The position numbers and the translations under genes were made by a program. Of a stretch of 44,044 bases of DNA, positions 1 to 44,044 are shown in pieces (within the stretch, counting starts at the first letter, position 1; every line of letters starts with the position of its first letter). Where the stretch lies: positions 1-44,044 of the forward strand of contig JBBTNS010000058.1 of the NCBI GenBank assembly GCA_038067655.1. Reading direction: 5' to 3'. This stretch comes from Nitrospirota bacterium (lineage in GTDB: Bacteria > Nitrospirota > Nitrospiria > SBBL01 > SBBA01). Under the pieces are notes generated by a model. It saw nothing but the letters and a program-made list of their open reading frames with translations. It ran no database searches and had not been told where the DNA came from.

Positions 1-57
1 CAATATCCAAGGGGGCTTCCCAGTTTTCTTAAACTCCTATCTCTGTTTTAGGGTCTC

Positions 58-180
58 TCAATGCTCAACGATCCAGTTCAGGGGCGTGCGCTTGTAGTAT
101 TTCCCACGCTCTAGCCTGCCAAAGTCGGAACGCTTGTATTCAGCCCGAAGATCATCAGATGTGGAATGATCTCCTTTCAT
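58..180 (-). pseudogene. Truncated BrnA-like antitoxin remnant (40 aa)
   Basis: Hand-translated MKGDHSTSDDLRAEYKRSDFGRLERGKYYKRTPLNWIVEH* with a GAAAGGA RBS. The DLRxEY...RGKY pattern resembles the N-terminus of BrnA-type antitoxins, but the C-terminal part is missing. Confidence 0.45.
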
Positions 181-232
181 AAATTTTCCTTTCAAATCGG
201 ATTTTGGTTTTGGAGAGGCGGGAAGTGCCTAT

Positions 233-1951
233 TTAAATCGCGTCGGCAATCGCCTGTTTCAAGTGGAGAAGCCCGGCCTCAACATCCGATCCAAGATGAA
301 TCCATAGGATGCGACGATTGTGCTGAATGAGACTCATAAAATCTCCTTGCGCTTGTGCGGATTTTAAAAGACCAAATGTAAACGGCTCCCCTGGAATCGC
401 TAAGTCATTCGAATCGTCCGCAGTAATCTGAATAAAAAGACCAGAATCGGGGCCGCCTTTATGCAACTGCCCCGTCGAATGAAGAAAGCGCGGGCCATAA
501 TTTAATGTGGTGGCCACCCTTTTTTTGTCTAAAATTAAAAGACGAATCGCGGAAAGTTTCTGATGGATTCTGTCATTTCGCTCAAGATACACATTGAGCG
601 CGACATAATCGCCCGAATTCACTGGGTCAAGATGCTCGGCCAATACGTCGGATAATTTATTCATTGCTTTAAGCCGCTCTCGGTTTTTATAATCACAAAA
701 AACAGAGAGCCCCGATTCAACAAGGAATGGCACTTCTTCGCGCAGACGGCCATTGATCTTAAACCCTTCTAAGAGGGCCTGGGTGTTCTCTTTGCTCTCC
801 TGCACATTAGGCTGATCAAAGGGATTAATTCGAAGCAGTGATCCCGCAATGACGGTCGCGATTTCCCAAAGAAAGAATGCTTGCCCGAGATTGAGTAGAT
901 CTGAAACCTCCGCGACAATCATCGGATACCCGGCCGCGTTCAGCACGGCCATTTTGTCCGCCTCTGTTTTTATATCATTGACATAATGGATATAAACAAA
1001 GAGCCGATCGTACCCATAGACCGTGGGATTGCCCAACGGCTCGTCAGCGATCGGAATGATTCCTATTTCTTCCTTTCCGGTGCTTTCAGCAATGAGCTGT
1101 TCTAACCATGCCGAGAAAGCACTGATGGCCGGGGAGGTGATAAAAGTAAGCTTGTCCCGCCCAAGTTTGGCCAGCTCTGCCAAGGTCACACCCATCAGTA
1201 CCCCTGGATTTTCTGCCAAAGGAATATCAGGGCCGCAGCTTTTGATCATTGCTTTGGCGCGATGCAAGAGTGTGTCAACATCAACACCCATCAGTGCGGC
1301 TGGAACGATTCCAAAGTTGGAAAGCGCGGAATAACGTCCGCCGATATCGGGTACCCCAAAAAAGAGATCACGAAATTTATCTTTTAGCGCAATTTGATGA
1401 AGCGGTGAGGAAGGATCGGTAATCGCAACAAAATGTGTCCCAGCAGTATCCCCCTTCATTTTCTGCATTTGATGAAAGAAGTACCGATAAAGCATTAATG
1501 TTTCTATCGTGGATCCCGACTTGCTGGAAACGATAAAGAGCGTTTTCTCAAGATCAATTTGACGTTCAATCTGCTTGATCTGATCTGGAATCGTACTATC
1601 TAGGATATACAGCTTGGGAAAGCCGGGAACAATACCAAAGGTCATCCGAAACACTTCGGGAGAAAGACTGCTTCCCCCCATTCCCAACAATAAAACATCT
1701 TTGAAACCTTCGGCCTGAACGGACGCAACAAACGTTTTGATTTTCGGAAGAAGATCTATTTCTTGGTCAACAACATGAAGCCAGCCAAGGGCGTTTTGAA
1801 TGATTCTATGGTGGGCTGGGCCTTTATGCCAGATCGTCGGGTCCTTCTCCCAAAGCCGTTTGACAAAGTCCTGCTGCAGAAAGACCGCAAGCTTTGCATC
1901 AACTTCTGCACGGCCATACCGCAATTCATAAAGAGGATTAAATGGGTTCAT
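233..1951 (-). CDS. pgi: Glucose-6-phosphate isomerase (Pgi half of the Tal-Pgi type)
   Basis: Motifs GMGGSSL, SSKSGSTIET, DIGGRYSALS, EQLIAESTGK, INPFDQPNVQESK and GPRFLHSTGQLHKGG. Confidence 0.9.
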   Translation of the reverse strand: MNPFNPLYELRYGRAEVDAKLAVFLQQDFVKRLWEKDPTIWHKGPAHHRIIQNALGWLHVVDQEIDLLPKIKTFVASVQAEGFKDVLLLGMGGSSLSPEVFRMTFGIVPGFPKLYILDSTIPDQIKQIERQIDLEKTLFIVSSKSGSTIETLMLYRYFFHQMQKMKGDTAGTHFVAITDPSSPLHQIALKDKFRDLFFGVPDIGGRYSALSNFGIVPAALMGVDVDTLLHRAKAMIKSCGPDIPLAENPGVLMGVTLAELAKLGRDKLTFITSPAISAFSAWLEQLIAESTGKEEIGIIPIADEPLGNPTVYGYDRLFVYIHYVNDIKTEADKMAVLNAAGYPMIVAEVSDLLNLGQAFFLWEIATVIAGSLLRINPFDQPNVQESKENTQALLEGFKINGRLREEVPFLVESGLSVFCDYKNRERLKAMNKLSDVLAEHLDPVNSGDYVALNVYLERNDRIHQKLSAIRLLILDKKRVATTLNYGPRFLHSTGQLHKGGPDSGLFIQITADDSNDLAIPGEPFTFGLLKSAQAQGDFMSLIQHNRRILWIHLGSDVEAGLLHLKQAIADAI

Positions 1952-1964
1952 TGTTATTGTTCAG

Positions 1965-2056
1965 TGGCGGAGAGAGAGGGATTTGAACCCCCGGTGGAGT
2001 TACCCCCACATCTGCTTTCGAGGCAGACGCCTTCAACCGAACTCGGCCATCTCTCC
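1965..2056 (-). tRNA. tRNA-Ser (anticodon CGA)
   Basis: Reverse complement reads GGAGAGATGGCCGAG...TCTGC-CTCGAAA-GCAGA, a long variable arm, GGTTCAAATCC, CTCTCTCC-G-CCA. The acceptor stem pairs and CCA is encoded. Confidence 0.96.
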
Positions 2057-2079
2057 ATATTCACGGGCGAACGATCGGC

Positions 2080-2556
2080 TCACCCCGACAAACGAAGTCT
2101 CCGCATTTTGAAAAAATCCTTTAGCAATGCCGCTGACAAATCAGCAGCCACGCCGCCAACCACTGCAATCGCATGTCTGATTCTCCGATCTGCGATGATA
2201 TCATGTACCGACCCGCATGCTCCCGCCTTTGGATCGGCTGCTCCAAAGATCAGACGCTCTACCCGTGCCTCTAAAATCGCCCCCGCGCACATCGCACAAG
2301 GTTCAAGCGTCACATATAATGTCCCGCCCAGCCGCCACCGGGCCAATAGCTTAGCCGCCTTCCGAAGCACCAGCATCTCTGCGTGCGCGGTCGGATCGTT
2401 TCGGCTTTCCTTCAGATTATAGGCTGAAAATTGCTGCCCATCACAAATAAAAACCGCACCGACAGGAACTTCCCCGCGACGAGCCGCCCGCTTGGCGGCA
2501 AACAAGGCAGCCTGCATTCTATCTAAATCATTTTCCGGCAACAAGGAATTCTGCAA
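2080..2556 (-). CDS. tadA: tRNA adenosine(34) deaminase
   Basis: GEVPVGAV, DPTAHAE, LYVTLEPCAMC and DPKAGA motifs. The exact start is uncertain. Confidence 0.92.
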   Translation of the reverse strand: MQNSLLPENDLDRMQAALFAAKRAARRGEVPVGAVFICDGQQFSAYNLKESRNDPTAHAEMLVLRKAAKLLARWRLGGTLYVTLEPCAMCAGAILEARVERLIFGAADPKAGACGSVHDIIADRRIRHAIAVVGGVAADLSAALLKDFFKMRRLRLSG

Positions 2557-3544
2557 TCTGTATTGCGTTTAAGGCCGCGCCTTTTCGTAGGTTATCCCCG
2601 ACGACCCAAAGATGAAGACCGTTTGTAACCGATTGATCTTCCCGAATCCGCCCAACATAAACATCGTCTTTGTCTGTTGTCGTGAGCGGCGTTGGATAAA
2701 TGCCGCGCGAAGGGTCATCAAAAACGATCACGCCCGGTGCGGCAGCCAAAATCGCTCGTGCTTCATTGGGGGTTATTTTTTTCTCCAACTCGATATTCAC
2801 CGACTCTCCATGAGAACGAAAGACCGGCACTCGAATGGTCGTCGCTGTGATGGCAAGCGTCGGAAGATTCAGAATCTTTCGGGTCTCAGCAATGATTTTT
2901 GTTTCTTCCTCCGTAAATCCTGTTGCTGGGTCAATGTCCCAGTTCACAATACAGTTAAAGGCGATCTGCTCTTTGTAGACATTTCGTTCCACGTCTTGAA
3001 AAGAAAGGATCGCACGGGTTTGCTCCAGCAGTTCGTCTATGGCATCTTTGCCCGTGCCAGAAACGGATTGAAAGGTGGTCACAATGACTCGGCGAAGCAC
3101 TGCGGCGTCATGAAGCGGTTTTAATGCAACCACCAACTGCGCGGTAGAGCAATTCGGATTCGCAATGATGCCGCGATGCGATGAGATGGCATCACGATTC
3201 ACTTCTGGCACAACCAGGGGGACGGCCGGATCCATTCGATAAGCGCTCGAATTATCAATCACCACCGCACCCGCTTTCACCGCATGCGGGGTCATCTTCT
3301 TGCTAAGCGATCCATCGGTTGCGCCCAGCACAATATCAATACCCGAAAAAACACGTTCTGTGAGCGGGGAAACGACAATCTCTTCGCCACAAAACGAAAG
3401 GGTGGTTCCAGCAGAACGTTCAGAGGCAAAAAGATGGAGCCGTTCAACGGGGAATTTGCGTTCTTCCAAAATGGAGATCATCTCCTGCCCGACAACGCCG
3501 GTAGCCCCCATGACAGCAACTTGATATGCGCTTTTTTTCAACAT
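2528..3544 (-). CDS. asd: Aspartate-semialdehyde dehydrogenase
   Basis: GATGVVG, VIDNSSAYR, IANPNCST, SVSGTG and DNLRKGAALN motifs. Start trimmed to the ATG at 3544 (MLKKSAYQVAV) to avoid overlapping lysA. Confidence 0.95.
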   Translation of the reverse strand: MLKKSAYQVAVMGATGVVGQEMISILEERKFPVERLHLFASERSAGTTLSFCGEEIVVSPLTERVFSGIDIVLGATDGSLSKKMTPHAVKAGAVVIDNSSAYRMDPAVPLVVPEVNRDAISSHRGIIANPNCSTAQLVVALKPLHDAAVLRRVIVTTFQSVSGTGKDAIDELLEQTRAILSFQDVERNVYKEQIAFNCIVNWDIDPATGFTEEETKIIAETRKILNLPTLAITATTIRVPVFRSHGESVNIELEKKITPNEARAILAAAPGVIVFDDPSRGIYPTPLTTTDKDDVYVGRIREDQSVTNGLHLWVVGDNLRKGAALNAIQIAEFLVAGK

Positions 3545-3698
3545 AATTTGTCGAGTATTCTGCCTTCTTGTTGCATAAAATTGCAAGAGGCTGTCTTTTG
3601 TTGCCACATGCAGAGAGTTCATCCCGATGATAAATTGCATTAGAATAATACCATGGTGTATCTTACAGAAGATTATAATAACATGAGGATGTAAGACG

Positions 3699-4967
3699 AT
3701 GAACGATTTTTTGTATAAAAAAGGCAAGCTCTTCTGTGAGCAGGTTGCTCTTGAAACCATTGCAAGCACGGTTTCCACTCCCTTCTACGCCTATAGCGCA
3801 AACACCTTACGACGGCAGATCAAAGCGTATCAAAAAGGATTCTCGGCAGTACCACATCTGGTTGCTTACGCAATGAAGGCGAATTCGAATCTGGCGATTC
3901 TCTCACTTTTAGCAAAAGAGGGTGGCGGCGCAGATATTGTTTCAGCCGGAGAGCTTTTCCGAGCACGAAAAGCCGGGGTCTCTCCCGAAAAAATTGTTTT
4001 TGCGGGGGTGGGGAAAACACGAGAGGAGATGAAGCAGGCGCTTCGTGCGGGAATCCTTCTTTTTAACGTCGAATCAGAGCAAGAATTGATTGCATTGGAC
4101 GAGGTCGCCAAATCCGTTAAGATGAAAGCCAAGGTCGCGCTTCGGGTTAATCCCGATGTGAATCCAAAAACCCATCCTTATATTTCGACCGGCCTCAAAA
4201 AGAGCAAATTTGGAATCAATAAGGCTCACGCGCTAAGCCACTATCTGTACGCCGCCAATCTTTCGAATATTGAAGTGGTCGGGATTCACTCTCATATTGG
4301 CTCTCAACTGACGGATGTTAAACCGTTTGTCGCTGCGATTTTAAAAGTTTCCGAAATGATTGAATCGTTGAAGAAAGAAGGGATTATTATTCGTTATTGG
4401 GATATTGGCGGTGGACTGGGGATTCAATATAATGACGAGACGCCGCCGTTGCCAAAAGATTTGGCCGCAGCGATTCTTCCGATCTTAAAAAAGAGCGGCT
4501 GCACCATTATTCTAGAGCCGGGGCGTTCGATTGTCGGCAATGCCGGTGCGTTGGTCACACGCGTTATTTACACCAAGGAGACCGAGATTAAGAAATTTGC
4601 CGTGGTGGATGCGGGTATGAACGATCTGATCCGGCCCTCGCTTTATGATGCTTATCATCAGATTCTGCCCGTCGTAAAGAAAAAGAGAGCGGGTCAGGTG
4701 GTGGATATTGTCGGCCCTATTTGTGAGTCAGGCGATTTTCTCGCGCAAGAGAGAGAAATGCCGGAAGTGAGACCCGATGAGCTTCTCGCGGTCATGAGCG
4801 CGGGGGCTTACGGATTCTCAATGGCCTCAAACTATAATGCCCGGCCGCGTATCGCCGAAGTATTGGTTGATGGCAATCAGTATGCCGTTGTTCGAGAACG
4901 GGAATCTCTGGACGATTTAGTCAGGGGTGAGAAGATTCCTCCCCCAAGCTGGGGGTTGCAAAAGTGA
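3699..4967 (+). CDS. lysA: Diaminopimelate decarboxylase
   Basis: YAMKAN (PLP lysine), HSHIGSQ, DIGGGLG, EPGRSIVG, GPICESGD and GAYGFSMASNYN motifs. Confidence 0.96.
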   Translation: MNDFLYKKGKLFCEQVALETIASTVSTPFYAYSANTLRRQIKAYQKGFSAVPHLVAYAMKANSNLAILSLLAKEGGGADIVSAGELFRARKAGVSPEKIVFAGVGKTREEMKQALRAGILLFNVESEQELIALDEVAKSVKMKAKVALRVNPDVNPKTHPYISTGLKKSKFGINKAHALSHYLYAANLSNIEVVGIHSHIGSQLTDVKPFVAAILKVSEMIESLKKEGIIIRYWDIGGGLGIQYNDETPPLPKDLAAAILPILKKSGCTIILEPGRSIVGNAGALVTRVIYTKETEIKKFAVVDAGMNDLIRPSLYDAYHQILPVVKKKRAGQVVDIVGPICESGDFLAQEREMPEVRPDELLAVMSAGAYGFSMASNYNARPRIAEVLVDGNQYAVVRERESLDDLVRGEKIPPPSWGLQK

Positions 4968-5035
4968 CTACTCCTCGCAGGCGTCGCTACGCCCGTTGGT
5001 CATGGTAAAACAAAACATCGATTGTCTGTGCAAAA

Positions 5036-5425
5036 GTGTTAATATCGCTGACAAAGGGGTTTATCCGGAAGAAAGAAGGATATCGTTTTTTCCTCGGCCT
5101 CCTCATTGTTAGCGGTGCCGTTATTTTTTGCTTGGGGATTCTTTTTTTCTATAGCCGAGAGATTGCCCTCTTCACATTCAAGAGGTTTGTGATTAATAAG
5201 GCCTTTGTCTCCATGCTCCCCAAGGAGTATACACTGGAGAAGGCCGAATCCATTCGCTCAACGGTGTACTATTTTTATGAGCACGCCGAAGAGCAAGGGG
5301 TTCTCGACAGGACCGTTATGCGCGTCAGCCAAAGGGTGCAGGAGATCATGGCCGACGAGAAGATGACACACGAAGAGGTACAATCACTTTTGATGTTGGT
5401 TGAACAGGCGAATAAAAATGAATAG
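5036..5425 (+). CDS. Hypothetical single-pass membrane protein
   Basis: 129-aa ORF with one N-terminal hydrophobic helix; its stop overlaps the next start. Confidence 0.6.
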   Translation: MLISLTKGFIRKKEGYRFFLGLLIVSGAVIFCLGILFFYSREIALFTFKRFVINKAFVSMLPKEYTLEKAESIRSTVYYFYEHAEEQGVLDRTVMRVSQRVQEIMADEKMTHEEVQSLLMLVEQANKNE

Positions 5426-5948
5426 ATTAGAAACATTTCAACCCTGTCAAAAGATCAACCTATCTTCTTGGTTAAGGAGGTTTAGAAAAATGTTTGCAAA
5501 AGGAGAGGGTATTGATATTGGCGGGATATTGACGGCCTTTAACCAGCGCAACGTCAGCTACTGTATCATTGGTGGTGTTGCTGTTTTTTTTCATGGGTAT
5601 GAACGTGCAACGGGGGATTTGGATTTGATTATCGCGGATAGTCAGGAAAATAAGGCGCGTGCCTTATTGGCATTAGAGTCGCTTGGAATCCATGCGGAAC
5701 AGACTCCCGTTGGACGGCATGCCCATCTTGATTTTCTCATTGATATCTCCACAGGCTTTCTTGCAGTGGGTTTCCCGCGTGCCATTGAAAATGCCGTAGA
5801 CGGAGAGGTTGACGGCGTGCCTTGTAAAATTGTCAGCAAAGCGCATCTGATTATCAATAAAAAAGCAGTGGGACGATTGCGCGATCTTAATGATGTAGAA
5901 GAGCTGGAAGGCCGAAGCCAGGAATATATTCCATCAGAGGGCGATTGA
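5418..5948 (+). CDS. Nucleotidyltransferase-fold protein (DUF6036-like)
   Basis: IIGGVAVFFHGYERATGDLD and NKKAVGRLRDLND motifs. Start is the ATG at 5418 or a later Met. Confidence 0.7.
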   Translation: MNRLETFQPCQKINLSSWLRRFRKMFAKGEGIDIGGILTAFNQRNVSYCIIGGVAVFFHGYERATGDLDLIIADSQENKARALLALESLGIHAEQTPVGRHAHLDFLIDISTGFLAVGFPRAIENAVDGEVDGVPCKIVSKAHLIINKKAVGRLRDLNDVEELEGRSQEYIPSEGD

Positions 5949-5955
5949 ATTTCCC

Positions 5956-6921
5956 ATGATAACCGTTATCGCCTATTCTAAAGAAACCGGATACCACCTT
6001 TTAGATAAGAGCGCGCTTGCCCCCCGTATTGGCGATGAAAAACACGACCTGATCTGGATTGATTTTGAAAGTGCTTCGCAGGATGAATCAACACTGCTTT
6101 CCACCTATTTCGATTTTCATCCACTGGCCATTGAAGACTGTATTGCTGAAACGCCTCTTCCCAAGGTAGACGATTTTGGGGATTATATCTTTCTGGTGCT
6201 TCATGGATCTCGATTGAAAACAGAAGATCAGTTTGCGACAAACGAGGTGAATTTTTTTCTGGGACATAACTATGTGGTCACTTATCATTACACCTTCTCC
6301 CGCAGCATTAAGGACGCACGCGAGCGATGTCTGAAAAATATACCCTCTGTTTTGCGGGGCGCGGATTTTCTCCTCCATGAAATACTCGATCGTTTGGTGG
6401 ATAACTATTTTCCGGTGTTGGCGCGATTTCATGATGAGATGGAACAGATCGATCAGGAGGTCTTTTCCAGCCCAAAAAAGAATACGCTCAATAAAATTGT
6501 GGCACTCAAAAAAGAGGTGACCGTACTCTATCGCACCATCTTGCCCCAACAGGAAATTCTCAATCGGCTTAGTCGAGACCCATTCTTAGTGATCAGCAGC
6601 AAAGCCACGGTCTATTACCGGGACGTCTATGATCATCTGGCCCGAATTGCGGAGTTGGCCGATTCCTATCAGGATCAGCTCAGCGGCACGCTGGAGGCCT
6701 ACTTGGCCGTCGTCTCCAATCGGCTAAATGAGGTGATGAAAGTCTTGACGATGTTCACGGCAACGCTCATGCCGCTCACACTGATTACCGGCATCTACGG
6801 AATGAATTTTGATAATATGCCGGAATTAAGGATGCGATTTGGCTATTTTGGTGTTCTGGGTCTTATGGCCGTAACAACCGCTGCGGTTGTCTTCTTCTTC
6901 CGAAAAAAGAAATGGCTCTAG
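5956..6921 (+). CDS. corA: Magnesium/cobalt transporter
   Basis: FHPLAIED, YYRDVYDH and the GIYGMNFDNMPEL signature, with two C-terminal TM helices. Confidence 0.95.
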   Translation: MITVIAYSKETGYHLLDKSALAPRIGDEKHDLIWIDFESASQDESTLLSTYFDFHPLAIEDCIAETPLPKVDDFGDYIFLVLHGSRLKTEDQFATNEVNFFLGHNYVVTYHYTFSRSIKDARERCLKNIPSVLRGADFLLHEILDRLVDNYFPVLARFHDEMEQIDQEVFSSPKKNTLNKIVALKKEVTVLYRTILPQQEILNRLSRDPFLVISSKATVYYRDVYDHLARIAELADSYQDQLSGTLEAYLAVVSNRLNEVMKVLTMFTATLMPLTLITGIYGMNFDNMPELRMRFGYFGVLGLMAVTTAAVVFFFRKKKWL

Positions 6922-6948
6922 TGGCGGCGGACACGCAGGGTACGACTG

Positions 6949-7908
6949 CTACCGCAGTCTATGCCCGCTCTGTATTTCGTCTCTCTTCGCATCATCGAAC
7001 AACTGTCTTTTCAACTGCCCGATAAATTGGGTTTCCAATATTAGCCACGCGACACAAATTGCCATCAAGATCGCTAAATCTGCCGCAGGAGAAATCTGAA
7101 TTTTTAACATTTCTCTATAAATATAGAGCAGTCCGATGAAATAGGTGATCGCCATCGTCACTCCAGGCCAGAGAAAAAACCGAATGAGCGATCTGCTGGC
7201 CGTTTCGGCAGCCGTTTCGGCAGCGGTTTTTGCGATCAATCGAGCATAACAGAAAGTGACTAGCGCACCAACAATAATTCCCATAAATATAATTTGCCCA
7301 ATCATTTTCTCAATATAGATCCCTCCAATAAAACCGATCGGCCAGATCAAACAAACACAAGACGCAATGACCATCATGTGGGAGAGGAGATCTGATTTTA
7401 AAAAAACGCAAATAGACTTTCCATCCGGAAAGATATCAATTTTATGATCCGGAAATCGGGCGCGATAATAGCCTATTTCAAACCCGTCTCGGGCGACCGC
7501 CGTTGCGACGAAGCTAATCATTGCCGCGCGCACAACGCCATAGCCAAAAAGATACTCCACCAGGCCTAAAATCATGAAGTAGAGAAAAAGCGGATAGAAA
7601 AAGCCAATTTTAATGCCAAGCCATAAAAATTCCTCGCGTCGTTCCCGAAAAAGTGTTAAGAACGGCGCACCAAACCCTTGCGCATAACCATAGAAGGCAA
7701 CCGGAATACAAGTCAAAGCGGACAGAAGGCCGATGATTAAAATTGCAATCGTGCGCGTTTCAGAATAAATAAGATAGGCAATTGCAAAAAAGGGGGGATA
7801 AACAGCAAATCCCGACAAAAGGATATACCGCCATTGTCGCTTTTTTGCCGCTTTATCCTGATTCAGGAACGCCCCGTAGAGAAGACGCAATTTCAAACGA
7901 TGTAGCAT
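6949..7908 (-). CDS. Hypothetical polytopic membrane protein
   Basis: 319 aa with about 8 hydrophobic segments; no family recognised. Confidence 0.7.
   Translation of the reverse strand: MLHRLKLRLLYGAFLNQDKAAKKRQWRYILLSGFAVYPPFFAIAYLIYSETRTIAILIIGLLSALTCIPVAFYGYAQGFGAPFLTLFRERREEFLWLGIKIGFFYPLFLYFMILGLVEYLFGYGVVRAAMISFVATAVARDGFEIGYYRARFPDHKIDIFPDGKSICVFLKSDLLSHMMVIASCVCLIWPIGFIGGIYIEKMIGQIIFMGIIVGALVTFCYARLIAKTAAETAAETASRSLIRFFLWPGVTMAITYFIGLLYIYREMLKIQISPAADLAILMAICVAWLILETQFIGQLKRQLFDDAKRDEIQSGHRLR
7199..7229. repeat. 12-bp tandem repeat inside CDS
   Basis: GCCGTTTCGGCA twice plus a partial GCGGTTT, encoding TAAETAAETA. Confidence 0.7.
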
Positions 7909-7920
7909 ACTATTTCACAG

Positions 7921-7946
7921 CGTTCATGGTGAGCTTGTCGAACCAT
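7921..7946. repeat. REP-like palindrome
   Basis: CGTTCATGGTGAGCTTGTCGAACCAT; related to TTTCACTGAGCCTGTCGAAGTG inside the 39473-39602 element. Confidence 0.55.
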
Positions 7947-7949
7947 ACT

Positions 7950-8582
7950 CTAGAAGATTGCATGCAGCTCCTGAACGGTTCGAAAATAAAAGTCGGGATG
8001 CGCTTCCTTTAATTCGCTCTCGTTTCCAAAGCCATAGCCCACCGAGCAGATTTTAATACCCGCCGCACGCGCCGCATAAATATCGTTCAGCATATCACCA
8101 ATCAAGACGGTTTCATTTGCCGGTACATTGAGTGCATCGAGCGTTCTTAAAATCATTTCCGGATCGGGCTTCAACTTCATTCCCGCTTGCGCACCAAAGA
8201 CACATTCAAAATCATTCGGGCAAAGCCCATCAATAATTTTGTCGGTAAATTGCATCCGCTTATTGGTTGCGACTGATTTTCGCTTATTTTTATTTTGAGC
8301 AAGCAGTTCGGCCATCCCCGGATAAAGAGCCGTATCATCAAGCAGATGCGCCAGATAATGACCCTCAAATATCTTCAGTGTTTTCTCAAGAAACACGGGA
8401 TCGTCACTTCCGGTTGCATCGGTAAGCAACCGGTATACCCCGTTACCGACAAAGCTGTAAATGGTTTCTTCGGGCAATGCTGGCAATTTCAAATCCCGAA
8501 AGGTACGGTTGACTGCGTTCGCAATATCCTTTCGCGAGTCAATGAGTGTGCCGTCTAAATCAAATATATACAGAGAAAACAA
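7950..8582 (-). CDS. HAD-family phosphatase, phosphoglycolate phosphatase-like
   Basis: FDLDGTLIDS, VATNK, KPDP and IGDMLND motifs. Confidence 0.88.
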   Translation of the reverse strand: MFSLYIFDLDGTLIDSRKDIANAVNRTFRDLKLPALPEETIYSFVGNGVYRLLTDATGSDDPVFLEKTLKIFEGHYLAHLLDDTALYPGMAELLAQNKNKRKSVATNKRMQFTDKIIDGLCPNDFECVFGAQAGMKLKPDPEMILRTLDALNVPANETVLIGDMLNDIYAARAAGIKICSVGYGFGNESELKEAHPDFYFRTVQELHAIF

Positions 8583-8650
8583 GAAAACTCCAGTCTGTTG
8601 ATGCGGGGAATCATGCTCTGTAGAGCGATTGATGTCAATTGTTAGAAAAA

Positions 8651-9088
8651 TTAATAATAAAGAAGACTCTTCAACGTGAAAGTACGGGCAGGTTCGTTCG
8701 TGGGGAACACGTTCACGGTAATGACCCAGAGCGAAGGATTATTTTGACTCGGCGTAATTGTCCACTTGCGCGTCATCCTGTAGGCCAAAATCTGCTCCTC
8801 TTCATCTTGTATCCTTGGACGTGAATGCCGTAACGACTCCATTTTATTTTGGGCGAGCTGTGCCGTTAATGTCGTTTCTCGGCTCACAGCGAGAAGCCGA
8901 TGTCCACTACCAAAAAGGCTCATCATGCCAAGAATCCCAATGGATAAGATCGAAATCGCCACCATAACTTCCAAGAGAGAATATCCTTGGGTGGTTATTG
9001 GAATCCTTATTTTCAACCGATTTTTGTGGGTGCGCGAAGCGTCACGCCCTGCGCAGCACCCTTTCACTTCCAATCTTTCCCGTTCCAT
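8651..9088 (-). CDS. Type IV minor pilin / pseudopilin (PilV-like)
   Basis: Prepilin cleavage motif QG/YSLLEVMVAISIL. The true start may be further downstream (e.g. TTG at 9016). Confidence 0.82.
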   Translation of the reverse strand: MERERLEVKGCCAGRDASRTHKNRLKIRIPITTQGYSLLEVMVAISILSIGILGMMSLFGSGHRLLAVSRETTLTAQLAQNKMESLRHSRPRIQDEEEQILAYRMTRKWTITPSQNNPSLWVITVNVFPTNEPARTFTLKSLLYY

Positions 9089-9534
9089 CGATATTTTCTA
9101 ACACGGCCCGTGAAGTTTATCGTCACTGCAGTTCCTTCATTTTTAGAGTTTTTTAAATAAATTGCCCCCTTGTTTACTGTGCCATTTGGGCTGAAGATGG
9201 GAGTGTTATTAAGGAAGCTGATCCCGTCATAATCATCCTCGTCAAGAGGCCTTCCAGCGGGCGTCTTTGTAATCCCTTTTGCAACACCAATAGAAATATC
9301 GTTTGGAAGCATCCCCCGTATTGCTGGAGGTGGGATTGCCATTTCCTTGCCTTCGGTAATTGCCCTTTGACGCGCCAATCGCAACTGTCCAACTAAATTG
9401 AGACTGGCCTCTTTCAATTGCCGACGCGGCGCCTCTGCTCTAAAATCGGTCACAGCAAGCAAGCTGATCATTGCAACGATTGCCAGCGCGATACAAAGTT
9501 CAATGAGGGTGGCTCCAGATTGGGACCGATTCAT
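9064..9534 (-). CDS. FimT/GspH-like pseudopilin
   Basis: SG/ATLIELCIALAIV, LRLARQRAI, FSPNG and TGRVR motifs. Confidence 0.85.
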   Translation of the reverse strand: MNRSQSGATLIELCIALAIVAMISLLAVTDFRAEAPRRQLKEASLNLVGQLRLARQRAITEGKEMAIPPPAIRGMLPNDISIGVAKGITKTPAGRPLDEDDYDGISFLNNTPIFSPNGTVNKGAIYLKNSKNEGTAVTINFTGRVRKYRWNGKDWK

Positions 9535-9667
9535 TGGAAATCTTTCAAAGCGTTAGGGTGCGCTTCCTATCAGAAAGAATACTACATTCCGCCTGTTTGG
9601 TAGTCAAGGGGATAGACGTTTGAGTGGTTGGGAAATAATAGTAACGACATGCTAGAATAATAACACG

Positions 9668-10111
9668 ATGCAGCTTTATCTTTTATTTAATTTTATCCTG
9701 ATTATCTTTGGCTGTTTTTTGCCGTGGATTCACTCCGCCATTTTTGTCGTCCGCTTAAATGGCATAGAGATGCTGGATGGGCAAATCGTTTTTTTCGTTT
9801 CCCTTTTTGCGCTGTTTTTATCTTTCTACAAATGGTTTCGGAAACAACCCCCGCTTTGGAGTATGAATCTGCTTGCAGGTCTTATCATTATTGCCATTTG
9901 TGGATTGGAGCTCTACCAGTTTAGTATAAGCCGCTATCCGATTGGCCCGGGATTGTATATTTCGTTATTGGGCGGCATTCAAGTTTTTGGTTGTTCACTT
10001 CGTGGCCAATTCAATAGGGCATTAACCACCCCTGCCCCCGCAGCCGGCGTTCCGGCCTCCTTAACTAAGGAGGGGAGTAAAAGCAAGAAGGATGAAGATG
10101 TTTCAAACTAA
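9668..10111 (+). CDS. Hypothetical membrane protein (about 4 TM)
   Basis: FLPW motif and hydrophobic segments; the C-terminal tail runs through a REP-like hairpin. Confidence 0.65.
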   Translation: MQLYLLFNFILIIFGCFLPWIHSAIFVVRLNGIEMLDGQIVFFVSLFALFLSFYKWFRKQPPLWSMNLLAGLIIIAICGLELYQFSISRYPIGPGLYISLLGGIQVFGCSLRGQFNRALTTPAPAAGVPASLTKEGSKSKKDEDVSN

Positions 10112-11012
10112 AGCGTTATTAAAAGATTTGGACAAAATAATTTGGGGGCGAGGCTCAGGCCCCATGGTGATTAGAATCACGCTCCTGATGATCATTGGCT
10201 TCTTAGCCGCGCGTTTTATCCGTTTATTTTTAACCCGGTTAGAGCGTGCTTTATTATCTAAAAATGGATCCTCCGATCCGATCATTAATAAACGCATGTC
10301 CACGTTGTTTGGCATGTTCCGGGCAGTGTGTCGTCTTTCCATTTGGGTCACCGTTCTTATTTTTTGTCTGGACCAAATGGGGGTGAATATCGGCCCGATC
10401 TTAGCAGGTGCCGGAATTGTCGGGTTGGTTCTCGGATTGGGAGCGCAAAATCTCATTCGAGACTGGATTGCCGGTTTTTTTATCATTGTGGAAGGACAAA
10501 TTCATCTGGGGGATACCGCGGTGATCAACAGTGTTGAAGGCTTGGTCGAAGGAATTACGTTTCGCACCATCACATTGCGGGACACGTCTGCGGTGGTTCA
10601 TTATTTTTCAAACGGTTCAATTGCCTCGTTGGCCAATCGAACCTGCGGATGGTCGGCCTATGTCGTGGAGGTCGCCATTTCCTACAAAGAGGATATCGGC
10701 AAGGTGATTGAGCAGATGCAATTGGTTGCTGACGCAATGAGGGCCGAGACGATCTACCAAAACTCTTTTTTAGAGACAGTCGGGCCACTTTCGCAAAGTT
10801 CTTCTTTCCATGCGATTGAGATTTTTGGCGTGGAAACATTCGGAGATTCTGGCGTGACGATTCTTTCTCGGATTAAAACCAAACCGGGCGCACAATGGGC
10901 GATTGGCCGAGAGTATCGCCGCAGATTAAAGAATCAATGCGATACAATGGGTGTCACACTGATGGCCCCGCATCGGGACACGCTGGTGAAGCTAAAACAG
11001 ATTTCATCGTAG
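10092..11012 (+). CDS. Small-conductance mechanosensitive channel (MscS family)
   Basis: PILAGAGIVGLVLGLGAQNLIRD, GFFIIVE and IKTKPGAQW motifs. Confidence 0.92.
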   Translation: MKMFQTKALLKDLDKIIWGRGSGPMVIRITLLMIIGFLAARFIRLFLTRLERALLSKNGSSDPIINKRMSTLFGMFRAVCRLSIWVTVLIFCLDQMGVNIGPILAGAGIVGLVLGLGAQNLIRDWIAGFFIIVEGQIHLGDTAVINSVEGLVEGITFRTITLRDTSAVVHYFSNGSIASLANRTCGWSAYVVEVAISYKEDIGKVIEQMQLVADAMRAETIYQNSFLETVGPLSQSSSFHAIEIFGVETFGDSGVTILSRIKTKPGAQWAIGREYRRRLKNQCDTMGVTLMAPHRDTLVKLKQISS

Positions 11013-11015
11013 TCA

Positions 11016-12500
11016 ATGAATTATACAACACTAACACGCGGCGATATTTTGCTGATCGGATGTTACGAGCTGGGACATCCGCCGTTTTCTCTCGCATTGT
11101 TGTCCGGTTTTTTAGAGCATGCAAACTTCCCAGTGGATACTGCTGATCTTGCCATTCACGCTTTTCCAAAAGAAAAAATCATGCGTGCAAAAGTAATAGG
11201 GATTTCTGTCCCGATGCACACCGCTTTAAGAATTGGCGTGAAGGCGGCCTTGCTTTCGCGAGAAATCAATCCGAATTGCGCCATTGTTTTTTTCGGACTC
11301 TATGCCTCGCTCAACGCTGATTTTCTATTAAGCGACTTCAGCGATCATGCCCCGGCCGATTTTGTTATTGGTGGAGAATGTGAAGAAGCCTTTGTCAGTC
11401 TGATTGAAGCCATTCTTAATCATACGAATACTGCGATTCCCGGCGTCAGTCAGAAAAACGTGATCAGTCCCCCGTCGCTCCGCCTTCACTCTATCGCTCC
11501 GCCTTCTCGCACGACCTTATCTCCGCTGTGCGAATACGCGCGCCTTGAAAAGGATGGGAAAACGTATCTGGCTGGCTACGTGGAGGCGTCTCGCGGATGC
11601 CGACATCTCTGCCAGCATTGTCCCATCCCGCCGGTCTACGAAGGACGATTCACCATTATTCCAGAAGAGATCATACAAAATGATATTGCAACACAAGTTG
11701 CGATGGGGGCCGAACACATCACTTTTGGTGATCCTGATTTTCTGAATGGGCCGAATCACTCAATGAAGATTGTTAGGAAGATGCACGAAAAATTTCCGCA
11801 TCTCACGTTTGATTTTACGGCCAAGATTGAACATGTGTTGCTCTATAAAGAGCTTTTGCCGGAGTTCTCCGCACTCGGCTGTATTTTTATTATCTCCGCA
11901 GTAGAATCCCTAAACAATACGGTGCTTGATGTTTTGAAAAAAGGGCATACACGCACCGATGTCATTTCTGCGGTCAAATGGGTTCATCAAGCCGGCATTG
12001 CGCTTCGTCCCTCTCTTGTCCCCTTTACGCCATGGGAGACGCTGGATAGCTACCTTGATCTTTTTGACTTTGTCGAGCATTACCAATTGATTCATCATAT
12101 AGACCCAGTCCAATATACAGTTCGATTACTGATTCCTCCGGGATCGCTCTTGATTTCCGAGCCGAGAATGGAACCCTATCTTGGGCCGCTGGTGCAGGAA
12201 TCGTTTAGCTATCGGTGGGCGCATCCGGATACGCGAATGGATCGTTTACAAAAACAGATCAGCCGAGAAGTCGAACAAATGACGGCGGCTCATGCAAGCA
12301 CCCAAGAGATTTTCTATCAATTAAAAGCCTGCGTGATCGCTATGGCGGAGGGCCGGTCGGTTGTGCAGGTTTCGCTTGCCCCGCCTGCTGTGAGGGTGGG
12401 GCCCCCTGTCGCTGCTCATGTGCCCCCTAAAATGACGGAGTCGTGGTTTTGCTGTTCGGAGCCGACAGAAAACCAGATGGGGAAATTAGAGGTGCAGTAG
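11016..12500 (+). CDS. CUAEP/CCAEP-tail family radical SAM protein (B12-binding-like N-terminal domain)
   Basis: CRHLCQHC radical SAM motif, CYELGH, SVPMHTALR, HITFGDPDFLNG and C-terminal TESWFCCSEP. Confidence 0.85.
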   Translation: MNYTTLTRGDILLIGCYELGHPPFSLALLSGFLEHANFPVDTADLAIHAFPKEKIMRAKVIGISVPMHTALRIGVKAALLSREINPNCAIVFFGLYASLNADFLLSDFSDHAPADFVIGGECEEAFVSLIEAILNHTNTAIPGVSQKNVISPPSLRLHSIAPPSRTTLSPLCEYARLEKDGKTYLAGYVEASRGCRHLCQHCPIPPVYEGRFTIIPEEIIQNDIATQVAMGAEHITFGDPDFLNGPNHSMKIVRKMHEKFPHLTFDFTAKIEHVLLYKELLPEFSALGCIFIISAVESLNNTVLDVLKKGHTRTDVISAVKWVHQAGIALRPSLVPFTPWETLDSYLDLFDFVEHYQLIHHIDPVQYTVRLLIPPGSLLISEPRMEPYLGPLVQESFSYRWAHPDTRMDRLQKQISREVEQMTAAHASTQEIFYQLKACVIAMAEGRSVVQVSLAPPAVRVGPPVAAHVPPKMTESWFCCSEPTENQMGKLEVQ

Positions 12501-13463
12501 ATGAAAACAGACGGCCTTCCAAGTTCGCCCCCTTCACCTTCTTTTCATGGAATGATGGGGTCTTCCCCAATTGTCCAGGACCTCTTTACTTCTATCCGAA
12601 AGGTTGCCCGAACGGATGTTTCTGTTTTTCTCATTGGAGAGAACGGAACGGGAAAGGAACTCGCGGCTCGTGCGATTCATCAAGAAAGCGGCCGAAGGAA
12701 CAATCCTTTTGTTGCGATTAATTGTGCGGCCATCCCTGAGGCTCTGTTAGAGAGTGAGCTTTTCGGCCATGAGAAAGGGGCCTTTACCAGTGCGAACGAA
12801 AAGCGGGAAGGAAAGATCAGCACCGCTGCCGGGGGAACGCTTTTCTTAGATGAGGTCGGGGAGGTCTCGCTGAATGTACAAGTCAAGCTGCTTCGGTTTG
12901 TTCAAGAACATGTGATCGAGCGCGTGGGAGGCCAGGTGCCGGTCAAGGTGGACATCCGCGTGATTGCGGCGACCAACCGGAATTTAATAGAGGCGATTTC
13001 CATGGGTCAATTCAGGGAGGATCTCTATTACCGATTATGCGTGGTTACATTGACCCTTCCTCCGCTTCGGGAAAGGGGACGCGATATTGCCCTTTTGGCC
13101 CAGGCCTTTCTTAATCGTTTCAATAAGGAGATGGGGAGTCCCATTACAGGTTTTAGCCGGGAAGCATTGGATGCTATTCTGACCTATCCTTGGCCAGGGA
13201 ATATTCGGGAAATGGATAATAGAATTAAGCGGGCCATTATCATGGCAGAAGGAACCGAATTGACACCAAACGATCTAGGACTAAAATCCGCAAGTGAGGA
13301 TAAAGGTAACGATCTACAAGGTGCACGCGATGCCACGGATCGGCAGATGATCCAACGGGTGCTTGATCGGAACGATGGAAACATTTCTAAAAGCGCCAGA
13401 GAACTTCATATTAGCCGCCCCACCCTCTACAATCTCATAGAAAAACACAAGATAAAACTGTAA
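12501..13463 (+). CDS. Sigma-54 enhancer-binding protein (AAA+ plus Fis-type HTH) with no receiver or sensor domain
   Basis: [46 protein letters not shown] and ISRPTLY motifs; only about 15 aa precede the AAA+ region. Confidence 0.92.
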
Positions 13464-13480
13464 AAAGTGTAAAGTATTGC

Positions 13481-13605
13481 GTAAAGTTATTTTACAGTTT
13501 AATTTTTATTAAACAGTATAAATAACTTATTGCTTTTATTTATATATTTTTTATAAATGAATTGTTTTTAAATAAACATTCGCTAGTAGAGTAAAAATAA
13601 TTTAC
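13481..13605. promoter_or_regulatory. Two candidate upstream activator sites GTAAA-N5-TTTAC
   Basis: GTAAAGTTATTTTAC at 13481-13495 and GTAAAAATAATTTAC at 13591-13605, in an AT-rich spacer. Confidence 0.7.
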
Positions 13606-13639
13606 ATTTTTACTGCTAAAAAATAAAAAATACATTTAT

Positions 13640-13652
13640 AATCAATGTGTTA
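13640..13652 (+). promoter_or_regulatory. IHF binding site
   Basis: AATCAATGTGTTA is an exact match to WATCAANNNNTTR, with an A-tract upstream. Confidence 0.7.
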
Positions 13653-13656
13653 TGAA

Positions 13657-13671
13657 TGGCCCAGTCTATGC
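13657..13671 (+). promoter_or_regulatory. Sigma-54 (-24/-12) promoter
   Basis: TGGC-CCAGTCT-ATGC has the required GG-N10-GC spacing and lies next to the IHF site and palindromes. Confidence 0.75.
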
Positions 13672-13760
13672 TGCTACCTATAATATGTGGGCTTTTGGGG
13701 TCCACATTGACCCATGGGGAGGCTAAAAAAGAAGCGGTATATAACAACAAGGAGGTTACT

Positions 13761-14126
13761 ATGAATACGAAGATAGAAGAAAAAATGTCTCGAAAAATCT
13801 ATTCTGTTCAATCATACGAAAGCGTTTTAGACGTGGCCCGGCAGATGGCGGCAAGGAAAATAGGCAGTCTGTTGGTGACCCAAGAGGGGAAATATACCGG
13901 GATTATCACCGAAGGCGATATTGTCCGAAAGGTTGTAAGTAATGACGCTCCCCCAGGAGAAACGCTCGTATCCTCCGTTATGACAACATCGCTTATTACA
14001 ATTGAGTCAGATGACTCCCTTTCTGAGGCGTCCAGCATAATGAAAAAGAACAATATTCGTCATCTTGTCGTGACAAAGCGTGGGGGTATTGTGGCTGTTA
14101 TTTCTGCGGGCGATCTGCTGCAATGA
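13761..14126 (+). CDS. Stand-alone CBS-domain pair protein
   Basis: KIGSLLV, GIITEGDIVRKV and NIRHLVV motifs; AAGGAGG RBS before the ATG at 13761. Confidence 0.88.
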   Translation: MNTKIEEKMSRKIYSVQSYESVLDVARQMAARKIGSLLVTQEGKYTGIITEGDIVRKVVSNDAPPGETLVSSVMTTSLITIESDDSLSEASSIMKKNNIRHLVVTKRGGIVAVISAGDLLQ

Positions 14127-14148
14127 GTTGCTCAAAGAAGAACGTGAA

Positions 14149-14172
14149 GGGCACCTATAGAAACCCGTCACG
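14149..14172. mobile_element. Solo end of the GGGCACCTCTA MITE family
   Basis: GGGCACCTATAGAAACCCGTCACG closely matches the element end GGGCACCTCTAAAAACCGTCACG. Confidence 0.6.
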
Positions 14173-14187
14173 ATAGGAGGGCGTGCC

Positions 14188-14391
14188 ATGGAATACACAG
14201 CGATGGAAGTCCAAAGTGTTTTAAGGAACGATGAGAACCTCTTTGTGAAGAAGAAAATCGATCGTGCCAAGGAGGATGCCACGTCAGAGAGGCGGGCAGT
14301 TTCCGTGGCCGATAGTATCAAAATTTCAAAAGAGGGTTTGGATAAGTTAATCAAGTTGCAGCGGATACAAGCGGCAAACACAGGGGAATAA
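14188..14391 (+). CDS. Small hypothetical protein (67 aa)
   Basis: AGGAGG RBS; charged sequence containing DSIKISKEG; lies within the sigma-54 operon. Confidence 0.65.
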   Translation: MEYTAMEVQSVLRNDENLFVKKKIDRAKEDATSERRAVSVADSIKISKEGLDKLIKLQRIQAANTGE

Positions 14392-14415
14392 ACGTGAAGG
14401 ATATGGGTTAAGAAA

Positions 14416-15510
14416 ATGGAGCCGATCAAGACAAAGCAGGACTTGGAAAAAGAGAGATTAGAAAAGATTGCTAGAGAAAAATCGGCAAGAGAGATGGAGG
14501 CACTCAATGCCTTGCTTGCCCGTATTCCAAAAGGGCCACATGCGGCGGAGTACATTCCTATTCAAAAGGCCGTAGGGAGGGTTCTTTTTGAAGAGGTGGT
14601 TGCCGTTATGGATGACCCTCCCTATTCCAAGTCCTGTGCTGATGGATATATTTTGCTTCCTTCCGGAACGGCCTTGGCTTCGCCAAAAAGGCCGCTGACC
14701 TTTGAAGTGCAAGGGGATATCCCTCCACCTTCCAGTATGACGGAGCTTCCTTTTGGAAAGGCCCTAAGGGTTAAGAATGGGAGCTATATGTCCATCAGGC
14801 GGTTTTTGGAGGCCCATTATGCGGTGTTGAAGGCATCCGAAACAGAGGAAAAGGAGAATAAAATTGCTGTCACCCGTTTTATAGACAAACATGAAAATAT
14901 TTCTATTCAAGGATCGGTCTTTAAACTCGGAAGGGTCCTTTTTTCAAAGGGACATCGCATTTTGTCGCAAGATTTATTTACACTGGCCAGTCAGGGGATT
15001 ACCACGGTGACGGTGGTAAAGCCTCCCACGGTGGCCTTCTTCTCAACGGGGGCAGAGCTTCTCCCCGCTACGGAGCCTTATCGAATCGGCTTTAAATACG
15101 ACTGTAATGCCTATGGTCTTTCTGCAATGATTGAGGGAGGGGGCGGGATTCCGGCATTTTTTGGCATTATGCCTAATCACCTTCCTTCTTTTATCAATAA
15201 ATTAGCAGGGGCCATTAACGCGGAGGATGTGGCGGCGGTCGTCATCTCCGGGGCGATGCTTGCCGAGGGGGGTAAATTTGCGGAGAACTTGATCAGTGGG
15301 GCATCGGTCGTTGGATTAACCAATCCAGGGGAGATTGTGAGTGCGATGCAAAACGCCATTGTTCCGGCGGATAAAATAAGACCCATCGTCTTGGGGGTCT
15401 TAGGGAAAAAGCCTGTTATTTGCCTATCCGGGAAGCCCTCTGATGCTGCAGAAGCGTTTCGGATTTTTGTTTGGCCGGTTCTATCGCATCTGTTAGGAGA
15501 ATGTAAGTAG
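14416..15510 (+). CDS. Degenerate MoeA/gephyrin-E-like protein lacking domain IV
   Basis: GRVLFEEVVA..DDPPYSKSCADGY, VAFFSTGAEL and KPVICLSGKP align with MoeA domains I-III; the ORF ends there. Confidence 0.75.
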   Translation: MEPIKTKQDLEKERLEKIAREKSAREMEALNALLARIPKGPHAAEYIPIQKAVGRVLFEEVVAVMDDPPYSKSCADGYILLPSGTALASPKRPLTFEVQGDIPPPSSMTELPFGKALRVKNGSYMSIRRFLEAHYAVLKASETEEKENKIAVTRFIDKHENISIQGSVFKLGRVLFSKGHRILSQDLFTLASQGITTVTVVKPPTVAFFSTGAELLPATEPYRIGFKYDCNAYGLSAMIEGGGGIPAFFGIMPNHLPSFINKLAGAINAEDVAAVVISGAMLAEGGKFAENLISGASVVGLTNPGEIVSAMQNAIVPADKIRPIVLGVLGKKPVICLSGKPSDAAEAFRIFVWPVLSHLLGECK

Positions 15511-15590
15511 GGGTAGAGACCTCTTGCTGATTTCGGTCGCTGTGCGAAGCGTTCTGCCTTCCGCAGCAATTTTAAAAAGGAGGTAGAAAG

Positions 15591-16022
15591 ATGAGTAAAA
15601 CAATCATGATTGCCGATGATTCGGCTTCTATGCGATCGCTTGTAAAAGAATGCTTGGAGGGGTTGGACGTGGAAATAATCGAAGTGACCAATGGCTACAA
15701 GGCACTGAAGGCCCTGACACAGCATCATTTTGACTTGATGATTCTTGATATCAATATGCCCGAGATGAGTGGATTGGAGGTATTGGGCTTTACTAAAAAA
15801 CACGAATCTTATAGAGAGATTCGCATCATTATCATTTCGACTGACCACAACGAGGCGGATGTTAAAAAGGGGCTTGCCCTGGGGGCAGACCGATACCTTA
15901 TAAAACCTTTTCAGATGGAAAGAATGAGAAGTGAAGTCTCTGAGATGATGGCAAACGATCATCCAATTCCCGTTGTAACCGACCGTCTGGCGTTATTGCA
16001 TACCAACTGGAGTCAGTTTTGA
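15591..16022 (+). CDS. Single-domain response regulator (CheY-like)
   Basis: IMIADDS, LDINMPEMSG and YLIKPF motifs; AAGGAGG RBS. Confidence 0.9.
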   Translation: MSKTIMIADDSASMRSLVKECLEGLDVEIIEVTNGYKALKALTQHHFDLMILDINMPEMSGLEVLGFTKKHESYREIRIIIISTDHNEADVKKGLALGADRYLIKPFQMERMRSEVSEMMANDHPIPVVTDRLALLHTNWSQF

Positions 16023-16061
16023 TGTAAGAGGCCAGCTTGCAGGGCCGACGGTTTTCATATT

Positions 16062-16730
16062 TTATGATGGAATAATCTCTCGGAAATCTCGGATAGATGT
16101 AAAGGTTTCTGAATCTTTTGGCGGAATCTGACTGCTGGCGTAACTTTTATACAAAAGATGTAAAATGCCAAACTGCTGCGCCATTTTCATCACTTCTTCG
16201 TTATCGTCCACAAATAATGAACGATCGTTATCAAACCCTAAAATCCCTTGAGCAACCTTCCAATAGCCAATATCTTCCTTCGGGAAACCCGCTTCGTTTG
16301 CGGAGATGATTTTTTCAAAATAGCGCGAAAGCGGTGCATGCGATAATTTAATCTCGACCGATTTTGAATGGGCATTGGTCAAAAGAGCCACTTTTTTTTT
16401 GCTCTCTTTTAAAAATTCAAGGAACAAAATGACTCCATCATGCACACGAATACGATGGGTAACCGTTTTTTTTAGCACTTGAATATCAAAGCCAAATTGC
16501 CTCGACCAGAAATGAATATCGCTCCATGCCAGCTTTCTTGCTTGTGATTGATACAGCGGGTAAATCTCAACTTTGGCCGCATCAACCGAGATATGATTAA
16601 GCGCCGCGAATTTCTCAGGGATCAGCTCTTCCCAGAAATAATCGTCAAAATATTTATCAAGCAGCGTGCCGTCTAAATCAAGCAGTACAAAATCAATCGC
16701 GTCCCATGGAACCTTTTTATTGTGGATCAT
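16062..16730 (-). CDS. HAD hydrolase, YrfG-like GMP/IMP nucleotidase
   Basis: LLDLDGTLLDKYFDDYFW, LTNAH, GFPKE and LFVDDN motifs. Confidence 0.85.
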   Translation of the reverse strand: MIHNKKVPWDAIDFVLLDLDGTLLDKYFDDYFWEELIPEKFAALNHISVDAAKVEIYPLYQSQARKLAWSDIHFWSRQFGFDIQVLKKTVTHRIRVHDGVILFLEFLKESKKKVALLTNAHSKSVEIKLSHAPLSRYFEKIISANEAGFPKEDIGYWKVAQGILGFDNDRSLFVDDNEEVMKMAQQFGILHLLYKSYASSQIPPKDSETFTSIRDFREIIPS

Positions 16731-16821
16731 GTTGCCATTGTATGGGAGGTTTCATTCTGCTGTCAAAAGTGTACCTCAGCGACGCTAATGGAGGTGTTGG
16801 TAGAATCTATGTAAAAAAAGA

Positions 16822-18333
16822 TTAGGAAACACTCCGAATCTCATAGAGGAACAGTTGCTGGGGCACATTGCTGAAGAGACCTGCTTGCCATTTCGCTACC
16901 AGGGTGTGGCGTGATTGAAGTGCTTTAGTATTAATATCGGAACAGTTGGTGGGTTTACATAAAAATAACAACTGGACACTCCTTTCATTCTCTGCAATGA
17001 CACTACAGCTTTTCTCCCCAAATAATAAGCGGCTATTCGTATCGGGCCTGCGGCATATCACACGGGATCCCCCATCGTTTTCTGCAATGGTCTCCCAGAG
17101 CCGTACGGAACCTGCCTTTCGATAGAAGTCTAATGGTATCCCGATATCCGCCTCCGTTGTTACGACGGTTATGGAGCCATATTTCCTATCAATCTGTTCT
17201 GCTGCGTCACGAAATGACACCCGTTTGTTATCTTGGAACGCCCCCGGGAGAGCCGCAGACATCCAGATCAGCAGGGCCAACAAAAAACAGCCAGCCAGAC
17301 GCCTGGGGAGGGTTGAAAGGCATAATCCAATCGTCCCGACAAACACAATTTTTGTCCCGATCAATTGGCGTACAACAAAAAGGGATTGAGGTCCCCATAT
17401 GGACAGGGCGTAGACAACCATAGGGAGTCCAAAGCCAATGGAAAATAAGAGTAAATGATTCGCCGGCAGGGTTTTCGATAGGGCAAGGTGTTTTATGTAT
17501 GCTGTCCCGATCATTCCCAATAGAATAAATAACCAACGGGCTGACACTCCCTGGATTTGGCCAAACACCACAAAGTAGCTCCATAAGAAGTCCTCGGGTG
17601 TCGGTCGAGAGATCCATGAGATCTGGGGCAGCGGGTTATCTCCACTTGAGAGTGCCGAACCAAATGCCGCGATAAACCAGGGCAAGATGAGGGCACTTCC
17701 AACGGAGCCATACAGAAGAATCTTCAGGCGTTTTGATGGGGCGTAAAAGAGTGCAAAGCAAATTTGCAAGGCAATCATGAGTGCCGACAGATATTGAGCA
17801 CATAACAAGAGCCCACACGATAGGGCCCAAACCACTAGGCGCTTGTGTTCATCTGCGGCCTCCTCCATGACTCGCATAAAGGCCAGTAAATTGACTGTAG
17901 AGAGAAGAGCGATTAAGGCATAGGGACGTGCCGGTTGCTCCAGGGAAATGAATAACGGACTGAATGCAAGGATTGAGAGCAGACCGAGGGCAAGCCAAAG
18001 AGAAACAAACCGGCGCAGCAGCATGTACGACAAGCAAAGAAAGCCGCACGAGAATAACACACTCAGTAACCGCGCCGATTCCTCAGAGGAGCCAAACACA
18101 TTGATCCACAGGTAAAGAGAAAAATAATAGAGCGGAGGGTGCGATGTGTCTTGCAAAGCCTCTTCAAGCACGCCTGTAAGCGGTTTACTCGCAATTTTGA
18201 CTGATAATATTTCATCCACATGGAAAGCATAATGCACATCGTGTAGACGTGCGGCCAAGCCTGCTAAAACAATAAGAAAAAAGACAATATACTCTCCTCT
18301 GATTGTACGCTTCATCTTCACAGATATCTCCAC
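16822..18333 (-). CDS. GT-C fold integral membrane glycosyltransferase (PMT/ArnT-like)
   Basis: DE in the first loop (HVDE), HPPLYY and ARPYAL motifs; many TM helices. Confidence 0.82.
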   Translation of the reverse strand: MEISVKMKRTIRGEYIVFFLIVLAGLAARLHDVHYAFHVDEILSVKIASKPLTGVLEEALQDTSHPPLYYFSLYLWINVFGSSEESARLLSVLFSCGFLCLSYMLLRRFVSLWLALGLLSILAFSPLFISLEQPARPYALIALLSTVNLLAFMRVMEEAADEHKRLVVWALSCGLLLCAQYLSALMIALQICFALFYAPSKRLKILLYGSVGSALILPWFIAAFGSALSSGDNPLPQISWISRPTPEDFLWSYFVVFGQIQGVSARWLFILLGMIGTAYIKHLALSKTLPANHLLLFSIGFGLPMVVYALSIWGPQSLFVVRQLIGTKIVFVGTIGLCLSTLPRRLAGCFLLALLIWMSAALPGAFQDNKRVSFRDAAEQIDRKYGSITVVTTEADIGIPLDFYRKAGSVRLWETIAENDGGSRVICRRPDTNSRLLFGEKSCSVIAENERSVQLLFLCKPTNCSDINTKALQSRHTLVAKWQAGLFSNVPQQLFLYEIRSVS

Positions 18334-18357
18334 GGACTGTTAATAGCGTTCAGTCGT

Positions 18358-19524
18358 TTATGCATTTTTTTTGCATGCCCTCCCCCTCTCATAAAACGAT
18401 AAAAACTGCTCCGCAATGAGTTGATGGCCTCTTTCATTCCAATGGTCGTCTCCTTTTATAAAGAAATCCGTTATGAGCAATTTGCTCTCCGTTTCTGATC
18501 GGTTTGAAGCGACAAAACAAGGGAAATAATTGAGAAGTGGAATTTTTTTCTCTTCTGCCCATTTTTTCCAAAAAGTAACCTGAATTGAATTTAAATCATT
18601 ATTAACAATCTGATCTGGCCATGGATAAACGGCAATGGTTAGTTTAACATTGTGTTTTTTTAGCAATTCAAATAGCCGATCCATATAGAGCGTTGCCTTC
18701 TCTAATCCTTTTTCCCCATAGACAGGGAACAACGTCTTGTCTATGGTCCATCGTTGGAATGGTGTTTGAACCTTCGGGGGGGAAAGTAAATCGTAGGTTT
18801 TGTCTAGAAGAAAATATGGGAGTATGGTATTTTCTCTGATGAGGTTTTTTATTGACCCCACCGTTCCTTCCTCACCCATCCTCCCCGTATCGCCTTTGTC
18901 CTCCCTGCTGTCCACGGTATGGTGTTCTGATAACGTGTATCGATTCACTTCATCGGGTATATCAGAAATATCAATAAACACAAACAGCTCATCAAATTGT
19001 AATCCCACCTCTTCAATGAGATATTTAATTTTTCTCCAGTAAATAATAGGAGAGTAGGAACTTGCGGCCGCATTGAGCACTTCAATATTTCTGGGCAATA
19101 AGCGATGGGCGATGAGGCCTACAAATGTCTCTTCATACGGAACCCCGATCCCTTCCGTAAAAGAATCTCCTATAAAAACAATGCGACGATTCGGGGATGT
19201 GAGGGGGATATCTTTTACGCTGCCGTTCTTGAATCCCAACGAATCGGTTAAAATGGTATATCGTTTGTCTCCCCAAATCCCAACACCCGAAAATTTTTTC
19301 TTGAGGTCGTGATGGTAGGTCTCTGAAGAGATTCGATAGGCCATTTCAATAGCCCTCTCTTCTTGAAGGACCCTCTCTTGCAAGGAGAAGAAATGATATC
19401 CAAAAAAAAATCGGTATAGAGATGCTGTAAGAAAATCAATCATGATGAGAGAGATGACAACAATAACCGTCATTGACTTTTTGGGGTTTCGCTCCAGAAA
19501 GTTTCCGGCTTCTTTGCTTGTCAT
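18358..19524 (-). CDS. Membrane-anchored SGNH/GDSL-family protein
   Basis: IVFIGDSFTEG and C-terminal DDHWNERGH motifs; N-terminal TM helix. Confidence 0.82.
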   Translation of the reverse strand: MTSKEAGNFLERNPKKSMTVIVVISLIMIDFLTASLYRFFFGYHFFSLQERVLQEERAIEMAYRISSETYHHDLKKKFSGVGIWGDKRYTILTDSLGFKNGSVKDIPLTSPNRRIVFIGDSFTEGIGVPYEETFVGLIAHRLLPRNIEVLNAAASSYSPIIYWRKIKYLIEEVGLQFDELFVFIDISDIPDEVNRYTLSEHHTVDSREDKGDTGRMGEEGTVGSIKNLIRENTILPYFLLDKTYDLLSPPKVQTPFQRWTIDKTLFPVYGEKGLEKATLYMDRLFELLKKHNVKLTIAVYPWPDQIVNNDLNSIQVTFWKKWAEEKKIPLLNYFPCFVASNRSETESKLLITDFFIKGDDHWNERGHQLIAEQFLSFYERGRACKKNA

Positions 19525-19605
19525 TGGACATCACAATTCTTATTAATGAAAAATACCATTTTTAACGCTTTTTCAGCCCTTTATTGATCACGAGGAATTA
19601 CAAAA

Positions 19606-21279
19606 TCACAATGTTCCTTTTTGTATCTTATAAAGTGCCATCCCTTTTGAATGGGCGATGAGAGATAACCAATGCGGTGCTTTCCCGGCTAATAGACCGC
19701 TTAAAAAGGGGGACTCTTTGAAGACCGGATCATTGTTTTTGAACAGGAAACAAAATTCTCCGTTGAATTGGTTCGCATACTGTTTTAGCGTCTCCTCATT
19801 CCACGAGACAACACTATACTCCGAATCAGCCAACGCCACCACGGGATTTTTTAACACATAATGGAGTGCCTGTCCTTCATTGGCCATCAGCACCGCTGTT
19901 TTTGGAATATTTTTTTTGATCCATATCAGGCTGCTTTCCTCTCCAATCAAAGTGGCAGAAAGAGAATCGGTCACAACAGCATCGTTCCCGATTTTGCCGG
20001 GGACTAAAAGATTTCTCGCATGTATCCCTGCATAACCCATAGAAAATAATAGCATGGCAGCCACCCCCATTAAAGACACACGTAGGGTCTGTTCCTTCCT
20101 GATCAGTGTATTTAAGATAAGGGCTAAAACTAATAACAGGACTGGGAGAAAAGGAATAAACAATCTTACTCCAAACGAAATAGGCCCTGTCATCCCTAAG
20201 TAGATTAGGCTGGCACAATAAACAAAAATATAAAAACAGAGAAAACAAAAGATGTCCAGAGGAAAGTCGTTTGAATTTTTCGCGAGAGTACTCCTTGAGG
20301 AAAATAACAAAATAATCAGCAAAACGGTTGCGCCGCCTATCATCATTTCAAATCTGCCAAATCCGGCTGGATAGGAGAAGCCAAAAAATAATTGGTATAT
20401 TGCGCGAATAAACTGGCTGATCATTTCGATAAGGGAATGATCAACTCCCTTGTTATTCCCTCCTCTCCAATCGCCTACCAATAAAAAATTCCTAATAAAG
20501 CCGATTGCAATGAGCCCGACGCAAAAGATCCCTGCAACAAGGGCATCTCGATTAACTTGACTTCGGTTGAGGAAAAACCGAATCATCTGAAACGAATAGA
20601 CCCCTGCAAATAAAATCAGTCCGGCATATCGAATGTAGTAGCTGACTCCAATCAAGAGATATGCGGTGGCCAGCAAACCAAACGAGGATGTATCCCGTTC
20701 TTGAGAGGTCATCTGCTTTATGAGCAGGACAATAGCAAGAAAACTGAGGCATGTAAAAAGCCCTTCTGTTCCGACCGAGGCAGAATAGAAAATCAGCCCT
20801 TCATTCATGACCCATAATATGTTGATGAAAATACAAACAGGGAGTGAGATCTTCAGAAGAGAAAGTGCCCAATTGAATGCAAACGTCAGGGCAATGAGTG
20901 ACAGCAATGAAATCAATACAGCGGCGGACTCATGAGAAATCCCCAAATGACTTACTGTGGCAATCGCAAGCGGATATCCAAACGGGAAGGTTGTTAATGG
21001 CGCTGGAAGAAAACCATGACTTCTTTCTGTATCAAAATAGACGACCCCTGTTTTTGCGAATTCTCCTTGATTAAAATAGGCTGCGACACTGATATATTGA
21101 AAACTGTCATTTCCAAGCCAGGGACCTTCATTTACAGAGAGCTTGAAAATGACAAAAAGGAGGAGTAATAGGGCAAATACGGCTCCGATCCATTTCGTAT
21201 TGACACCCTTGTTATTTTTCCATTGATTGGGGAACAAACTCCACAGACTTGGATAAAACAAGATAAGATCCCTTCCCAA
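19606..21279 (-). CDS. Probable GT-C fold membrane glycosyltransferase
   Basis: NDSFQY, FPFGYP, TEGLF and RYAG motifs; more than 10 TM helices. Confidence 0.7.
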   Translation of the reverse strand: MGRDLILFYPSLWSLFPNQWKNNKGVNTKWIGAVFALLLLLFVIFKLSVNEGPWLGNDSFQYISVAAYFNQGEFAKTGVVYFDTERSHGFLPAPLTTFPFGYPLAIATVSHLGISHESAAVLISLLSLIALTFAFNWALSLLKISLPVCIFINILWVMNEGLIFYSASVGTEGLFTCLSFLAIVLLIKQMTSQERDTSSFGLLATAYLLIGVSYYIRYAGLILFAGVYSFQMIRFFLNRSQVNRDALVAGIFCVGLIAIGFIRNFLLVGDWRGGNNKGVDHSLIEMISQFIRAIYQLFFGFSYPAGFGRFEMMIGGATVLLIILLFSSRSTLAKNSNDFPLDIFCFLCFYIFVYCASLIYLGMTGPISFGVRLFIPFLPVLLLVLALILNTLIRKEQTLRVSLMGVAAMLLFSMGYAGIHARNLLVPGKIGNDAVVTDSLSATLIGEESSLIWIKKNIPKTAVLMANEGQALHYVLKNPVVALADSEYSVVSWNEETLKQYANQFNGEFCFLFKNNDPVFKESPFLSGLLAGKAPHWLSLIAHSKGMALYKIQKGTL

Positions 21280-21320
21280 CAGCGTGTCGATTACTTAAAT
21301 GGATTATGGACGTTGCAGCG

Positions 21321-22415
21321 CTACTTGTCTTTACCCCATGTATAAATTTGCGTCACGGCATAGTTCCAAACAGCGCCAACCAATACGCCGCTGAGGGCTG
21401 CAAGAACCCATTGTGTTTCGTTTTCAAATAGGTAGGTTGCAATCCCCACATTAGTAAAAGCACCAATGCTGCAGGCAGCGACAAAGCTTGCTAACCCCTT
21501 CAACCATTCTCCCATCTTTTTTAATCGTCTGTCACGGTAAGTTAAGATATTATTGAGTGCAAAGTTAAATAGCATTGCAACGCCTGTCGAGATTGATTGC
21601 GCGGTCGAGAAATTCCACGCGAGCCCTTTGAGTGAAGCGGTGAGTATTGCCATGTGGATAAACACCCCCACCCCTCCGATTATCGAAAAGGCTAGGAATC
21701 GTACCGGAATGAATCGGCCAATCGTTTTGTCGGCTAATAGCATTCCATACTCCCATACAACCATTTCATCGAGCTTGCTTTCACCTGCAAAACGTTCGCG
21801 GAAGCGATACGGTATTTCAGTGATTCGCAACGGCCTTTTTACCGTTGCAAGGAGATCAAGCAGTATCTTAAAACCTAAACCCGAAAGATTCGAAACTGAG
21901 GAGTCGAATACCTGACGCTGGAGCATAAAAAAACCACTCATTGGGTCAGAAACCGGTTGTTTTAATATTGACTGGCCAGCGATTGTTGCAACGTGACTCA
22001 TGATTTTACGAGACCCAGTTAACCCCTCTAAGCTGCCACCGTCTGTGTATCGGGTCCCCACCACGACCTCGGCACCACTTTCCTCAACCGCGGAAAGCAT
22101 TTTAGGGAGGATGCTTTCATCATGTTGCAGATCCGCGTCCATCACAGCGATGATCTCCGCTGAAGCAGCCAACATCCCCTCTATGCATGCTGAGGATAAT
22201 CCGCGCCGGCCGATTCGTTGTAGACAACGGACTCTGGCATCATCCCGTGCGATACCGCGTAGGATCGCTGCGGTACAATCTGGAGAGTTATCATCCACAA
22301 AAATCATCTCCCACCCATCTGGGCCTATCGTTTTTTCAATACGGGAGATTAACTCTTTTACGTTTTTCGACTCGTTAAAGGTTGGAACAACTATTGACAG
22401 ACGTAATAAAGGCAT
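21321..22415 (-). CDS. Polyprenol-phosphate glycosyltransferase (GT2, DPM1-like) fused to a GtrA-like domain
   Basis: VVPTFNE, VDDNSPD, VMDADLQHD, DPMSGFF and GESKLD motifs, plus a 4-TM C-terminus (NFALNNILTY, WNYAV). Start set at MPLLRL. Confidence 0.88.
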   Translation of the reverse strand: MPLLRLSIVVPTFNESKNVKELISRIEKTIGPDGWEMIFVDDNSPDCTAAILRGIARDDARVRCLQRIGRRGLSSACIEGMLAASAEIIAVMDADLQHDESILPKMLSAVEESGAEVVVGTRYTDGGSLEGLTGSRKIMSHVATIAGQSILKQPVSDPMSGFFMLQRQVFDSSVSNLSGLGFKILLDLLATVKRPLRITEIPYRFRERFAGESKLDEMVVWEYGMLLADKTIGRFIPVRFLAFSIIGGVGVFIHMAILTASLKGLAWNFSTAQSISTGVAMLFNFALNNILTYRDRRLKKMGEWLKGLASFVAACSIGAFTNVGIATYLFENETQWVLAALSGVLVGAVWNYAVTQIYTWGKDK

Positions 22416-22633
22416 TCGATTTCTCCTTTTGATACGAATACATTGATCGTATCTGTGGATACAGCCACCTCTCAAACAAGGGATCACAATATAACCTTAA
22501 CCGAAAAGGATGTCTAGTGGATCCCAAACTTTTCCAGCAAAACACCATTCACTTTCATGTACAATATAGACACAGCGGTTCCTGTAGGTCGGGACGCCGT
22601 GCACAGCACTTTTTATAGATTCCCAAACCATTT

Positions 22634-23887
22634 ATGACTGTAAAACAAAAATACGATTTGATTATTATTGGCGGAGGCGGAGGCGGGCTGCTGCTTGCGC
22701 TTATTTTAGGAAGACTGGGGATAAAAATTGCCCTGTTAGAGCGGCAAAAGACCCCCACTTTTTTCCGAGGTGGCGAGATGATTCAGCCCAGCGCGCTTCG
22801 TACCTTAGACCGCTTCGGGTTGCTTCCCGATCTTCTTTCTCGGGACGTTTTCAAAAATCGGTTTGTCCATTTTAAGAAAACAAATGGCGACCCTCTTTGT
22901 ACGATTGATTATCAGCAGATTCGGGGCACCCACGCGTATTCCCTTATTTTACGTCCCGAAGTCATTCAGACCCTGCTTATTGAGAAGGTGCGCGAAATCC
23001 CAGAGGTCACCCTTTTTTGCGGCGAAAATTTTACGACGATTTTAAGAGAAGGGAGTCAGGTGATTGGTATTGAGACAGATGACGGGGTGCGGACGAAACA
23101 ATGGTTTGCCCCCATTGTTGTTGCCGCAGATGGGCCTGGCTCGCAATTTCGGTCGGCGATGGGGGTTTCATCCGATCTTTCTACGTATCGCGATGGCTAT
23201 CTCACTGCTTTGCTTCCGCTTGCTGCTGGCTTTCAAGAACAGTCCTGCTACTATTTGGGAAGGCGGGAGATTGCTGGGTTCTTCCCGGTCGGGAAAGAAA
23301 CGCTTTATCTTTTCTACATGGTGCAAAAAAACAAACTGAACGAAATTTTAAAACGTCCATTTGAATGGTTTTTACAGGAACTTCGCGCCGTGAACTTAAC
23401 TGGCGTGCCTGCATTTGAACAAGCCGTCTTTTCAAAGCTGACAGGTTGGAGTGATCTCTCGTTTCGGCCCTGTTTTCGCGTGCGCTGTGAGTCGTGGGCC
23501 GAAAATGGCGCGGTCTTGTTGGGGGACGCGGCGCATGCAATGAATCCTCATGTGGCGCAGGGAAGAAATTCGGCGATGGAAGATGCCGTAGTCCTTTCCG
23601 ATATTGTTCTGGATTGCTTTAGAAAAGGCGACTTTTCAAAGAAAACGCTTTCCGAATATGAAGCCCTTCGCCGTCCGAGTGTGGAGGTCTTACAGCGATT
23701 GGGGGACGAGATGACCTTTTTCTGGAACAGCGGGCTTGCACCCGTCATCTGGGCGCGCAATATGAGTTTTAGGGCGCTTGCCAATAACCGGGCATTACGC
23801 GATAAAATGTTAAAGACGATTTCCGGAGTCGAAGTGACCCCGACCACTTGGCAGGATCGCCTTAAAATGATGCTGAGTGGTCTGTAG
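22634..23887 (+). CDS. FAD-dependent monooxygenase (UbiH-like superfamily)
   Basis: IIGGGGGG, AADG and LLGDAAHAMNPHVAQG motifs. Confidence 0.85.
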   Translation: MTVKQKYDLIIIGGGGGGLLLALILGRLGIKIALLERQKTPTFFRGGEMIQPSALRTLDRFGLLPDLLSRDVFKNRFVHFKKTNGDPLCTIDYQQIRGTHAYSLILRPEVIQTLLIEKVREIPEVTLFCGENFTTILREGSQVIGIETDDGVRTKQWFAPIVVAADGPGSQFRSAMGVSSDLSTYRDGYLTALLPLAAGFQEQSCYYLGRREIAGFFPVGKETLYLFYMVQKNKLNEILKRPFEWFLQELRAVNLTGVPAFEQAVFSKLTGWSDLSFRPCFRVRCESWAENGAVLLGDAAHAMNPHVAQGRNSAMEDAVVLSDIVLDCFRKGDFSKKTLSEYEALRRPSVEVLQRLGDEMTFFWNSGLAPVIWARNMSFRALANNRALRDKMLKTISGVEVTPTTWQDRLKMMLSGL

Positions 23888-23957
23888 AGGCAATGAACAC
23901 GTTTGGTTTTACAACGACCAACGGGAGTTGTCATTCTCGCCTCCGCCCGTCGGCGGA

Positions 23958-26381
23958 CTAGACCTTTTCAATGACCAGTTCGTAATGGCTATCGGGGCAT
24001 TGTTCAAGTTTTAAAATTTTATGGCCTTCTGCTTGAACCGAACGGGGAACATTGTCTTTCGGCGCCCCATCATCAATAATGACCGCAAGCACCTGTCCCG
24101 CCTCCATTTCTTCGAGCTGTAATTTTGTCTTCACAAAATTCATCGGGCAAGCCACCCCTGACAGGTCTAGTCGCATATTAATATGATACGCTTCGTTTTT
24201 AGCTCGCCGATTAGTATTGGCAGGCTGTGGTTGAGATTGAAATCCACTTCCTGGTGCTAGCTTTTTCAGCTTCATACTGGCGTCCATTTGGTCGTACGCC
24301 TCTTGGCATTCTGCGAGAAAAAGATTAGACAAGTCTAGATGGGCCTCTAGGTCAACGACCGAGTCAAAATCGATCCACTGCCCAAGGGATTGCGTAAACG
24401 TTTCAAATCGCTCCGACACAATTCCCTGTTCCACGACCTTGTGCTGGAACTGTTTTAATATTTCATTATCGTCGGGAGAATCAACACCAAAAGGAATAAG
24501 CAGCGCGCGACAGGCCCGAAGAATACTGCTCTTTAGTGGATCAATGACCAAGTCCTCTCTTCCGCGGCCCACCTCCAATTGGGCGTCCGCAAGCGACTGC
24601 CGACTCGTTCGCAAAAGATTCTCGATCAGATCAATGACGCCTCCTGCGCATTCCCCCGGCCCCAGATCGTCCAGATGAAAGTCGCCTTCGGCCTTATAGT
24701 CTTTATAAGATTCCGGGGCCACATCTGGCATTGGAAGATTGGTAAAATCAGTTAATTGCGTTGCAATGGTATTGGCCCCATAACGTTTTATAAAATCATT
24801 AAAGCGCTCCCCGTTTTGATGATTTTCACGAAAAATACTGCTGATTTTCATAACGGCCTGTGGAATATTCTTTGCCGGTATCTTGATCGTTGGTTTTCCA
24901 AGGGCAGAGGAATCCGCGTTCACACCACCCCCTAAGTGTACCTGATAATGCGGCACCAGCTTTCCATTAATCTTTTTTGCTACGCCATGAAGACCAATTC
25001 CGGCAATATGATGCTGGGCGCAGGAATTGGGACAGCCGGAAATCCGAATACGGAGACCCGCAAGGTCGTCACTCTCTGTTTTAGCCTGTGCAAAGGCATC
25101 CGAGATAGCCGCACCAACACCCATTGAAGAGGTCAGCGCAAGCTGGCAACTATCGGCGCCCGGACAGGCAATCACATCCACGGCGGTCTCCGCGCCCGAT
25201 GCGGCAAGACCCAGTTTATTAAGCGCACGATAAAGATTGGGAAGGGATGACGGGTCAATACCAAACAGAACAAAATTTTGCTGATGCGTCGCTCGGAGCG
25301 CTTGTGGGGCAAATTGATCCACAATATCGGCCAATCCCCGAAGCGCCTCAGCCGTAATATCTCCCAACGGAAGCCGGACTTGAACTGCAACCTTTGATTT
25401 GTTTTTGGTCGGGAGAACATTCGTTTTTATCCACTCAGAAGGTACGGATGGGTATAACAATGCCTGCAGGCTTGATGATGCTTGTTCCATGCCGACCATC
25501 GGGAGGGCTCCGTTCGCTGCCCCTCGTAGGGGCGGATATGCCTTCTTTACTTCTTTGAAAATCGCGATCTCTTTGGCAACGGCTTCTTTAAATTTCGCCA
25601 TTCCCCATTTTTCAAGAATGAATTTCATCCGTGCCTTGCTGCGAGTTTTGCGATCCCCATTCGCATCAAAGATCTTGAGCATTGCCTCGCAGGTCGGCAA
25701 CACCTCTTCAAACGGAAGAAATTCCGAATAGAGCTTGGCCAGTTTGGGACTGGAGCCTAAGCCTCCTCCTGCATAGACGCGAAACCCATACTCAGTCGTT
25801 CCATTTTGGTTTCGAGACTCGGCAATAAAGCCGATGTCGTGAATGGCGGCCAGTCCGCATTCACTTTTGCATCCCGAAAAGGAGATTTTAAATTTTCGAG
25901 GCAGGTCCTGATTGATCGGGTTTCTTAAAAGGTGATAGGCGACCGTTTCCGACATCGGGGTAACATCAAAAAGTTCCGTAGGACAGGAGCCAGCCCAATG
26001 GCAGGAGGTGACATTGCGAACCGTGTTTCCGCAGGCCTCGCGCGAGGTGAGTCCTGCTTCGGCAAGACGGCGGAGAATCGTTGGGACATTCGAGAGCTTT
26101 ACAAAATGGAACTGAATATCCTGACGGGTCGTCACATGTCCTTTTCCCGTAGAATAGGTCTCGACAAGGTCGGCCAATGTCCGGAGCTTTTCGGCATTCA
26201 AAAGACCAGAGGGAATCTTCACCCGAACCATCTGAACGCCCTTTTGTCGTTGGCCGTAGATGCCCTGTTGAAGGCGAAATTTCTTGAATTTCTCCTCCGG
26301 GATTTCGTTGTTCAGAAGCCGTTTAATCTCTCGATCAAACGCTTTGATCTCTTTGACGACTTCTTCTGGGATTGTAACCAT
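23958..26381 (-). CDS. Siroheme sulfite/nitrite reductase with a C-terminal TusA-like domain
   Basis: RLQQGIYGQRQ, HVTTRQDIQ, ACGNTVRN, LPRKFK and CPGADSC...SGCPNSC motifs; C-terminal LDLSGVACPMNFVKTKL. Confidence 0.9.
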   Translation of the reverse strand: MVTIPEEVVKEIKAFDREIKRLLNNEIPEEKFKKFRLQQGIYGQRQKGVQMVRVKIPSGLLNAEKLRTLADLVETYSTGKGHVTTRQDIQFHFVKLSNVPTILRRLAEAGLTSREACGNTVRNVTSCHWAGSCPTELFDVTPMSETVAYHLLRNPINQDLPRKFKISFSGCKSECGLAAIHDIGFIAESRNQNGTTEYGFRVYAGGGLGSSPKLAKLYSEFLPFEEVLPTCEAMLKIFDANGDRKTRSKARMKFILEKWGMAKFKEAVAKEIAIFKEVKKAYPPLRGAANGALPMVGMEQASSSLQALLYPSVPSEWIKTNVLPTKNKSKVAVQVRLPLGDITAEALRGLADIVDQFAPQALRATHQQNFVLFGIDPSSLPNLYRALNKLGLAASGAETAVDVIACPGADSCQLALTSSMGVGAAISDAFAQAKTESDDLAGLRIRISGCPNSCAQHHIAGIGLHGVAKKINGKLVPHYQVHLGGGVNADSSALGKPTIKIPAKNIPQAVMKISSIFRENHQNGERFNDFIKRYGANTIATQLTDFTNLPMPDVAPESYKDYKAEGDFHLDDLGPGECAGGVIDLIENLLRTSRQSLADAQLEVGRGREDLVIDPLKSSILRACRALLIPFGVDSPDDNEILKQFQHKVVEQGIVSERFETFTQSLGQWIDFDSVVDLEAHLDLSNLFLAECQEAYDQMDASMKLKKLAPGSGFQSQPQPANTNRRAKNEAYHINMRLDLSGVACPMNFVKTKLQLEEMEAGQVLAVIIDDGAPKDNVPRSVQAEGHKILKLEQCPDSHYELVIEKV

Positions 26382-26404
26382 GCAGTATCATACTATCTCA
26401 TGAT

Positions 26405-27475
26405 TCATACGGTCAACCGCCCCGGTGCTGCGGAAGGCAGAACGCGACGCTCCGCTATCAACATCGGTTGAACACAAATCTTCAGAATCAAGTCTTCCAG
26501 TATGATTGCGTGAGCCACCCGGCTGCCTTTTAATTTGAGGTCGGTCTGTGTAAAAAGATCAAACGCGGCGCGAATCTCATTGGCTTGCCACAAACGAAGC
26601 CGCTCCAAGAATGGGCCGACCCGATAGGGGGGCAGCGACAACCGCTTTCCGACAGCTGACTCCGACTCGGATAAAAGGGCTTCTTTTCCTATCGCCATCA
26701 TTCGAAACTGCCAAAGGAACATGGCCAAAATCTTCAGAGGCGCCTCCCCCTCGTCTAACAGATTGGCAAGCCGCGATAAGGCATTCTTCAAGTCTTTTGC
26801 AAAAACAGCATTGACCAAATCAAAAACCGTATACTCTTTTTCTTCGGAAACGACGACCAAGACCATCTCAAGTGAAACCAATTTTTCTTTTTGGTTTCCG
26901 ATATACAACGATAATTTTTCGAGCGCCACATGTAAAAGGGTCAGGTTTTTGCCCAGACGCTCCGCTAAGAAAAAGATGGCATCTGTTGAAAGCGTCATCC
27001 CCATTTGTTTTCCCTCTTGTTGCATCAACGCAGGAAGTTCATTCTCATACGGCGGCCGGCAATGAATCACCACTGCTTGTTTTTTTAGCGCGATAAAAAG
27101 CTTTGTCCGCATATCAGGCTTTTGCGCGACTAGAATAACGGTTGCCATCGAGACAGGGGAAGCGATGTACTCAAGTAGTTGGCCTTCCGGGTCTTTCATC
27201 TGATCCGCATCTTCAATCACAACAAGTTTTTTACCGCCCGTCATGGGAACCGTTTTGGCCGCATAAAGGATTTCAGAAGGGGAGGCCGTTGCGCCATTAA
27301 AACGATTGTAATTAAAATCGGATGATGCCGGATCAATTGCGTTTTCAAGAAACCATGCTAGAAGCTTGTTGACAAAGAATCGCTCCTCGCCGTGGATCAG
27401 GTAAAGCGGCGAGATTTTTTCAGGACGAAGCTGTTGTCGTGCCGTTTGATAAGTCAGCTCGGATGAGGATGGCAT
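26405..27475 (-). CDS. holA: DNA polymerase III delta subunit
   Basis: YLIHGEE, LEKLSLY and TDLKLKG motifs; conserved leuS-lptE-holA order. Confidence 0.9.
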   Translation of the reverse strand: MPSSSELTYQTARQQLRPEKISPLYLIHGEERFFVNKLLAWFLENAIDPASSDFNYNRFNGATASPSEILYAAKTVPMTGGKKLVVIEDADQMKDPEGQLLEYIASPVSMATVILVAQKPDMRTKLFIALKKQAVVIHCRPPYENELPALMQQEGKQMGMTLSTDAIFFLAERLGKNLTLLHVALEKLSLYIGNQKEKLVSLEMVLVVVSEEKEYTVFDLVNAVFAKDLKNALSRLANLLDEGEAPLKILAMFLWQFRMMAIGKEALLSESESAVGKRLSLPPYRVGPFLERLRLWQANEIRAAFDLFTQTDLKLKGSRVAHAIILEDLILKICVQPMLIAERRVLPSAAPGRLTV

Positions 27476-28029
27476 TATCTGCTCTCCGACAAGAAATCAG
27501 AAACCAAATCAACGGTGCGATCGGAAAGACGAAAGGCGGCCTCGCGGATCGCGCGATCACGACGATCCCGATTCATCGCAGGATCGCTGCTGGCAAGATA
27601 ATCAGCAGACTCCATTAAATCCATTTTCAAGGCAGGTTCCGCCTTTCCCTTCTCTGTGAGCTTCGATGCAACCCCAATTGTGATTTGATACTCTGTCGCC
27701 TGTCCATTCTCGTTGAGTGATTTGAAGGCCGATTCAAACTGGACGATTTTTCCAGAAAGAACAAACGCGGTTTCGTTTGAGTTTTGGATCCTATTCATCC
27801 CGCGCCGAATAAATCGTTCTTTTAAAATCGGGGAAAACTGCTGTTCGATCATTGGCTCATTGGTGCCATTTTCAAAAAAAAGAAGAGCAATCGGTGGATA
27901 CGTCGTAGGCGGAACTCTCTGGGCGACACTGCAGCTTAGGAGAAGAACAAGGCAGGACAGGGAGAGAACATTTTTAAAAATGACTGGATTCCGGCTTAAG
28001 AATTGCCGGAATGACAATAGAGTTTTCAT
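27475..28029 (-). CDS. lptE: LPS assembly lipoprotein LptE-like
   Basis: Lipobox LLSC, FENGTNEP motif, and position between leuS and holA. Confidence 0.78.
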   Translation of the reverse strand: MKTLLSFRQFLSRNPVIFKNVLSLSCLVLLLSCSVAQRVPPTTYPPIALLFFENGTNEPMIEQQFSPILKERFIRRGMNRIQNSNETAFVLSGKIVQFESAFKSLNENGQATEYQITIGVASKLTEKGKAEPALKMDLMESADYLASSDPAMNRDRRDRAIREAAFRLSDRTVDLVSDFLSESR

Positions 28030-30545
28030 TACACAACAATGTTAATCAATTGTGACTTAATGACAAAAATTTTCTTAATCGGCAAATTGCCAATCGCGGT
28101 AATCACCTTGGGATCAGAGAGCGCCGTTTTCTTCAACACTTCTTCATCTGTTCCTGCCGCCTCGATAAACTTGGTCTTGATTTTGCCATTGACCTGAACG
28201 ACCACCTCCACCGTTTCCGACTCTGTCCATGCCGGGTCATACACGGGCCACGAAATTTGACTAATCGACGGGAGGTGTCCTAAGTGCGCCCAAAGGGCCT
28301 CCCCTAAATGCGGCGCAAAGGGAGAGATTAAAACAACCAGTTTTTCCATGGCATCTCGTAATACGCGCTGATACGTCAAATCATCTTTTTCCTCAACAGA
28401 ACGATTGCCAATCTCGTGCGAGAGAAAATTATAAAACTCCATGAGGCCGGAAATGGCGGTATTAAAACAAAACTTCTCTGTATCTTCTGTGACGCGCTTG
28501 ATCGTTCGCTGTGTCATCCGATAAATCGCTTTTGTTCCAGACGAGGCATTGATAACAACCTCTCCTCGAACTGGTTCTTGTGAAGAACAAGCAGGCGGAA
28601 CCTGCTCATAAACCATCTTACAAACCCGTGTCAAAAATCGAGACGCCCCCTGCACACCTTCATCGCTCCAGACCAAATCTTTTTCAGGCGGCGCCGCAAA
28701 GAGAGAGAATACCCGTGTCGTATCGGCTCCGTACTCATTAATCAGATGATCGGGATCAACCACATTTCCTTTTGATTTGGACATTTTGGCGTTGTCTTTA
28801 ATCACCATCCCTTGTGTCAAAAGGTTTAAAAACGGCTCCCGAATTTGAGTCAGTCCCAAATCGGCAATCACCTTTGTAAAAAATCGCGCGTAGAGCAAAT
28901 GCAAAATGGCATGTTCAATACCACCGATATATTGCGTCACCGGAAGCCACTTTGCAGCTTGATTCGGATCAAATGGATTTCCTGTTTCATGGGGTGAGAC
29001 ATATCGTAAGAAATACCAAGACGAATCAAAAAAGGTGTCCATGGTATCGGTCTCGCGGCGGGCAGGCTTCTGACACTTGGGGCAGTCAACCTTTATAAAC
29101 GACGGGGATTGAAGCAGAGGAGATACTCCCTTCCCCGAAAACGGAATGTCGGAAGGAAGCAGTACGGGTAAATTAGAAAGCGGAACGGGAACAACACCGC
29201 ACGTCTCGCAGTAAATCATTGGGATGGGGGTTCCCCAGTAACGCTGACGCGAGATGCCCCAATCGCGGAGACGGTAATAAATTTTTTCCTGCCCCAGCCC
29301 TTCCTTCTCAACATACCGGCAGATCGCCTTCTTGGCAGCATCTGGGTCAAGACCAGTAAAGATATTCGAAGAGACAAGAACCCCATCGGATTCGACGAAC
29401 GCTTCAGAAAGAGGAAGAACAAGCGATTGTGCTTTGTTTTGAATCACCAAGCGAATTGGAAGATTGTATTTCGTCGCAAATTCAAAATCGCGTTGATCGT
29501 GCGCGGGAACGGCCATAATAATGCCGGTGCCATATTCCATCAACACAAAATTTGCTGTAAAGATCGGGATTTTTTCATGGGTCAATGGGTGAATTGCATA
29601 AGCCCCCGTAAAAAGGCCCTCTTTCTCGACGGTCAATGAGGTCGAAACCGTTTTGTCTTGCTGTTTTATTTTTTCGATGAACGACAACACTGCGTTTTCT
29701 TGATCCTTTCCCGCAATCAGGGGGAGAAGTAACGGGTGTTCCGGCGCAATGCAAAGAAAAGTGACCCCCAATAAGGTATCGGGGCGGGTCGTAAAAATTG
29801 TTAGCGATTCATTGGGGCGATCATCTAGAGGAAAATGCACTTCCAATCCGCTGCTTTTCCCAATCCAGTTTTTCTGCATTAAAAGTACGCGTTCAGGCCA
29901 GCCGGTCAGCGTTTCGGCACTGGATAAAAGCTCCTCCGCATAATCGGTAATTTTGAGAAACCATTGATTCAGCCGCTTTTGAACCACTTGACTTGAACAG
30001 CGCCAGCATTCCCCGTCGATGACTTGTTCATTGGCCAAGACTGTTTCGCACGAGGGGCACCAGTTAACCGTCCCCTCTTTTTGATAGGCGAGTCCGCGTT
30101 CAAACATCTTGATAAAAAGCCACTGATTCCAGCGATAGTAATCGGGCAGACAGGTTGTCACCTCTCGATCCCAATCATAGGAAAGTCCTAACTTTCCCAA
30201 CTGGGCACGCATCGCGGCAATATTTTTGAGTGTCCATTCGGCGGGTGGAACCTTTTGCTTGATGGCTGCGTTCTCGGCTGGCAAGCCGAAGGCGTCCCAA
30301 CCCATTGGATGAAGCAGGGCAAATCCGCGCATCGTTTTGAATCGTGCGATTAAATCACCAATCGCATAAACCCGGACGTGGCCCATATGAATTCGGCCGG
30401 ACGGATACGGAAACATCTCCAGACAATAATATTTTGGTTTTTCAGAATTTTCGTTGACCCGAAAGGTTTGATGTTCCTTCCAATAGCCCTGCCAGTGCGC
30501 TTCAATTTCTTTGGGTTGATACCCGTTTTCAAATGGGTTAGGCAT
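28029..30545 (-). CDS. leuS: Leucine--tRNA ligase
   Basis: MFPYPSGRIHMGH, GWDAFGLPAEN, DWGISRQRYWG and KMSKSKGN motifs. Confidence 0.98.
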   Translation of the reverse strand: MPNPFENGYQPKEIEAHWQGYWKEHQTFRVNENSEKPKYYCLEMFPYPSGRIHMGHVRVYAIGDLIARFKTMRGFALLHPMGWDAFGLPAENAAIKQKVPPAEWTLKNIAAMRAQLGKLGLSYDWDREVTTCLPDYYRWNQWLFIKMFERGLAYQKEGTVNWCPSCETVLANEQVIDGECWRCSSQVVQKRLNQWFLKITDYAEELLSSAETLTGWPERVLLMQKNWIGKSSGLEVHFPLDDRPNESLTIFTTRPDTLLGVTFLCIAPEHPLLLPLIAGKDQENAVLSFIEKIKQQDKTVSTSLTVEKEGLFTGAYAIHPLTHEKIPIFTANFVLMEYGTGIIMAVPAHDQRDFEFATKYNLPIRLVIQNKAQSLVLPLSEAFVESDGVLVSSNIFTGLDPDAAKKAICRYVEKEGLGQEKIYYRLRDWGISRQRYWGTPIPMIYCETCGVVPVPLSNLPVLLPSDIPFSGKGVSPLLQSPSFIKVDCPKCQKPARRETDTMDTFFDSSWYFLRYVSPHETGNPFDPNQAAKWLPVTQYIGGIEHAILHLLYARFFTKVIADLGLTQIREPFLNLLTQGMVIKDNAKMSKSKGNVVDPDHLINEYGADTTRVFSLFAAPPEKDLVWSDEGVQGASRFLTRVCKMVYEQVPPACSSQEPVRGEVVINASSGTKAIYRMTQRTIKRVTEDTEKFCFNTAISGLMEFYNFLSHEIGNRSVEEKDDLTYQRVLRDAMEKLVVLISPFAPHLGEALWAHLGHLPSISQISWPVYDPAWTESETVEVVVQVNGKIKTKFIEAAGTDEEVLKKTALSDPKVITAIGNLPIKKIFVIKSQLINIVV

Positions 30546-31065
30546 TATAGAACGAACCAAAATCTTTTGGGTGAAGGCGGGAAAGCCACTCGGTCAGATC
30601 ATCTTGCGGCTCTTTTTGATTGAAAACCGACTCCGTCACATAAAGCGGTGCGCCATACCGAAGTGATAGCGCAATCGCGTCAGACGGCCGCGCGTCAATC
30701 TCAAATGACTTTAAAGAAGAGGGCTCCTGCCCCTTTTTGGGTTCCAAGGGCAAACCCCCTTTAGCCGGTTTATCGTGTGCGACCTCCTCTAGGTAAAGTG
30801 CGGCATAATAGGTGTTCCCATTCACATTGTTGATAATTGCTTTATCAAGACGAAAATGCAGCGTGCCTAAAATTTCTTTGAGCAAATCGTGCGTGAGCGG
30901 ACGTGAAACCGCAACATTTTCCATCGTGAGGCGGATCGCGGAGGCCTCGGTTGCCCCGACCCAAATGGGCAGCAACAGCTTGTGTTGTTCATCTCTTAGG
31001 AGAACCACTTGCGCTTCCGTGTTTGGATCCGGCAGGATGGCGTAGACCTTGACTGGAATATTCAT
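30538..31065 (-). CDS. Bifunctional nuclease family protein (DUF151)
   Basis: LPIWVG..EA, RPLTHDL and IDARPSDAIAL motifs. Confidence 0.88.
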   Translation of the reverse strand: MNIPVKVYAILPDPNTEAQVVLLRDEQHKLLLPIWVGATEASAIRLTMENVAVSRPLTHDLLKEILGTLHFRLDKAIINNVNGNTYYAALYLEEVAHDKPAKGGLPLEPKKGQEPSSLKSFEIDARPSDAIALSLRYGAPLYVTESVFNQKEPQDDLTEWLSRLHPKDFGSFYNA

Positions 31066-31658
31066 TCGTTCTCTTCTATCGGCAATTTCCGAATAAGCCC
31101 GCGGCTTGCAACCTCCATGGCCTTCTCAAATGAGGCAGGTACCGTTGGCGCAAACAAAAACAGATAGCCGCGTGATTCCCCAACGCCTTCCCAAAGAATA
31201 TCCCCCTGCTCCATATCCCAAAGCCGCCCGTAAATCGCAACTTGTGTCGCCCCTTCGGCCACCTCGGCCAGTTGCAAGTGAGTTTGAAGAACAAATCGGA
31301 CAGACGTGATTCCTAAAATCGGCTTAAAAGTGCTCTCCTCCAACACCTTCTTCGTCAACGGAAGTGTGAACGAACGATGTGGCAAAGAAACCGATGAGAG
31401 AAACGGAAGATTCGGCACCCGCTCTTTAATCAGCCGATTGAATATTGCGCTTGCGGTGGGGAGATAGGTATCTGCGGAAGATTCTGCTGTCATCTCTAGA
31501 ATCGCCGTATTTTGTTTTTCAATATAATCTCCCCGCAAGAATCCTTTCTGATAGGTTTCCCGCGAAAGATCACTAATACTTGAACACGCTGAAAAAGTGA
31601 ACAGTCCGAATAAGACGATGATTTTAATTGTCTTCGACATACTCGTATGATACCTCAT
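31062..31658 (-). CDS. Hypothetical lipoprotein
   Basis: Lipobox FSAC after a hydrophobic stretch; coupled to both neighbouring genes. Confidence 0.7.
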   Translation of the reverse strand: MRYHTSMSKTIKIIVLFGLFTFSACSSISDLSRETYQKGFLRGDYIEKQNTAILEMTAESSADTYLPTASAIFNRLIKERVPNLPFLSSVSLPHRSFTLPLTKKVLEESTFKPILGITSVRFVLQTHLQLAEVAEGATQVAIYGRLWDMEQGDILWEGVGESRGYLFLFAPTVPASFEKAMEVASRGLIRKLPIEENE

Positions 31659-31659
31659 T

Positions 31660-33162
31660 TTACTTCTTTTTCAAAACCACCCAGATCATAAAACCCATCA
31701 TGATGAGAAGGTTCCCGATTGCAAAGAAATCGCCATGGCGGGTGTAGATCGTTTTCCTCATTCCCAGTGAAAGCGAATGTAATAATGCCGCATCCTTAAA
31801 AAGAGGGCTCGTTTGTAAAATCTTGCCATGCGCATCAATAAACCCAGAAATGCCTGTATTGGCAGCGCGAGCAAACGGCACCCGATTTTCAATCGCACGG
31901 AAAACAACCATCGAGAAATGTTGATCGGGAGCCGCCGAATCTCCAAACCAGGCATCGTTCGTAATGGTCACCATCAAATTCGCACCGTTTTGTGCAAAAC
32001 GACGAACCACTTCGGGGAAGATCACCTCAAAGCAGATCGCCGTTCCGATCTTCGCAGACGACATCTCAAAGACTTTTGCTGTCTCACCGGGAATAAACTC
32101 ACCAATTCCCGTCACCATTTTATCCACGAAGAAAAGAAGCGATTTCAGCGGCACATACTCTCCAAACGGCACCAGATGGATTTTATCGTATCTTTCGGCT
32201 GAGCCTCCAGATAGAAGATATGCCGAATTTAAAAGTGAAATCTGCCCCAAAGGCGTTTCCAAAAAAGCAGGCGAGCCGAATAAAAGCGAAAAATTCCCCC
32301 TTCGCGAAAGTACGCCCAATCTTTCTTGGTACAAAGGTTCATTCTGAAAAAAAACAGGCAAGGCCGCCTCCGGCCAGACCACCAAATCGGCACGATTTGA
32401 AAAGGTGCGCGACAATCGTTCATATTTCGCAACAATGGTCTCGCGCAGATTCGGCGACCATTTTCCTGATTGATCAATATTCCCTTGAATCACTGCGACA
32501 GTAATGGGATCACCCCTTCCCATCGGCTGACTCAGACGATACGTTCCATATAAAAACGAGATGGCCAAAACGGAAAAAAGGATTGCAGTGGGGTAGATCG
32601 CTAATTGCCTTTTCTGCCATGCGGTTTGTGCTATTAAATAGAGGCTGACGTTGATCAAAATAATCATGAAGCTAACACCATACACCGATGTGATATCGGC
32701 AATCTGAATCAGAGATATATTGCGATATTGCGAATATCCCAATATATTCCATGGAAAACCGGTTAGAAGATGTCCTCGCAAATATTCTAATCCGGTCCAG
32801 AAAACTGGAGCCATCGCCCATGATAAATCGCTTTTAAAGAGCCGAAGCAGTCCTGTGAAAAATGCAACATAGAGCGAAAGATAAGCCGATAGAAGAAACA
32901 TGAGCGGGAAGCTGATGAATTTGGAAAGGCCTCCATACTGCTCCATGCTGATGGTGACCCACGAGAGGCTGCCTGCAAAGTAAACCATCCCTGCAATCCA
33001 CCCAAGCAGGAACGATTTTTTAGGGGTTTGTCCTTCAGAGGCATAAAAAAGAGGGATGACAGCGATAAAGGCAAGCCACGGAAAATTCCAACGTGGAAAT
33101 GACAGAGCCAACAGCATCCCGGAAAGGAGTGCGAGTGTAATTATTTTTTTAGAACATAACAT
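31660..33162 (-). CDS. lnt: Apolipoprotein N-acyltransferase
   Basis: GFPW, QGNI, WPEAA, YDKIHLVPFGEY, ICFE, TNDAWFG and RAANTG motifs. Confidence 0.96.
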   Translation of the reverse strand: MLCSKKIITLALLSGMLLALSFPRWNFPWLAFIAVIPLFYASEGQTPKKSFLLGWIAGMVYFAGSLSWVTISMEQYGGLSKFISFPLMFLLSAYLSLYVAFFTGLLRLFKSDLSWAMAPVFWTGLEYLRGHLLTGFPWNILGYSQYRNISLIQIADITSVYGVSFMIILINVSLYLIAQTAWQKRQLAIYPTAILFSVLAISFLYGTYRLSQPMGRGDPITVAVIQGNIDQSGKWSPNLRETIVAKYERLSRTFSNRADLVVWPEAALPVFFQNEPLYQERLGVLSRRGNFSLLFGSPAFLETPLGQISLLNSAYLLSGGSAERYDKIHLVPFGEYVPLKSLLFFVDKMVTGIGEFIPGETAKVFEMSSAKIGTAICFEVIFPEVVRRFAQNGANLMVTITNDAWFGDSAAPDQHFSMVVFRAIENRVPFARAANTGISGFIDAHGKILQTSPLFKDAALLHSLSLGMRKTIYTRHGDFFAIGNLLIMMGFMIWVVLKKK

Positions 33163-33368
33163 TGAATGGTCGTGCCCTCCTCAACAATCTGAAGCAGTTC
33201 ATGTCCGGAATTTTCACACCAAACCACCATATCTTTTTTAACACCGATATCATCGGAAAGCACTAAAAGAATCTGTCCTGCGATCATCTCTTTGATTTTC
33301 TTCGATGTTAAAATCACGGGCAACGGACAAAACAATCCGAGCGTATCTAGTGTTACATCCGAGGTCAT
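33141..33368 (-). CDS. tusA: TusA-family sulfur carrier
   Basis: LDTLGLFCPLP motif; directly downstream of the cysteine desulfurase. Confidence 0.88.
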   Translation of the reverse strand: MTSDVTLDTLGLFCPLPVILTSKKIKEMIAGQILLVLSDDIGVKKDMVVWCENSGHELLQIVEEGTTIQCYVLKK

Positions 33369-34561
33369 CGTGATTGGCTGCTCGCAGCGGACGCTCCGCC
33401 AGATAATTCGGAATAAATCGGAGAGATTTCTTGAAGTGACGAAACCACTTCGGGAAAGACCGAAAGCACGGTATCAATATCCTCGCGTGTTGTGTCTTTC
33501 CCCAAACTCATCACAATTGCTCCTTGCGCAATGTTGGCCGGATACCCTATCGCGGTGAGTGTCGGTGATATTTTAAGCGCGTCCGCACTGCAAGAGGAGC
33601 CTGCGGCCGCAATAATACCGCTTCGAGAAAGCGCGCGAATCAATGCCTCTCCATCTACATATTCCACGGCAAAACTTGCAATATGCGGCAAACGATATTG
33701 CCGGTCACCCGTCAGATGAATCCGATTGACCTTTTTAATCAACCCAGAAATAAGATGATCCCTTAAATTAGAAAGCCGTTTGTGTTCATGGGTTAGATTT
33801 TCTCTTGCCGCCTTTCCCGCAACGCCCATGCCAACGATGGCTGGCACATTTTCTGTTCCGGCTCGGCGGCCCCCTTCTTGAATCCCCCCGTCAATTAAGG
33901 GGAAAATGCGTGTGCCGCGCCGAAGATAAAGCGCCCCCACCCCTTTTGGGCCATAAAACTGCTGGGCCGAAAAACCCGCCAGATCAACCCCCAATGAATT
34001 AATATCAAATGGAATCACCCCAACCGTTGCCGCCGCATCGGTATGAAAGGGCACTCCTGAAGCATTCGCAATTTTCGCAATTTCTTGTATGGGTTGAATG
34101 GTCCCGATCTCATTATTCGCGTGGGCGATAGAAATCAATACCGTCTCTTTACAAATTGCGTTTTTAACATCGGCAGGATTGACGCGTCCCGTTTGATCAA
34201 CCGGCAGCCAGGTCACCTGATAGCCTTCTTGCTCCATGCGTTTGATCGGATGTGCAACGGAAAAATGTTCGATCACCGAGGTAATAATATGCCGCCCCCT
34301 TTTTTTATGGGAAGACAGGATTCCCTTGATGGCAAGATTATTTGCTTCAGAAGCTGAGGCGGTAAAAATGATTTCGCGCGGATCGGCACCAATGAGTTCG
34401 GCAATGGATTTTCGTGCCGTCTCGATAGCCGCTTTGGGCGCATCTCCGACCTCATGGCGGCTTTGCGGGTTGCCGAAAGATTCGTCCCAGAAGGGCATCA
34501 TCGCATCTTTGGCCGCTGTCAAAAGCGGTGTGGCGGCGATATGATCTAAATAGATGGGCAC
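33365..34561 (-). CDS. iscS: Cysteine desulfurase (IscS/NifS group I)
   Basis: YLDHIAATP, ANNEIGTIQ, RAGTENV and AGSSC motifs. The GTG start lies inside a MITE end. The PLP-lysine motif reads SAQQFYGPKG (see findings). Confidence 0.85.
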   Translation of the reverse strand: MPIYLDHIAATPLLTAAKDAMMPFWDESFGNPQSRHEVGDAPKAAIETARKSIAELIGADPREIIFTASASEANNLAIKGILSSHKKRGRHIITSVIEHFSVAHPIKRMEQEGYQVTWLPVDQTGRVNPADVKNAICKETVLISIAHANNEIGTIQPIQEIAKIANASGVPFHTDAAATVGVIPFDINSLGVDLAGFSAQQFYGPKGVGALYLRRGTRIFPLIDGGIQEGGRRAGTENVPAIVGMGVAGKAARENLTHEHKRLSNLRDHLISGLIKKVNRIHLTGDRQYRLPHIASFAVEYVDGEALIRALSRSGIIAAAGSSCSADALKISPTLTAIGYPANIAQGAIVMSLGKDTTREDIDTVLSVFPEVVSSLQEISPIYSELSGGASAASSQSR

Positions 34562-34697
34562 CTCTATAAACCTACTGCGCGGACAAACTGCTGTGTTGCA
34601 CGGTGCTCGGAATCCTCATGTACTAAACGTACACTACGGTTCCTGTGCGCCGTGCGCCTTGCATTTTGACCGCTCGTGACGGTTTTTAGAGGTGCCC
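34556..34697. mobile_element. 142-bp MITE with 16-bp terminal inverted repeats and a 4-bp AGAT target-site duplication
   Basis: GGGCACCTCTATAAAC ... GTTTTTAGAGGTGCCC; AGAT at 34552-34555 and 34698-34701; internal imperfect palindrome. Confidence 0.88.
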
Positions 34698-34706
34698 AGA
34701 TTTTTC

Positions 34707-35228
34707 TCATGCGAGAGCAGCGGAAGGGTTTTCTCTTTCTAAAACGCCGATATAGGGCAGATTCCGATATCGGTCTTTGTAATCTAATCCATATCCAACC
34801 ACAAACCGATCTGGTGCTGTGAAGCCAATATAATCAATATCTACCCCGACCACTCTGGCACTCGGTTTATCCAGCAGCGTGCAAAGCCGAAGCGATTTTG
34901 GATTTCTTGCCAATAAGGCCTTTTTTAAAAAAGAGCCGGTTGCGCCGGAGTCCACAATATCTTCTACGATGAGGACGTGCCGATCTGTAATATTCTCCGT
35001 AAGATCAGAAATCACTTTTTGTTTGGAGATGACAAGAAAGTCAACCTGTATTGAAAGGGAGACCGCGCGTGAAAGATCGGCAAAAAAAGCGTACGCGCCT
35101 CTTAATACGCCGACCATGAGCAATTCCTGATTGGCATAATCTTTTGAAATTTGCAAGCCCAGTTCAGCCACACGGCTTTTAATGGCGGCCTGTGTAAAAA
35201 TCACTTTTCCAAAAACACGATCTTCCAT
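34707..35228 (-). CDS. hpt: Hypoxanthine phosphoribosyltransferase
   Basis: GVLRGA..FFADL, VLIVEDIVDSG and FVVGYGLDY...RNLPYI motifs; loop II is shortened. Confidence 0.88.
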   Translation of the reverse strand: MEDRVFGKVIFTQAAIKSRVAELGLQISKDYANQELLMVGVLRGAYAFFADLSRAVSLSIQVDFLVISKQKVISDLTENITDRHVLIVEDIVDSGATGSFLKKALLARNPKSLRLCTLLDKPSARVVGVDIDYIGFTAPDRFVVGYGLDYKDRYRNLPYIGVLERENPSAALA

Positions 35229-35330
35229 TTATTTAATCCAGCGATGATTCAACAATCGGAGCCATGAACCCTGCCTCCTTCTTTTCATTATAGCTCATTT
35301 TGGGACAGCTTGAAGTGACTGAATGTTACT

Positions 35331-37163
35331 TCAAACCATGGTCTTATCATTCAAGCCCCGCAGTAGGTTATGAGAGGTGCCCTTTTGCATCTTATCTTCT
35401 GGTGCCAACGGAGAGGTTTCTTCAGCGGGAGAAAGGAAACCGGCCTCCTTAAATCGAATTTTTAACTTTTCATTGTTAGGATCTAGCTTCAGCGAATGTG
35501 TCCATGCCGCTTTTGACTGCTCCTTCTGATTTTCTTTTAAGTAAACCTCTCCCAAATGCTCCAAAATCACTGGATCGTCCGGCGCAAGCGTCACCGCCTT
35601 TTCAAGAAGGAGCAGCGCCTCTTTCATCTTGCCTTGCTTATAATAGGCCCAGCCGAGACTGTCCATCACATAACCATCGTTAGGCTTTATGGTCAACGCA
35701 CGGGTCACTAAAGAGACGGCTTCAGCCAGGAAAATACCGCGATCGGCATAAGTATAGCCCAGGTAATTCAGCGCCATCACATGCTGTTCATCGAGTGAGA
35801 TGGCGCGTTTCATTTCTGAAACCAGATCGTCAAATTGGTTTAATTTGTCATAAACAACCCCCAGATGAAAATGGAAATCGGGATTATTGGGGGCAATTGC
35901 GATTCCCTTCAAAAGAGAATCGCGTGCTTCGGAAAATCGTTCCAATTCATACAACACCAAGGCGTTGAAGAGATAGGCCTCCTCTTTTTTTGGATCCATC
36001 GCAACTGCACGCTCTCCTTCTGCCAACGCCTCTGGAATCTTTTTTAATCGATAGAAGTAAATTCTTCCCAACCGAAGATGAATCTCGTAAGAATCTTCAT
36101 CTCGCAGCGGACGCTCCGCTTTTTGAAGCAATTCCTGATACGTTTGGATGGCCGCTTCATAATTTTCAACCCCTTCATAAAGAGACCCGAGATATGATTT
36201 TACATTAAAAGAGGGCGACTCGACCGCCATCATTTGTTTGAGCGCATCTAATGCCTTTTGATATTCTTTTTGTTGTGTCCATAGCAGTGATATTTTCAAC
36301 AAAATATCGGCATTTTTAGGGTCTTCAGCGGACAGTCTATTAAGAACGCCCATCGCTTCACCAAAAGACTTCCGCTCGGATAAGATGTAAGATAGCCTCA
36401 ATCCGGCCTCTTCATGTTCCATATTGTTTTGTTTAAGGATATGCAAGTAGATTTTTTCCGCTTCATCGCGTTTCCCTAAAAGCTCATAGAGAGAAGCCGC
36501 CGAAAGATGCGCTTGTAAAAAGGGGGGATAAAGAGCCGAAGCCTTCTGATAATGTTCAATTCCGTTTTCATATTTATTTTGGCTGGAATAGAGTTTCCCC
36601 AAGTAGTAATGAGCTACATGAGAGGAAGACGCCTCAATCAATCCTTTTTCTACGGTGGCAATTGCATCGCTGACCTTCTGCTCCTTGGCTAAAAATTCAG
36701 CCAAATTTAAATAGCCGTCAATCTCCTTGGGAGACTGTGCAATAATTTTCTCGTATGTTGCGACCACCTTTTCAAGGGCATCGGAAGCCGCATAAAGATC
36801 GGCCAAGAGATTCAATATTTCCTTATCATTTTGCTTGATTGTATTAGCCTTTTCGGCAAAGTCGACCGCTTTTTTTAGATCGCCAACGCGTGCGGCACAG
36901 ACAGCAATCCGTGTCATCAAAAGCGGGGAAACTTCATGACGCTCTGCTTTCTGATAGGCTTTTAACGCCTTCTCAAACTGTCCCGAAGCCTCATACTGTA
37001 GCCCTAACATAACCGAGTAGTACGCCTCGGGAGAAGGAAACGGCATTGATTTTAAATGGGCTGTGGGAGCCGAAACCGAAGGATTTGCGCTAAGTGTTTC
37101 GGATGCGGAACAAACGATCGGGAACAAAATTGCAAAAATGATCAGAAAGAGACGATGTTTCAT
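35331..37163 (-). CDS. Exported tetratricopeptide repeat protein
   Basis: Signal peptide, multiple TPRs, ALNYLGYTYAD and DSLGWAYY...EHLGEVY motifs. Confidence 0.88.
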   Translation of the reverse strand: MKHRLFLIIFAILFPIVCSASETLSANPSVSAPTAHLKSMPFPSPEAYYSVMLGLQYEASGQFEKALKAYQKAERHEVSPLLMTRIAVCAARVGDLKKAVDFAEKANTIKQNDKEILNLLADLYAASDALEKVVATYEKIIAQSPKEIDGYLNLAEFLAKEQKVSDAIATVEKGLIEASSSHVAHYYLGKLYSSQNKYENGIEHYQKASALYPPFLQAHLSAASLYELLGKRDEAEKIYLHILKQNNMEHEEAGLRLSYILSERKSFGEAMGVLNRLSAEDPKNADILLKISLLWTQQKEYQKALDALKQMMAVESPSFNVKSYLGSLYEGVENYEAAIQTYQELLQKAERPLRDEDSYEIHLRLGRIYFYRLKKIPEALAEGERAVAMDPKKEEAYLFNALVLYELERFSEARDSLLKGIAIAPNNPDFHFHLGVVYDKLNQFDDLVSEMKRAISLDEQHVMALNYLGYTYADRGIFLAEAVSLVTRALTIKPNDGYVMDSLGWAYYKQGKMKEALLLLEKAVTLAPDDPVILEHLGEVYLKENQKEQSKAAWTHSLKLDPNNEKLKIRFKEAGFLSPAEETSPLAPEDKMQKGTSHNLLRGLNDKTMV

Positions 37164-37185
37164 GGAAACCTCTGCTGATAATGTA

Positions 37186-37211
37186 GTGCCCCTCTAAAAA
37201 CCGACTGCGCG
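37186..37211. mobile_element. Degenerate end of the same MITE family
   Basis: GTGCCCCTCTAAAAACCGACTGCGCG versus GGGCACCTCTATAAACCTACTGCGCG at 34556. Confidence 0.55.
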
Positions 37212-37287
37212 TTTTTTGAGAACCATGGTTTTATAGTGACACAGCACTTCAAACGGCCACGCGAAACATAACGCCGTACGCAACAGG

Positions 37288-37485
37288 TTACAATAACGGA
37301 TCACGGTCTGTCTTTCGATTTTCTTTAGGGGTTACATCAATTTCGTCCGGCTCTGACATGCCTTTTTTGAAGCCACGCAGGGCTTTGCCAAACCCGATTC
37401 CAATTTCAGGCAGTTTCCCAGCGCCAAACACCACCAATACAATGAGCAAGATCGTCAAAAGTTCCGGCAGCCCAATTCCAAACAT
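37288..37485 (-). CDS. tatA: Twin-arginine translocase TatA/E subunit
   Basis: [10 protein letters not shown]...[21 protein letters not shown]. Confidence 0.93.
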
Positions 37486-37532
37486 CGCTATTCCCCCTGT
37501 CTCTTGAGTATACGCCGTGCCATAAAAGAGAG

Positions 37533-37970
37533 TCAAACAAACCGGTCACGGCATTTCTTCAGCCTTTTGCAATTGTCCTCCTTAAACGGGCGATCTTGGG
37601 ATGGGACAATCGGATTGAGCATACAAGCCCGCAGGACTTCAAGGTGACTGATCGGCTTACCCCAAACGACCACCTGTTTATCTTCTGCATAGGGTGAAAG
37701 GGCCGCGTCAATATCTTTTAGAAGAATTCTCCCAGAGTGAAAATAATCACGATACATCTTGCTGGAAAGATATCCCTTGCCCTCCAGAAACCATTCGCCC
37801 AACCGCACCGCCTCATCAAAGTGGAGTCGTTCCAGACCATGCAGTGGATTGCGATAAACAAATGTTCGCATCGGAAAGTAAGGCGCGATGATCTCGCTGG
37901 CCAGGCAGATTACCCCCAAAAGGTGCATCTGTTCTGTTTCAGTTGTTGGCGTGTGTTCTGTTTTTCCCAT
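37533..37970 (-). pseudogene. dabA: N-terminal fragment of DabA/MpsB (DUF2309) inorganic carbon transporter subunit
   Basis: IAPYFPMRTFVYRNPLHGLE.L.F..A..GYL...YR.YF..GRI matches the DUF2309 N-terminus. Only 145 codons are present versus roughly 800-1100 aa for intact members, and there is no dabB in the window. Confidence 0.8.
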
Positions 37971-37993
37971 GAGTGCATTTTCAAATAGCCGAG

Positions 37994-38401
37994 CTAGGTC
38001 AGCACCCAGTGTTTATCGGGGGTAACAGCATCAAGCAATTCAAAGAATTTTTCAATAGAGGGAACAGACTTCCCCTGTTCGTATCTTCCATAGGTGTTGG
38101 GAGAGCGGCTCCCCAAACGAATCGCTGTCTCCGCGAGGGATAAGCCGGAAATCTGGCGTTGTCGCTGAAGCAATAGCGCAAAAAGTGGGGCAATGGGATC
38201 AGACCAGAGTTCAAGAATTTGATCGTCAATAGATTCAACAAAAACGTGAACCTCTTTTTGGTCAAGCAAACATTCAAAATAATCCTTGATCATATTCAGA
38301 GCGTCCTTTCTCGATTTCCCTTGCGTCATCGCATCAAAGAGCGGCACTTCAATCAGCCAGAATTTCCCGTCCTGCCACATTCTTCCTTGGAATCGAATCA
38401 T
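37994..38401 (-). CDS. hicB: HicB-family antitoxin with C-terminal XRE HTH
   Basis: WLIEVPLFDAMTQG.S..DAL.MIKD plus RQISGLSL...YGRYEQGKSVPS; ATGA overlap with hicA. Confidence 0.85.
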   Translation of the reverse strand: MIRFQGRMWQDGKFWLIEVPLFDAMTQGKSRKDALNMIKDYFECLLDQKEVHVFVESIDDQILELWSDPIAPLFALLLQRQRQISGLSLAETAIRLGSRSPNTYGRYEQGKSVPSIEKFFELLDAVTPDKHWVLT

Positions 38402-38577
38402 ATTTTCTCCTTTTCAATTTTGCGAAGAATGGCTTTCGCCAATTGCTCATTCACCTCGTTGTGCCGGGGAATACACTCCGTCTGGAACCCGTTTGTCCAA
38501 ATGTCGTGATTTCCACCGTGCCTTAAATACCACCAGCCTCGCCGAGTCATCGCCTTTTCGAGGTCTTTTCTTTTCAT
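38398..38577 (-). CDS. hicA: HicA-family toxin (59 aa, absent from the ORF track)
   Basis: Hand-translated MKRKDLEKAMTRRGWWYLRHGGNHDIWTNGFQTECIPRHNEVNEQLAKAILRKIEKEKI*; GxH and PRH motifs. Confidence 0.88.
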   Translation of the reverse strand: MKRKDLEKAMTRRGWWYLRHGGNHDIWTNGFQTECIPRHNEVNEQLAKAILRKIEKEKI

Positions 38578-38586
38578 CTCTAATTT

Positions 38587-38615
38587 ATTTTACACCAATA
38601 TGTGTTTAAGCGCAA
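38587..38615 (-). promoter_or_regulatory. Candidate hicAB sigma-70 promoter with operator palindrome
   Basis: TTGCGC-N17-TAAAAT on the minus strand, overlapping ACAC-N6-GTGT. Confidence 0.5.
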
Positions 38616-38640
38616 TTTTAGCAGAGGTGTCAACAACCAA
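38590..38640 (-). pseudogene. VapC/PIN toxin N-terminal remnant
   Basis: TTG-start MVVDTSAKIAL... begins 3 nt after the stop of the upstream antitoxin-like ORF and stops after 16 codons. Confidence 0.5.
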
Positions 38641-38643
38641 AGG

Positions 38644-38901
38644 TCATTCCCATAAGTCATTTTCATTTTTAAATCGAAGTTTGGCAGAGAGGGGTGCTTT
38701 GAGATCCAAACCTAACCATGCCCGATACTCCATTTGCGAGTCGGTTTTTTTCAGGCGGGCTGCCGATTCCTCAATGGCAAGACGGATGGCCTCCGATTTT
38801 TGAGTGAGATTCGATCGCTTCATGTAAAGTTTGAGGTCTTTTTCAAATTGAGGTGTGATATTGATATTAAGCTGTTTCATATATACAAAAGTATAGCCCA
38901 T
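38644..38901 (-). CDS. Ribbon-helix-helix antitoxin-like protein
   Basis: MKQLNINIT...KSEAIRLAIEE pattern; followed by the PIN remnant. The start may be the second Met. Confidence 0.65.
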   Translation of the reverse strand: MGYTFVYMKQLNINITPQFEKDLKLYMKRSNLTQKSEAIRLAIEESAARLKKTDSQMEYRAWLGLDLKAPLSAKLRFKNENDLWE

Positions 38902-38949
38902 GTACAGGCATGGAACAATACGGTGTATTCCAAAAGTCCTCCGTACGCA

Positions 38950-39288
38950 CTCCCCTCCCCAGTTGAGGAGGGGTTGGGGGTGGTCTGTTTCAATAGGCTA
39001 ACTTTTAACCACTGTTTTTTGAGAATTGCTCTTCGGTGTCATTCCGGAATGCCTCTGTCCGGTATCCAGCCTTTATGAAAATTCTGGATACCGGCCTTCG
39101 CCGGGATGACGTCGTTTGTTTTGTCGTCGCAGGACTTAACAGTAAAAGCCTTTCTTATTTATATAACAGAACTTATTTGTCATAACACTAGAGTAACTTA
39201 TATGGAGCCATGCCAAGAACAAGGCTCATTGCTTGTGACATAAATATATTCTAACAACCCCCCCCTCCCCCCCTTTACTAAGGGGGAA
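38950..39288. repeat. Cluster of REP-like palindromes
   Basis: CCCCTCC..GGAGGGG (38950-38983), GTCATTCCGG..CCGGTATCCAG/CTGGATACCGG..CCGGGATGAC (39038-39110) and CCCCCTT..AAGGGGG (39257-39288). Confidence 0.7.
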
Positions 39289-39375
39289 TTGCCATAGGGC
39301 TTCTATATCCATTCCGCGACCAACGGGAGCGGGGATAGACTGCGAAGCAGTCGTACTCGGAGTGGCCGTAGCCAC

Positions 39376-39417
39376 AAAAAAAGCCGACTCAAAACCTTTA
39401 TGGTTTCGAGTCGGCTT
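39376..39417 (-). terminator. Intrinsic terminator of leader copy 2
   Basis: AAGCCGACTCGAAACC/GGTTTTGAGTCGGCTT stem followed by a U-tract. Confidence 0.8.
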
Positions 39418-39421
39418 AAAA

Positions 39422-39467
39422 CCCAACCGATTCTGATTTCAGAATCCTTCAGGCGATTTTCCGATAT
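39422..39467 (-). ncRNA. Putative cis-regulatory leader RNA, copy 2
   Basis: 45/46 identical to 40991-41036 and followed by a terminator. Confidence 0.7.
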
Positions 39468-39472
39468 AGCTT

Positions 39473-39602
39473 GGGCACCCCTAAAACCGTCACGAGCGAC
39501 CCAAGTGCGAGGCGCACGGCTCAGCACAAACGGATAACTTGTTGATTTACAATCATAACCGTTTTCACTGAGCCTGTCGAAGTGCAGTTTTTAGAGGTGC
39601 CC
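39473..39602. mobile_element. 130-bp MITE variant with an internal REP-like segment and IHF consensus
   Basis: GGGCACCCCTAAAACCGTCACGAGCG ... GTTTTTAGAGGTGCCC; AATCAACAAGTTA on the minus strand at 39535-39547; no clear 4-bp duplication. Confidence 0.78.
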
Positions 39603-39603
39603 T

Positions 39604-39927
39604 TTATTGGTCTTGATCGTAATCGGGCCAGACCACATCAACATCCGAGATCATCATCACTCCCGCATAATCTTGGATCAAGTCTCTAACCTCCTCCGCG
39701 ATCCGTACTGCGGCATTCTCATCCACTAGTGTGATAATCATGGCGTTTGCATAAAGGTCGGACACCCCTCCCCCCCTTCGATATCCCCGGTGACCCCGCC
39801 CGGTGACGGACTCATGGACCGTGTAGCCGGATGCGCCTGCCTGATCGATAATCTTAAGGACTTGTTGCAGTTTCACCGCCTCGATGACGATCTCGACTTT
39901 CTTCATTCTTTTTGGATCGTAAGGCAT
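39604..39927 (-). CDS. sbtB: PII-like regulator SbtB
   Basis: MKKVEIVIE...GASGYTV...GRGHRG pattern; AAGGAGG RBS; directly after sbtA. Confidence 0.85.
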   Translation of the reverse strand: MPYDPKRMKKVEIVIEAVKLQQVLKIIDQAGASGYTVHESVTGRGHRGYRRGGGVSDLYANAMIITLVDENAAVRIAEEVRDLIQDYAGVMMISDVDVVWPDYDQDQ

Positions 39928-39940
39928 CGCTCCTCCTTGG

Positions 39941-40927
39941 TTAATGAATCCATTTTGCCAGAAAGAGATAGAGGGGTATCCCGATCGTGACATTGAACGG
40001 GAAAGTAATCCCGAGGGCAAGGGTCATCGAGTAGGAGGGATTCGCCTTCGGCAGGGCAACGTGCATGGCGGCGGGCACAGCGATATATGAGGCGCTTGCG
40101 CCAAGGATGGCAACGAGGAGTGTCCCCCCGATACTCATCCCCAGCAACTTGCCGGTCGCAAGGCCGATCGCCGCGCCAATCAGCGGCATCAGAATCCCAA
40201 AGCCGGTTAAGAAGAGGCCGACCTGACGGAAATCGGCAAAGCGGCGGGCGGCCTCGATCCCCATGTGAAGAAGGAAGAGGCAGAGTACTCCTTTAAATGG
40301 GTCGAAGAAGAAAGGGCCGACCGTCTCCGCCCCATGTTCACCGGTCACCGCCCCGATGATCAGGGCACCCACCAGGATGACGACGCTTCCATTCAATAGT
40401 GCCTCTCGGAGGACTTCTCCCGCCGGGGTACCACCTTCAGCCTTTCTTCCTGAAGGGTCAAAGAACGTCGCCAACAGCAGCCCAATGGCAATCGCAGGCG
40501 ATTCCATCACTGCCATCATCGCTATTGTGTAACCTTCAAATTCATATCCTTCTCGGGTCAGGAAAGCCGAAGCGGCTAGGAACGTGACCGCGCTGACCGA
40601 GCCGTAGTGCGCGGAGATCGCAGCCGCATCAACCACCGAGAGGCGACCCAGCCACCGCAACAGGGAAAAGGCGATCAACGGTAGAAAAAGGCCGAGGAAG
40701 CCGGCTGCCAGACAAGCCCAAATTACGCTTGCCGTCCACCCTTCGTGGGCCAACTCCATACCCCCTTTCAATCCAATCGAAGCCATCAAATAATAGGAGA
40801 TACCGCGCACCATCGCTTCAGGAAGATGAAGATCAGATTTCAGCACTGATGCAATCCATCCCAGCACAAAAAAGAGAATAATGGGAGAGAGAAGGTTATG
40901 CGTTGCCTGCTGAATAAACTCATTCAT
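39941..40927 (-). CDS. sbtA: Sodium-dependent bicarbonate transporter SbtA family
   Basis: KSDL.LP, IGLKGG, AHYGSVSAVTF, MESPAI, ASASYIAVPAA and LGITFPFN motifs. Confidence 0.93.
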   Translation of the reverse strand: MNEFIQQATHNLLSPIILFFVLGWIASVLKSDLHLPEAMVRGISYYLMASIGLKGGMELAHEGWTASVIWACLAAGFLGLFLPLIAFSLLRWLGRLSVVDAAAISAHYGSVSAVTFLAASAFLTREGYEFEGYTIAMMAVMESPAIAIGLLLATFFDPSGRKAEGGTPAGEVLREALLNGSVVILVGALIIGAVTGEHGAETVGPFFFDPFKGVLCLFLLHMGIEAARRFADFRQVGLFLTGFGILMPLIGAAIGLATGKLLGMSIGGTLLVAILGASASYIAVPAAMHVALPKANPSYSMTLALGITFPFNVTIGIPLYLFLAKWIH

Positions 40928-40945
40928 AGTCTGTCCTTCAACAAT

Positions 40946-40986
40946 AAAAAAGGCCGACTCAACAAAGGTTGCTGTTGAGTCGGCCT
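40946..40986 (-). terminator. Intrinsic terminator (attenuator) in the sbtA leader
   Basis: Perfect 14-bp stem AGGCCGACTCAACA/TGTTGAGTCGGCCT plus a U-tract, ending 18 nt before the sbtA ATG. Confidence 0.85.
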
Positions 40987-40990
40987 ATTG

Positions 40991-41036
40991 CCCAACCGAT
41001 TCTGATTTCAGAATCCTTCAGGCGATCTTCCGATAT
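40991..41036 (-). ncRNA. Putative cis-regulatory leader RNA, copy 1 (sbtAB)
   Basis: AUAUCGGAAGAUCGCCUGAAG-GAUUCUG-AAAU-CAGAAUC-GGUUGGG, located between a promoter and a terminator. Confidence 0.72.
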
Positions 41037-41044
41037 GGTTTCAG

Positions 41045-41087
41045 AATACTACGCTACCTATTCGCTCCAAGTAAAGCCAAAAATCAT
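41045..41087 (-). promoter_or_regulatory. Candidate sigma-70 promoter, copy 1
   Basis: TTTACT-N18-TAGTAT; the block is repeated at 41796-41838. Confidence 0.6.
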
Positions 41088-41108
41088 TGTGAATGGAGTG
41101 TCTCTTAA

Positions 41109-41142
41109 CCCATCCCCACCTAGCCTCCCCTTGAAGGGGAGG
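41109..41142. repeat. REP-like hairpin
   Basis: CCCATCCCCACCTAG-CCTCCCCTTGAAGGGGAGG; same type at 42432-42461 and 10026-10076. Confidence 0.6.
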
Positions 41143-41161
41143 AATAAGGATGGTGTGTTTC

Positions 41162-41719
41162 TTAATGGCTTTCGTGTTTCTCGTGCAGGATTTTTTCGGT
41201 CCAGGCCAGCAGGATGGAGGAGGCCAGAAAGGTCATGTGAATAATCACCTGCCACATCACACTACGATAGTCTCCATCTTTCCCCATGGATTCGATGTTG
41301 ATGAAGGTCTGTAACAGGTGGATACCCGAGACGCCTACCAGGGAACCGGACAGCTTGATCTTCATGGTGCCGGCGTCAATATGCTTCAGCCAGTCCGGGC
41401 GGTCGGGATGGCTATCTAAATCCAGCTTGGACACAAAAGTAGCATAACCGCCGATGGTCACCATCGTGAGAAGATTGGCGACCATCGTGATGTCCACCAA
41501 CGTTAATACCCCCAGCATGACCTCTGTCTCGGTCATCTGCCCCAAGTCCCAGGTCATGTGCCAAAGGTGCTGCAGAAATTTGAAGGCGTAAAGAGCACCC
41601 GCCAGAATCAGGCCGACGTAAAGCGGCGCCTGAAGCCAACGGCTCGCAAAAATAATGTGTTCAATCGCTTTCTCAGTCGCCTTGCGGCTATCAGTAAGGA
41701 AGGAGGTCTCTTTTTTCAT
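41162..41719 (-). CDS. UPF0114 / TIGR00645 (YqhA-like) membrane protein
   Basis: IFASRWLQAPLYVGL, LVDITMVANLL, GGYATFVSKL and KIKL...SGIHLL motifs. Confidence 0.88.
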   Translation of the reverse strand: MKKETSFLTDSRKATEKAIEHIIFASRWLQAPLYVGLILAGALYAFKFLQHLWHMTWDLGQMTETEVMLGVLTLVDITMVANLLTMVTIGGYATFVSKLDLDSHPDRPDWLKHIDAGTMKIKLSGSLVGVSGIHLLQTFINIESMGKDGDYRSVMWQVIIHMTFLASSILLAWTEKILHEKHESH

Positions 41720-41756
41720 TTTTCTTTATTGGAAAGGTTCTGACAAAGGACGGTTG

Positions 41757-41786
41757 GTAGGGGCAGGCCTATCTGCCTTCCCCTAC
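41757..41786. repeat. GTAG-type REP palindrome
   Basis: GTAGGGGCAGGC-CTATCT-GCCTTCCCCTAC. Confidence 0.7.
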
Positions 41787-41795
41787 GATAAATGA

Positions 41796-41838
41796 AATAC
41801 TACGCGATCTACTCGCTCCAAGTAAATCCAAAACTCAT
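41796..41838 (-). promoter_or_regulatory. Candidate sigma-70 promoter, copy 2
   Basis: TTTTGGATTTACTTGGAGCGAGTAGATCGCGTAGTATT, near-identical to copy 1. Confidence 0.6.
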
Positions 41839-42203
41839 CGGGAGAAATGATCCTCAAGGTTTTCGTTCAACGTAAAAATAATCATTCGTTCCCCGGTCTT
41901 CGTGCTGATATCAGTGTGAAGGCTAACCACTTTGAGGCCAGTGACCTTCTCAATGGCTTCTTTGATCAACGATTTGCCCTGCTCTAACAAATTGGAACGT
42001 ATTTTTTTAATCAGGTTGATTCCCTCCGAATTTTTGGCCAGCTGTTGCTCCGCCGGTGTCAGCACCCCCTTCAGCCGCACCAAAACCATATCCTCAATGA
42101 CGAATGCCTTTGTTTCTTGTGGGCCTCGGCCCATGTAGTCTTTTTCAAACTGAATTAAGGCATTGCTAATTTCCGCCTCGATCTGGCCTTTTGTCCTTTT
42201 CAT
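41835..42203 (-). CDS. DUF2294 (MpsC/YbcI family) protein
   Basis: TKGQIEAEIS...MGRGP, LKGVLTPAE and SLHTDISTKTGER motifs. Confidence 0.88.
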   Translation of the reverse strand: MKRTKGQIEAEISNALIQFEKDYMGRGPQETKAFVIEDMVLVRLKGVLTPAEQQLAKNSEGINLIKKIRSNLLEQGKSLIKEAIEKVTGLKVVSLHTDISTKTGERMIIFTLNENLEDHFSR

Positions 42204-42262
42204 TGGATTACCCTTTCAAAACAGGAATACCGCGTAATTTTGTCATGTTACATGATGCTGTT

Positions 42263-42300
42263 CCCGATCGGCAACCATATACAGAAATGGCGAACTACTT
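42263..42300 (-). ncRNA. Putative leader motif upstream of DUF2294, related to the sbtA leader
   Basis: GUAGUUCGCC...CCGAUCGGG versus GAAGAUCGCC...UCGGUUGGG, with an internal hairpin GCCAU/AUGGU. Confidence 0.45.
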
Positions 42301-42463
42301 TGTGCGAGACCTGACGACACTTAGCCGTCGCATTTGCTGTATAGCAGAAAATATTAGACAATCCAAAAGATTTGAACAGACGATACAAAGATATAAAAAT
42401 GCAATAATGCGGGCCTGAGGCTATTTTTCATCCCACCCACCCTCCCCGGCAAGGGGAGGGACT

Positions 42464-43588
42464 CTAATCGGCACGGTTGCCGAGGGTGAAAAAGAACGTG
42501 GCACCGGCGTCCACTGCCGCCTCGGCCCAGATTCGGCCACCGTGGCGCTCAATGACACGCTGAACAATAGCCAGACCGACGCCGGTCCCCTCGTACTCGC
42601 TACTACTGCCGTGCAGACGCTCGAACACCTGGAAGATCTTGGGGGCGTATTTCAAATCGAAGCCAATCCCGTTATCCTTCACGAAGAAAACCGGTTCGCC
42701 TTCGGAAGCGCTGTCCTCGCAACCCACCTCGATCACGGCCGATTCGGAATGACGCGTAAACTTCAGCGCGTTGTTGAGTAAATTCATGAATACTTGTTTC
42801 AACAAAGCAGGGTCGGCCTCGGCGACACCCAGATCGCTAATCCTGATCTCGATGTTTCGCCCTTCCTGCTCCGCGCGCAACTCTGAAAGCGTGTCACGAA
42901 TAAGGTCGGCCATGACCACCGGCTGCTTCAGAATGGACTGATTGGACAAGTGCGCGAAGGACAGCAAATCCCGGAGAAGTTGATCCATTTGCTTGGCACG
43001 GTTGGGCATCAGGTTCAAGTATCGCTGGGCTTCGGGTGGCAACTCGAGGGCATAGTCGGAAAGCAGAATGTCCGCAAAGCCGTCGATGGCGCGCAGCGGA
43101 GCGCGTAAGTCATGGGCGGAAAAAGAATTGAAGGTTTCCAGTTCCTTGTTGGCCGACTCCAACTCACCTGTGAGTCGGGTGCACTCCTCCATCTTCTGTC
43201 GCAGTTGGGTCTCCGCCTTGTTCTTGTACAGAGCTATCTCAATGTTGGAATGCAGCTCTCGTTCCGTAAAAGGCTTCACGATGTAGCCGTAAGGCTCGGT
43301 GACTCTGGCCCGCTGTAAGGTGGGCGGGTCTGTATAGGCGGTCAGATAAATGACCGGCAGATGCCATCTGCGGCGAATCTCGGCGGCGGCGTCAATACCA
43401 TCCATCTCGCCTTTTAACACAATATCCATCAGAATCAGTTGGGGGGAGGTCTGTTCGGTCAGGGTAATCGCCTCCTGCCCGGACGAAGCGATCCCTGCGA
43501 TTTCATAACCCAGGTTCAGGAGCCGAGCCTCCAGTTCCCGCGCAATAATGATCTCGTCATCCACAATTAGGATTCGTACGGCGGCCAT
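42464..43588 (-). CDS. Hybrid response regulator - histidine kinase (REC-HisKA-HATPase)
   Basis: ILIVDDE, LMDI..KP, AHDLRAPLR, NLLNNALKF, DNGIG and GTGVGL motifs. Confidence 0.92.
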   Translation of the reverse strand: MAAVRILIVDDEIIIARELEARLLNLGYEIAGIASSGQEAITLTEQTSPQLILMDIVLKGEMDGIDAAAEIRRRWHLPVIYLTAYTDPPTLQRARVTEPYGYIVKPFTERELHSNIEIALYKNKAETQLRQKMEECTRLTGELESANKELETFNSFSAHDLRAPLRAIDGFADILLSDYALELPPEAQRYLNLMPNRAKQMDQLLRDLLSFAHLSNQSILKQPVVMADLIRDTLSELRAEQEGRNIEIRISDLGVAEADPALLKQVFMNLLNNALKFTRHSESAVIEVGCEDSASEGEPVFFVKDNGIGFDLKYAPKIFQVFERLHGSSSEYEGTGVGLAIVQRVIERHGGRIWAEAAVDAGATFFFTLGNRAD

Positions 43589-43593
43589 AACAA

Positions 43594-44043
43594 CTACCTT
43601 CGTTCCTTGTAATGAATCTCACCAAACGTGATCTGGAATTTCGTGCCCTGGCTATTTTCGACGACCAGGTTTCCATCGATCTGCTTCGTCAGGTCCGCGA
43701 CCAGTTTCAGGCCCAGCGATTTGCTCTGCTGATAGTCATACAGGCTGGGAAGCCCGATCCCGTTATCGCACACGTTCAAAACATATTTCCCATCCTGCGT
43801 CTTCCGAAGTTCAACCCGGACATCACCCCCTTTGCCATCGGGAAAAGCGTGTTTTAAGGCATTGGACACCAGCTCGTTGATGATTAACCCACAGGGGATG
43901 GCGGTGTCGATTCCCAGGTAGACCTCCTCGACATCGCTATGGAGCGAGACCCCTCCTTGCCCGACGCCGTAGGTATGAATCATCTCCGCCAGCAGGTCGT
44001 GGACATAGTCGCCGAAGGCGAGCTTTTCCAGATCGTGGGAGCG
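43594..44043 (-). CDS. HisKA_2-type sensor histidine kinase, C-terminal part (runs off the window)
   Basis: AIPCGLIINELVSNALKHAF, DNGIG and SLGL motifs; the frame is open to the window edge. Confidence 0.88.
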   Translation of the reverse strand, partial: RSHDLEKLAFGDYVHDLLAEMIHTYGVGQGGVSLHSDVEEVYLGIDTAIPCGLIINELVSNALKHAFPDGKGGDVRVELRKTQDGKYVLNVCDNGIGLPSLYDYQQSKSLGLKLVADLTKQIDGNLVVENSQGTKFQITFGEIHYKERR

Positions 44044-44044
44044 G

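Follow-up and report, generated by a model that had tools for sequence, protein, structure and literature searches.

In a Nitrospirota bacterium, a MITE of the IS5 type has inserted after the tenth base of a NifS/IscS-like gene, and the terminal repeat of the element has placed a GTG codon in frame with the interrupted gene. We suggest, with a probability of roughly 60%, that the gene is now translated from this GTG and that the codon is reached by a relay which would lead from the upstream gene, hpt (hypoxanthine phosphoribosyltransferase), through a 48-codon ORF created by the insertion into the NifS/IscS-like gene, referred to below as the desulfurase-like gene. The locus lies in a window of 44,044 nt, the whole stretch of DNA analyzed here, which is a contig of a metagenome assembly; the features under discussion are collected in Table 1.

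Table 1. Genes, reading frames, the inserted element and further members of its repeat family in the window.
Feature	Position	Strand	Remarks
hpt	34707..35228	-	ORF ends ...GCATGA
Ancestral ATG of the desulfurase-like gene	34708..34710	-	ATGA overlap with hpt TGA (34707-34709); now opens the 48-codon ORF
Target-site duplication, upstream copy	34698..34701	-	ATCT (minus strand) / AGAT (plus strand)
MITE, non-autonomous, IS5-type ends	34556..34697	-	142 nt; first base ten bases past the old ATG; single long imperfect hairpin
Terminal inverted repeat, mRNA 5' side	34681..34697	-	GGGCACCTCTAAAAACC; 0 mismatches to the motif
Terminal inverted repeat, mRNA 3' side	34556..34572	+	Holds TAG and GTG when read on the minus strand
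Target-site duplication, downstream copy	34552..34555	-	Identical ATCT/AGAT; codon 3 and first base of codon 4 of the GTG-started ORF
48-codon ORF made by the insertion	34564..34710	-	Old ATG to terminal-repeat TAG, spanning the entire element
NifS/IscS-like ORF from GTG	33365..34561	-	398 codons, MPIYLDH...; class-V aminotransferase fold
TusA-family sulfur carrier gene	33141..33368	-	4-nt overlap with the stop of the desulfurase-like gene
Second family copy	39473..39602	+	130 nt; without matching 4-bp flanks
Remnant of one element end	35366..35382	-	Inside the 3' end of a TPR gene
Degenerate mini-copy	37186..37245	+	About 60 nt; begins 23 nt upstream of the TPR gene (start, 37163)
Solo remnant	14149..14175	+	Same end type as the mRNA 5' end of the first copy; just upstream of a small ORF (ATG at 14190)

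The 142-nt element is a real MITE of the IS5 type, as is evident from its terminal repeats, the target duplication, the copies present in the window and in related genomes, and its IS5-type ends. The 17-nt terminal inverted repeats, GGGCACCTCTAAAAACC and GGGCACCTCTATAAACC, agree at 16 of 17 positions, the inverted repeat reaches into arms of 25 nt (84%), and the target-site duplication following the tenth base of the gene is perfect, so that the original prediction of a MITE at the start of this gene is borne out. The only ORF running through the element has no Pfam match, and the element contains no transposase gene. When a 201-nt RNA around the element was folded, it gave a predicted energy of -81.2 kcal/mol compared to -52.9 +/- 4.2 kcal/mol for shuffled sequences (z = -6.75), and none of 200 shuffles was as stable, in agreement with the structured RNA proposed earlier. 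The GTG sits in the base of this hairpin. A search of Rfam at gathering scores returned one tRNA in the window and no match at the element, and a promoter and terminator scan found no minus-strand site within it.

The terminal motif, with up to three mismatches allowed, occurs seven times in the window against 0.16 occurrences expected, a count that was reached in none of 100 shuffles, and altogether the window holds two copies and three remnants. The second copy matches the first over about 55 nt at one end and in the terminal repeat at the other, and a P-II-like gene has its stop codon 1 nt away from this copy; the remnant at 35366..35382 codes for part of the C-terminus of the TPR protein (..GTSHNLLRG..). 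Element copies with 79-90% identity were also found at eight loci in Troglogloeales and Nitrospirota MAGs, and identical 4-bp flanks were present at 30 of the 56 complete elements with these ends, compared to none of 56 in a shifted control. The same 17-nt ends bound elements of 1208-1303 bp (L015, L017 and L052) which carry the Pfam domains DDE_Tnp_1 and DUF772 and score 259-265 bits with NF033581, the NCBIfam IS5 model (cut-off 140), and plasmid matches to these ends are annotated as IS5 family. The 17-nt end also bounds small elements in many phyla, and 4-bp duplications are typical of the elements with this end; according to a hand tally from record titles, no fewer than seven phylum-level groups have it. 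An IS5-type transposase is encoded by none of the 45 ORFs that were scanned in the window. A 15-nt stretch of the terminal repeat gave no match in the full-text literature, and the terminal sequence was not found in print. A blastn search of the element against plasmids returned a single match of 51 nt (86%) on an unannotated Yersinia plasmid, which was taken as uninformative.

All genes at the insertion locus are encoded on the minus strand. The identity of hpt is supported by Pfam Pribosyltran and by NCBIfam TIGR01203 (175.7 bits, cut-off 150). The element and one copy of the duplication together add 146 nt, which is 2 modulo 3, and hence the frame of the host gene is not kept. Excision of the element and one duplication copy in silico yielded, by script, a 399-codon ORF beginning MRKIYLDHIAAT, with its ATG overlapping the hpt stop. 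Both the shift of the frame by 146 nt and the restoration of an MRKIYLDH start upon excision had been part of the original prediction, and its description of a 48-codon peptide ending 2 nt before an in-frame GTG CCC in the terminal repeat likewise agrees with the coordinates. Read on the minus strand, the TAG (34564-34566) is followed by AG and then by the GTG (34559-34561), giving a stop-to-start distance of +2 nt, with both codons located inside the terminal inverted repeat at the mRNA 3' side. The codons GTG CCC are the only two that the element gives to the gene. Only one of the six combinations of orientation and phase lets the incoming frame reach the TAG of the repeat, and in that phase the GTG, too, is in frame with the gene. 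The 48-residue peptide has no Pfam match, and no longer protein containing it was found in our search. The desulfurase-like ORF is full length and shows no disruption; a public gene catalogue places its start at the same GTG (P0001), by automatic prediction only. The downstream genes on the same strand are closely packed (overlaps of -1, -4 and +1) and include lnt, leuS, lptE and holA.

The comparison with relatives for the empty site was made at the protein level, using the N-termini of homologues and hpt genes on the same contigs. Among 119 homologues, 84 have M-x-x before the [IV]Y[LF]D motif, with K or R at position 2 in 53 of these 84 and an MRK start in seven, while M-x precedes the motif in two of the 119 and M alone in six. 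These counts support the earlier claim that MRKIYLDH is a typical N-terminus. The reconstructed MRKIYLDH matches the modal N-terminus of the relatives, and the MP start of the present protein lies inside the natural range of the homologues; position 1 of Pfam Aminotran_5 aligns to residue 3 of the GTG-started protein. For each of the two closest relatives, the contigs of hpt and of the homologue are identical in length (53,869 nt in one relative and 14,634 nt in the other); a third such pairing of hpt and desulfurase (1,468 nt) was dropped because the contig is too small for both genes. The C-terminus of Hpt reads A-[IL]-A in four of five sequences, namely the window's own and three of the four relatives. 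A tblastn search of five window proteins against 122 loci returned no hpt/desulfurase junction, either empty or filled.

In the proposed relay, the non-autonomous IS5-type MITE, which makes a 4-bp target-site duplication, has landed after the tenth base of a gene originally coupled to hpt via the ATGA overlap. Since the insertion shifts the frame, the original ATG can no longer yield the desulfurase-like protein. Ribosomes ending hpt would instead restart at the old ATG and read the 48-codon ORF across the entire element, whose long hairpin would be melted by this translation, and would then stop at the TAG of the terminal repeat and re-initiate at the GTG 2 nt downstream, in frame with the gene. 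In the resulting product, M-P would replace M-R-K, and the protein from the conserved IYLDH motif onward would be retained. The desulfurase-like gene is probably co-transcribed with hpt, and the GTG is presumably used as a start, which would amount to a rescue of the gene, with termination-reinitiation as a plausible route to this codon. The hairpin around the GTG and the absence of an SD-like 4-mer from positions -20 to -4 point to a need for a relay. Against the proposal, GTG is a weaker start codon than ATG, and the only SD-like sequence at this site, GAGGTG, overlaps the GTG itself and cannot act as its SD because it contains that start codon. Results on three E. coli gene pairs, as given in one study, indicate that a distance of 2 nt between stop and start cuts re-initiation by only 5, 20 and 70%, respectively, and that re-initiation needs no more of the upstream gene than its last 15 nt (PMC10666635). 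The +2 nt between TAG and GTG falls within the range of -8 to +10 nt that is treated in the same study as predictive of coupling.

The product of the desulfurase-like gene has the class-V aminotransferase fold over its full length (Pfam Aminotran_5, 243.5 bits, profile positions 1-370 of 371) and matches PDB entries down to E = 1.9e-120, including the Archaeoglobus fulgidus chains 4eb5 and 4r5f. It misses the NCBIfam equivalog cut-offs for NifS (453 vs. 530.75) and for the IscS models (373.6 vs. 548 and 369.3 vs. 643.2). The PLP-binding lysine is absent, with FSAQQFYGPKG in the window protein compared to FTAHKMYGPKG in the solved desulfurase 9wfe_A, and the catalytic-loop cysteine is kept (GSSCSA aligned to GSACVS of 9wfe_A). 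With scores below all NifS and IscS cut-offs and QQ in place of HK, the names "iscS" and "housekeeping" that were originally given to the gene and its operon proved too loose. None of the 120 family members, comprising the window protein and its 119 closest relatives, has a lysine in this column. As an observation in its own right, a NifS/IscS-like family without the PLP lysine, paired with TusA, extends across Nitrospirota. A comparable case is IscS of A. fulgidus, in which the IscS fold is combined with replacement of the catalytically essential lysine and which, according to the account in PMC7585200, is without desulfurase activity and supplies a cysteine ligand instead. The A. fulgidus protein has an aspartate at the lysine site, whereas the Nitrospirota family has QQ for HK and tusA as the partner gene. 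Three of 95 near-invariant family columns are changed in the window protein, compared to 0-2 in 24 relatives, which is the highest number among the 25 sequences compared, and constraint on the gene may have been slightly relaxed.

Whether the repeat family donates start codons in general was assessed at 143 outward-facing ends, each with at least 300 nt of flank, a frame being counted as open when it extended over at least 80 codons. The GTG frame was open at 10 of these ends and the other two frames at 15 and 21. Gene starts at the GTG of the repeat were rejected as a family trait. In four of the nine further GTG-frame cases, an in-frame ATG lies 27-33 nt downstream and has the look of the native start; the other five bear no resemblance to the window arrangement. 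The earlier suggestion to look for other genes starting at the repeat's GTG found no second example, since start donation was absent from the other 142 element ends that were inspected. The donated start came about by accident in this one insertion and is not a trait of the repeat family. Use of the repeat's GAGGTG as an SD for starts located 2-8 nt beyond the end was likewise rejected for lack of enrichment (four cases in seven offsets vs. 38 in offsets 14-60). It also appears doubtful that the cross-phylum 17-nt IS5-type end functions as a built-in stop-and-restart cassette, in which the TAG would be followed 2 nt on by a GTG lying within GAGGTG.

The insertion may instead have inactivated or strongly silenced the gene, in which case the GTG would not be usefully used, the ORF would have stayed intact only owing to a recent insertion or a minority allele, and the loss would be tolerated through dispensability or redundancy of the protein; we consider this unlikely, albeit a possibility that carries some weight. 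In its favor, the frame is indeed shifted, the GTG lies hidden in a hairpin of high stability and has no usable SD, and the number of changed near-invariant columns is the highest in the comparison. Moreover, the protein may not be an essential desulfurase because its family is without the PLP lysine, and none of the other ends among the 143 donates a start. However, the observed layout is the only one of six combinations that gives an in-frame start with a stop 2 nt before it, which is expected under selection for continued expression and would otherwise be a 1-in-6 chance. The ORF is also full length and retains the catalytic-loop cysteine and all but three of the 95 near-invariant residues, even though an intact ORF would also be expected after a recent insertion, and the conservation of the family across Nitrospirota argues that the protein matters.

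Alternatively, the GTG could be used without re-initiation, if the hairpin were cut by a double-strand RNase or opened by breathing, so that an mRNA with a short leader would allow a start de novo and expression would be uncoupled from hpt. A long near-perfect RNA duplex is an RNase III-type substrate; Correia elements are described as binding RNase III and being either cleaved or protected (PMC2649163), and use of SD sequences looks low in this genome (SD-like 4-mer at 15 of the 45 longest ORFs, by a crude count). Nevertheless, we regard this route as distinctly improbable, as the +2 nt spacing fits re-initiation without an extra assumption. It is highly improbable that translation begins further down, at the in-frame TTG of codon 14 or at the ATG ATG of codons 21-22, to give an N-terminally truncated protein. 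Although these codons are present in frame and a few homologues (P0062, P0086, P0088 and P0091) are annotated from the equivalent of M21/M22, such a start would remove IYLDHIAATP, a segment that almost every homologue has conserved and that the Pfam domain takes in from its position 1, and the short database entries are more likely to be truncated gene calls. An assembly artefact, in which the repeat was misplaced at this site during metagenome assembly, is scarcely credible: the window is an entire metagenome contig, and repeats of this family often lie at contig ends in other assemblies, but a mis-join would not produce a perfect 4-bp duplication whose excision restores a full-length ORF with a family-typical start, and the identical protein occurs on two contigs. 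The relay from hpt through the 48-codon ORF to the GTG is the reading that we prefer.

The element resembles known IS5-family MITEs in its small size, 17-nt terminal inverted repeats, 4-bp AT-rich target-site duplication, hairpin RNA and many copies, and it has the ends of the 1.2-1.3 kb elements encoding a DDE_Tnp_1/DUF772 transposase; IS5-related MITEs are listed among the known MITEs in a census paper (PMC11602168). A dispersed repeat that supplies the initiation codon of an adjacent reading frame has been described for Neisseria REP2 and for pneumococcal BOX, whose boxC module is reported to encode start codons of expressed ORFs (PMC3049150). In contrast to those repeats, in which a promoter and a ribosome-binding site come with the start, no minus-strand promoter-like site was found here, no SD lies at a working distance, and the SD-like GAGGTG overlaps the GTG. 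Furthermore, the GTG lies within a transposon terminal repeat, it takes the place of the start in a conserved gene that already existed and does not head a new ORF, and none of the other 142 ends offers a like case. Rickettsia palindromic elements and other fusions of repeats with ORFs provide another parallel, since in the cases described a palindromic mobile repeat inside a gene gives codons to it (PMC10969869, PMC3184786). However, Rickettsia palindromic elements insert in frame and are translated within the host protein, whereas here a separate product of 48 residues would be made and the added 146 nt are not a multiple of three. Similar to gene pairs described as linked by termination-reinitiation, a gap of 2 nt separates the stop from the start on a single strand, following an original ATGA overlap. 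The present case differs in that the upstream "gene" is an accidental transposon ORF and the coupling would proceed in two steps, from hpt to this ORF and on to the desulfurase-like gene.

If the GTG is used, this locus would be a natural example of a transposon end mending the translational damage caused by its own insertion, and of a relay ORF made by a transposon between two coupled genes. It would bear on the persistence of MITEs in packed operons beside essential genes such as lnt, leuS, lptE and holA. Insertions of this kind go unseen in annotation because gene callers silently take the GTG. Were the terminal repeat indeed a stop-and-restart cassette, doubtful as this is, MITEs could land in operons or in the 5' ends of genes without ending downstream translation, and synthesis of the desulfurase-like protein would hinge on the relay ORF melting a hairpin of about -80 kcal/mol, a form of element-borne translational control. 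The cross-phylum 17-nt IS5-type end and the NifS/IscS-like family that lacks the PLP lysine and is paired with TusA may outweigh the locus itself in importance.

The genes around the insertion lie on the minus strand, and the sequence statements of the original prediction concerning the element, its duplication, the frames, the TAG, the GTG and the restored ORF each proved correct. The same four bases precede and follow the element (MITE copy 1), reading ATCT on the minus and AGAT on the plus strand; the element and one copy of this duplication together add 146 nt, which shifts the reading frame. Both the TAG that closes the proposed relay ORF and the GTG in frame with the desulfurase-like gene are contained in the terminal repeat, and scripted excision of the element plus one duplication copy gave a 399-codon ORF beginning MRKIYLDHIAAT.

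Features of the insertion site and further copies of the repeat in the window
Feature	Position	Strand	Remarks
hpt-like gene	34707-35228	-	ends ...GCATGA; NCBIfam TIGR01203 175.7 bits (cut-off 150)
Old ATG (ancestral start)	34708-34710	-	inside the hpt ending GCATGA; followed by AGA AAA ATC T, then the element
MITE copy 1	34556-34697	-	142 nt; 17-nt ends are inverted copies with one mismatch
Proposed relay ORF	old ATG to TAG 34564-34566	-	48 codons
Candidate GTG start	34559-34561	-	2 bases after the TAG; in frame with 398-codon ORF
Desulfurase-like ORF	33365-34561	-	398 codons; begins MPIYLDH
MITE copy 2	39473-39602		130 nt; in common with copy 1: ~55 nt at one end, and the terminal repeat at the other
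Remnant	35366-35382		within the 3'-terminal part of the TPR gene
Remnant	37186-37245		begins 23 nt upstream of the TPR gene start
Remnant	14149-14175		same repeat family

Copy 1 is a bona fide MITE, as had been proposed, and is of IS5 type. A search of genome contigs with the 17-nt terminal motif gave at least 122 loci, for 80 of which 2 kb flanks were taken; by a hand tally from record titles they belong to Nitrospirota (at least 19), Nitrospinota (at least 4), Campylobacterota (at least 23), Clostridia and relatives (at least 24), Bacteroidota (at least 15), Spirochaetota (at least 13), Proteobacteria (at least 17) and other groups (at least 7). At least eight loci are 79-90% identical to the window element beyond the repeat, and each of them comes from a MAG of Troglogloeales or of another Nitrospirota lineage; the match covers 142 nt in L011 and 145 nt in L084, and is partial in L077, L039, L079, L075, L023 and L004. 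The listed loci and the window together hold at least 56 complete small elements (50-290 nt) with the repeat at both ends, and identical 4-bp flanks were found in 30 of these 56, compared with none when the four bases lying just outside them were tested. These duplications are rich in A and T, TTAA being seen seven times. At least three longer elements of 1208-1303 bp with the same ends (L015 in Sulfurimonas, L017 in Pseudomonas bohemica and L052 in an alphaproteobacterial MAG) each encode a DDE_Tnp_1/DUF772 protein scoring 259-265 bits against the NCBIfam IS5-family model (cut-off 140), and a tblastn search of one of these transposases against plasmids matched annotated IS5-family transposases. 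It is these shared ends, together with the repeat and duplication evidence, that place copy 1 in an IS5-type family. No IS5-type transposase was found among the 45 window ORFs scanned, and neither hpt nor the desulfurase-like gene occurred in any locus listed, the source contig not being among them. In the listed loci the repeat bounds small elements, often at contig ends, in every phylum or class named here, and IS5-family insertion sequences from three classes (L015, L017, L052) have it at their ends as well; such breadth is unusually wide conservation for an IS end.

Within the window the terminal motif occurs seven times with up to three mismatches (0.16 expected), a number reached in none of 100 shuffles. 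Copy 2 has no matching 4-bp flanks and its interior is unlike that of copy 1, suggesting that it arose by recombination or rearrangement. A single nucleotide separates it from the TAA stop codon of a P-II-like gene (39604-40020), which adjoins a gene for an SbtA-type bicarbonate transporter. Around these two genes are two pairs of non-coding direct repeats, both unrelated to the MITE, one of 72 nt (39401-39472 and 40970-41041, 86%) and one of 48 nt (41045-41092 and 41796-41843, 85%), one member being directly beside copy 2. At 35331-35400 the last ~16 codons of a 610-residue TPR protein read into an element-end remnant (..KGTSHNLLRG..), so that the MITE family seems to have remodelled the C-terminus and stop of this gene. 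In addition, a 145-residue ORF at 37533-37970 (minus strand) aligns to the 747-position DabA profile over no more than positions 4-71 and is probably a fragment of a gene for an inorganic-carbon transporter subunit.

The ancestral ATG start is well supported at the protein level. The closest relatives of the window protein are Nitrospirota proteins (best identity 82%), and in 84 of the 119 homologues listed the [IV]Y[LF]D motif is preceded by M-x-x, with K or R at position 2 in 53 of the 84 and an MRK start in seven; only M-x precedes the motif in two of the 119 and only M in six, and position 1 of Pfam Aminotran_5 aligns to residue 3 of the window protein. These counts make the reconstructed MRKIYLDH, predicted to be a typical start, the modal form and place MPIYLDH within natural variation. 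An A-[IL]-A C-terminus in four of the five Hpt sequences compared (the window's own and three of four relatives) is consistent with, though not proof of, a conserved GCA-TGA overlap. An indirect clue to synteny is that, in each of the two closest relatives, the Hpt and the desulfurase-like homologue come from contigs of one and the same length (53,869 nt in one relative, 14,634 nt in the other).

After the insertion a new start is the one way left to make the protein, and reading in frame from the preceding stop, the first start codon encountered is the GTG of the repeat. No SD sequence was found at a working distance from this GTG, the SD-like GAGGTG including the GTG itself; by a crude count, SD-like 4-mers precede only 15 of the 45 longest window ORFs. 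The relay ORF starts at the hpt-coupled old ATG and spans the entire hairpin, and its stop is 2 nt short of the GTG. For three E. coli gene pairs, re-initiation is reported to have fallen by 5, 20 and 70% with stop and start 2 nt apart; a distance of 38 nt nearly abolished it, and the last 15 nt of the upstream gene were enough for it (PMC10666635). Taken together, the coupled ATG, the ORF running through the hairpin, the 2-nt spacing and the E. coli data favour a relay, in which ribosomes terminating at the hpt stop would restart at the old ATG, translate the relay ORF through the element while holding the hairpin open, terminate at the TAG in the terminal repeat and restart at the GTG to give the desulfurase-like protein. 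The preferred reading, with a probability of about 0.6, is that re-initiation at the GTG would rescue the gene.

The structured RNA that had been suggested at this site was borne out by prediction, since a single long hairpin of -81.2 kcal/mol is the fold of the 201 nt centred on the insertion region (shuffles: mean -52.9, sd 4.2; z = -6.75; none of 200 folding as well), with the GTG locked into the base of the stem. An open hairpin would matter for the genes further along this strand, tusA, lnt, a nuclease-domain gene, leuS, lptE and holA, which are spaced by overlaps of -4 to +1; a simple scan found no terminator at the element on the minus strand.

Start donation as a trait of the repeat family was ruled out by frame counts: among 143 outward ends that had 300 nt of flank or more, the GTG frame was open for at least 80 codons in 10 cases, compared with 15 and 21 for the other two frames. 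Apart from the window's own, the GTG-frame cases number nine; in four of these an in-frame ATG 27-33 nt downstream has the look of the native start, and the remaining five show no arrangement resembling that in the window. Thus no recurrence of a gene start at the repeat's GTG was found at these ends, and the proposed GTG start here is a single accident of insertion. Starts 2-8 nt past the end, for which GAGGTG could be an SD, were not enriched either (4 cases versus 38 at offsets 14-60). At L083 and L114 (also L059 and L082) the ATG or GTG of a long ORF lies 2-8 nt past the end, with GAGGTG at SD distance. No match to the 48-residue peptide was found inside a longer protein. Only one of the six combinations of orientation and phase lets the incoming frame reach the repeat's TAG, and the same phase puts the GTG in frame; that exactly this combination is present, a 1-in-6 event by chance, speaks mildly for selection.

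Fusions of repeats to either end (5' or 3') of an ORF have been described, and so have repeats that bring a start codon, such as Neisseria REP2 and pneumococcal boxC (PMC3184786, PMC3049150), as have in-frame intragenic RPEs (PMC10969869), and about 90% of conserved MITEs are reported to be intergenic (PMC11602168). In the available passages of the open-access literature no description was found of a transposon terminal repeat in which a relay ORF ends and the disrupted gene also finds its start, and the terminal-repeat string had no match in open-access full text.

The gene had been called iscS and its operon housekeeping. The class-V fold is complete in the window protein, whose matches to cysteine desulfurases of solved structure reach E = 1.9e-120, but it scores below all NifS/IscS equivalog cut-offs, and its FSAQQFYGPKG aligns to FTAHKMYGPKG of chain 9wfe_A. 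None of the 120 family members listed has a lysine at the PLP-lysine column, Q-Q or similar replacing H-K, whereas the loop cysteine is retained in the window protein. Because of the low scores and the absent lysine, both names are loose labels. At 95 family columns with at least 95% conservation the window protein deviates three times (L to M, A to G, R to Q), compared with 0-2 deviations in 24 relatives; this is the highest value and no clear sign of decay, and it would fit a working gene as well as a recent insertion. The desulfurase-like gene overlaps tusA by 4 nt, and downstream of this pair on the same strand (23958-26381) an 807-residue protein is encoded with two nitrite/sulfite reductase modules and a C-terminal TusA domain. 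A precedent for lysine-less IscS-like proteins is the IscS of Archaeoglobus fulgidus, which is reported to be without desulfurase activity (PMC7585200). With its homologues P0002-P0120, mostly from Nitrospirota, the window protein looks like a member of a conserved lysine-less IscS-like family paired with TusA.

Follow-up and report, generated by a model that had tools for sequence, protein, structure and literature searches.

In the hut operon of Bacillus subtilis, the small protein HutP (about 15 kDa) is encoded at or before the head of the operon it regulates, an intrinsic terminator separates its gene from the structural genes, and antitermination is ligand gated, with no classical alternative hairpin. 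In RAT systems a hairpin shares sequence with the terminator, so that only one of the two can form, and PyrR promotes termination by stabilizing an anti-antiterminator against a stronger antiterminator. Cyanobacterial CcmR/NdhR and CmpR are LysR-type DNA-binding transcription factors acting at promoters. Here we describe a leader RNA family, ending in an intrinsic terminator, that precedes inorganic-carbon acquisition and fixation genes in Nitrospirota. Probably it represents a carbon-acquisition switch not described before, and it is best read as a default-off attenuator dependent on a trans-acting factor.

The window, by which we mean the whole 44,044-nt stretch of Nitrospirota DNA analyzed, carries two copies of this leader, and the leader copies, their terminators, and all genes of the locus lie on the minus strand. 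Listed in the direction of transcription, the features are:

41835..42203, minus strand: mpsC (DUF2294/PF10057), 122 aa, Pfam E 3e-42; candidate trans-acting partner of the leader
41796..41843, minus strand: promoter-region copy B, direct repeat D2, 85% identical to 41045-41092
41162..41719, minus strand: UPF0114/TIGR00645 membrane-protein gene (Pfam E 2.1e-35; NCBIfam TIGR00645 E 5.3e-62)
41045..41092, minus strand: promoter-region copy A, repeat D2
40990..41031, minus strand: leader copy 1, putative sensor hairpin (minimum-free-energy fold; model R1, 99 bits; covariation)
41031-41025, minus strand: tail GGAAGAU of copy 1
41023-41018 with 40995-40990, minus strand: P1 helix of copy 1
Between P1 and P2, minus strand: internal loop AG/GG of copy 1
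41015-41009 with 41004-40998, minus strand: P2 helix of copy 1
40946..40986, minus strand: intrinsic terminator of copy 1, 15-bp stem plus U-run
39941..40927, minus strand: sbtA, sodium-dependent bicarbonate transporter family (Pfam Sbt_1 E 4.8e-116)
39604..39927, minus strand: sbtB-like P-II family gene following sbtA (Pfam P-II E 1.4e-19)
39421..39462, minus strand: leader copy 2, putative sensor hairpin with tail GGAAAAU (model R1, 92.8 bits; fold prediction)
39374..39417, minus strand: intrinsic terminator of copy 2, 16-bp stem plus U-run
39226..39242, minus strand: dabB-start relic, 17 nt (blastn 94% over 17 nt, E 0.033)
37533..37970, minus strand: truncated dabA, N-terminal part alone (Pfam DabA profile positions 4-71 of 747)

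A 72-nt direct repeat (D1; 39401-39472 versus 40970-41041, 86% identity) has a 46-nt core (39422-39467 versus 40991-41036) with a single-base difference, and by a rough uniform-base estimate such a 46-nt pair is expected by chance ~3e-17 times in 44 kb. A minus-strand scan placed a terminator directly 3′ of each leader copy, one running 40986->40951 with 15 pairs and then TTTTTATTGT, the other 39417->39381 with 16 pairs and then TTTTTGTGGC. Repeat search and terminator scan agree with the original prediction, which had described a 46-nt sequence occurring twice with one mismatch and a strong terminator after each copy; it had also noted that the terminators differ while keeping their pairing, and this holds as a single change of G-C versus A-U between the two stems. 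The GCCUGA/UUGGGY helix proposed around a GAUUCUG/CAGAAUC hairpin is indeed the minimum-free-energy fold of both copies.

Copy 1 had been placed between a promoter and sbtA. Its position ahead of sbtA stands, the start codon (40927) being 19 nt beyond the U-run, a gap that ranges over 1-156 nt elsewhere in the family; the promoter is putative, its hexamers in promoter-region copy A, TTTACT (41075-41070) and TAGTAT (41051-41046) with an 18-nt spacer, having been read by eye and left uncalled in a consensus promoter scan. Gating of sbtAB by copy 1 is the best explanation of this arrangement. The UPF0114 gene is an insertion between mpsC and the leader. In the related genome G010 the sequence of promoter-region copy B follows mpsC and stands ahead of the leader motif, and on this comparison copy B would be the ancestral promoter following mpsC, which in the window would drive UPF0114. 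Copy 2 precedes no intact gene, lying past the end of sbtB and ahead of a decayed dabBA locus: the dabB-start relic matches the start-codon region of G010 dabB, residues 21-126 of the 980-aa DabA of G012 align to 37614-37931 with 57.5% identity (tblastn), and tblastn found no match to the remainder of DabA or to any of DabB in 34000-39500. Copy 2 is thus the relic leader of a decayed, deleted dabBA operon.

Members of the family share a short purine-rich 5′ tail (GGAAGAU) and a hairpin in which a 2x2 purine internal loop separates P1 from P2 and the loop capping P2 varies, and a strong intrinsic terminator with a conserved base, UAUAAGCC...GGCUUUUUU, abuts the hairpin without a spacer. Among 53 distinct sequences, 94.1% of cells are paired and 17 of the 25 base pairs change on both sides, pairing and compensation values that were reached by none of 500 shuffles. 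An independent MAFFT and RNAalifold analysis of 21 genome-derived sequences recovered these helices again and found compensation in 16 of 23 pairs, and the terminator stems covary in both alignments. The leader therefore combines covarying stems with conserved unpaired nucleotides. The columns GGAAGAT, RAR, GT, and TARGCCRRCTC were fixed by the search pattern and are conserved by construction in the pattern-found sequences; the genome set obtained by BLAST and covariance model shows the same column conservation. The tail differs by subtype, being GGAAG, GCRG, GGYAG, or GUAGG. The covariance-model and covariation analyses proposed with the original prediction thus bear out its conserved, structured leader and terminator, with homologs before inorganic-carbon uptake genes and covariation of the stems above shuffles.

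Its mutually exclusive antiterminator, formed by UCGGUU and RGCCGA, did not hold up. The complementarity is present (90.9% of cells paired); however, covariation of this helix was not above shuffles, and subtype B (family f22) has two central mismatches in it. The helix is also weak: its median energy is -5.4 kcal/mol, whereas P1-P2 reaches about -15.6 and the terminator -16.9, and the best fold that includes the helix scores a median of -17.8, compared with a minimum-free-energy median of -37.3. By covariation, energy, and the subtype B mismatches, no conserved terminator-exclusive helix of the riboswitch expression-platform kind was found. Because no competing antiterminator helix is conserved, termination would be the default outcome, and downstream transcription would therefore need a trans-acting input that prevents completion of the terminator.

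With a covariance model (R1), 17 of the 37 genomes examined from the same order gave strong matches (E 3.4e-11 or lower), as did, at E 7.7e-15 or lower, four of 151 genomes sampled across the phylum (G000, G147, G058, and G140). Pattern searches yielded 13 model-positive loci of 16 in genome contigs, all 13 from Nitrospirota, and 34 of 40 in metagenomes; the motif also occurs in other Nitrospirota classes, with diverged variants in two further families and in Nitrospiraceae. Searching Rfam 15 (4227 families, cmscan) with the whole window returned only a tRNA at the gathering threshold. At E 10 or lower, region 38900-42500 gave five noise matches (15.9-18.4 bits), none on the motif hairpin, and 15 member loci gave only a tRNA and one snoRNA noise match at E 1 or lower. 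The motif could not be assigned to a named Rfam family, as predicted, with DUF1646/Na+, nhaA-I/Li+, and crcB/fluoride included in the comparison. The null explanation offered with the prediction, a recent local duplication without wider meaning, fits the near identity of the window's two copies and a locus that recombination has clearly reshuffled (promoter repeat D2, lost dabB); it is refuted, and left with next to no probability, because homologs with compensatory changes are spread over at least 17 genomes of the order, further classes, and 34 metagenome contigs.

The first gene downstream, in 39 assessable cases, is DabB in 26, SbtA in three, monomeric isocitrate dehydrogenase in three, MpsC in two, SbtB in one, a beta-carbonic anhydrase in one, and unclassified in three. 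Outside this tally, single loci carry a SulP transporter, a second isocitrate dehydrogenase type (Iso_dh), or Mrp-like genes, and a second beta-carbonic anhydrase type likewise follows the leader; sulP and carbonic anhydrase genes, both expected to carry the leader, were thus both found behind it. Tandem leader copies are frequent within a locus. At a relative's locus (L033), RNA contigs from four runs of one study start at 1509-1511 (three runs) or 1485 (one run), so that the high-depth contig begins at, or just 5′ of, the 5′ end of the motif. One contig per run crosses the terminator into dabB, to 3098 and beyond, and contigs upstream of the motif have 5-10 fold lower depth; contigs show that read-through occurs but do not give its fraction. 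As in an attenuator, a terminator hairpin and U-run come after the transcription start and before the start codon, and read-through transcripts join the leader to dabB.

The original prediction had also tied DUF2294 to the leader, and the gene neighborhoods agree: of 49 assessable cases, 32 have mpsC as the closest gene before the leader on its strand, ending just upstream, and mpsC is present in 16 of the 17 motif-positive genomes of the order (one mpsC is cut at a contig end). It lies directly upstream in all seven loci with cargo other than DabB or MpsC (L034, L037, L080, L113, L089, L105, and L115), a count read by eye from per-locus rows that leaves out the window and G015. Across the 151-genome phylum sample, 28 genomes have both RNA and MpsC, two the RNA only, and two MpsC only. 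Three layouts resemble those of a regulator, namely mpsC, promoter, leader, and cargo in series; leader, mpsC, mpsC, leader, and dabB (G058 and G140); and, in Nitrospiraceae, a related leader before dabB with mpsC transcribed divergently from it. Compared with the window protein, MpsC has a median identity of 77% for R1-type, 59% for f22, and 50% for Nitrospira-type loci, and drift of the RNA subtypes parallels this divergence. In the complete genome G135, a Nitrospira-type element scoring 35.6 bits stands before a DegP-like protease, and there is no MpsC match at E 1 or lower; this element looks like a relic. In some lineages mpsC itself lies downstream of the leader, which also fits an ordinary regulated structural gene, and co-occurrence of leader and mpsC cannot be separated from co-occurrence with the whole carbon-gene cluster.

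MpsC matches PF10057, its sole Pfam match, with 143.6 bits (cut-off 23) over profile positions 1-110 of 111, and its AlphaFold2 model has a mean pLDDT of 96.7. It has no recognizable RNA-binding domain; Foldseek of the model against the PDB gave nothing at E 0.001 or lower, and a PDB sequence search no match below E 0.1. The best VIA-align score (Z 7.0) is one that the tool rates as usual for models lacking a true match, and it falls, with those for RbfA (Z 6.0) and TRAPP/Bet3 (Z 5.9), in the range of common arrangements. Weak resemblances are to ribosome-entry chains, RbfA, and S6 on one side, and to the Bet3/YslB/PoxR-sensor fold type (TMq 0.47-0.51) on the other. Nearly invariant residues of the family include acidic E9, E52, D98, and E105 beside K66 and R69, and the calculated pI is only 8.9. 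According to a study of Staphylococcus aureus, mpsC deletion lacks a growth phenotype, MpsAB function does not require mpsC, and mpsA mRNA is down 1.7-2.5 fold at 5% CO2 (PMC6689103).

We tentatively favor MpsC/DUF2294 as the leading candidate for the trans-acting input, a reading that nonetheless falls short of even odds; its gene adjoins the leader almost everywhere. Under inorganic-carbon scarcity, MpsC would bind the leader hairpin and junction, leaving the 5′ arm of the terminator unable to nucleate and so permitting read-through; by analogy it would be a ligand-gated RNA-binding antiterminator of the HutP or BglG/LicT kind, and, if so, DUF2294/MpsC would constitute a new family of such proteins. 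We regard this as somewhat more likely than sensing by the RNA itself, in which hairpin, 5′ tail, and junction would bind a small ligand and shift the efficiency of the abutting terminator without a protein. Bicarbonate with a metal ion, or a carbon-status metabolite or second messenger, would be candidate ligands, and the lack of an Rfam match means that such a riboswitch would be a new class. Covarying stems with conserved unpaired nucleotides, the use of one motif, often in tandem copies, before many genes that lack homology but share a physiological theme, and its retention in G135 without mpsC all speak for ligand binding by the RNA. We consider it rather unlikely, however, given the very simple architecture (one hairpin and a 2x2 loop), the absence of a conserved mutually exclusive expression-platform helix, a distribution restricted to Nitrospirota in the scans made, and the drift of the 'conserved' nucleotides among subtypes of a single phylum, which is unusual for a universal-ligand pocket. 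Were the RNA nevertheless the sensor, the leader would be the first natural riboswitch for inorganic carbon status (bicarbonate/CO2 directly, for instance by way of bound metal ions, or a dedicated messenger), with uptake (DAB, SbtA, SulP), interconversion (carbonic anhydrase), and fixation (reductive TCA cycle isocitrate dehydrogenase) under its control in Nitrospirota.

The same evidence of structure and regulon also fits another reader, whether some other RNA-binding protein, an RNA acting in trans, or an RNA polymerase factor, with MpsC a co-regulated accessory only. The lack of a recognizable nucleic-acid-binding fold in MpsC and the position of mpsC downstream of the leader in several lineages point the same way, but in the contexts examined the leader shows a consistent link to no gene besides mpsC, and mpsC stays beside it despite changes of cargo, so we judge this improbable. 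Slightly less probable still is an element that senses nothing, either a constitutive, partly leaky terminator or a ~90-nt small RNA gene, whose read-through would keep the downstream genes at a fixed low level. Its own promoter plus strong terminator, its small-RNA-like size and two-hairpin shape, and the compatibility of the RNA contigs with abundant short transcripts would suit such an element; however, the terminator-to-start-codon gap (19-25 nt at several loci) is too small for a separate promoter, the dabB contig is 5-10 fold deeper than its upstream neighbors, so that read-through must be substantial, and conservation and covariation of the hairpin and internal loop exceed what a terminator needs.

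Set against described systems, the leader would do the same job as CcmR/NdhR and CmpR, turning on bicarbonate/CO2 uptake genes when inorganic carbon is scarce, and the divergence of mpsC from dabB in Nitrospiraceae recalls that of a LysR gene from its target; the conserved element here, in contrast, is transcribed, RNA-structured with covariation, and terminator-ended. Like the ion riboswitches (Li+ nhaA-I, the Na+ DUF1646 motif, and fluoride crcB), it is a short terminator leader before transporters with conserved internal-loop nucleotides, and Na+-coupled bicarbonate transport falls within its theme, although it lacks an Rfam match and a P1 that competes with the terminator. In the pyr leaders read by PyrR, too, a hairpin that binds the protein and has a purine-rich internal loop precedes a terminator, and copies recur from gene to gene within an operon; these leaders differ in that the leader here has no conserved antiterminator and termination would be its default. 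Unlike the RAT hairpin, P1-P2 abuts the terminator and can coexist with it. In the manner of BglG/LicT, MpsC would act against a terminator with its 5′ arm next to the binding hairpin, and the order of leader, terminator, regulator, leader, terminator, and transporter in G058 and G140 mirrors bglG-bglF, as in BglG/LicT/SacY systems, although MpsC has neither CAT nor PRD domains (PF10057 alone). MpsC has no detectable relation to HutP in sequence, Foldseek, or VIA-align searches, its RNA binding is a proposal, and the two NAG-triplet sets of hut RNA are replaced here by a covarying hairpin with an internal loop; yet, as in hut, a small regulator-like gene, mpsC, is followed by a terminator and then by the structural genes, with ligand gating proposed.

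The 46-nt core behind the original prediction is present twice in the window with one mismatch, where about 3e-17 such pairs are expected by chance. A terminator scan calls the terminators of both copies and both leaders fold as proposed, so that the repeat, the terminators and the fold are all borne out. The relevant genes lie on the minus strand, in this order:

43588-42464, minus: hybrid response-regulator/histidine-kinase gene
42203-41835, minus: mpsC, encoding a DUF2294 protein (PF10057, E 3e-42)
41843-41796, minus: promoter-like region, first copy of repeat D2
41719-41162, minus: UPF0114 gene
41092-41045, minus: promoter-like region, second copy of repeat D2 (85% identity to the first)
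41041-40990, minus: leader copy 1, with its terminator at 40986-40946
40927-39941, minus: sbtA (Sbt_1, E 4.8e-116)
39927-39604, minus: sbtB, encoding a P-II-like protein
39472-39421, minus: leader copy 2, with its terminator at 39417-39374
Stretch of about 1.4 kb following copy 2, minus: 85-aa ORF without a family match, and a helix-turn-helix gene
After the helix-turn-helix gene, minus: 145-aa ORF matching the DabA N-terminus only
Last in the minus-strand order: TPR gene

The hexamer promoter upstream of copy 1 is a by-eye reading that the promoter scan did not call. The two D2 copies flank the UPF0114 gene on either side, and the leader of that gene (~41795-41745, minus) forms a G+C-rich hairpin whose start resembles, by eye, the 5′ part of the motif. 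Elsewhere in the window, a CCTCCCC-N4-GGGGAGG hairpin occurs twice (41124-41142 and 42441-42459), 3′ of the UPF0114 and histidine-kinase genes on the minus strand and each time inside a 28-nt repeat (D7/I4); these hairpins may be terminators lacking a U-run or a short repeated element. On the plus strand, a run of C broken by one T (39258-39275; the minus strand is G-rich here) lies in the non-coding stretch between copy 2 and a relic of a dabB start, and a tRNA-Ser gene (anticodon cga, 1965-2056, minus) is the sole Rfam gathering-score match in the window.

The motif begins with a few variable bases followed by GGAAGAU and the 6-bp helix P1 (GCCYGA/UYRGGC), which can be extended by A-U, U-A/G and A/G-U pairs that 53, 45 and 43 of the 53 sequences can form and that lack covariation. 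A 2×2 purine internal loop, AG opposite GG or, in some members, GG opposite AG, leads into P2, which has 6-8 bp and a loop that varies freely in length and sequence, with a 30-nt insertion in one genome. Extended P1 ends one base before the terminator starts, and the helices therefore abut. The base of the terminator (AAGCC...GGCUU plus U-run) is invariant or nearly so, while its upper stem covaries. In G015 (L039:336-401), the P2 3′ strand and GGUU junction form 5.1 tandem copies of a 13-nt unit ahead of an Iso_dh-type dehydrogenase, an expansion that may be an assembly artefact, may come from slippage, or may multiply a binding site. In G012 (L024:1501-1589 and 2624-2712), promoter, leader and terminator are duplicated almost exactly, 1.1 kb apart. 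Between the copies lie a 129-aa ORF that matches no known family and, on the other strand, small ORFs, an arrangement suggesting that an insertion struck the leader region and duplicated its target.

Homologs of the leader were found by BLAST in several families of the same order, and a covariance model, R1, was built from nine sequences recovered by such a search of 40 related genomes. R1 matches strongly in 17 of 37 genomes of the order (E 3.4e-11 or lower) and in four of 151 in a sample of the phylum (G000, G147, G058 and G140; E 7.7e-15 or lower); weaker R1 or R2 matches in G017, G023, G088, G182 and G183 are not counted as members, some of them on account of their sequence or context. A degenerate pattern, chosen by inspecting the alignment and run against one genome per prokaryote species, returned 16 loci, 13 of them with R1 scores of at least 54.9 bits and all 13 titled Nitrospirota, Nitrospiria or Candidatus Troglogloeales; the other three (Pirellulales, Prochlorococcus and Pseudomonadota) match the pattern and not the model. 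Of 40 metagenome loci found with the same pattern, 34 match the model, and the six without a model match were set aside.

These homologs carry the compensatory changes expected of a structured RNA. Across 53 distinct sequences, standard pairs occupy 94.1% of cells in the model-fitted alignment, both partners change in 17 of 25 pairs, all 500 shuffles fall short on each of five covariation measures, and sliding the partners lowers pairing to 19-51%. Because this alignment is biased toward the model, and some of its columns are fixed by the pattern, we ran MAFFT and RNAalifold on 21 sequences that BLAST or a covariance model had located in genomes; P1, P2 and the terminator were recovered again, with compensatory change in 16 of 23 pairs. 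The homologs and covariation that the original prediction proposed to look for are thus both found. On this comparative evidence the leader is a conserved RNA and not a local duplication, and the view that recent duplication alone explains the two copies is scarcely credible.

The family extends beyond the R1-type (window-like) leaders. A second model, R2, detects two diverged subtypes in family f22; its weak matches in f12 are terminators ahead of an unrelated gene. In Nitrospiraceae and f12, where mpsC is divergently transcribed from dabB or sbtA, the dabB leader carries a related element with a 3-bp outer helix (GUA/UAC), a 2×2 GG/AG loop, a 9-bp inner helix and an abutting terminator starting UACAAGCC. 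A third model, R3, built from this element, matches 22 of the 151 phylum-sample genomes, including 14 of 18 in the Nitrospiraceae family f9 and six of seven in f12; a single 13-kb cluster has as many as three copies. R2 and R3 match the same f22 elements, and R3 finds R1-type members at the correct places with low scores (19.2 and 17.8 bits for the window copies, 25.2 and 21.7 for L049); the leader types are probably homologous.

At two loci a single operon is preceded by two different subtypes arranged in tandem, both with a terminator of their own: dabB in G147 (L051:1501-1590 and 1596-1702) and monomeric isocitrate dehydrogenase in G074 (L144:1501-1608 and 1390-1490). The 13-kb cluster L171 (G167:C1:1209500-1222500) has three Nitrospira-type leaders, preceding a SulP transporter gene, dabA followed by a DegP-like protease gene, and MnhE/MnhB/Mrp-like antiporter genes, with mpsC divergent between leader copies.

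The genes that follow the motif were classified by BLASTP against proteins identified with Pfam in this analysis, using 54 distinct motif sequences. In the 39 assessable cases, the first classified same-strand downstream gene encodes DabB in 26, SbtA in three, monomeric isocitrate dehydrogenase in three, MpsC in two, and SbtB and a beta-carbonic anhydrase in one each; the remaining three are unclassified, namely window copy 2, a G012 copy beside the insertion and a copy on a short contig. Outside this tally, a SulP transporter gene follows the second motif of L115, an Iso_dh-type dehydrogenase gene lies downstream in G015, a second type of beta-carbonic anhydrase gene and then mpsC in f22, and SulP, DabA and Mrp-like antiporter genes in f12. 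All these genes concern inorganic-carbon uptake, interconversion or fixation, or the sodium cycle, which some bicarbonate transporters use.

Copy 2, unlike copy 1, does not stand in front of a gene. The 17 nt after its terminator match the dabB start of G010, and the 980-aa DabA of G012 aligns over residues 21-126 only, to 37614-37931; nothing more of DabB or DabA was found within 34000-39500, nor any other DabA match in the rest of the window's genome (55% complete). The order in G010 (mpsC, promoter, leader, dabB) is ancestral: in the window, UPF0114 was inserted together with a promoter duplication, sbtAB has a leader copy of its own, and dabBA decayed, which leaves copy 2 as a relic. The helix-turn-helix gene (HTH_31, E 1.9e-7) and the 85-aa ORF, at 37994-38901, fill the expected dabB site, and NCBIfam gave no model naming MpsC, SbtA, the helix-turn-helix protein or the 85-aa ORF. 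A different rearrangement is seen at L077 (G001:C5:1-6000), of the same genus, where mpsC is intact, ORFs of 160 and 436 aa replace promoter, leader and dab genes right after its stop, and a short stretch matching the window sequence downstream of copy 2 is kept. DabA and SbtA were also looked for in the sister genomes G001-G003 (69-86% complete), with a view to whether mpsC outlasts dab; one DabA match there is cut at a contig end.

A constant companion of the leader is mpsC. In 32 of 49 assessable cases it is the closest classified gene on the same strand, with its end no more than 400 nt upstream of the motif, and it lies just upstream at all seven loci whose downstream gene is neither dabB nor mpsC (window and G015 aside; L034, L037, L080, L113, L089, L105 and L115, read by eye). 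In the large-genome genus g7 it is 4-8 kb upstream, and G058 and G140 have the order leader, mpsC, mpsC, leader, dabB. Co-occurrence with DUF2294, a check named in the original prediction, is strong: MpsC is found in 16 of the 17 motif-bearing genomes of the order (one copy cut at a contig end), the exception being a 610-contig assembly, and in two of the 20 in which the motif was not found, leaving 18 with neither; of the two genomes with MpsC alone, one has other sequence in place of the motif region. In the phylum sample, counting R2 and R3 matches judged credible from sequence and context, 28 genomes have both RNA and MpsC, two the RNA only, two MpsC only (one with an in-frame TGA) and 119 neither; these counts are of non-independent events, and linkage to the RNA is inseparable from linkage to the gene cluster. 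The RNA-only genomes are G109 (71% complete) and G135 (a single contig, 99% complete). In G135, which has no MpsC match at E 1 or lower, a Nitrospira-type element (L170:3721-3808, 35.6 bits) stands directly ahead of a DegP-like protease gene; the same protease follows dabA in G167, and the leader therefore looks like a relic left after loss of dabA and mpsC, which makes this exception a non-decisive one.

The AlphaFold2 model of MpsC is confident (mean pLDDT 96.7, pTM 0.87) and runs helix, two strands, two helices, two strands; E52, R69, D98 and E105 make up a conserved cluster in the protein. Foldseek returned nothing at E 0.001 or lower, the top rows being ribosome-entry chains (TMq ~0.35, ~85 columns), TRAPP Bet3 (TMq 0.51, 108 columns) and B. 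subtilis YslB (TMq 0.47); VIA-align gave a best Z of 7.0, with RbfA at 6.0, TRAPP at 5.9 and the PoxR sensor domain at 4.7, all in the range of common arrangements. Sequence and profile searches of the PDB gave only noise (best, ribosomal protein L23 at E 0.77 and nitrophorin at E 0.11), and the ESM Atlas only DUF2294 clusters. The predicted fold neither supports nor excludes RNA binding, and is compatible with a small ligand-binding alpha/beta domain. Excerpts of a Staphylococcus aureus study report no growth defect on mpsC deletion, MpsAB function that does not depend on mpsC, and a 1.7-2.5-fold fall of mpsA mRNA at 5% CO2 (PMC6689103), as expected of an accessory or regulatory protein, which is not in itself a demonstration of regulation. 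Excerpts of a second study report that in B. subtilis without c-di-AMP the ndhF-ybcC operon (dabBA homologs) is seven-fold up and that suppressor mutations fall in both genes (PMC7857571), possibly linking a second messenger to DAB expression and offering a lead for ligand candidates.

Transcripts are available from one relative. Four RNA-seq runs of one study contain the homologous locus of a large-genome relative (L033), whose motif spans 1501-1598. Every run has a high-depth contig (mean word depth 39-67) that starts at the first bases of the motif, at 1509-1511 in three runs and at 1485 in one, and that passes the terminator into dabB and then beyond the locus end; upstream contigs have depths of ~4-9. 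As such contigs carry neither levels along the transcript nor true ends, only two readings were taken: an apparent transcription start beside the motif, and the existence of RNA in which leader and dabB are joined.

How read-through is achieved is constrained by what the RNA can do alone. The original prediction proposed a mutually exclusive antiterminator in which UCGGUU of the leader pairs with RGCCGA of the terminator 5′ arm, and the 3′ strand of P2 and P1 (GRAUCGGUY) is indeed complementary to that arm in 90.9% of cells. We reject it as a conserved feature, as none of the five covariation measures exceeds its shuffle mean, the pairing is weak, and the f22 subtype ahead of isocitrate dehydrogenase keeps P1, P2 and the terminator but has mismatches at two central positions of this pairing. 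Median energies are -5.4 kcal/mol for the antiterminator helix alone, about -15.6 for P1-P2 (approximate, the projected loop being too short in 6 of 53 evaluations) and -16.9 for the terminator; the best structure forced to hold the antiterminator reaches -17.8 kcal/mol, whereas the unconstrained minimum is -37.3. No other conserved alternative pairing was found. By eye, the 5′ tail offers only GG/CC or AAG/CUU complementarity to the terminator arms or U-run; CsrA-type GGA sites and NAG triplet repeats were also considered by eye, the NAG triplets occurring at about chance expectation. The state favored both at equilibrium and during transcription is therefore the hairpin with the terminator, which is off, and we infer that termination is the default and that read-through is conditional on an input in trans.

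The data show a conserved structured leader with a terminator, a carbon-acquisition regulon, the constant company of mpsC, and transcription that starts at the leader and can read through it. We tentatively regard MpsC-assisted antitermination, in which MpsC would help transcription pass the leader terminator, as the single most likely mechanism. The sequence comparisons favor it because there is no RNA switch helix, because the conserved nucleotides shift from one subtype to another in parallel with the divergence of MpsC (median identity to the window protein 77% for R1-type, 59% for f22 and 50% for Nitrospira-type), behavior more often seen in protein sites than in ligand pockets, because the mpsC-leader unit is kept while the cargo changes, and because the three gene layouts resemble those of known regulator-target pairs. 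A riboswitch, in which the conserved RNA responds directly, is a serious rival and only somewhat less likely. That some factor other than MpsC reads the attenuator is improbable, and that the leader senses nothing is slightly more so.

Rfam, searched as the original prediction proposed, has no family matching the leader. The literature, searched outside subscription journals and supplements, yielded neither a regulatory RNA described for DAB, SbtA or related genes nor a function for DUF2294; the searchable papers on DAB/MpsAB assign no regulator, and a B. subtilis MpsAB preprint makes no mention of mpsC/ybcI/DUF2294, a riboswitch, a terminator or a leader. DAB/MpsAB pumps were recognised recently, and to our knowledge how non-photosynthetic autotrophs sense inorganic carbon and switch its uptake is largely unknown. 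The leader provides a concrete, testable control element in lineages that include, by record names, Candidatus Manganitrophus and Leptospirillum, and nitrite oxidisers if f9 is Nitrospira, and gives DUF2294/MpsC, a family of thousands of proteins, its first specific functional hypothesis. Either outcome, a carbon-status riboswitch or a new family of RNA-binding regulators, would be new and could be put to use as a CO2-responsive genetic part. Set beside known systems, the leader is a new family within a known kind, the terminator-based leader RNAs, and proof that the RNA or MpsC senses inorganic carbon would make it the first such system.
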